Origin: Candidatus Polarisedimenticolia bacterium
GTDB taxonomy: Bacteria > Acidobacteriota > Polarisedimenticolia > Gp22-AA2
Reading direction: 5' to 3'
Assembly: GCA_035260145.1 (NCBI GenBank)
Contig: DATFVU010000082.1
Location: 1-25,807, forward strand
Length of the DNA: 25,807 nt
In this document: positions 1-25,807 of the stretch, piece by piece
Position numbering within the stretch: position 1 is the stretch's first letter
How the letters are laid out: each line of letters opens with the position of its first letter
Program-made: the position numbers and the translations under genes
The notes under the pieces: generated by a model
Database searches by the model: none
Told to the model about the DNA's origin: nothing
What the model saw: only the letters and a program-made list of their open reading frames with translations

Positions 1-2
1 GG

Positions 3-602
3 AGAGGTGGCGACCTCGAGCACCTCCAGGAGTCCCGCCTGTCGCAGGCGGTCCATGACGCGCGAGCCGAACCCGGGCCCGCAGCGTCGCCTCAGATCCG
101 ACATCTTGATCAGAGCACCGCGCTCGGAGGCGAACTCCGACACGACCTCGAGGATCCGTCGCGCCATCGGGTCGGAGAGCACGCGCGGCAGCGACGCGCT
201 CGTGAGGCCACCGCGAATCACCTCGAGCGCCGAGCGGCCTGCGTCCTCTATCGACACGACCCGCTCGACGTCGGCCTTCATGCCGGGCAGGGCGGATCGA
301 ATCATCTCGCCCAGGGAGGCCACGTAGTAGTCGGCCGCGAAGCGCGCCAGGGCGAGGACCCCGGCATCCAGGACAGGCTCCGGATCGAGAACGTCCTCGA
401 TCGGCTTGAGCGGGACGGAGGCGTCGCCGGGGTCCTCCGACCGATGCACCTCGAGCAGGTATCCGGTCAGCTTGCGGCGCCCGAACGGCACGAGGACGCG
501 CACCCCCGAGCGGCAGCGGGGGGCCAGCGCGTCGGGGACCGCGTAGGAGAACAGGCGTCGCACCGGCCGCGGGACCGCGACCGACGCGACGAGGAGACTC
601 AT
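3..602 (-). CDS. priA: Primosomal protein N' (PriA), N-terminal part; runs off the left edge of the window
   Basis: Not in the ORF track; translated by hand from ATG at 602, which overlaps the UDG stop as ATGA: MSLLVASVAVPRPVRRLFSYAVPDALAPRCRSGVRVLVPFGRRKLTGYLL...VLALARFAADYYVASLGEMIRSALP. This matches the PriA 3'-DNA-binding N-terminal pattern (VxVP..FxY..G.RV.VPFG.R...G; W/F.A.YY....G......LP) and the conserved gmk-rpoZ-coaBC-priA order. Confidence 0.92.
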   Translation of the reverse strand, partial: MSLLVASVAVPRPVRRLFSYAVPDALAPRCRSGVRVLVPFGRRKLTGYLLEVHRSEDPGDASVPLKPIEDVLDPEPVLDAGVLALARFAADYYVASLGEMIRSALPGMKADVERVVSIEDAGRSALEVIRGGLTSASLPRVLSDPMARRILEVVSEFASERGALIKMSDLRRRCGPGFGSRVMDRLRQAGLLEVLEVATS

Positions 603-1459
603 TCCGCCTTCTTCAGCTCGGCCATGACCTTCTTCATGTCGTCCCAGACCTCCCGCTTGGCGGCCGGATTGCGCAGCAGGTAGGCCGGGTGGAAGGTCGG
701 CATGACGCGGATGCCGTCGATCTCAAGGAACGTTCCCCGGAGCCGCGTGATCGTGTCGCGGGTGCCCAGGACGGTCTGCGTGGCGGGCGTGCCGAGGCAG
801 ACGATCACGCGCGGCCGTATCGCCTTGATCTGCTGGAACAGGAACGGCGAGCATGTCGCGATCTCGTCCGGCAGCGGGGTGCGATTCTCCGGAGGCCGGC
901 ACTTCACGACGTTCGCGATGTAGACCTCATGCCTCTCCATCCCCATCGATTCGATGATCTTCGTCAGGAGCTGCCCCGCCCGCCCCACGAACGGCTCGCC
1001 CTTCCGGTCCTCGTCGGCCCCGGGCCCCTCGCCGATGAACATCAGGCGGGCCTCGGGATTCCCGACGCCGAACACGACTTGGGTGCGCTGGCGGCACAGT
1101 CCGCAGCGGGTGCAGTCGCCGATGTCGTCCCTTATCAGCGCGAGCGCCTCCGCAGGGGGCGCCTCCGGAGCGCGGATCTCCGCGAGCGGCGACGCCGATC
1201 GCTCCCCTCCCCTGCCCCGGCGTCCGGCCATCGGAGAGCGCTGTGGCTCGACCTCTTCGACGCCTCCGAACAGACCCGCCTGTGCGGCGGACCGGCGCTC
1301 CTCGCCCCGCGGAGGAGGTTCTTCTTGAGATCGAGCCTCTCCGACCGCAGGGGGAGGGTCATCCGGCCGCGCGACGATGGGGAGGTCGTCCACTCCCAGG
1401 AGTTGCAGCCATTCGAGCCGCGCCCGCAGCGTCTGGCGATTGTCCCGAGCGGCCTTCAC
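599..1459 (-). CDS. Uracil-DNA glycosylase, family 4 (Fe-S cluster type), with a low-complexity N-terminal extension
   Basis: Motifs CTRCGLC, IGEGPGADED, FVGRAGQLL, NVVKCRPPENRTP, C..FL..QI and TFHPAYLLRNP. GTG start with a GGAGG-containing RBS, overlapping the coaB stop as GTGA. Confidence 0.95.
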   Translation of the reverse strand: MKAARDNRQTLRARLEWLQLLGVDDLPIVARPDDPPPAVGEARSQEEPPPRGEERRSAAQAGLFGGVEEVEPQRSPMAGRRGRGGERSASPLAEIRAPEAPPAEALALIRDDIGDCTRCGLCRQRTQVVFGVGNPEARLMFIGEGPGADEDRKGEPFVGRAGQLLTKIIESMGMERHEVYIANVVKCRPPENRTPLPDEIATCSPFLFQQIKAIRPRVIVCLGTPATQTVLGTRDTITRLRGTFLEIDGIRVMPTFHPAYLLRNPAAKREVWDDMKKVMAELKKAE

Positions 1460-2828
1460 GATCCTCCCTCCCGCGGCGCCGCGGCCCGCCGGCGCCTCCG
1501 TCCCGCGGCGCCGGCGAGAAAGGGTTCCGCCAGATCGAGAATCCTCGCCGCCATCGCCTCCTTGGTCATGATCGGAAGCTCGCTCCTGTTGCCGTCCCGA
1601 TCGATCGTGAGCGCGCGGTTGGTATCGGCCTCGAATCCCTCGCCTTTCCGGCCGATCCGATTCGCCACGATCAGGTCGAGATTCTTCCGGCGCAGCTTGC
1701 CGAGGGCGTTCGCTTCGAGATCGCCGGTCTCCGCCGCGAAGCCGACCAGGACCTGTCCCGGCTTCTTGCGCCGTCCGAGCTCCTCCAGGATGTCGGGCGT
1801 CGGCTGGAGTCGCAGGATGACGGCCCGATCCGGGCCCGGCCGCTTCAGAGCCGCTCGTCGCAGCGACTCTTTCTTGATCTTGCGGGACGACCGCTCCTCC
1901 GGACGGTAGTCCGCCACCGCCGCCGCCTTCAGGACGAGATCCGCGCCCGGTGCCTGGTTCAGAGCGGCGCGGAACATCTCGTCCGCCGTCGTGACGAGCA
2001 CCAGGTTCACTCCGGCCGGCGGTGCGAGGTGGGTCGGGCCGGAGAGCAGCGTGACTTCGGCGCCGCGCGCCAGCGCCTCGGCGGCCAGGGCGTATCCCAT
2101 CCTGCCGGTGGACGGATTGCTCAGGTAACGGGCCGGGTCGAGCGCCTCGCGCGTCGGACCGGCGGTTACGAGGACTCGGCGGCCCTCAAGCGACCGCGAA
2201 GTTTTTTTTTAGCGATCGAGAGGGCCGCGTTCACGATTTCTTCCGGCTCGGCCATCCGGCCGATCCCTTCGTCGCCGCAGGCGAGATCCCCCGTCCCGGG
2301 CTCGATGACGCTCACGCCGCGCGACTTCAGAACGGCGAGATTGGCCTGCGTGGCGGGATGCTCCCACATCCAGACGTTCATCGCGGGCGCCACGGCCACG
2401 GGGGCCGTCACGGCCAGGTAGAACGTGCTCAGGAAATCGTCGGCGATGCCGTGCGCGAGCTTGGCGAGGGTGTCGGCGGTCGCCGGGGCGACCAGGAACA
2501 GGTCCAGCCCCCGCGCCAGGGCGATGTGCTGCACGTCGGCGCCGTGCGACAGATCCCATTGACCGGTGATCACCGATTGGCCGCTGAGCGTCTGGAGAGT
2601 GAGCGGCGTGATGAACCGCCGTCCCCCCGGCGTCATGATGACGTGCACCTCGGCCCCGGCCTTGACGAGGCCGCGCACCACTTCCGCGGCCTTGTAGGCC
2701 GCGATCCCCCCGGTCACGCCCAGCGCGATGCGCGTTTTCGACGCTCCCTGACCGGACGCGGCGCCGTCTTGCCCGCCGGCCGGTGCCTTCCTATCGCGAT
2801 CGTCCGGCCCGTCAGCTTCCCGGCTCAC
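1456..2828 (-). CDS. coaBC: Bifunctional CoaBC (PPC decarboxylase/PPC synthetase), interrupted by a -1 frameshift at an A9 run (2202-2210)
   Basis: The CoaC half (2828-2166) has GVTGGIAAYKA, HIALAR, APATADTLAKLAHGIAD, PAMNVWMW and LACGDEGIGRM. The -1 frame after the A9 reads TSRSLEGRRVLVTAGPTREALDPARYLSNPSTGRMGYALA and continues into ORF 2100-1456 (AAVADY, KIKK, VGFAAET, KNLDLIVAN). The joined product would be about 457 aa from the GTG at 2828. Confidence 0.93.
2202..2210 (-). other. A9 homopolymer at the frame-transition site in coaBC (candidate slippery site)
   Basis: The minus strand reads GCT AAA AAA AAA CTT. The -1 frame is closed by TAA at the 5' edge of the run and the 0 frame stops 12 codons later at 2166-2168, so the transition is confined to this short interval. 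Confidence 0.8.
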
Positions 2829-3084
2829 GCTCGTCCATCCCCGCGCCGTCCGCGGGATAGGTCTCGGTCGTCACCTCGGCGACCTCCTCGACCGCGTACT
2901 CCTCGGGGAAGGGTCCATAGCTGTAAGGAATGGCGCCGGCGAGCACTTCCTGCATGGCGACGGTCACCGGTTTGTGGGCCGTCGTCTCGACGCGCGGCCG
3001 GGCGCCGCGCTGCAATTGCTTGCAGCGCTCCCCCGCCACGGAGATGAACTCGAACTTGTTTCCGATATTCTCGGTCGCGATCAT
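2812..3084 (-). CDS. rpoZ: DNA-directed RNA polymerase subunit omega
   Basis: NKFEFISVAGERCKQLQRGARPRV...HKPVTVAMQEVLAG matches the omega pattern. GGAGG RBS at 3093-3089; lies between gmk and coaBC. Confidence 0.93.
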   Translation of the reverse strand: MIATENIGNKFEFISVAGERCKQLQRGARPRVETTAHKPVTVAMQEVLAGAIPYSYGPFPEEYAVEEVAEVTTETYPADGAGMDEREPGS

Positions 3085-3088
3085 GGAA

Positions 3089-3124
3089 CCTCCGCAAGAG
3101 AGCCGGTCCAGGAGCGGTATTCTA
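3089..3124 (-). promoter_or_regulatory. Candidate -10 box (TAGAAT, 3124-3119) and RBS (GGAGG, 3093-3089) upstream of rpoZ
   Basis: AT-rich hexamer matching TAnnnT in the gmk-rpoZ intergenic region. No convincing -35 box. Confidence 0.4.
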
Positions 3125-3199
3125 GACGAAAAGGTGCTTCGGATCGAGCCGTCGGCCGAACGGGCCCGGGGCGGCCGGTCGCGGCGTCGGATGGACGGA

Positions 3200-3871
3200 C
3201 TAGGAGAGGCCGGCGAAGTCGCGCAGGATCGGGTCCAGGACCGCCCGCCTCAGCGCCGTCCGGCAGCGCGCCGCCAAAGCGATCGCGCGCAGCTGCCGGT
3301 AGGCGGCTTCGAAGTCGTCGTTGATGATCACGTAGTCATAGGCGGGACTCTTCTCGACTTCCCCACCGGCCAGTCCCAGTCTGCGGGCGACCTCCTGGGG
3401 CCCGTCCGTGCCGCGCTTCTGGAGACGTTCCTTCAGCGCCATCCTGCCGGGGGGCAGGATGAAGATCAGGATCGCCTCCGGGATCATCCGGTGGATGTTC
3501 AGGGCGCCCTGCGTGTCGATGTCGAGCAGGATGTCGCGGCCCCGGGCCGCGGCCTCCTGCACCGCCACGGCCGAGGTGCCGTAGAGATGCCCCCCCACCT
3601 CGGCCCACTCGATGAAATCCCCCCGATCGCGGCGGCGCTCGAAATCCGGGCGGTCGATGAAGTGGTAGTCCACTCCCTCCTTCTCGCCGGCGCGCGGGGC
3701 CCGGGTGGTGAACGAGACGGAAAACTCGATGCCCCGGTCCTCCTGGAGGAGTCGCTTGCAAAGCGTCGTCTTGCCCGCGCCCGAGGGCGCGGAGATCACC
3801 AGGACCGATCCGCGCGCCGACCCCGGCGCCCCGGGCGTCCCCGAGCCCGCCGTCATATCGACGTCCCGCAC
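3200..3871 (-). CDS. gmk: Guanylate kinase
   Basis: P-loop SAPSGAGKTT, SVSFTTRAPRAGEKEGVDYHF, EWAEVGGHLYGT, LLDIDTQGA and YDYVIINDD. The start could instead be ATG 3856. Confidence 0.97.
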   Translation of the reverse strand: MRDVDMTAGSGTPGAPGSARGSVLVISAPSGAGKTTLCKRLLQEDRGIEFSVSFTTRAPRAGEKEGVDYHFIDRPDFERRRDRGDFIEWAEVGGHLYGTSAVAVQEAAARGRDILLDIDTQGALNIHRMIPEAILIFILPPGRMALKERLQKRGTDGPQEVARRLGLAGGEVEKSPAYDYVIINDDFEAAYRQLRAIALAARCRTALRRAVLDPILRDFAGLS

Positions 3872-3913
3872 GCAACCCCAGTCAAGAGCTCCTCCCGGAC
3901 GATCGACCCGGCC

Positions 3914-4825
3914 TCACTCCAGGTTCTGCGCCTGCTCGCGAATCTTCTCCACCTCCGCCTTGATGACGAGGGCCTGCTGGCAGATCGGCAGCGCTTCCGC
4001 CTTGGACGAAATCGTGTTCGCCTCGCGGTTCATCTCCTGCATGATGAAATCGAGAGTCTTGCCGATGGGACCGCCCGGTCGGGCGAGCGTCTCCTCCATC
4101 TGCTTCAGGTAGCCCTGAAGCCGGACCAGCTCCTCCGTGATGTCGGCGCGCCCCGCCAGGAGGGCCACCTCCTGGGCCAGGCGACCCTCCTCGACGACCC
4201 GGCCGCCGTCGAGCAGGACCGCGAGCCGCTCCTTGATCCGGCGCGCGTACGACTCGGGAAGGCCGCGCGCCTCCGCCTCGATGCGCGAGGCGGCTTCGCG
4301 AATCGTGCGCAGGCGGTCGTTCAGATCCTCCACCAGGCGACGTCCTTCCGAGGCTCGCATGGTGTCGTAGGCGTCGAGCGCCGCCCGCATGGCCTCGGTC
4401 AGGACCGCCTCCACCACGCCGTCATCCGGCGCGGCGCCGGCCTGAATCGACACCACGCCCGGCAGGCCCAGGACCGTCTCCAGGCCGACGCTGCCCCTGA
4501 GGGCGAACTCCTTCTTGAGGGAGGCGGCACCTTTAAGATATTCGGCGACGAGACTCTCATTGACCACGACGCGTGCGGGGGACGGGAGCGACGAGACGAT
4601 CGCCGTGACGATGTCGATCCGGGCACGCGTTACCCGCGCCTGAATCAGGGCGCGGAGGCGCGGCTCCAGCAGGCCGACTTCGCCGGGGAGTCTCATCTTG
4701 ATATCCAGGAACCTGTGGTTGACCCCCTTCAGCTCGACTCGCGCCGCCACACCGTTGCGCTCCGCCGTCCCCTGCCCGAAGCCGGTCATGCTTTTCACCT
4801 GGACCCCATTCCGCTCGGATGACAT
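3914..4825 (-). CDS. yicC: YicC/YloC family endoribonuclease
   Basis: KSMTGFG...ELKGVNHRFLDI at the N-terminus; RADITEELVRL, GKTLDFIMQEMNREANTISSK and EKIREQAQNLE at the C-terminus. Conserved position upstream of gmk. The true start may be a few codons downstream. Confidence 0.93.
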   Translation of the reverse strand: MSSERNGVQVKSMTGFGQGTAERNGVAARVELKGVNHRFLDIKMRLPGEVGLLEPRLRALIQARVTRARIDIVTAIVSSLPSPARVVVNESLVAEYLKGAASLKKEFALRGSVGLETVLGLPGVVSIQAGAAPDDGVVEAVLTEAMRAALDAYDTMRASEGRRLVEDLNDRLRTIREAASRIEAEARGLPESYARRIKERLAVLLDGGRVVEEGRLAQEVALLAGRADITEELVRLQGYLKQMEETLARPGGPIGKTLDFIMQEMNREANTISSKAEALPICQQALVIKAEVEKIREQAQNLE

Positions 4826-4849
4826 CCGGTTCCGGCCCGCCTTCCCGCG

Positions 4850-6109
4850 TCAGGCGACGCGCGTGCGTTCGCGCGCGCCGATCATATCCCAGGCGCTGCG
4901 GGCGACCCTGTCGATAGCCCCCGGCGCGCCCAGTCTCGAGCGCACCCCCGAGAGATCGCGCCGCATCGTCGCGGCGACCGTCGGATCGGTCAGGATGCGT
5001 CGGAGCTCATGGGAGATCCTCTGCGGGGTGCACTCCCCCTGCACCAATTCCGGAACGATGCGCGATCCGGCGATCAGGTTCGGCATCCCCACGTGCGGCA
5101 CGTCCGAGATCAGACGGGCCAGCGCGAACGTCAGCGGGTTCATCCGATAGACGATGACCATCGGAACCTCCAGGAGCGCGGTCTCCAGCGTCGCCGTCCC
5201 CGAGGCGACCACGGCCGCGTCGCACGCCGCCACGGCGTCGTACCGGTCCTCGCCCAGAAGGACGCATCCGAGATCGGCTTTGCGATCGCCCGAGGCCTGC
5301 GCTTCCCGACGCTCTTCGCGCACGATGCCCTCGACCGCGTCCCTGGCCAGGGTCGGGGCGATCGGGATCAGGAACTGCAGATCGCGGAACTCCTCGCGCA
5401 GCCGCCGCGCCGCGGCCAGCATGATCGCCAGATGGGCGCGCAGCTCGTTCATCCGGCTGCCGGGCAGAAGGGCCACGGTCGGCCGGAGAGGATCGAGTCC
5501 GGCGGGCCTGAGCGTCTGCTCCCGGGTGCGGGTGGTCCGGACGAGGTCCAGGAGCGGGTGCCCCACGAATTCCACCGAAACGCCGGCCTTCCTGTACAAC
5601 TCCTCTTCGAACGGCAGGATGACGAGCATGCGGCGGACGACGGTCGCGATTCGCCGCACGCGCCCCTTGCGCCAGGCCCAGACCTGCGGGCTGACGAAAT
5701 AGAGGACCGGGACGCCTGCCCGCCGGGCCCTCTGCGCGAGCCGAATGTTGAAATCGGGGTAATCGATCAGCAGCGCCAGGTCGGGCCGCTCCTCCGAATC
5801 GATGAGCCCGCGGGCCTCGCGGTAGGCGTTCCAGATGGCGCGGGCGCTCCCGAGAACCTCGAGGAAACCGGTCACGCCGATGAGCCCCGCGTCGCCCAGC
5901 GGTCGAAGTCCTGCGGCGCGCATGGAGGGCCCGCCGATCCCGATGAACTGGACGCGACCGTCCCAGGCCTCGTTCTCGCCGCCGCCGGTGGCGTTCCTCG
6001 CCGCCTGGCGTTCCGCCTTCCCCTGCATCGCCCGCATGACCAGGCTGCCGTAGAGATCGCCGGAGGCCTCGCCCGCGACGATCAGCACGCGGGCGCATCG
6101 ACCGGTCAC
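4850..6109 (-). CDS. lpxB: Lipid-A-disaccharide synthase
   Basis: IVAGEASGDLYG, LIDYPDFNIRLA, YFVSPQVWAWRKGR, ILPFEEELY, FVGHPLLD, LLPGSR, ASGTATLE, GMPNLIAG and VPELVQ. GTG start with a GGAG RBS. Confidence 0.96.
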   Translation of the reverse strand: MTGRCARVLIVAGEASGDLYGSLVMRAMQGKAERQAARNATGGGENEAWDGRVQFIGIGGPSMRAAGLRPLGDAGLIGVTGFLEVLGSARAIWNAYREARGLIDSEERPDLALLIDYPDFNIRLAQRARRAGVPVLYFVSPQVWAWRKGRVRRIATVVRRMLVILPFEEELYRKAGVSVEFVGHPLLDLVRTTRTREQTLRPAGLDPLRPTVALLPGSRMNELRAHLAIMLAAARRLREEFRDLQFLIPIAPTLARDAVEGIVREERREAQASGDRKADLGCVLLGEDRYDAVAACDAAVVASGTATLETALLEVPMVIVYRMNPLTFALARLISDVPHVGMPNLIAGSRIVPELVQGECTPQRISHELRRILTDPTVAATMRRDLSGVRSRLGAPGAIDRVARSAWDMIGARERTRVA

Positions 6110-6812
6110 GGCGCGCTCCGGGGCGGTACCCCGGCGACGGCCGCATGACCATGGCCGTGTGACCGGGCCTCCGCCTCCTCGGTGAGGCGATCGAGGGCCT
6201 GCTGCAGGGCCTGGCGCTTCACCTCCATGCCCTGGCGGCCGGCGTCCGCCGGCACTTCGATCGGCTCACCGTAGGCGATGACCGCGCGCGCCAGCGGGAA
6301 CGGGATCTGGAACGCGTCCCAGGACCGAAGGTTTTTTTTTTAGAGGCCGCGAAGGCGACGGGCACGATGGGCGCGCGTCCCAGGCGGGCGGCTTCGATCA
6401 CTCCCATCTGCACCCGATGACGGGGACCGCGCGGCCCATCGGTGGCGAACGCGATGTCCCGGCCGCCCCGCACGTGGCGGATCATCTCCTTCAATCCCGC
6501 CACGCCTCCCCGTCCCGTCGAGCCCCGTACCATCTGATGCCCGAACTTCTCCAGCGTGCGCGAGACGTATTCCCCGTCCCGGTGAAGGCTGCTCAGGACG
6601 ACCAGCTTGCGGCCGTAGGCCTGCCCCAGATAGGAATAGGTCATCATCAAGAGTTGGTCGTGATAGAAGGCGTGCACGTAGGGTCGCTTCGCCTCATGCA
6701 GATCGAGGACGACGCGATCGCGGACGACGGTCCAGCGGAGCGTCCGGTGAAGGAAGCGCACCAGAGTGCTCGCCAGGATTGGTCCCAGCCAGAGTGAGAG
6801 TCGACCGCCCAG
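6106..6812 (-). CDS. DUF374 / LpxJ-like lipid acyltransferase, interrupted by a -1 frameshift at an A10 run (6332-6341)
   Basis: The 0 frame has YHDQLL, SLHRDGEY, VRGSTGRGG and TDGPRGPRH. After the A10 the -1 frame reads NLRSWDAFQIPFPLARAVIAYGEPIEVP...LQQALDRLTEEAE, the usual DUF374 C-terminus, and ends at TGA 6108-6106 overlapping the lpxB GTG. The start is proposed at CTG 6812 (the ORF track gives GTG 6761). The joined product would be about 235 aa. Confidence 0.85.
6332..6341 (-). other. A10 homopolymer at the frame-transition site in the DUF374 gene (candidate slippery site)
   Basis: The minus strand reads TCT AAA AAA AAA ACC. The -1 frame is closed by TAA at the 5' edge of the run, and the conserved SWD..IP.P motif begins a few codons later in the -1 frame. 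Confidence 0.8.
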
Positions 6813-6817
6813 CGCTC

Positions 6818-6868
6818 CCTCCTTCGCCGCTCGTCATCGCGCCGGCGCCCCGGCCGGGCATTATATCA
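6818..6868 (-). promoter_or_regulatory. Extended -10 promoter (TG-A-TATAAT, 6868-6860) and RBS (AAGGAGG, 6824-6818) for the DUF374-lpxB-yicC-gmk run
   Basis: Consensus TATAAT with a TGn extension in a GC-rich intergenic region, plus a full-length SD 5 nt before CTG 6812. Confidence 0.65.
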
Positions 6869-6883
6869 ACCGGACAGAGCGCC

Positions 6884-8119
6884 TCACGCCGGCACGCGGC
6901 GGGACGGCTGAAATCGATCGAGAACACCCCACAGCCCGTACGACGCCACGAGGAGTATCACCGGGTCGGCCGGAGAGCGAATGCGTCCATCGGCCCAGTA
7001 GATGGCGGCCGTGAGGGTCACGGCCAGGACGGGAGCGAGAAGCGGCAGGATGCGCCCGTCCCGGCACCGAATGGCCAGGAAAAGACCCGCGGCAAAGAGG
7101 CCCAGGACGGGCAGGAATGCCAGGGGAGCGAGCCATCGCTGCAGGGCGGAATCCAGCTCGGGGAACGGATTCCACAACCTCAAGAGTTTGCTCCCGACGA
7201 GCGCCGGCATGTCGCCCGGCGATGTCCTCATGTAGTGGAGCGCGCGCTCGAAGTACACGCGATCTTGCTCCGTTTCGGGCAGCCGGGAGACCGCCTCATC
7301 CCTTTCCCTTCCACCGGGGAGAAATCGGCCGCGCAGTCCGGGATCGGCCGCAACGATCGCATTGTTCCCCTCCCATAGGACAAGGCCGCCCATGGTGGTG
7401 AGCGGCACGAACCGCCCGTGCACGCGATAGTTCCGTACTCCCCAGGGAAGCAGGACAAGACAAAACACCACGAGAGCGACGGCCGTGCGCAGCCACCGGC
7501 GCCCCGGGACGCCGAGAAGCCAGAGGAGACCCAGGGGAAGCAGGAATCCCATGTTGGGTCGGGTCAATGTTGCAAGCGCGCTCAGGCATGACCAGCCCGC
7601 GGTCCAGCGCAGCGAGTCTCGGGCCCTGGTGAGGGCGGCGATCGTGGCGGTGGTCAGAAGCGCGCATAGAGGCTCCGACACGAGACTTCCCGTCCAGAGG
7701 ATGGCGTGCGGGTACACGGCGCAGGCGAGCGCGGCGGTGACGCCGATCCGAGCGCCGAGCCAGGAGCTTCCGAGAGTGAGCAGCACCGAGCAGGTCAGCG
7801 CCCCCACGACTGCCTGCGTGACCCGGGCCGCCGGCCAGCTATGTCCGACGAGAGAGTAAACGCCGGCGAGGAGGATCGGAAAGCCCGGGGCCCGTCTCGA
7901 GCGGTACCCCTCCGCGTCCACGTACGGCCCTCCCTGCGTCAGGCGCGTCGCGATGCTGTCGTACAGGAGGGCATCGTCCCGGGGCGGCGTGGCCAGACCC
8001 ACGACGCCCGTCTGGAAGGCCAGACGCGCCGCGAGAGCGAGAACGAAGACCGCCGCGTGAACCCACAGCCGGCGCCTCCCGCGGAGACTGTCGGGGGCCG
8101 ACCCGGCGACAGCGGACAT
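6884..8119 (-). CDS. Multi-TM GT-C fold glycosyltransferase (ArnT/PMT-like, GT39/GT83-like)
   Basis: N-terminal TM followed by a DD-containing loop ([12 protein letters not shown]), RAPGFP, LVSEPL, LTRPN and PWGVRNY...GLVLWEGNN, with many hydrophobic segments. I placed the start at ATG 8119 because the ORF-track extension to 8341 overlaps the divergent gene. Confidence 0.75.
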
Positions 8120-8127
8120 CGCGAATG

Positions 8128-8137
8128 ATGGTATAGT
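8128..8137. promoter_or_regulatory. Overlapping divergent -10 candidates: plus-strand TG-G-TATAGT (8129-8137) and minus-strand TACCAT (8133-8128)
   Basis: The only AT-rich patch between the two divergent starts. The plus-strand element fits an extended -10; the minus-strand one is weaker. Confidence 0.4.
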
Positions 8138-8171
8138 CTCGCCCCGCATCATGGAGGTGTCACGAGCGCCC

Positions 8172-9191
8172 ATGAGTTCTTCCTCACGCCGCGCGCGTCG
8201 ATCCGCGTCCCGCCGCCCACCCCGAATCCTCATCACAGGCGGCGCCGGGTTCATCGGCTCCCACCTTTGCGACTTCTTCCTGGCGAAGGGCTGCGAGGTG
8301 GTCTGCGTGGACAACCTCCTCACGGGAACCACCGACAACATCGCTCATATTCGCAACGTCCGGTTCAACTACATCCATCTCGACGTCACCAACTATATCT
8401 ACATCGATGGTCCGGTGGACTCGATCCTTCATTTCGCCAGCCCCGCGAGCCCCAGAGACTACCTTGAACTGCCCATTCAGACACTGAAGGTCGGCTCTCT
8501 CGGCACCCACAAGGCGCTCGGACTGGCGAAGGCCAAAGGAGCCAGATTTCTCCTGGCCTCCACATCCGAGGTCTACGGGGACCCGCTCATCCACCCGCAG
8601 AAGGAATCCTACTGGGGAAATGTCAATCCGGTCGGCCCGAGGGGCGTGTACGACGAGGCGAAGCGCTTCGCGGAGGCCCTCACCGTCGCCTATCGGACCT
8701 TTCACGGCGTCGACACGAAGATCGCGCGCATCTTCAACACGTACGGGCCGCGCATGCGGCTCAACGACGGGCGGGCGATCCCCGCGTTCATGTCCCAAAG
8801 TCTCACCGGAAAGCCGGTGACCGTGTTCGGCGACGGCAGCCAGACGCGATCGTTCTGCTACATCGATGACCTGGTGGATGGCATTTACCGGCTTCTGATG
8901 TCGTCCCACCACGGCCCCGTCAATCTGGGCAATCCGCGCGAGCTCTCCTTGCTCGAGATGGCGCAGAAGGTCATCCACCTCACGGGGTCCCGCAGCCGCA
9001 TCGTTCACCGTCCCCTTCCCGTCGACGACCCCAAAGTGCGCCAGCCCGATATCACCCTCGCCACAAAACATCTGGGATGGAGCCCCCGCGTGGGGCTCGA
9101 CCAGGGGCTGAAGCGCACGGTTCGTTATTTTCAGGAGCGCCTGCGCCCGTCGAAACGCCGCCGCTCGCCCGGCCGGTCCGGCCGATCGTAG
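8172..9191 (+). CDS. UDP-glucuronate decarboxylase (UDP-xylose synthase-like SDR)
   Basis: [69 protein letters not shown] and [20 protein letters not shown] at 8153-8159; alternative start ATG 8151. The only plus-strand gene in the window. Confidence 0.92.
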
Positions 9192-9208
9192 CGGGCTGCC
9201 TCGCTTTT
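9191..9208 (+). terminator. Weak candidate intrinsic terminator after the plus-strand decarboxylase
   Basis: GCGGG-CTGC-CTCGC, a 5-bp stem with one GU pair, followed by TTTT in the convergent gap. Confidence 0.2.
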
Positions 9209-9211
9209 CAG

Positions 9212-9940
9212 CTACGTCTTTCGGATGACGGCGAGCAGGTGGGACCGAAGAGGCGGGACCTTCTGCAAGGCGCGACAGGCCGCGTCCGACAGTCTCTCGA
9301 ACAGCCGCATCAACTGCGGGATTGGCGTGGTGCTTCGCACCTTGACGAGGGCCCCCGCGAACGCCCCGCGCAGCTCCGAGGCCGTCAGGGGGCGGGTGTT
9401 CCGGTTCCAGGGGTTGGGATAACGGGTGTCGTAGGAGAGGAACAGCCCTCCCGGAGCGAGAACGCGGTCCACCTCTCCGAGGATCCGTTTCCTCCAGCTG
9501 GCGTCGAGCACGCTGGAGATCATGGTCGACTGATAGACCAGGTCGAATGAACCGGCGCGGAACGGCAGCCGGGAGGCATCCGCCTGGATCGACGCGAGCC
9601 AGGCGTGCGAGGCCCGGGCCGCGCGCGCGAACTCGGGCAGCAGATCCACGGCGACGATCCGGTCGGCCCGGAATCCGAGACCTCGGAAACGTTCGCAGTC
9701 GGCCCCACCGCCCGCGCCCAGATCGAGCAGGCGGGCGGTCTCGACCCGTACCCCTTCCTCCCCGAGCACGCGGGTGATCTCCTGCCACTTGTGCTCGAGC
9801 TCGAAGCGCGCCGCCGCGCCCGACCAGATCCGTCTGTAGCGGGGATCGGAATCGTAACCGCGATAGACTGACTGAAGCCGCGCCTGCTCCGCCAGGCCTT
9901 CGCTCACGACGCCCGGCGAGGCCCTGCCATCCTGATCCAT
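9212..9940 (-). CDS. Class I SAM-dependent methyltransferase
   Basis: Motif I RLLDLGAGGG, followed by VAVDL, QADASRLPF...SFDLV and VLAPGGLFL. Confidence 0.88.
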   Translation of the reverse strand: MDQDGRASPGVVSEGLAEQARLQSVYRGYDSDPRYRRIWSGAAARFELEHKWQEITRVLGEEGVRVETARLLDLGAGGGADCERFRGLGFRADRIVAVDLLPEFARAARASHAWLASIQADASRLPFRAGSFDLVYQSTMISSVLDASWRKRILGEVDRVLAPGGLFLSYDTRYPNPWNRNTRPLTASELRGAFAGALVKVRSTTPIPQLMRLFERLSDAACRALQKVPPLRSHLLAVIRKT

Positions 9941-9958
9941 CGGTCCCGCCGCCGCGTC

Positions 9959-12109
9959 TTATCCGACGATCCGGGTGATCTTCTCGGCGGCACCCGGCTC
10001 CTCGGTTCCGAGGGCGGGGGATGATCTGCTCTTCTTGCTCTTCCTGGAAGCCGACGTCTCGCCGTAGTAGTAATAGCCGACGTAATAGTAGTCCTTGAAA
10101 TCCGAGCGGTGCACGTCGATGCTATTGAGCACGCCGCCGATGACGTTCGGGTTGACCTTGCGCAAATCGGAGACGCATCGCCGGATCAGATCCTTGTCGT
10201 TCTCGTTGTGCTTGACGACGAACGTGACCATGTCGCAGAGTGACGCCAGGATCGTGGCGTCGGCCAGCGAAACCGCGGGCGGCGAATCGATGAATACCCA
10301 ATCGAACTCCTCGCGCAGCTCCTTGAGGAGACGCTTGAAGCGCTCCTGACCGAAAACGTCCGCGGGATTCGGAGGGATGGGCCCACTGGTGAGCGCGTGC
10401 AGGTTGGGCACCTCGGTCGCCTTGATATAGTTCCGCCAATCGTCCCCCTCGGTCGACAGGATGTAGTTGGTGATTCCGTGATCCCGTCCCAGCTTCAGCC
10501 ACTGGTGGACGGTAGGCCGCCTCAGGTCGCAATCGATGATGACGACCTTCTCGCCGGCGTTCGCCAGAGTCCTCCCCAGATTGACGGTGGTGCAGGTCTT
10601 TCCCTCCTGCGGGCCCGCGCTCGTCACGAGAACCGCGTTGGCCGCGCGCGACTTTCGCGAGAAGAGGAGACTGGTCCGCAGGGTCTGATAGGCCTCCCGG
10701 ACCGCCCGCCGCGTTTCGTCGGAGTCGCGCGGCACGATGGCGAGAATGTTCAGCTTGAGATAGCGCTCGACGTCTTCCGAGGTGCGGACGGTGTTGTCCA
10801 TGTAGTCCAGGAAGAAGACCGTTCCCACCCCGAGGAGGAGGCCCAGGATGATCCCGATGGCCATGTTCAGCACCGGCCGGGGCTTCACGGGGGCCTTCGG
10901 GAGGGGCGCTTCGTCCAGAACCCGAAGATTGTTGTTCAGCAGGCTCGCGCTGAGATCGATTTCCTTGACCCGGGCGCTGATCAGATCATAGATCCGCCGC
11001 GTGTCGACCGCCTCGCTGCGCATGAGCTCGAAGGTGGTCGCTTTCTCGTTGACCCGCAACGACTCGGACCGGGTCGAGTCGATCGCCGCCGCCAGCTTCG
11101 TCTCTCGATCCTTCAAGAGCGCGTAGTCCGTGCGCAGCCCGCTGATGATGCGATCGATCTCGGAAGCCATTTTCTGGCTGGTCTTGTCGATCTCGCTTTG
11201 TTTCTCGAGAACTTTCACGTGCTTTTCTCTGTACGTCACGAGCAGCTTCTCGAGATCGCGTTCGAGACCCGCTTTCTCGCGGTAGAGATCGCGGACGACC
11301 GCGTCGGCGCTGATCACCGGGATCGTTTCGAACGAGCCGCCGCTCTGCCGTATCTCGTCGATCCGTTTGAGCACGCTCTCGATCTCCGACCGCTTGACCT
11401 GAGTGTCCGTAAAGTCGGCCTGCAGGGTGGAGAGTCGGTCGTTGGTGATCTTCTGCTGGTTTTCCGGAACATAGAGGTTGTCCTTCTCCGCCAGCTCGAA
11501 GCTGCTGCGCTGCGTGTTCTGCAGCTTCTCTCTCAGGGGCGCCACCTCGCTGAGAAGAGCCTTCACGGCTCTCGTCGTGGCCTCGATGGAAAGGTCGAGA
11601 TTTCGATCGACGTACGCGTCGGCGATCGCGTTGACCCAGATCTGGACCTCCTGGGGGCTGGGGCCCTCCAGGGTTATTTCCACGATCCCGGTATCCTTGA
11701 TCGGCACCACCTGTACCATACTGGCGAAGGCGCCGACGGGATCGGAGTTCTTCTTGAACAACGGATGGTTGTAGAGATCGAGCTTGTCGAAGACCCGCTG
11801 CGCGACGTCACGGCTCTTGATGATTTCATACTGCGTGTTGAAGTAGCGCTCCTCGGCAAACCACCCGTAGTTGCCCGAGCCGAGCTCGGAGACGTCTGCG
11901 ACCGGAGCGACCTTGCGCGCCTGCGGCGTGATCTCGACCGTCGCCCTCGCGCGGTAGATCGGCTTTTGAGTGAACGTCCCGATGGCCACCAGCGTGACGA
12001 CCACCACGAAGATGCTCAGGACGGTCCAGCGCCCTCGCACGACGGTGCGCCAGTAGTCGAGCAGATGGACGTCTCGCTTTTCCTCAGGAGTTGGCAGGTT
12101 GTTCGACAT
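9959..12109 (-). CDS. wzc: Polysaccharide co-polymerase / tyrosine autokinase (Wzc/GumC type)
   Basis: Two TM segments flank a coiled-coil periplasmic region. Walker A TSAGPQEGKT, Walker A' IIDCDLRRP, Walker B FIDSPP, and the C-terminal Tyr cluster YYYVGYYYY. Confidence 0.93.
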   Translation of the reverse strand: MSNNLPTPEEKRDVHLLDYWRTVVRGRWTVLSIFVVVVTLVAIGTFTQKPIYRARATVEITPQARKVAPVADVSELGSGNYGWFAEERYFNTQYEIIKSRDVAQRVFDKLDLYNHPLFKKNSDPVGAFASMVQVVPIKDTGIVEITLEGPSPQEVQIWVNAIADAYVDRNLDLSIEATTRAVKALLSEVAPLREKLQNTQRSSFELAEKDNLYVPENQQKITNDRLSTLQADFTDTQVKRSEIESVLKRIDEIRQSGGSFETIPVISADAVVRDLYREKAGLERDLEKLLVTYREKHVKVLEKQSEIDKTSQKMASEIDRIISGLRTDYALLKDRETKLAAAIDSTRSESLRVNEKATTFELMRSEAVDTRRIYDLISARVKEIDLSASLLNNNLRVLDEAPLPKAPVKPRPVLNMAIGIILGLLLGVGTVFFLDYMDNTVRTSEDVERYLKLNILAIVPRDSDETRRAVREAYQTLRTSLLFSRKSRAANAVLVTSAGPQEGKTCTTVNLGRTLANAGEKVVIIDCDLRRPTVHQWLKLGRDHGITNYILSTEGDDWRNYIKATEVPNLHALTSGPIPPNPADVFGQERFKRLLKELREEFDWVFIDSPPAVSLADATILASLCDMVTFVVKHNENDKDLIRRCVSDLRKVNPNVIGGVLNSIDVHRSDFKDYYYVGYYYYGETSASRKSKKSRSSPALGTEEPGAAEKITRIVG

Positions 12110-12143
12110 GTCGTAATCCTATCACCAAAGTCCCTGTTTGCAA
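12110..12143 (-). promoter_or_regulatory. Candidate sigma70 promoter immediately upstream of wzc: TTGCAA-16 nt-TAGGAT with a TGn extension
   Basis: -35 at 12143-12138 and -10 at 12121-12116, with exactly 6 nt between the -10 and the wzc ATG. Confidence 0.5.
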
Positions 12144-12164
12144 GGTGTTTGTGGGAGGGCCGCT

Positions 12165-13334
12165 CTAGAAGACGCGCCGCGATACGATAATGAGATCGTT
12201 CGGCTTCAGCGGGATGTCCGCCGCCTTGCCCGATTCGATCGCTTTCAGGTTCACGCTCACTTTCTGCTGGACGCGATCGCCCTCGGTGCGGAGCAGCACG
12301 ACGTCCTTGCGGTTCGCGAACTGTGTCAGTCCTCCGGCGAAGGTGATCGCTTTCAGCACCGTCATCCCCTTCTCGAGGAAGAATGGCCCCGGCTTGGCCA
12401 CCTCACCCCGAATGTAAAAGACGTCCTTCTCCCCGACCGTGACGATGTCCCCCGGAGATAGGGCGAAGTTCACCTCCTGGTTGTCCGCGGAGAACAGGCT
12501 ACCCCTTTCCACGACGATCTGCCGGGCCTCGGCGCCCGGATGATCGCGGTGCGTGATGATCACTCTCTCTCCCGCCTCCTTCGTCGGCCCCCCCGCTTCG
12601 GCCACGAGGTCGATGACGTGCATGTCCCGTTTCAGGAGATACTTTCCGGGGGTTCTGATTTCGCCGAGAATCGTCACCCACCGACTCTGCGATTCCTTGA
12701 CCTCCACGCCGACCTGAGGGTCGACGAGGTAGTCCTTGCCGAGGGCCTTGGTGATTTCCCCGTCCACCTCCGACGGCGTCTTTCCCACAACCTGAAGGTC
12801 GCCGATGAGCGGATAAGAAAGGGTGCCGTCGGTGCGAACGTCCACGACCCTGTTCAGATCCTCGTGCCCGAAGACGCTGATCTCGAGCTTGTCGCCGACG
12901 CCGATGCGGTATTCGTCCCGATCGCCCGCGACGCCGTCCAATGAAGCCCGGCGAGTGAACCGGATCTCCAGACCACCGGCCGACTGCTCGACGCTCGACA
13001 GATCCCCCTCGCCCAGCTGGAACCGCACGCGAACCCCACCGGACGCCCCGGCCGATTCGATGCGTGCCTGCCGGACCAGGCCCCCGTCGAGCGCGTAACG
13101 CTCCTGAAGACGGCTCACGGCGCCCGGGAACTCGACGATCACTTCGCGCGCGGCCCCCGGGGACACGGTGCATCGGAAAACAGTCGCAGACGTCTTGATC
13201 TGAACGGACAGCCCCGCCGATGAGGCGTCGAACTTGAGATCCTGGATCTCGTGTGCGGCCGGCGGGGACTCGGCCCCCCAGGCCGCGCACGCCCACGCCG
13301 CAACGCAAACAACCCAGAGGGCTCTCCCGCGCAT
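12165..13334 (-). CDS. wza: OPX-family polysaccharide export protein (Poly_export + two SLBB domains) with an N-terminal AMIN-like domain
   Basis: YRIGVGDKLEISVFGHEDL...DGTLSYPLIGDLQVVGKT, VTILGEIRTPGKY, FYIRGEVAKPGPF and AITFAGGLTQFA. A signal peptide is followed by about 100 aa of beta-rich sequence. Start placed at ATG 13334, just after the barrel gene's stop. Confidence 0.85.
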   Translation of the reverse strand: MRGRALWVVCVAAWACAAWGAESPPAAHEIQDLKFDASSAGLSVQIKTSATVFRCTVSPGAAREVIVEFPGAVSRLQERYALDGGLVRQARIESAGASGGVRVRFQLGEGDLSSVEQSAGGLEIRFTRRASLDGVAGDRDEYRIGVGDKLEISVFGHEDLNRVVDVRTDGTLSYPLIGDLQVVGKTPSEVDGEITKALGKDYLVDPQVGVEVKESQSRWVTILGEIRTPGKYLLKRDMHVIDLVAEAGGPTKEAGERVIITHRDHPGAEARQIVVERGSLFSADNQEVNFALSPGDIVTVGEKDVFYIRGEVAKPGPFFLEKGMTVLKAITFAGGLTQFANRKDVVLLRTEGDRVQQKVSVNLKAIESGKAADIPLKPNDLIIVSRRVF

Positions 13335-13336
13335 GC

Positions 13337-14836
13337 TCACCGCCACCCCATCTCGATCCTGAAAAAGACCCGGTCCACGTCATAGTGAAATGGGTCGAAG
13401 AATTGGCCTTGACTCACCTGTTCGATGTTCGAATGACGTCGGTCGTTATTATAGCCGATGAAAATGCCCAGTCTCTGACGTGGCCTGTATCCGACGCCGA
13501 TCTCGAACAGGGAGGCCCGGTCATTTCGCTTCACGCCCATCGACGGGCACTCCGGAGGACCGCCAGGCTGCGGAACGCAGAACAGCCTTTCCAGGCCGTC
13601 GATCAGGTCGTTATTGTTGCAGTCGGAGCTGTCGGGAATCCGGTCACCGTCGCAATCCTCGGTGAACGGTGTGTCCGGGCGCACCGACAGGTCCAACCCT
13701 TCCGGATAGGCGTTGTTCCGAAAGGTCCCGGCGATCTCCCAGTAGACGCTGCTGCCGATCTGATGCAGGAATCTCACGCTGATCTGATCGTTGAGATAGT
13801 AGGGCTGATCGAGGAAGAAGGACTGATAGGGCGCATGGCCGACCGTCACGGAGAGGTTGCTCGTTTCGCTGAGCTGCAGGGAGGCGTTGATGTCGGCCAC
13901 CATGCCGCCAAAATTGCCCGTAGACCCCCCCGTGAACGCAAGATTCTGGTATCCGACTCTTGCAGCGGTCGTCACCTCCTGGTTGAAGGCCCGGGTCCCC
14001 CCCACGCCCAGCGTTTTACCTCGCGAGTCCACATCCTGGAAGAGGAAGGAGGCCCGATCCTGTTCGTTGTCCTCGATCGCCGCGAACCCGTACACGGTAT
14101 CCGTCATCGAGAGGCGATAGTTGTAGCGACCCTCCATGCTGTCCCGGGTGTAGCCCTGAACCGCGATGTCGGCGACCACGTCGTAGTGCACGCGGCTGTG
14201 TCCCAAGACATACGACACGGATTGTCGGGCCCCTATGTCGAGGTCGGCCTGCAGGGAGGGTTCGTTCGTCGTGAATGGCCGATGACTCACGATCACCTCC
14301 CCGCCCGGATCGAACTCCTGGACCTCCTGGATGCCTCGGACGTAATGCTCCCGAATCACCAGATGCAGGGCGCGCCCCACTTGCATAAGCGCCTCGAAGT
14401 CGAAGAAATGACTGCGCTCGTTGGGGACCGGCAGGACATCGGTCGTGTAGGCGCGGTAGTAGCCGGTGTAGGCCCAGCGGATCCGGCTCTGCCCAATCGG
14501 CAGGTCCATCATCACGCGCGGTTTCACGAGGAGCACGCCGGAGCCGAGGTCAACGGAGGAAGGAAGATCCTCGCTACTGTACAGCACGTTGCTGTCGTTG
14601 ATGAAATCGATGCTCACGGAGGGGTAGAAGATGAAGCGACCGGCGTTCAGCCCCTGCGAGACCGTCTGGAACGGTCCCGACTGGGCGCTCGCCGGCCGTA
14701 TTGGACCGAATATCAGAGAGGCGGCCATGAGCAGAAGGAATGTCCCGGCCGCGGGCGGACGGCGCCCCCTCCCGGTCTCTTGCGCCACGCAGTGTCGATG
14801 ATTCCGGGCCTGCCCGATCGTCCTAGGCCTGGGCAT
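13337..14836 (-). CDS. Outer-membrane beta-barrel protein of the exopolysaccharide locus (BBP2/EpsL/EpsX-like)
   Basis: Signal-peptide-like segment (FLLLMAASLIFGPIRPASA-Q), alternating amphipathic beta-strands, C-terminal FFRIEMGWR, and a position directly upstream of the OPX gene. The exact start is uncertain. Confidence 0.75.
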   Translation of the reverse strand: MPRPRTIGQARNHRHCVAQETGRGRRPPAAGTFLLLMAASLIFGPIRPASAQSGPFQTVSQGLNAGRFIFYPSVSIDFINDSNVLYSSEDLPSSVDLGSGVLLVKPRVMMDLPIGQSRIRWAYTGYYRAYTTDVLPVPNERSHFFDFEALMQVGRALHLVIREHYVRGIQEVQEFDPGGEVIVSHRPFTTNEPSLQADLDIGARQSVSYVLGHSRVHYDVVADIAVQGYTRDSMEGRYNYRLSMTDTVYGFAAIEDNEQDRASFLFQDVDSRGKTLGVGGTRAFNQEVTTAARVGYQNLAFTGGSTGNFGGMVADINASLQLSETSNLSVTVGHAPYQSFFLDQPYYLNDQISVRFLHQIGSSVYWEIAGTFRNNAYPEGLDLSVRPDTPFTEDCDGDRIPDSSDCNNNDLIDGLERLFCVPQPGGPPECPSMGVKRNDRASLFEIGVGYRPRQRLGIFIGYNNDRRHSNIEQVSQGQFFDPFHYDVDRVFFRIEMGWR

Positions 14837-16736
14837 CCACCCGTCTCTTGGCTCCGATGTCCACGATCCTCGATGCCGAGGCGGCCCGGCCCGGGAGCGC
14901 CGCCTCCGGCTTGTATTCCGAGACCAGAAACCCCAGCCGTGCCAGGGTCTCTTGGGATCTCCCGTCCAGGGCAGCCTCTTCGAGGCCCCGCATCGCCTCC
15001 CATTCCTCCTGCGTCAGGGGCTCCACGCCAGTGAGGACCATGATCTTCTCGTTCGAGGTGCCAAGGGCGTCCTCCGCCTCGTTCTTGAGATCTTCGTGGA
15101 GCTTCTCTCCGGGTCGGAGGCCCGTGAAGACGATCTTGATGTCTTCGTCCACTCTCAGTCCCGATAGTTCGATGAGGTTGCGCGCCAAGTCGAGGATACG
15201 CACCGGCTCTCCCATGCGCAGCAGGAACGTCTCCCCCCCTTCCCCCATCGCGCCGGCGAGGAGAACGAGTTGCACGGCTTCGGGAATCGTCATGAAATAG
15301 CGGGAGGCTTCGGGATGCGTCACGGTGACGGGCCCGCCCGCGGCGATTTGTTTCCGGAAGGTGGGGATGACCGAACCGTCGCTTCCCAGGACGTTGCCGA
15401 AGCGCACCGCCATGAACCGGGTCGGCTCGACGCTCAGGCTCTTCACCAGACGCTCTCCCAGCCGCTTGGTGGCGCCCATGACGCTTGTCGGCCGCACCGC
15501 CTTGTCGGTCGAGACGTAGATGAAGCGATCCACATGCGTGGCGACGGCGATTTCAGCCAGGGAACGGCTGGCGAGGACGTTGTTCTTCACCGCCTCGATC
15601 GGATTCTGTTCCATCAGGGGGACGTGCTTGTACGCGGCCGCGTGGACGACGATCTGCGGCCGCGTTTCCGCGAAAAGCATCGCCATGTGGCGGCGGTCCA
15701 GGATATCCCCCACGACGAACGTCAATCCAAGCAGGGGATGCGCGCCTCGGAGCTCCGCCTCGAGGTAAAACAGGCTGTTCTCGTTCCGATCCAGAAGAAT
15801 CAGGTCCTCGGGTCCCTGAGCGGCGATCTGGCGGGCCAGCTCCCGGCCGATCGATCCCGCGGCGCCGGTCACCAGCACGCGGCGCCCGGTCAGGCTCTGG
15901 CGAAGGGCCTTCTGATCGAGGTTGACCACGTCGCGTCCGAGAAGGTCCTCCAGATCCACCAGCCGGATCTGGTTGAGGCGGGCGGCGCCGCGCTGCACCT
16001 CGCCCCGCGTGGGGACGGTCCGGAAACCGGCGCCCGCGCGACGGCAGATTTCGAAGATGTTTCTCATCACCGCTCCGGCGGCGCCGGGGATGGCGATGAT
16101 CACCTCCCGCACGCCGTAGTCTTCGATGATCCGCTCGAGGTCCCGGGTGCTTCCCAGGACGGCGACGCCATGGATCTTGACCCCCTTTTTCTCCGGGTCA
16201 TCGTCGATGAACCCGATCAAGTTGTACTCCGGATCGGGGTCCTTCATCAGCTCGCGCAGGAGCGCCTCGCCGCTGTCTCCGGCTCCGACGATGAGCGCGC
16301 GGCGTCCGGAGCTGCGCTGCCTGGCCGAGAAGAACTCGAAGTGGAACCGGGGCGCAAGCCGGAGGCCACCCGCGAATATCAGGAGGAGGACCGTGCTCAT
16401 GACCACGACGGCCCGGGAGAGGCCCGTGAAGTCCAGGGCGTAGAACAGCACGATGACACCGAAGGTCCGATAGGCGACCGCCCGCACCAGCCGCAACAGG
16501 TCGCTGAGGCCGGCATATTTCCAGTAACTCTGGTAGAGCCCGGTTGCGTAGAAAATCAGCGGAGTCAGAACGAGATCGAAAAGCAGCAGCTCTTTGTTGC
16601 GATGGGCCTTGAGGGTGATGTCCGACCAGGCGAAATCGAACCTGAGAACAACCGCCAGCAGGTTCGCGAGAAAAATGCACGCAATATCGCCGGCGACGAA
16701 CAGCAGTTTCTTGCGGTTCCTGAACAGATACCTCAT
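14823..16736 (-). CDS. Membrane-bound nucleoside-diphosphate sugar 4,6-dehydratase (CapD/PglF/WbpM family)
   Basis: Four N-terminal TMs, a CoA-binding-like region (LIVGAGDSG, IGFIDDD), then EDLLGRD, VTGAAGSIGRELARQI, HAAAYKHVPLME, STDKAVRPTSVMGATKR, RFGNVLGSDGSVIP and RYFMTIPEAVQLV. Confidence 0.95.
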   Translation of the reverse strand: MRYLFRNRKKLLFVAGDIACIFLANLLAVVLRFDFAWSDITLKAHRNKELLLFDLVLTPLIFYATGLYQSYWKYAGLSDLLRLVRAVAYRTFGVIVLFYALDFTGLSRAVVVMSTVLLLIFAGGLRLAPRFHFEFFSARQRSSGRRALIVGAGDSGEALLRELMKDPDPEYNLIGFIDDDPEKKGVKIHGVAVLGSTRDLERIIEDYGVREVIIAIPGAAGAVMRNIFEICRRAGAGFRTVPTRGEVQRGAARLNQIRLVDLEDLLGRDVVNLDQKALRQSLTGRRVLVTGAAGSIGRELARQIAAQGPEDLILLDRNENSLFYLEAELRGAHPLLGLTFVVGDILDRRHMAMLFAETRPQIVVHAAAYKHVPLMEQNPIEAVKNNVLASRSLAEIAVATHVDRFIYVSTDKAVRPTSVMGATKRLGERLVKSLSVEPTRFMAVRFGNVLGSDGSVIPTFRKQIAAGGPVTVTHPEASRYFMTIPEAVQLVLLAGAMGEGGETFLLRMGEPVRILDLARNLIELSGLRVDEDIKIVFTGLRPGEKLHEDLKNEAEDALGTSNEKIMVLTGVEPLTQEEWEAMRGLEEAALDGRSQETLARLGFLVSEYKPEAALPGRAASASRIVDIGAKRRVDAQA

Positions 16737-16822
16737 CTCGCCGATGGCTCCTGGTTCGAGACCTCCGAGTTCGGTCGGAGCGCGTCGTATGAAGGTCTCG
16801 CTGCTGACGGCTGGATGAGCCT

Positions 16823-16851
16823 TATATACTGTGGTATCAAGGCGTTGTCAA
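16823..16851 (-). promoter_or_regulatory. Candidate sigma70 promoter for the capD-barrel-wza-wzc unit: TTGACA-17 nt-TATATA
   Basis: Consensus -35 at 16851-16846, a 17-nt spacer, and an AT-rich -10 at 16828-16823 (4/6 match) in a 138-bp intergenic region. Confidence 0.65.
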
Positions 16852-16874
16852 CAAGAAACCCCGTCCGGTGCCGC

Positions 16875-18008
16875 TTATTTGCGGGGTTCCCAATACGGCG
16901 TGTCCGTCCCAAGGACATATCTCGCGAGCCCTCGGAACCCGGCGATATTGATGACGGTGAAGTAATACGGAAGGTAAAGGGGCGCACCTCCCCGACCGAA
17001 TCGGCTGGCCAGGAACCCTAGAATGGCGATGCCGTAGAAGGCACCCTGAGCCGCCAGGGCGAAGAGAGACCAGGGGCCCGGAAGAAAGGGAGCCGACAGC
17101 AGGAGGGCCCCGAGGGCCGGGCAGCCTACCCAGCGGAGGATGCGGTGCGACAGGCACTGGTAGGCGATCAGCACGCGGCCGCGACCCAGCCCCTGCGCCA
17201 TCAGCGAAAGCATCGATCGCAATCCGAAGGAGGCGTGCCGCGCGCGCCTGCGCCTCTCGACGTCCTCCCCGGCGGTCTCCTCGGTACAGCGGGCCTCGGG
17301 ATCGTAGATCGCCAGGTATCCCTGGATGGCGATGCGCACCGGGATGACGTCGTCGCAGAACATGAGAGGGTCGACGGGCTTGAAGAGGTTCCTGCGGTAG
17401 GCGTAGATGGCCCCGTTCGCCCCCAGGAGCGAGCCCAGCGAGCTTTCGAGACCCTTGACGACGCCTTCGTAGGCCCAGTACACGCGCTCGCCGCGTCCGG
17501 ACGGGGTGCCCCGGGGGTTGACGTAGAGCAGGCGGCCGCAAACGCATCCCACGCGACGATCGGCGAAGTGCCGGACGAGCCGGCGGACACTCTCCGGCTC
17601 ATACATGGAGTTGGCGTCAGACATGACGACCAGGTCGGTGTCCAGGCCGGGGATGACCTGGTTCAGGCAGGCCACCTTCCCCTGCCGCCCCTGCAGCGCG
17701 TGGAGAATGACTCCTTCACTCCGGAACTCGCGCGCGATCGTCTCGGTCGCGTCCGTCGATCCGTCGCTGACGACATGGATCGTCAGGCGGTCCCCCGGGT
17801 AATCGAGCCCTAGGCTGTTTTCGATCTTGCGGCGGATGATTTTCTCCTCGTTGTAGGCGGAAATGACCAGACTCACCGTCGGCAGCGCGCCATCCCGGGA
17901 ATGCTTCGATCGATCACCGAGCACGAGCCGGAGCAGCCACAGGCTGAGCGGGTAGCCGGCGTACGACTGGAAAAGGACGGCGGCGGCCAGAAGGAACAAC
18001 GCCGTCAT
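16875..18008 (-). CDS. Family 2 glycosyltransferase with TM segments
   Basis: VISAYNEE, VVSDGSTD, GKVACLN, VMSDANS, GANGAIYAYR, FCDDVIPVRI and RRRRARHASFG (related to the QxxRW motif). Confidence 0.9.
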   Translation of the reverse strand: MTALFLLAAAVLFQSYAGYPLSLWLLRLVLGDRSKHSRDGALPTVSLVISAYNEEKIIRRKIENSLGLDYPGDRLTIHVVSDGSTDATETIAREFRSEGVILHALQGRQGKVACLNQVIPGLDTDLVVMSDANSMYEPESVRRLVRHFADRRVGCVCGRLLYVNPRGTPSGRGERVYWAYEGVVKGLESSLGSLLGANGAIYAYRRNLFKPVDPLMFCDDVIPVRIAIQGYLAIYDPEARCTEETAGEDVERRRRARHASFGLRSMLSLMAQGLGRGRVLIAYQCLSHRILRWVGCPALGALLLSAPFLPGPWSLFALAAQGAFYGIAILGFLASRFGRGGAPLYLPYYFTVINIAGFRGLARYVLGTDTPYWEPRK

Positions 18009-18643
18009 GTCTTCGATGGAGAAAGGACGGACCTGACCGTGCCGGCCATCAGACGAAGGTCGTAGAGCAGACCGGCCTTCTTGACGTACTCGAGGTTGAT
18101 CGCCAGCTTTCGGGGGAGGATCTCGCTGACGTAATACGCCTCGCGACGGTCCTCCGCCACGGCACCGAGAAGAGTCTCCTCGTCCCGGAACTGAATCGTC
18201 GCGGGGTCGGTCAGCCCGGGTCTCACACGGAGGATCCTTCGTTGTTCAGGAGTGTAGAGGTCGACGTACCGCGCGACCTCCGGGCGCGGACCCACCAACG
18301 ACATGTCGCCCATGAGCACGTTGACCAACTGAGGGAGCTCGTCCAGCTTGAGGGTGCGCAGGAACCGCCCCAGGCCGGTCACCCGCCGGTCGCCGCACCC
18401 CGTCAACAGGAGCCCCCCTCCCGGGCTCGGGCGCATGGTGCGGAATTTGAAGAGTCGGAAGGGTCGGCCCCCGACGCCGATCCGATCCTGCCTGAACAGA
18501 ATGGGACGACCGGAACTTGCGATCACGGCGACCGCCAGGAGCACGAAGACCGGCGACAGGACCACCAGCGCCAGGGCGCTCAGGACAAAATCGGTTCCTC
18601 GCTTCAGACGCCCCCTGCAGTAGGCTTCTCCCCGCTCCGTCAT
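18005..18643 (-). CDS. Monotopic phosphoglycosyl transferase (PglC/WcaJ-type bacterial sugar transferase)
   Basis: KRGTDF, FRQDRIG, FKFRTM, LDELPQLVNVLMGDMSLVGPRPE and RPGLT. Confidence 0.93.
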   Translation of the reverse strand: MTERGEAYCRGRLKRGTDFVLSALALVVLSPVFVLLAVAVIASSGRPILFRQDRIGVGGRPFRLFKFRTMRPSPGGGLLLTGCGDRRVTGLGRFLRTLKLDELPQLVNVLMGDMSLVGPRPEVARYVDLYTPEQRRILRVRPGLTDPATIQFRDEETLLGAVAEDRREAYYVSEILPRKLAINLEYVKKAGLLYDLRLMAGTVRSVLSPSKT

Positions 18644-19863
18644 CTCCTGTGCCGCGCGACAAGATCCAGCAGCGTCTCAACGACCCTGCCCTGCGCCTGC
18701 AGCGAGAGTCCGGGGTACAGGGGCAGCGATACGGCCCGCGCCGATTCCGCTTCCGTGCGCGGGAAGGATCCGGGCGCATAGCCGAACGTGCGGCGGTAGA
18801 AGGAGTGCAGGTGCAAGGGCTGGAAATGCACGCTCGTTCCGATTCCACGCGCCGCTAGAAGCTCCAGGAGCCTGTCGCGGGCGATGCGAAGCACGCCGGG
18901 TCGCAGACGAAGCACATAGAGATGCCAGGCATGCGTCGAGTGGGCGCGCTCGACGGGCAGATCGAACGCGTCGCTCGCCCGCAGAAGCTCGCTGTATCGG
19001 CGCGCCAGTCGCCGGCGCCTCGTCTGGATTTCACCGAACTTCGCGAACTGTGCCAGGCCGATGGCGGCGGCCACATCGGTCATGTTGTACTTGTAGCCCA
19101 GCTCGACGACATCGTAACGCCACGATCCGGCACGCGTGTAACGCCTCCAGGCGTCGCGCGTCAGTCCGTGCAGGCCGAGACGACGGATCCGCGCGGCCAA
19201 CCGGCCGTCGTCCAGAGTGACCATACCCCCCTCGCCCGTGGCCAGGTTCTTGGTGGCGTAGAAGCTGAAACAGGTCATGTCGGACAGCGACCCGATCGGC
19301 CGGTCGCGGTAGCGCGCCCCGAGGGCATGGGCCGCATCCTCGACGACCGGCAGCCGGCGCCGTCGCGCGATGTCGAGAAGCTCCTCCATGTCGCAGGGAA
19401 GGCCGGCAATGTGCACGGGCAGGATGGCCCGCGTCCGCCGGCCGACGGCCCGCTCCACGGCTTCCGGGTCGATGTTGAGCGTTTCCGGCACGATGTCGGC
19501 GAACACGGGCCGGGCCTTCAGATAGAGGATCGCTTCCGCCGTCGCCGCGAACGTATAGGGACTGGTGATGACCTCGTCTCCGGCGCCGATCCCGGCCGCG
19601 GCGAGGGCGAGGTGCATTCCCGCGGTGCATGAGTTGAGGGCGACGGCGTGTCGCGCTCCGACATATCGGCCCACGGCCTTCTCGAACATCGGGACGCGCG
19701 GTCCGGTCGTGAGCCAGCCCGATCGGATCGCTTTGGCCACCCCATCGACCTCGCGCCGGTCGGTGAAGGGGCGACAGAATGGAATGTAGGCGGCTCGTCC
19801 CCGGGAAGCGTGTCTCGATGCGCGTCCGGGAGGCTCGACCAATCGCTGCGCGCTTCTCGGCAC
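18640..19863 (-). CDS. DegT/DnrJ/EryC1/StrS PLP-dependent sugar aminotransferase
   Basis: GWLTTGP, NSCTAGMHLAL, PVHIAG, EDAAHALG, FSFYATKNLATGEGG (PLP lysine) and LSLPL-like VSLPLYP. Confidence 0.94.
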   Translation of the reverse strand: MPRSAQRLVEPPGRASRHASRGRAAYIPFCRPFTDRREVDGVAKAIRSGWLTTGPRVPMFEKAVGRYVGARHAVALNSCTAGMHLALAAAGIGAGDEVITSPYTFAATAEAILYLKARPVFADIVPETLNIDPEAVERAVGRRTRAILPVHIAGLPCDMEELLDIARRRRLPVVEDAAHALGARYRDRPIGSLSDMTCFSFYATKNLATGEGGMVTLDDGRLAARIRRLGLHGLTRDAWRRYTRAGSWRYDVVELGYKYNMTDVAAAIGLAQFAKFGEIQTRRRRLARRYSELLRASDAFDLPVERAHSTHAWHLYVLRLRPGVLRIARDRLLELLAARGIGTSVHFQPLHLHSFYRRTFGYAPGSFPRTEAESARAVSLPLYPGLSLQAQGRVVETLLDLVARHRR

Positions 19864-19897
19864 GGCTACTCCGAATGGCCGCGGGCCAGGGCGGTGG

Positions 19898-21175
19898 TCA
19901 TGGCAGCGTCTTCTCGAGGGAGTCGCAGGCGTTGTTCGTCACACCCTTGCCACCGTTCAAGCGGGACAACCGGGAGCAGTCCTCCTGCGCTCCGCGCAGG
20001 TTCCTGTGTCGGAGGTGAAACTCCAGAAGCACCGACCACGCCTCCGCGACATTCGGATTCAGGTTGGCGGCCGCGACGAATTGCCTCTCCGCCTCCTTGA
20101 CCTGCCCGCGGGCTTCCAGCGCGGCGCCGAGCGCGTGGAAGATCGTGACTTCTCCATCGGGGGCCTTCTCCCTCGCGGCCTGGAAAGCCACGATCGCGAG
20201 ATCGAGCTGACCCAGATCCATATGGGCCACTCCGGAATAGTAGTCGGGCCATGGATCCTCCGGGCGGATCGCTGACGCGTGCTGCAACGCCTCCAGGGCA
20301 TGCGCGGGGTCCTTGCGCCGGAGCCTGATCCCCGCGATCTCCATATAGGGGTCGTAAGAATGGGGGCTCTCTTCGATGGCCCTCAGCAGATAAGGTTCGG
20401 CGCGTGCGTCCTGGCCGTGCGCGGACAGCAATCGCCCGGCCTCGAGGAGAATGATGTCGCGGGGAACCAGGGACTCGTCGCGCAACGCGTCTTCGAAACC
20501 GCCGATGGCCGCTTCGAGCAGTTCGGGAGCCAGGTCGGGTTTCCAGAGATATCGGTGACTGTCCAGATACGGGAAGGAGGCGACAGAGCGCCGGCAGGAC
20601 GCCGAGGCCTTCTCCATGGCGCCGAATTCGGTATACAGATCCATCAGGAGGTCGTGGTAGATGAAATTCACCGGCTCCAGGCTGGACGCCGCCTCGAGCT
20701 CGGCGATGGCCTTCCTCTCCTCGGGCAACACGTTTTCGAGCGGGTCGTCGGAGAGCGTCGTCAGGTCGAGCACGGTCGCGCGGCGCCTTCGACCCGCCTC
20801 GTGCATCGACACGTCCGACGCGAGGGACCAGTTGTAGGCACGGAAGGGCTTCTCGCGCAGGCGCCTCAGGCTGAGCTTGCGCGCCAGAGGAAGGGCCTGT
20901 TCGGGCGGGAGAGGCGGGACGATCTTGACGCCCGCTTCGGACTGATCAAGCCCGAAAGTGATGAGCTCGATCAGATCGGTCTCGATGGTATCGGGGTTTC
21001 CTCCCCAGGCCAGGGCCCGATGGTACAACGACCAGGCCGCACGATGGTCGTTCCGGAAAAAGGCCCGCTGCGCGCGGACGCGAAGCAGACCGGCCATGGA
21101 ATCGCGCCCGAAATAGATGCTCTCGGCCACCAGCAAAACCAGGAAACTGCTCACGATCAGCGTTTTCTTGATCAC
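19898..21175 (-). CDS. Membrane-anchored or secreted TPR-repeat protein
   Basis: N-terminal hydrophobic segment, then helical repeats with TPR signatures (AEPYLLRAIEESPHSYDPYMEIA, ALEALQHASAIRPEDPWPDYYSG, AERQFVAAANLNPNVAEAW). Start set at GTG 21175 because the ORF-track start at 21217 lies inside the predicted -35 box. Confidence 0.75.
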   Translation of the reverse strand: MIKKTLIVSSFLVLLVAESIYFGRDSMAGLLRVRAQRAFFRNDHRAAWSLYHRALAWGGNPDTIETDLIELITFGLDQSEAGVKIVPPLPPEQALPLARKLSLRRLREKPFRAYNWSLASDVSMHEAGRRRRATVLDLTTLSDDPLENVLPEERKAIAELEAASSLEPVNFIYHDLLMDLYTEFGAMEKASASCRRSVASFPYLDSHRYLWKPDLAPELLEAAIGGFEDALRDESLVPRDIILLEAGRLLSAHGQDARAEPYLLRAIEESPHSYDPYMEIAGIRLRRKDPAHALEALQHASAIRPEDPWPDYYSGVAHMDLGQLDLAIVAFQAAREKAPDGEVTIFHALGAALEARGQVKEAERQFVAAANLNPNVAEAWSVLLEFHLRHRNLRGAQEDCSRLSRLNGGKGVTNNACDSLEKTLP

Positions 21176-21188
21176 GTGTGGAGCCCCG

Positions 21189-21217
21189 AATATACGACGA
21201 CCATGTGATTCTCGCAA
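21189..21217 (-). promoter_or_regulatory. Candidate sigma70 promoter upstream of the TPR gene: TTGCGA-17 nt-TATATT
   Basis: -35 at 21217-21212, a 17-nt spacer, and -10 at 21194-21189. Confidence 0.55.
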
Positions 21218-21245
21218 TCATCCGGGCGTGGCCCGTCACCGCCGC

Positions 21246-22754
21246 TCAGGGACTGGGCCGGGGGCCCTCCTGGCCCACCTCCCGGTCGAGCGCCACCAAG
21301 AGCCCGGCGAGCAGGGCGAAGAGAAAGCCGTTCGAGCCGATCTGAAGATTGAAATCCCCGATCGAGTGAAGTGCGATGCAGAGCAGGGACACCGCGATAC
21401 CCATGCGCAGGATGTCGAAGGGATGGATTCGGCTCCTGAAGGCCGGCCACCAGTAGCGCCGCACGAACACCACGATTCCGGTCAGACAGAGGACCGCGCC
21501 CACGACACCCGTCTCCCAGAGGATCTGCAGGTAGTCGTTGTGCGCCCTGTCCCACCGTCTTGGCGATCCCGGTGGCACGTAGGGGGCGAAGCCGTCCTCG
21601 AAGGTGCCGAGCCCCGACCCCACCCAGAGGTAGTGCGGCAATTCGTGGATTAGGCGCTCCCAGAGCACAAGCCTGAGGCGGAGGGAGGCCTCGCCTTCGA
21701 TGGTGGCGTAGGAAACCAGCTCCCTCTTCCCGCCGGGGCCGATCCAGAGAATGAGGAGAATGACCAGGAGCGGGAGCGCCACGGCCAGGGACCAGGCGAC
21801 ACGGCGCGAACCGATGCGACGCCAGACGATCACGAACAGGATCGCGCCACTCACCACGGTCGAAACGATGCCGCCTCTCGACTTACAGAAGAACAGCGCA
21901 ACCAGAAGGATGACGGCCATGAACGACGCCAGGGCGCCCCGGACCCAGCGACCGATATTCTCGGCGCCCCGCCCCGGGCCCTCACCGCCGCCTTCCGCCG
22001 ATGCGGAGCCATGATGTCGACTCCTGCGAATCTCCATCGTATAGAGCGCCAGGCCGATCGACACCGGGATGATCATCTCGACATATCCCGCGAAGTGATT
22101 GTGATTGACGAATGGACCGAACGCCATGCCGGCTGGAATCCTGCGGACCCAGTAGATCTTGCCGTTCCAGGTCAGAAATTGGACGAGGGCGAACATCGAA
22201 ATCAGAAACCCCGTGATGGTGACGGCCCAAAGAAGAAAGACCACGCGCCCCCGCCGGCCCCAGCTTGATGTCAGGAGGAACAGCGCGCCAAACATCGTCA
22301 GCAGTCGGACGCGCGACCACGTGTCGCGCGGATTGACGCTCACAGGCCGGTTCTCGGAAAGGGCCGGTCCCCCTGAAATCGCGCCGGCGGCGAGGGCGGT
22401 CTCCGCCGTCCCGATCAGCGCGGGCTCACGAGGGCCGGCGTACATGCGGGCCGAACCAGGCGACAGCCGCTGCAGTATCCACGGAGGAAGGGGCAGGGTT
22501 TGAAGGGCGCAGAACAGGATGAACAGGGCGAGCGGAAACTCCATTCCCGTCCAGGCATCGCCCGCAGGCCGCGGCCCTTCCCGTTCGGGCCACAGCCTGC
22601 CCAGGCAGAAGACGAGCGCCAGGGTCGCCACACCCCACTCCATGAGGGCGATCGCCCAGGGCTCGACCGTCCCGAAGGCGAGGGGCGTGAAGATGATGAG
22701 TCCCACGAGCCCCCAGCCCGTCACTCGATCGCAGACTTCGGGGAGCAAACCCAT
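21246..22754 (-). CDS. O-antigen ligase / Wzy_C family membrane protein
   Basis: About 12 TM segments with GPFVNHNHFAGY, SRGG, WVGSGLGTF and RAHNDYLQILWETG (the conserved His of WaaL/PglL-type proteins). Confidence 0.88.
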   Translation of the reverse strand: MGLLPEVCDRVTGWGLVGLIIFTPLAFGTVEPWAIALMEWGVATLALVFCLGRLWPEREGPRPAGDAWTGMEFPLALFILFCALQTLPLPPWILQRLSPGSARMYAGPREPALIGTAETALAAGAISGGPALSENRPVSVNPRDTWSRVRLLTMFGALFLLTSSWGRRGRVVFLLWAVTITGFLISMFALVQFLTWNGKIYWVRRIPAGMAFGPFVNHNHFAGYVEMIIPVSIGLALYTMEIRRSRHHGSASAEGGGEGPGRGAENIGRWVRGALASFMAVILLVALFFCKSRGGIVSTVVSGAILFVIVWRRIGSRRVAWSLAVALPLLVILLILWIGPGGKRELVSYATIEGEASLRLRLVLWERLIHELPHYLWVGSGLGTFEDGFAPYVPPGSPRRWDRAHNDYLQILWETGVVGAVLCLTGIVVFVRRYWWPAFRSRIHPFDILRMGIAVSLLCIALHSIGDFNLQIGSNGFLFALLAGLLVALDREVGQEGPRPSP

Positions 22755-22778
22755 GCCTCGTTCCTACGCGACAGGCGC

Positions 22779-23831
22779 CTAGCGTTTCGGAAGATGACGA
22801 GCGACCGACCGGACCTGCTGAGCCGCCTCGCGATGACAGATCAGCAGGGTGTTCTCCGAGCGGACCGCGATCAGATCGTGGACGCCCACGAAGACCGTGA
22901 GACCCGCCTCGTTGACCCCGAGACAGCCCGAGGAATCGACGGCCACAGTCCGCCCGATTCCGCCGTTGTTCAATTGATCGCGCGGCAGGATCTCTCCCAG
23001 AGCGGCCCAGTTGCCGAGATCGGACCACCGGAAGGGGGCGCGCATCACCAGCGTTCGACTCGACCTTTCGAGGACGGCTTTGTCGATCGGCGAAGCCGGG
23101 ACGCGTCGCAGGACGGCGGCGGGCACGGTCCACGCCCCCGTGAGGCGATCGCGCGCCCACGACTCCAGAGGACGCAGGATGTCCGGGCGGTGCCGGCCCA
23201 GTTCTTCCAGAATCGACGCCGACCGCCAGACGAAAATTCCGCTGTTCCAGTCATAGCGTCCGCTGCGCACCATGCGTCGCGCCGCGGCCGCGGCCGGCTT
23301 TTCGACGAATTCGGACACGCGGCGCACGCGCGGCGCGACCGGGCGCCCGACGGGCCGGATGTACCCGAACCCTGTGTCCGGCCGCCGCGCCGGAATTCCG
23401 ATTGTCAGCAGCGCGCCGCTGCGCGCCGCGATCCGTGCCGCGTCGCGAATGGCGGAGCGAAACACTCCCACCGGCGCGACGAAGTGGTCCGAAGGCAGGA
23501 CGACCATGACCCCCTCGGCGCACCGCGACCGAATCCAGAGGGCCGCGGTGGCCACCGCCGCCGCGGTGTTCCGACCCATCTCCTCGAGCACGATCCGGTC
23601 CGTGGCCACTTCGGGCGCCTGGCGACGGACCCACTTGCGATGCGCCGCGCCGGCCACCACCAGGACCCGGTCCGGACCCGACACCGGTGCGATTCGCTCA
23701 TACGTGAGACGGAACGTGCTCTTCCCCCGAAACAGGGGCAGGAACGGCTTGGGGTTGTCGCCCCCCGTCAGCGGCCAAAGGCGCGTCCCGGAGCCGCCGG
23801 CGAGGATCACCGCGAAAGTCGGGGGCATCAT
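22779..23831 (-). CDS. manC: Mannose-1-phosphate guanylyltransferase (no cupin/isomerase domain)
   Basis: VILAGGSGTRLWP, PKPFL, LEEMGRNTAAA, LPSDH, TGFGYI, FVEKP, WNSGIF, IDKAVLE and WSDLGNW. Start at ATG 23831 or 23828, directly after the GT2 stop. Confidence 0.92.
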   Translation of the reverse strand: MMPPTFAVILAGGSGTRLWPLTGGDNPKPFLPLFRGKSTFRLTYERIAPVSGPDRVLVVAGAAHRKWVRRQAPEVATDRIVLEEMGRNTAAAVATAALWIRSRCAEGVMVVLPSDHFVAPVGVFRSAIRDAARIAARSGALLTIGIPARRPDTGFGYIRPVGRPVAPRVRRVSEFVEKPAAAAARRMVRSGRYDWNSGIFVWRSASILEELGRHRPDILRPLESWARDRLTGAWTVPAAVLRRVPASPIDKAVLERSSRTLVMRAPFRWSDLGNWAALGEILPRDQLNNGGIGRTVAVDSSGCLGVNEAGLTVFVGVHDLIAVRSENTLLICHREAAQQVRSVARHLPKR

Positions 23832-23832
23832 G

Positions 23833-24513
23833 TCAGTCGAAAAATCGATAGCGGATGATGCAGGCGACGGCCGCGAACCCGTCCTTCCAGGTGATCTTCT
23901 TCCCGGACTCGTACCCGCGGCCATGATACGAAATGGGGACCTCGTAGATTCGGCAGCCGAGATGGGCGACCTTGGCGGTGAACTCCGGCTCGAAACCAAA
24001 TCGATCCGATTTCAAGACGAGACGCTTGAGCACGCCGGCTCGAAACGCCTTGTAGCACGTCTCCATGTCCGACAGGTTCAGGTTCGTGAACATGTTCGAG
24101 AGCATCGTCAGGAAGCGATTGCCGACATAGTGCCAGAAGAACAGCACGCGATGCGTCTCCCCTCCGAACCTCGAGCCGTATACCACGTCGGCCTGGCCAT
24201 CCAGGATGGGCTTGAGGAGCCTCGAGTAATCGGCCGGGTCGTACTCCAGGTCGGCGTCCTGCACCAGCACGACATCGCCCGTCACCCTTTCAAATCCGGC
24301 GCGCAGAGCCGCCCCCTTGCCCTGGTTCCGGTCCTGGAACAGGACGACCACGCCCGGGCGGGCCTCGGCCCGCAGAATCTCCCGCGTCCCGTCCGTCGAC
24401 CCGTCATCGATCACGATGACCTCTTTCTCCGTCGGCTCCGCCAGAACCCTGCCGAGGATTTCGTGGATGGTGCCCGCTTCGTTGTAGACGGGAATGACGA
24501 CCGAAAGCTTCAT
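23833..24513 (-). CDS. Family 2 glycosyltransferase, polyprenyl-phosphate sugar synthase type (DPM1/ArnC-like)
   Basis: SVVIPVYNE, IDDGSTDGT, NQGKGAALRAG, QDADLEYDP, DVVYGSRF, SDMETCYKAF, RFGFEPE and GKKITWKDG. Confidence 0.9.
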   Translation of the reverse strand: MKLSVVIPVYNEAGTIHEILGRVLAEPTEKEVIVIDDGSTDGTREILRAEARPGVVVLFQDRNQGKGAALRAGFERVTGDVVLVQDADLEYDPADYSRLLKPILDGQADVVYGSRFGGETHRVLFFWHYVGNRFLTMLSNMFTNLNLSDMETCYKAFRAGVLKRLVLKSDRFGFEPEFTAKVAHLGCRIYEVPISYHGRGYESGKKITWKDGFAAVACIIRYRFFD

Positions 24514-25475
24514 TCAGCGAACCAGGCGACGGTCCGGCGGAGGCCCTCCTCGAGCCCGATCCGGGGCTCGTATTGCAGGTGGCGGCGCGCCTCGTCGATG
24601 GCCGCCAGGGAATGGCGTACGTCACCAGGACGTGGTTTGTCGTGCACGGGACGGATCTCCGAGCCGACCACGCGACCCAGGACCGCCAGCAGGTCGAGAA
24701 GAGTGGCGCTGGCGCCGCAGGCGACGTTGAAGGCGCGCCCCGCCGCGGCACTCGGCGCCTCGCAGGCATTCAGATTCGCCTGCACGGCATTGTCCACGTA
24801 AGTAAAGTCGCGCGATTGCAGGCCGTCGCCGAACACGACGGGGGACGTCGACGATGTGGCCGCCTTGATGAAGTTCGGCACGACGGCCGCGTATTGCGAG
24901 GTCGGATCCTGTCGCGGGCCGAAGATGTTGAAGTAACGCAGCGAGACCGTCTCGAGCCGATACAGCCCGTGGAAGATGCCGCAGTAGTACTCACCGGTGA
25001 GTTTGCTGACGGCGTAGGGTGACAGGGGCCGGGGCGTCATCGTCTCGCGCTTCGGCATCTCCGGCGTATCTCCGTATACGGAGGACGAGGATGCGTACAC
25101 GAAGCGGCGCACCCCTGCGTCGCGCGCGGCGATCAGGAGGATCAACGTCCCGCTGGCGTTGACCTCATGACTGGCCAGCGGGTCCTCGACGGATCGCTGC
25201 ACGGAAGGCAGCGCGGCCTGATGCAGGACGTGGGTGACGCCGCGCATGGCCCGGCGCACCGTCCGCGCGTCGCGAATGTCGCCCTCGATGATCTTGGGCG
25301 GCGGCGCCCCTTTCGGTCGGACCGCGAGCGCGGATTCCAGGTTCTTCCGCCGTCCCGTGGAAAAATCGTCCAGGACGACGACGGACTCGCCGCGGCCCGC
25401 GAGCGCTTCCACGATGTTCGAGCCGATGAACCCGGCCCCTCCGGTCACGAGATAGCGTCGGGACGGTTTGCTCAC
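24510..25475 (-). CDS. NAD-dependent epimerase (SDR; WbpP/TviC-like UDP-hexose/HexNAc 4-epimerase)
   Basis: [48 protein letters not shown] and GDGLQSRDFTYV. The GTG start at 25475 overlaps the ugd stop as GTGA. Confidence 0.9.
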   Translation of the reverse strand: MSKPSRRYLVTGGAGFIGSNIVEALAGRGESVVVLDDFSTGRRKNLESALAVRPKGAPPPKIIEGDIRDARTVRRAMRGVTHVLHQAALPSVQRSVEDPLASHEVNASGTLILLIAARDAGVRRFVYASSSSVYGDTPEMPKRETMTPRPLSPYAVSKLTGEYYCGIFHGLYRLETVSLRYFNIFGPRQDPTSQYAAVVPNFIKAATSSTSPVVFGDGLQSRDFTYVDNAVQANLNACEAPSAAAGRAFNVACGASATLLDLLAVLGRVVGSEIRPVHDKPRPGDVRHSLAAIDEARRHLQYEPRIGLEEGLRRTVAWFAE

Positions 25476-25807
25476 CTTCCGACTCCGGTGTATCGAATGC
25501 CGAGCGATTTCATGTGCTCGGGCTCGTAGACGTTGCGCAGATCCACCACCACGGGAGATTTCATGGCCTGCCTTAGACGTTCCCAGTCGAGGTTGCGGAA
25601 CTGATTCCATTCCGTGGCGATGACCAGCGCGTCGCTGCCCGTCGCGGCGCCGTAGGCGTCCTCGGCATAGTCGAGATCGGGCAGGACCTGCCGGCACTCC
25701 GGCATGGACACGGGATCAAAGGCGCGCACACGGGCGCCGGCCGCGCGCAGATCGCGGATGATCTTGATCGCCGGTGAGTCGCGGGTATCACTGGTGTTGG
25801 GCTTGAA
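25472..25807 (-). CDS. ugd: UDP-glucose/GDP-mannose dehydrogenase, C-terminal part; the gene starts outside the window
   Basis: Translated by hand from the right edge: FKPNTSDTRDSPAIKII...AFDP...DALVIATEWNQFRNLD...VVDLRNVY. Confidence 0.9.
   Translation of the reverse strand, partial: FKPNTSDTRDSPAIKIIRDLRAAGARVRAFDPVSMPECRQVLPDLDYAEDAYGAATGSDALVIATEWNQFRNLDWERLRQAMKSPVVVDLRNVYEPEHMKSLGIRYTGVGR

What the first reader, a model, noticed from the sequence alone, without database searches (positions are those of the whole stretch)
2179..6345. Two unrelated core genes 4 kb apart share one frameshift signature: a possible lineage-wide poly-A (poly-Lys) recoding system
Seen in sequence: these are the only homopolymers of 8 nt or more that I found in 25.8 kb of GC-rich DNA, and both sit at frame breaks. 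Both read CT-A(9/10)-C, both encode KKK as AAA AAA AAA although Lys elsewhere appears to be mostly AAG, both have a TAA in the -1 frame at the run's 5' edge, both need the same -1 correction, and both have similar 3' flanks (A9-CTTCGCGGTC versus A10-CCTTCGGTC) followed by a short hairpin. A homopolymer sequencing error could explain the missing base but not why such runs exist against the codon bias at these spots; even if truly in frame (A10, A11) they would be slippage-prone. Inference: the organism may use a common A-run recoding device in CoA and lipid A acyl-transfer genes, two pathways linked through acyl carriers, possibly responsive to Lys-tRNA supply or to NTP levels during transcription.
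Basis: partly seen in the sequence, partly recalled or inferred. Interest (0 to 1): 0.88.

Follow-up and report, generated by a model that had tools for sequence, protein, structure and literature searches.

The report
Conserved poly-A slippage sites in coaBC and lpxJ
Two housekeeping genes of this soil acidobacterium (coenzyme A synthesis and lipid A acylation) are each one base out of frame at a run of nine or ten A's. The same break is kept in dozens of related species, so the full enzymes are almost certainly made by deliberate slippage at the run, most likely by RNA polymerase, and not lost to error or decay.

Summary
The window (longest contig of a 68% GC, 70%-complete Acidobacteriota MAG of the gp22/Polarisedimenticolia group) has only two homopolymers of 8 nt or more. 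These are A9 in coaBC (2202-2210, minus strand) and A10 in a DUF374/LpxJ-like gene (6332-6341). Both sit at mid-gene breaks that one extra A would repair.

This is not an artefact. G/C runs of 8-9 nt cause no mid-gene breaks. In 21 of 21 genomes of the same family, coaBC has the same run and the same -1 offset, while flanks diverge to 67-82% identity. The lpxJ break recurs in at least seven families of the phylum. In near-complete relatives these two are the only mid-gene A9+ runs.

The run is always 9 or more, its codon register varies, and no conserved RNA structure flanks it. One metatranscriptome contig shows A10 where DNA contigs show A9. Best reading: programmed transcriptional slippage, with -1 ribosomal frameshifting as the rival.

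A coordinated CoA/lipid A "system" is not supported. The two sites have very different phylogenetic spreads, and the shared flanks and hairpin are not conserved.

I found no paper on either case. This scan had already noted lpxJ recoding in Nitrospirota and coaBC recoding in Bacteroidales.

The parts
2202..2210 (-). A9 run (slippage site) at the CoaC/CoaB linker of coaBC
   Evidence: The same run is at the same place in 21/21 same-family genomes. DNA contigs keep 9; one RNA contig has 10.
2211..2828 (-). coaBC part 1, the CoaC (flavoprotein, PF02441) domain in the 0 frame. The GTG at 2828 is the longest start; the domain itself begins near 2735.
   Evidence: Pfam E 3.6e-35; tblastn frames.
2166..2168 (-). 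0-frame stop (TAA) reached 14 codons after the run by unshifted decoding. The product is CoaC alone with a short tail.
   Evidence: The stop is at the same position in all 21 relatives, made by GTR-ACN codons of the Val-Thr pair. GTR is used in 22/22 family members, against GTC in 4 of 7 outgroup genomes.
2186..2188 (-). Third-frame TGA, 8 codons after the run. It would end translation of mRNAs with +2 or -1 A.
   Evidence: present in 19/21 relatives through the rare Leu codon CTT (5.8% of Leu codons) followed by GAR.
1459..2201 (-). coaBC part 2, the CoaB (DFP, PF04127) domain in the -1 frame. It begins right at the run with the conserved LEGRRVLVTAGPT N-terminus. The stop is at 1456-1458, overlapping the start of the next gene (UDG family).
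   Evidence: The first in-frame ATG/GTG/TTG comes only after the nucleotide-binding motif. The joined protein P0002 matches TIGR00521 as one stretch and PDB chain 6tgv_A (CoaBC) end to end.
6332..6341 (-). A10 run (slippage site) in the DUF374/LpxJ-like gene. It is A9 followed by C in sister strains.
   Evidence: (6332 T>G in other contigs).
6342..6761 (-). lpxJ-like part 1 (0 frame), holding the DUF374 domain and the AFYH, HRDGE and TDGPRGP motifs
   Evidence: Pfam PF04028 E 4.1e-26; motifs read from the translation and compared.
6219..6221 (-). 0-frame stop of the unshifted lpxJ product, after a 40-codon nonsense tail
   Evidence: Its position is not conserved among relatives (4-53 codons after the run).
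6109..6331 (-). lpxJ-like part 2 (-1 frame). It starts with LRSWDAFQIPFP, whose Trp-Asp pair matches the essential W172/D173 of Rickettsia typhi LpxJ. Its TGA at 6106-6108 overlaps the lpxB GTG start (GTGA).
4850..6109 (-). lpxB (lipid-A-disaccharide synthase), context. Its start overlaps the stop of the shifted lpxJ frame.
   Evidence: Pfam PF02684 E 2.3e-92.

Best explanation
Both A runs are programmed recoding sites. The DNA is genuinely one base short of being in frame.

Mechanism (inferred): while copying the T9/T10 template, RNA polymerase slips in a fraction of transcripts and adds one untemplated A (programmed transcriptional realignment). Ordinary translation of those mRNAs then gives full-length CoaBC and full-length LpxJ-like acyltransferase.

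Unslipped mRNAs give two other products. One is a stand-alone CoaC domain with a 14-residue tail. The other is a truncated LpxJ that lacks the essential Trp-Asp motif and is presumably inactive. So each gene's output of active enzyme is set by the slippage frequency. coaBC yields two products from one gene.

Shown here: the breaks, their conservation, purifying selection on the downstream frame from the run onward, the 9-nt minimum, and the lack of any other conserved signal.

Inferred: that the slip occurs at transcription, and any regulatory purpose.
For: 1. Not an assembly error. Among the 50 G/C runs of 8-9 nt, none of those with clear coding signal on both sides lies at a mid-gene frame break. 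The three flagged are ordinary gene junctions. An in-frame A10 is assembled normally in another acidobacterium.

2. coaBC conservation. All 21 same-family genomes (about 16 genera, many studies and assemblers) have A9 at the CoaC/CoaB junction; one has A10 by substitution. CoaC is always -1 relative to CoaB. Seven outgroup genomes have no run and a single frame.

3. lpxJ conservation. The same design occurs in families f1, f2, f8 and f12 of the class and in f22, f37 and f48 elsewhere in the phylum, with runs of A9 to A11 that all need +1 A.

4. The productive product matches in-frame orthologs in length. S-KKK-TLRSWD aligns with S-RAW-TLRSWD. The joined CoaBC scores 439 bits on TIGR00521 in one stretch.

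5. In near-complete relatives (G003, G008, G004, G011, G017, G025, G026) every other A9+ run is a terminator or lies at a gene end.

6. Points favouring the polymerase:
- The run is never shorter than 9 in about 55 sites checked for frame, although a ribosomal heptamer needs only 7.
- The codon register of the run varies (0 or 2) while its length is kept.
- There is no conserved structure or covariation on either side.
- In coaBC, stops lie close by in both non-productive frames and are kept by unusual synonymous codons, as summarised for Thermus dnaX (PMC5009743).
- One metatranscriptome contig (X21, 96% identical, depth 3.3) carries one extra base in the run. DNA contigs at depth 16 and 20 do not.

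7. Published reporter data give about 40% shifted product at 9 A's, against 10% at 7 and 63% at 11 (PMC3711429).
Against: - No matched DNA and RNA from one sample. The single RNA contig is shallow, comes from a related strain whose DNA I cannot see, and could reflect reverse-transcriptase or PCR slippage.
- An A9 run contains A_AAA_AAA in every register, so -1 ribosomal frameshifting gives the same protein and may contribute.
- Near stops in the non-productive frames are conserved for coaBC only, not for lpxJ.
- No protein evidence for either full-length product.
- All genomes are MAGs of uncultured bacteria.
Confidence: 0.72

Rival explanations
1. Programmed -1 ribosomal frameshifting. Ribosomes slip back one base on A_AAA_AAA within the run with tRNA-Lys(UUU), and the mRNA has the templated length.
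For: A perfect slippery heptamer is available in any register. The product is identical to the +1 A product. All sites need -1, the usual direction for such heptamers. A-rich heptamers are the commonest bacterial frameshift motifs (PMC3711429).
Against: - No conserved downstream hairpin or pseudoknot, and no upstream Shine-Dalgarno-like stimulator.
- All 9 A's are kept in a 68% GC background although 7 would do, and the extra A's fall on different sides of the heptamer in different lineages.
- A third-frame stop is conserved in coaBC.
- One RNA contig has an extra A.
Confidence: 0.18
2. Sequencing or assembly artefact. The true DNA has one more A and the genes are ordinary.
For: The genome is a fragmented MAG, and homopolymers are classic error sites.
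Against: - The same break appears in more than 50 independent assemblies from different pipelines, at A9, A10 and A11 alike.
- G/C runs of 8-9 nt are clean.
- In-frame A10 is assembled elsewhere.
- Logan DNA contigs of two runs give 9, while an RNA contig built by the same pipeline gives 10.
- A 5.8-billion-protein collection returned only split halves of this family's CoaBC among its best matches.
Confidence: 0.03
3. Decay or ON/OFF switching. The genes are pseudogenes or phase-variable contingency loci switched by replication slippage.
For: Homopolymers mutate fast, and lpxJ affects the cell surface, a typical target of phase variation.
Against: - The downstream frames are 70-85% identical at protein level across genera, starting right at the run.
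- coaBC is the only CoaB/CoaC copy found with this query, including in 99-100% complete relatives.
- Every run-bearing genome is in the 'OFF' frame. None is 'ON' with a run, the opposite of a switching population.
Confidence: 0.04
4. Split genes. CoaB and the LpxJ C-terminal part are started independently as separate proteins.
For: Gene callers predict a CoaB half starting at the Val of VTAGPT (P0004). Separate coaB and coaC genes exist in some organisms (background knowledge).
Against: - No ATG/GTG/TTG lies between the run and the conserved LEGRRVLV segment, which is nevertheless conserved as protein. In the window the Val codon is GTA, not a start codon.
- The 75-residue LpxJ tail carries part of the active site and cannot be a separate enzyme.
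Confidence: 0.03

Closest known systems
Thermus thermophilus dnaX (transcriptional slippage at A9; as summarised in PMC1088944 and PMC5009743)
   Same: A cellular, non-mobile gene in a GC-rich bacterium. It has an A9 run with no other stimulator, nearby stops in the other frames, and gives two products from one gene.
   Different: In Thermus the templated mRNA gives the long product (tau) and slippage gives the short one (gamma). Here the polarity is reversed and slippage is needed for the long, complete enzyme.
Shigella flexneri mxiE and IS-element transposases (two overlapping ORFs fused by one untemplated base; PMC1088944)
   Same: Two ORFs offset by one base are joined at a 9-nt run, and slippage is required for the functional long protein. 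This meets Baranov's criterion of conserved ORF layout plus conserved run.
   Different: Those are a virulence-plasmid regulator and mobile elements with narrow distribution. Here the genes are core metabolic and envelope genes, conserved across families.
Two-ORF dnaX genes with A10 and other poly-A frameshift clusters from GeneTack (Antonov et al. 2013, PMC3711429)
   Same: Conserved poly-A frame transitions in housekeeping genes across genera, with efficiency rising with run length (7 A's 10%, 9 A's 40%, 11 A's 63%).
   Different: A term search of that paper found no 'pantothen' and no 'DUF374'. Its 1106 genomes date from 2013 or earlier, before the MAGs examined here were deposited.
Conserved poly(A) frameshifts rescued by polymerase slippage in Buchnera and Blochmannia (cited in PMC5009743)
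   Same: Housekeeping genes are kept out of frame at poly(A) tracts over long evolutionary times.
   Different: Those are AT-rich, drift-dominated endosymbionts with many long A tracts. These are free-living soil bacteria at 68% GC in which the two sites are the only mid-gene A9+ runs, which points to selection.
E. coli dnaX -1 ribosomal frameshift (A_AAA_AAG with Shine-Dalgarno-like element and hairpin)
   Same: A -1 shift on Lys codons that yields two products.
   Different: It needs flanking stimulators and only 7 slippery bases. Neither holds here.

Membership tests
Programmed transcriptional realignment (slippage) at an A/T homopolymer | Uninterrupted A or T run of about 8-9 nt or more exactly at the frame junction | tested here: met
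   A9 and A10 in the window. A9 to A11 at every related site, never shorter.
Programmed transcriptional realignment (slippage) at an A/T homopolymer | ORF layout and run conserved in non-identical homologs (criterion of PMC1088944) | tested here: met
   21/21 coaBC sites. 33 lpxJ sites checked for frame, in seven families.
Programmed transcriptional realignment (slippage) at an A/T homopolymer | Fused product homologous to single-ORF proteins elsewhere | tested here: met
   TIGR00521 at 439 bits in one stretch; PDB chain 6tgv_A aligned end to end. In-frame lpxJ orthologs have equal length.
Programmed transcriptional realignment (slippage) at an A/T homopolymer | mRNA population with untemplated extra A's while the DNA is uniform | tested here: inconclusive
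   One RNA contig with +1 (depth 3.3, related strain) against 0 in DNA contigs at depth 16 and 20. There was no RNA cover of the lpxJ site.
-1 programmed ribosomal frameshifting | X_XXY_YYZ heptamer in the 0 frame | tested here: met
   A_AAA_AAA is available in both registers seen.
-1 programmed ribosomal frameshifting | Conserved stimulator (downstream structure 5-9 nt away, or upstream Shine-Dalgarno-like element) | tested here: not met
   Consensus folds of -6.3 and -4.3 kcal/mol with no compensatory pair. z-scores near 0.
CoaBC (TIGR00521, bifunctional PPC decarboxylase / PPC synthetase) | Both domains present in order, above the equivalog cut-off | tested here: met
   Read through the run: 439.4 bits against a cut-off of 219.7, profile positions 5-389 of 392.
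LpxJ / DUF374 lipid A late acyltransferase | PF04028 domain plus counterparts of the residues essential in R. typhi LpxJ (H61, D86, D132, W172, D173) | tested here: met
   PF04028 E 4.1e-26. AFYH, HRDGE, TDGPRGP and SWD are all present in P0001, compared by eye. W60 is Tyr here. The gene lies next to lpxB.
LpxJ / DUF374 lipid A late acyltransferase | 3' secondary acylation activity on lipid A precursors | not testable with these tools
   Needs complementation of an E. coli lpxM mutant, as in PMC6148475.
Phase-variable contingency locus | Both in-frame and out-of-frame run lengths found among strains or species | tested here: not met
   Every run-bearing genome is out of frame by the same step. 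In-frame relatives have no run.

The most novel reading that the evidence does not exclude
Slippage-dependent decoding is not just tolerated but used as a tuner. In coaBC it would fix a CoaC : CoaBC ratio for a mixed oligomer. In both genes the yield of active enzyme would track the polymerase's dwell time at the end of the run, and so nucleotide pools or growth rate. That would couple CoA supply and lipid A acylation to the cell's physiological state. A lineage whose RNA polymerase is unusually slippage-prone would explain why two core genes carry the device and why all other mid-gene A9 runs are purged.
Probability: 0.12. Interest if true: 0.85.

Novelty: new member of a known kind. Interest (0 to 1): 0.62.

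Why it matters
- Annotation. Pipelines call both genes frameshifted pseudogenes or split ORFs. Metabolic reconstructions of these abundant, uncultured soil Acidobacteriota would then wrongly lack CoA synthesis (CoaB) and the lipid A late acyltransferase.
- Rarity. Conserved slippage sites in non-mobile cellular genes are few; dnaX and mxiE are the textbook cases. An essential metabolic gene and an envelope gene kept out of frame across families of free-living, GC-rich bacteria are clean new examples.
- A built-in contrast. Lineages either keep 'run plus frameshift' or have 'no run, in frame'. The intermediate 'run, in frame' was seen only once, in a 33% GC genome.
- This makes the question of why selection would prefer a slippage-dependent gene directly testable.

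Tried and rejected
- Other runs in the genome. A9 on contig C202 lies in frame near the 3' end of a Mu-like portal gene. The A7 runs on C70 and C10 are ordinary gene junctions. The three G/C runs flagged by my codon-score scan are also gene junctions.
- RNA search. The first search listed no RNA holder. The second found two metatranscriptomes with small shares. X22 did not cover either site and X21 did not cover the lpxJ site.
- Signals around the runs. No Rfam family anywhere in the window. No promoter-like or terminator-like site at the runs. No conserved structure.
- P0003 looked like an in-frame close relative, but its contig lacks the whole linker and the run.
- Some pattern hits have no LpxJ or CoaBC homology and are chance or terminators: G293 and G362 in the lpxJ scan, G415 in the coaBC scan. 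G093 looks the same by its sequence but was not checked.
- tRNA-Lys(UUU) was not found in this 70%-complete MAG, only CUU. No inference drawn.
- The TAA at the run's 5' edge and the CT...C context are by-products of a preceding T. They are not conserved.
- I could not test the earlier notes on Nitrospirota or Bacteroidales, because no handle on those genomes was available.
- Structure prediction and complex prediction were not attempted, as they were not needed for the claim.


Full report
**What is in the window.** The window is the longest contig (C82) of a 2.49 Mb, 385-contig, 68% GC genome rated 70% complete. Titles of related records name Acidobacteria 'gp22' and Candidatus Polarisedimenticolia MAGs from soil. 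The best-matching public runs are soil metagenomes.

A string of minus-strand genes, in order of transcription, reads: PMT_2-family glycosyltransferase, DUF374 gene, lpxB, yicC, gmk, rpoZ, coaBC, UDG-family gene, priA.

On the minus strand, an A9 run lies at 2202-2210 and an A10 run at 6332-6341.

**The observation.**
- These are the only homopolymers of 8 nt or more in the window. They are two of three A/T runs of 9 nt or more in the genome. A simple base-composition model expects 0.26 per genome and 0.003 per window.
- At the first run, the CoaC flavoprotein domain (PF02441) ends in one frame and the CoaB/DFP domain (PF04127) continues in the -1 frame.
- At the second run, the DUF374 domain is followed in the -1 frame by LRSWDAFQIPFP….
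- Both breaks are repaired by one extra A.
- AAA is 11.9% of Lys codons. Of 33 KKK tripeptides in long ORFs, only one is AAA AAA AAA.
- The shared CT…C context and the TAA at the 5' edge are there, but they are by-products of a preceding T and are not conserved.
- The claimed hairpins fold no better than shuffled sequence.

**Artefact?** I called the coding frame on both sides of every homopolymer of 5 nt or more with a codon-usage score.
- G/C runs show the same rate of frame change as random sites, about 4-5%, and these are gene junctions.
- For G/C runs of 8 nt or more, 17 are in frame. The 3 flagged cases are ordinary gene junctions, for example a histidine kinase stop followed by a response-regulator start.
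- So this assembly is not prone to homopolymer errors.
- The other A/T runs of 7 nt or more are intergenic, lie at gene ends, or are in frame.

**Relatives: coaBC.** In the same family (f1), 22 of 24 other genomes had a CoaB match, and 20 of the recovered loci span the junction.
- With the window, that makes 21 of 21 junctions with an A9 run at the same place. One has A10 by a C-to-A substitution.
- In every one, CoaC is offset by -1 from CoaB. Protein identity to the window falls to 67-82% and the flanking DNA varies freely.
- Seven genomes from other families of the order and class have no run and a single frame.
- A pattern scan of 401 genomes across the phylum found the site in f1 only. 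The one other hit is a 33% GC genome with an in-frame A10 at the same linker. That hit also shows that A10 runs assemble correctly.
- In a 5.8-billion-protein collection, the close relatives among the best matches are split halves (89% identity, starting at VTAGPT). The only full-length one (68%) lacks the linker and the run altogether.

**Relatives: lpxJ (DUF374).**
- The run and the -1 break occur in 15 of 18 f1 relatives' loci examined, in 4 of 4 f2 loci checked for frame (the motif was found in all 5 f2 genomes), and in f8 and f12.
- They also occur in three more families elsewhere in the phylum (f22, f37, f48). There the proteins are only 37-48% identical to the window's, and the runs are A9, A10 or A11. 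Twelve of twelve LpxJ-homologous loci checked have the -1 offset.
- In a gene tree, the in-frame, run-less f1 members (G017, and G001 with G006) nest inside the run-bearing clade. This implies at least two losses.
- G006 and G017 carry the coaBC site and the run-less lpxJ on one contig, so the two sites are lost independently.
- In the run-less genes the site reads S-R-x-x-T/R-L/F-R-S-W-D. That is exactly as long as the +1 A product S-KKK-T-L-R-S-W-D. In G006 the Thr codon ACC lines up with the 'tenth A' plus CC of its sisters. So the productive reading is +1 A (or -1 by the ribosome), not -2.

**How special the runs are.** In near-complete relatives I listed all A9 runs. G003 and G008 have only these two sites. 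G004, G011, G017, G025 and G026 add only terminator-like T9 tails after hairpins, or runs at gene ends. These lineages therefore tolerate mid-gene A9 runs in these two genes only.

**What the products are.**
- Read through the run, coaBC gives a 425-residue protein (P0002). It matches the CoaBC equivalog TIGR00521 in one stretch (439 bits, positions 5-389 of 392) and aligns end to end with PDB chain 6tgv_A, a solved CoaBC. The Lys residues fall in the inter-domain linker.
- No start codon lies between the run and the conserved LEGRRVLVTAGPT segment. The sole CoaB found with this query therefore cannot be made intact without the shift.
- Unshifted decoding ends 14 codons after the run and gives a complete CoaC domain.
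- For lpxJ, the joined protein (P0001) carries counterparts of the residues shown to be essential in Rickettsia typhi LpxJ. The Trp-Asp pair (W172/D173) lies five residues after the run, so the unshifted product lacks it (PMC6148475).
- The shifted frame ends in a GTGA overlap with the lpxB start. Ribosomes in the productive frame, and only those, stop at the start of lpxB. Coupling of lpxB translation to the shift is an inference from this.

Both routes give the same protein. Six points favour RNA polymerase.
1. The run is 9 or longer at every site checked, although a ribosomal heptamer needs 7 and GC pressure should erode spare A's.
2. The run starts at codon position 1 in some lineages and position 3 in others, while its length is kept.
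3. No conserved structure, covariation or Shine-Dalgarno-like element flanks either site.
4. In coaBC both non-productive frames close quickly, and unusual synonymous choices keep them closed. Val is GTR in 22 of 22 family members, against GTC in 4 of 7 outgroup genomes. The rare Leu codon CTT (5.8% of Leu codons) makes a third-frame TGA in 19 of 21. A third-frame stop matters only if mRNAs occur in all three phases, as described for Thermus dnaX. This does not hold for lpxJ.
5. One soil metatranscriptome contig (96% identical, depth 3.3) has one extra base in the coaBC run. DNA contigs from two runs (depth 16 and 20) have none. This is a hint only: the contig is shallow, comes from another strain, and reverse-transcriptase slippage is possible.
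6. Nine A's match the published threshold for efficient slippage. Reporter data give about 40% shifted product at nine A's.

I put transcriptional slippage at about 0.7 and ribosomal frameshifting as the main route at about 0.2.

**Why keep it?** A +1 insertion in an A9 run is a frequent mutation, yet no run-bearing GC-rich genome is in frame. In-frame relatives have lost the run. The data fit two stable states: 'run plus frameshift', and 'in frame without a run'. That argues for selection and not mere tolerance, but the benefit is unknown. Possibilities are a set CoaC : CoaBC ratio, low fixed expression, or a physiological tuner.

The common device is real. However, the two sites differ greatly in spread and are lost independently, and the flank and hairpin similarity is not conserved. 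I see two independent uses of one known mechanism, not a regulon.

**Known or new.**
- Programmed slippage at A/T runs is well known: Thermus dnaX, Shigella mxiE, IS elements, endosymbiont rescue, and the GeneTack clusters.
- Searches of the open literature found nothing that links coaBC, phosphopantothenoylcysteine, LpxJ/DUF374 or Acidobacteria with recoding.
- Earlier notes of this scan report the lpxJ site in Nitrospirota and a coaBC A-run in Bacteroidales and two other genomes. I confirmed the wide spread of the lpxJ site within Acidobacteriota but could not test the other phyla.

Noticed in passing
G000 contig C202 (L072) 2442-2450: The genome's third A9 run lies in frame about 65 nt before the stop of a Mu-like portal gene (PF06074), inside a 7-bp inverted repeat (GGCTGGC … GCCAGCC). 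The alternative frame after it has weak coding signal.
   Followed up: partly
L002 (G008:C40) 922-1390: In the closest species, the CoaC part matches in two pieces in different frames, with residues 106-154 of the window's CoaC missing. This is a roughly 150-nt deletion or a misassembly inside the flavoprotein domain, separate from the A9 site.
   Followed up: no
L112 1622-1660 (JGI contig, protein P0003): A family-level relative of coaBC (68% identity) is in frame because the whole linker, including the A run and the first beta strand of CoaB (about 19 codons), is missing. It may be a real deletion variant or a collapsed assembly.
   Followed up: partly
L113 (G161:C6) 1501-1510: A 33% GC acidobacterium has an in-frame A10 (FF-KKK-T-LKGEKFLITAGPT) at the same CoaC/CoaB linker position. 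The linker seems prone to Lys/A runs, which may be how the frameshifted state arises.
   Followed up: partly
G040:C6 about 683416-683520: A poly-A tract of more than 100 nt in a same-class genome. Probably an assembly or read artefact.
   Followed up: no
window 6106-6109 and 1456-1459: Both recoded genes end in a 4-nt GTGA overlap with the next gene (lpxB and the UDG-family gene). Downstream translation may therefore depend partly on the shifted frame being read.
   Followed up: partly
window 8184-9788 (minus strand): A 534-residue ORF upstream of the PMT_2 glycosyltransferase has no Pfam match.
   Followed up: no

Follow-up and report, generated by a model that had tools for sequence, protein, structure and literature searches.

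A poly(A) run as a probable programmed recoding site in a DUF374/LpxJ-like gene of Acidobacteriota

How can a cell make a complete enzyme from a gene whose conserved C-terminus lies in a different reading frame from its other conserved parts? This question is raised by a DUF374/LpxJ-like gene in the window, by which we mean the whole stretch of 25,807 nucleotides analysed here, contig 82 of the metagenome-assembled genome of a soil acidobacterium (2.49 Mb in 385 contigs, 70% complete, 68.3% GC). The gene is the middle one of three consecutive minus-strand genes and stands between a PMT_2/ArnT-like glycosyltransferase gene and lpxB. An earlier note on this DNA claimed that its 0 frame is ended by a run of ten A's, that the conserved C-terminus is found in the -1 frame, and that the stop codon of this second frame lies on the start of lpxB; all of these statements hold in the sequence. 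Judging from the comparison of orthologous sequences described below, we consider it very probable that the gene undergoes programmed recoding at the A-run, by either the polymerase or the ribosome.

The DUF374 gene and its two frames

The features of the locus are listed here in the order in which they are discussed.

8341-6884, minus strand: PMT_2/ArnT-like glycosyltransferase gene, the first of the three genes
6332-6812, minus strand: 0-frame part of the DUF374/LpxJ-like gene, with the PF04028 match, encoding the H58, D86 and D132 blocks
6332-6341, minus strand: A10 slippery run, the putative recoding site (TCT AAA AAA AAA A in the 0 frame)
6219-6331, minus strand: 0-frame continuation past the run (TFGPGTRSRSRSRW), a stretch that is not conserved and would close the truncated protein made when no shift occurs
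6106-6333, minus strand: C-terminal part in the -1 frame (NLRSWDAFQIPFP), entered at the ninth A, with W172/D173 and P178 and ending at the TGA 6108-6106
6307-6322, minus strand: 6-bp hairpin CTGGGA (6322-6317), CGCG, TTCCAG (6312-6307), 9 nt from the end of the run, which arises from the W-D-x-F-Q codons
4850-6109, minus strand: lpxB (PF02684, E 2.3e-92), whose GTG start overlaps the stop of the -1 frame (GTGA, 6109-6106)

The 0-frame product of the DUF374 gene matches PF04028 over residues 74-138 (E 4.9e-26, 90.6 bits against a cut-off of 26.8), and no NCBIfam model was found that matches either of the two pieces. The gene is present in a single copy in the genome. Its start is probably the CTG at 6812-6810, which is preceded by AAGGAGG at 6824-6818; the aligned start codon in relatives is TTG, GTG or ATG. 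The 0 frame reads AFAASKKK up to the end of the run, followed by the tail TFGPGTRSRSRSRW and a stop codon at 6221-6219. The -1 frame reads NLRSWDAFQIPFPLARAVIAYGEPIEVP and is closed by the TGA at 6108-6106, which overlaps the lpxB GTG at 6109-6107. The same 4-nt overlap with lpxB was found in a relative in which the gene is in frame. Two more overlaps of the GTGA/ATGA type occur in the window, and the lpxB/yicC pair has no overlap. A run of eleven or of eight A's would bring the two parts of the gene into one frame, as the earlier note stated.

What would be lost if the shift did not take place? Mutagenesis of LpxJ of Rickettsia typhi has shown that W60, H61, D86, D132, W172 and D173 are needed for the 3' secondary acylation of lipid A, that W172A and D173A abolish the activity, and that the LpxJ family lacks the HX4D motif (PMC6148475). 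In our alignment of 25 in-frame orthologues, H58, D86, D132, W172, D173 and P178 are invariant. The histidine and the two aspartates of the window's gene are encoded in the 0 frame; the Trp-Asp pair is encoded in the -1 frame only, four to five residues past the run. The spacings between D86 and D132 (46 residues) and between D132 and D173 (41 residues) are identical in the window's read-through product and in R. typhi LpxJ, and from these spacings and the invariance we infer that the Trp-Asp pair past the run is the essential W172/D173. The segment after the run also appears to be an integral part of the fold. An AlphaFold model of a natural in-frame orthologue (P0079; pLDDT 89.6, pTM 0.85) shows this segment as three strands and a long helix, with pLDDT values of 87-98 up to residue 220. 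Searched with Foldseek as a whole chain, the model matched 1IUQ, PatA (5OCE/5F2Z), PlsC (5KYM) and LpxM (5KNK) with E-values of 1e-6 to 5e-6 and a TM of about 0.5-0.58 over about 240 columns, that is, the GPAT/PatA/PlsC/LpxM fold. Since both the W172/D173 block and this folded segment are encoded past the run, the unshifted product should be inactive.

The scheme that we propose is thus simple. Standard decoding would yield a truncated protein of about 200 residues without the essential Trp-Asp block. In a fraction of the expression events the -1 frame would be entered at the run, and a full-length product of about 235 residues containing S-K-K-K-N-L-R-S-W-D would result. This shifted product would be the active enzyme, and its stop codon would overlap the start of lpxB. 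From family membership and the adjacency of lpxB, its role would most plausibly be that of a lipid A late acyltransferase.

Conservation of the run and of the frame break

The N-terminal (0-frame) and C-terminal pieces were located by tblastn in the genomes of relatives. Both were found in 29 relatives. In 21 of these, A9 or A10 occupies the same codon and the C-terminal piece follows in the -1 frame; the remaining eight are free of the run and in frame. At the level of the phylum, 363 of the 401 sampled genomes contain a DUF374 homologue, and in 31 of these 363 the locus carries at least nine A's followed by TGGGAY, the Trp-Asp codons; each of these loci was fetched and checked. An unpublished genome, G062, enters this phylum-wide tally and supports no other statement made here. 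Altogether we examined 68 Acidobacteriota orthologues. The same -1 shift is required in every run-bearing genome (46/46, this one included), and every run-free orthologue (22/22) is in frame. The earlier note had named homologues with neither an A-run nor a frame break as part of what would refute it; the run and the -1 break are both present in 45 other genomes. The run is A9 in 33 of the 46 genomes, A10 in 11 and A11 in two, and never shorter, with the qualification that the phylum-level loci were partly chosen by the A9 pattern, so that shorter slippery sites could be missed among them. No shorter slippery site was seen in the 29 relatives with both parts, which were obtained free of the pattern, nor in 16 further orthologues chosen independently of it. 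With respect to the 0 frame, the run begins in phase 0 in 33 genomes and in phase 2 in 13, and the frame offset is constant. As phase and length vary while the offset does not, the differences in length must have arisen from substitutions at the edges of the run and not from insertions or deletions.

The nucleotide composition of these genomes makes the persistence of the run more striking. The A10 run exceeds every other A/T homopolymer of the assembly (2.49 Mb, 68.3% GC) in length, and the assembly has only three A/T runs of nine or more. In some 1100 long ORFs of this genome, 13.4% of the lysine codons are AAA, and the other KKK triplets, 28 in number, are never written AAA AAA AAA. The rarity of AAA, together with the maintenance of the run over such distances, indicates selection on the nucleotides themselves. 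Both parts of the gene also bear the mark of selection on the protein. Among 16 frame-broken members of the family, third positions of the -1 frame account for 49% of the pairwise differences in the 150 nt downstream of the run, and third positions of the 0 frame for 50% of those upstream; this bias implies protein-coding constraint on each part in its own frame. The view of the earlier note that the -1 frame is the real continuation of the gene, and the run a site of recoding, is thus borne out by the conservation in 45 other genomes, by the purifying selection in the -1 frame and by the essential residues that are found there and nowhere else.

These observations also bear on whether the gene might be decaying into a pseudogene, or be split into halves that are made separately. 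Gene callers annotate the truncated ORF only, which is what one would expect of such a locus, and the corresponding protein clusters are named "LPLAT-like uncharacterized protein" or "DUF374 domain-containing protein". However, the third-position bias of the -1 frame equals that of the upstream part, the break is kept across families, and the genome has no second copy of DUF374. Nor could the C-terminal half easily be started on its own. The -1 frame contains a TAA at the 5' edge of the run, and the first start codon after this TAA sits past the Trp-Asp codons (the first listed start of an ORF in this frame is the GTG at 6255), which leaves the interval from the TAA to the invariant Trp-Asp without any start codon. 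We regard decay or separate synthesis as the least probable of all the explanations considered here.

The same picture emerges from protein databases. The earlier note proposed to check whether database proteins stop soon after an SKKK-like motif, and this is what 105 of the best 120 metagenome protein cluster representatives do, ending in KKK and an out-of-frame tail; 11 others have no in-frame Trp-Asp and four are in frame, so that about 116 of the 120 are truncated. The clusters come from JGI, ENA, Logan and NCBI. The 0-frame tails of the orthologues extend up to 66 codons as counted past the Trp codon, and two end before that point. For three of the four in-frame representatives we obtained the DNA. 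One has the sequence TCC-A10-CT, an in-frame A10 (L128/L129) found in two samples, and the other two have lost the run, reading GAA AAG AAG and GGG AAA AAG, with the length that would be expected of the shifted product. The in-frame descendants share the sequence S-(E/G/K)-K-K-T-LRSWD, and their length is exactly that which a product of +1A or of a -1 shift predicts. In a maximum-likelihood tree of 71 orthologues we counted 15 changes of the run state, at least nine of which are forced by well-supported branches; the run was lost several times inside the family and inside lineage f35, and elsewhere in the tree its occurrence is scattered. As the phylum-level rows of this tree are enriched for run-bearers by selection, it gives no frequencies, and the unbiased figure is the 31 of 363 given above.

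Could the run simply have been read one base short by the sequencers, the genes being in truth in frame? Every break needs one additional base, as under-calling would give, and most of the genomes are short-read MAGs. On the other hand, the offset is identical at A9, A10 and A11. The run-bearers cover at least ten GTDB families and several classes, their contigs carry three naming styles (scaffold_, k141_ and NODE_), and one of them is a closed genome of 2.4 Mb (G043). Where an in-frame A10 exists it has been assembled as such, and in the present assembly 26 G/C runs of 8-9 nt are unbroken inside coding-like ORFs. Moreover, even if the genes were in frame, a pure A10-A12 conserved in a phylum of 68% GC would itself point to selection for a slippery tract. 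An artefact of sequencing or assembly therefore appears very improbable, if slightly less so than a pseudogene.

The window contains a second site with such a break:

2202-2210, minus strand: A9 run at the CoaC/CoaB junction of coaBC, with the CoaB part (2202-1456) in the -1 frame

The two halves of this coaBC gene match positions 3-183 and 182-389 of TIGR00521, and the -1 frame encodes the CoaB motif VLVTAGPTREALDP. The -1 break is shared by all 21 family members in which both parts were found (20 with A9 and one with A10), and in eight genomes outside the family the gene is run-free and in frame. As coaB is present in a single copy in the complete relatives and the synthesis of CoA is essential, decoding through the A9 must work in these cells. 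Two relatives, G003 (4.6 Mb, 100% complete) and G008, have no runs of nine or more A's in their genomes other than those in DUF374 and coaBC. To the eye, the remaining A9 sites in G004 and G025 resemble T-tracts belonging to intrinsic terminators of the opposite strand. The third A9 run of the present assembly (G000:C202:2442-2450) was considered as a recoding site and rejected: it sits in frame near the end of a prophage Mu-like portal gene, 21 codons from its stop, and no long ORF in another frame was found there.

The coaBC gene is also relevant to the idea that the A-run is a phase-variable contingency locus, switched ON and OFF by slippage of the DNA polymerase and by chance caught in its OFF state in the assemblies. 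Genes for lipid A modification are phase-variable in some pathogens. Tracts of A9-A11 are mutable in DNA, and the in-frame A10 allele (L128/L129), which lies beside A9 relatives on the tree, demonstrates that the length of the run at the DNA level does change over evolutionary time. Yet the same -1 state was found in 46 of 46 genomes and in about 116 of the 120 best protein clusters, with no example of a +1 state; the differences in length come from flanking substitutions that keep the offset; and coaBC, single-copy and essential, carries the break in every family member (21/21) and cannot be OFF in the majority of cells. We therefore give phase variation only a very small chance, marginally above that of an assembly error. 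The suggestion of the earlier note that variation in the length of the DNA run tunes the acylation of lipid A finds no support, since all 46 genomes share the -1 state and A9, A10 and A11 arise by offset-preserving substitutions in the flanks. Tuning by recoding, its other suggestion, is a hypothesis.

Polymerase or ribosome

If the gene is recoded, as we believe, which machinery shifts the frame? In one possibility RNA polymerase would slip on the A/T homopolymer and add one A to a part of the mRNAs. In the other, which is a sub-case of recoding, the event would be purely translational: ribosomes would shift by -1 or slide on A_AAA_AAA/A_AAA_AAC and the mRNA would remain unedited. On indirect arguments we assign the larger part of the probability of recoding to the polymerase and a smaller but substantial part to the ribosome. 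The translational reading, taken as a whole, is possible but the less likely of the two. In its favour, any A9 run holds a valid A_AAA_AAA heptamer in every phase, and a heptamer of the form X_XXY_YYZ was indeed seen in the 0 frame in both phases of the run (33 and 13 genomes). The predicted product is also identical to that of the +1A slippage, and frameshifting is an established property of the heptamers T_AAA_AAA and A_AAA_AAA (PMC3711429).

The length of the run and its surroundings fit the ribosome less well. Seven A's suffice for a slippery heptamer, but every frame-broken orthologue has at least nine, and none was found with 7-8 A's or with A_AAA_AAG. No conserved downstream structure and no upstream SD-like signal was detected at the DUF374 run among the run-bearing orthologues, and a search of Rfam over positions 1300-7000, at E-values up to 1, gave no element, frameshift elements included. 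The 6-bp hairpin, which the earlier note took for a stimulator of frameshifting, is present where it was described; as a stimulator it could not be upheld. The 45 nt downstream of the run fold no better than shuffled sequences (z of +0.7 in the window), and the mean z of this stretch is -0.28 in 46 run-bearers versus -0.94 in 22 run-free orthologues. Moreover, the hairpin occurs in two orthologues that are in frame (L016 and L017) and is missing in the frame-broken lineages f2 and f35. Unstimulated heptamers usually yield a few percent of shifted product, a low figure for a gene that is essential, as coaBC is. The constant presence of nine or more A's and the lack of a detectable stimulator by folding, SD-like signal or Rfam both favour the polymerase. 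A third argument is that in reporters the shifting grows with the length of the run, with reported efficiencies of 10% at 7 A's, 40% at 9 and 63% at 11 (PMC3711429), yields that are compatible with an essential gene.

We also noticed that a T stands directly before the run at 27 of the 46 DUF374 sites and at 17 of the 21 coaBC sites, although T accounts for only 8% of third codon positions here. A T before a phase-0 run creates the TAA in the -1 frame, which is present wherever the two coincide. It is possible that this T in addition makes the RNA-DNA hybrid less stable at its upstream end.

Slippage at the DUF374 run, whether of the polymerase or of the ribosome, would have consequences for the cell. 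Its efficiency would cap the output of active late acyltransferase and of any lpxB translation coupled to it. Why should bacteria make most of the translation products of an enzyme inactive? The locus offers a natural system in which this can be asked, and it could reveal whether homopolymer slippage acts as a tunable expression valve for the composition of the outer membrane. Perhaps the A-run is a regulatory device, and slippage responds to the state of the cell, such as nucleotide pools, temperature, growth rate or accessory factors of the polymerase. Two unrelated essential pathways, the late acylation of lipid A with the coupling to lpxB and the synthesis of CoA by way of the ratio of CoaC to CoaBC, would then be tuned together by one signal in a small "slippage regulon" of this Polarisedimenticolia family. 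We offer this idea as a speculation that is rather unlikely as it stands, well below the translational reading in probability, but not as improbable as phase variation or an artefact. If it were true, the at least nine changes of the run on the gene tree would represent evolutionary retuning of envelope acylation.

Comparison with known recoding systems

To our knowledge only a small number of non-mobile bacterial genes have conserved recoding sites, namely prfB, dnaX, copA and a handful more. The DUF374 site would add to them a cell-envelope enzyme in which the site has been kept against strong GC pressure in many lineages, and coaBC would be a second, family-specific case in which decoding by slippage is efficient enough to carry an essential gene. 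There is also a practical side to this. Because the called genes are truncated, metabolic reconstructions of Acidobacteriota MAGs make the late acylation of lipid A appear defective or absent, and those of this family do the same with the CoaB half of CoA synthesis.

Slippage at A-runs is a known mechanism, described for dnaX of Thermus, mxiE of Shigella, IS elements and the clusters of Antonov et al. (2013). In Thermus thermophilus dnaX the transcriptional slippage takes place at an A9 (Larsen et al. 2000, as cited in PMC3711429). To judge from that citation, the two cases are alike in that a chromosomal housekeeping gene of a GC-rich bacterium has a conserved run of nine A's and products in two frames. 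The outcome is reversed, however, since in dnaX the standard frame gives the long tau and slippage the shorter gamma, while here standard decoding would give the truncated protein and slippage the full-length one; in addition, the gene family and the pathway are different. Closer in its outcome is Shigella flexneri, where slippage at a homopolymer of 9 nt fuses two ORFs in mxiE and in spa13/spa33 (Penno et al. 2005, 2006, as cited in PMC3711429). In that case a functional protein arises only once slippage has joined ORFs in two frames, and its yield is capped, as we suppose for the DUF374 gene. Those genes are plasmid-borne virulence regulators of one genus, whereas the present case concerns a cell-envelope enzyme in at least ten families of a phylum.

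Antonov et al. (2013) described poly-A clusters, among them that of Mg-chelatase, with conserved -1 transitions at A7-A11 in non-mobile genes (PMC3711429), and the DUF374 gene resembles these in having a conserved -1 transition at an A-run in a non-mobile gene. The main text of that survey, which included three acidobacterial genomes only, contains no mention of DUF374, coaBC or pantothenate (PMC3711429). A literature search by title and abstract likewise found, among the papers listed, no description of slippage for DUF374/LpxJ, for coaBC or in Acidobacteriota.

The -1 frameshift of Escherichia coli dnaX (A_AAA_AAG) shares with the DUF374 site a poly-A slippery heptamer and the direction of the shift. 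It differs in having an upstream SD-like element and a downstream stem-loop; here none is detectable, and the run is always of nine A's or more. In the insect endosymbionts Buchnera and Blochmannia, whose genomes are AT-rich and drifting, frameshifts in poly(A) tracts are rescued by transcriptional slippage. There too, genes are functional although they are one base out of frame at an A-run. The A-runs of the endosymbionts, however, result from mutation pressure, whereas in the Acidobacteriota the run is held against a GC content of 68%, which points to its positive maintenance.

The coaBC junction

2828-1456, minus strand: coaBC, with an A9 run at 2202-2210

The junction between the CoaC and CoaB parts of coaBC lies exactly at this A9 run, and CoaB follows in the -1 frame. 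We found this -1 break in all of the family members in which both parts are present (21/21), and in none of the eight genomes examined from outside the family. One relative, G008 (L072, G008:C40, about 1337-1356), also lacks some 49 residues of the CoaC part (query residues 106-154) and has a frame change there, and this gap may be a local mis-assembly or a deletion within that metagenome-assembled genome. Despite the gap, the A9 junction to CoaB in G008 remains -1.

Run flanks and in-frame alleles of the DUF374 gene

The base directly 5' of the A-run is T in 59% of the 46 run-bearing DUF374 loci and in 81% of the 21 coaBC loci, whereas T occupies only 8% of third codon positions in the window's genome. 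Where such a T precedes an A-run in phase 0, the 5' edge of the run carries a -1-frame TAA. On the 3' side, the run is followed by C or G at all but two of these DUF374 and coaBC sites. A natural DUF374 allele, TCC-A10-CT, is in frame (L128/L129, from JGI samples 3300012929 and 3300015264), and its sister in the tree is an A9 relative with the frame break. Two more DUF374 contigs carry GAA AAG AAG or GGG AAA AAG in place of the A-run.

The start of the DUF374 gene

6824-6818, minus strand: AAGGAGG, 5 nt upstream of the CTG
6812-6810, minus strand: CTG, the probable start codon
6761: GTG, the start chosen by ORF finders

In relatives, the codon aligned to the CTG is TTG, GTG or ATG, and in one it is likewise CTG. 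Starting at the GTG would cost the product its conserved N-terminal helix.

Other A9 runs

G000:C202:2442-2450 (L132): third A9 run of the window's genome, in the Mu-like portal gene (PF06074) of a prophage

This run is in frame, with the portal-gene stop 21 codons downstream, and no extension in another frame was evident at the locus; the portal gene is followed by genes of Mu F-like and Mu protease-like (Mu-like_Pro, prophage I protein) type. The closed genome G043 has additional A9 runs (L063, L065/L069, L067). One separates a pair of ORFs, each in its own frame, of which the first matches the C-terminal half of the N6_N4 DNA methylase profile and the second its N-terminal half; two are identical copies within a repeated element; and one is a -1 junction joining two long ORFs, for which no Pfam match was found. 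In the GC-rich relatives G004 and G025, each of the remaining A9 runs (L055-L062) is directly followed by a GC-rich inverted repeat, and by eye these runs resemble T-tracts belonging to opposite-strand intrinsic terminators.
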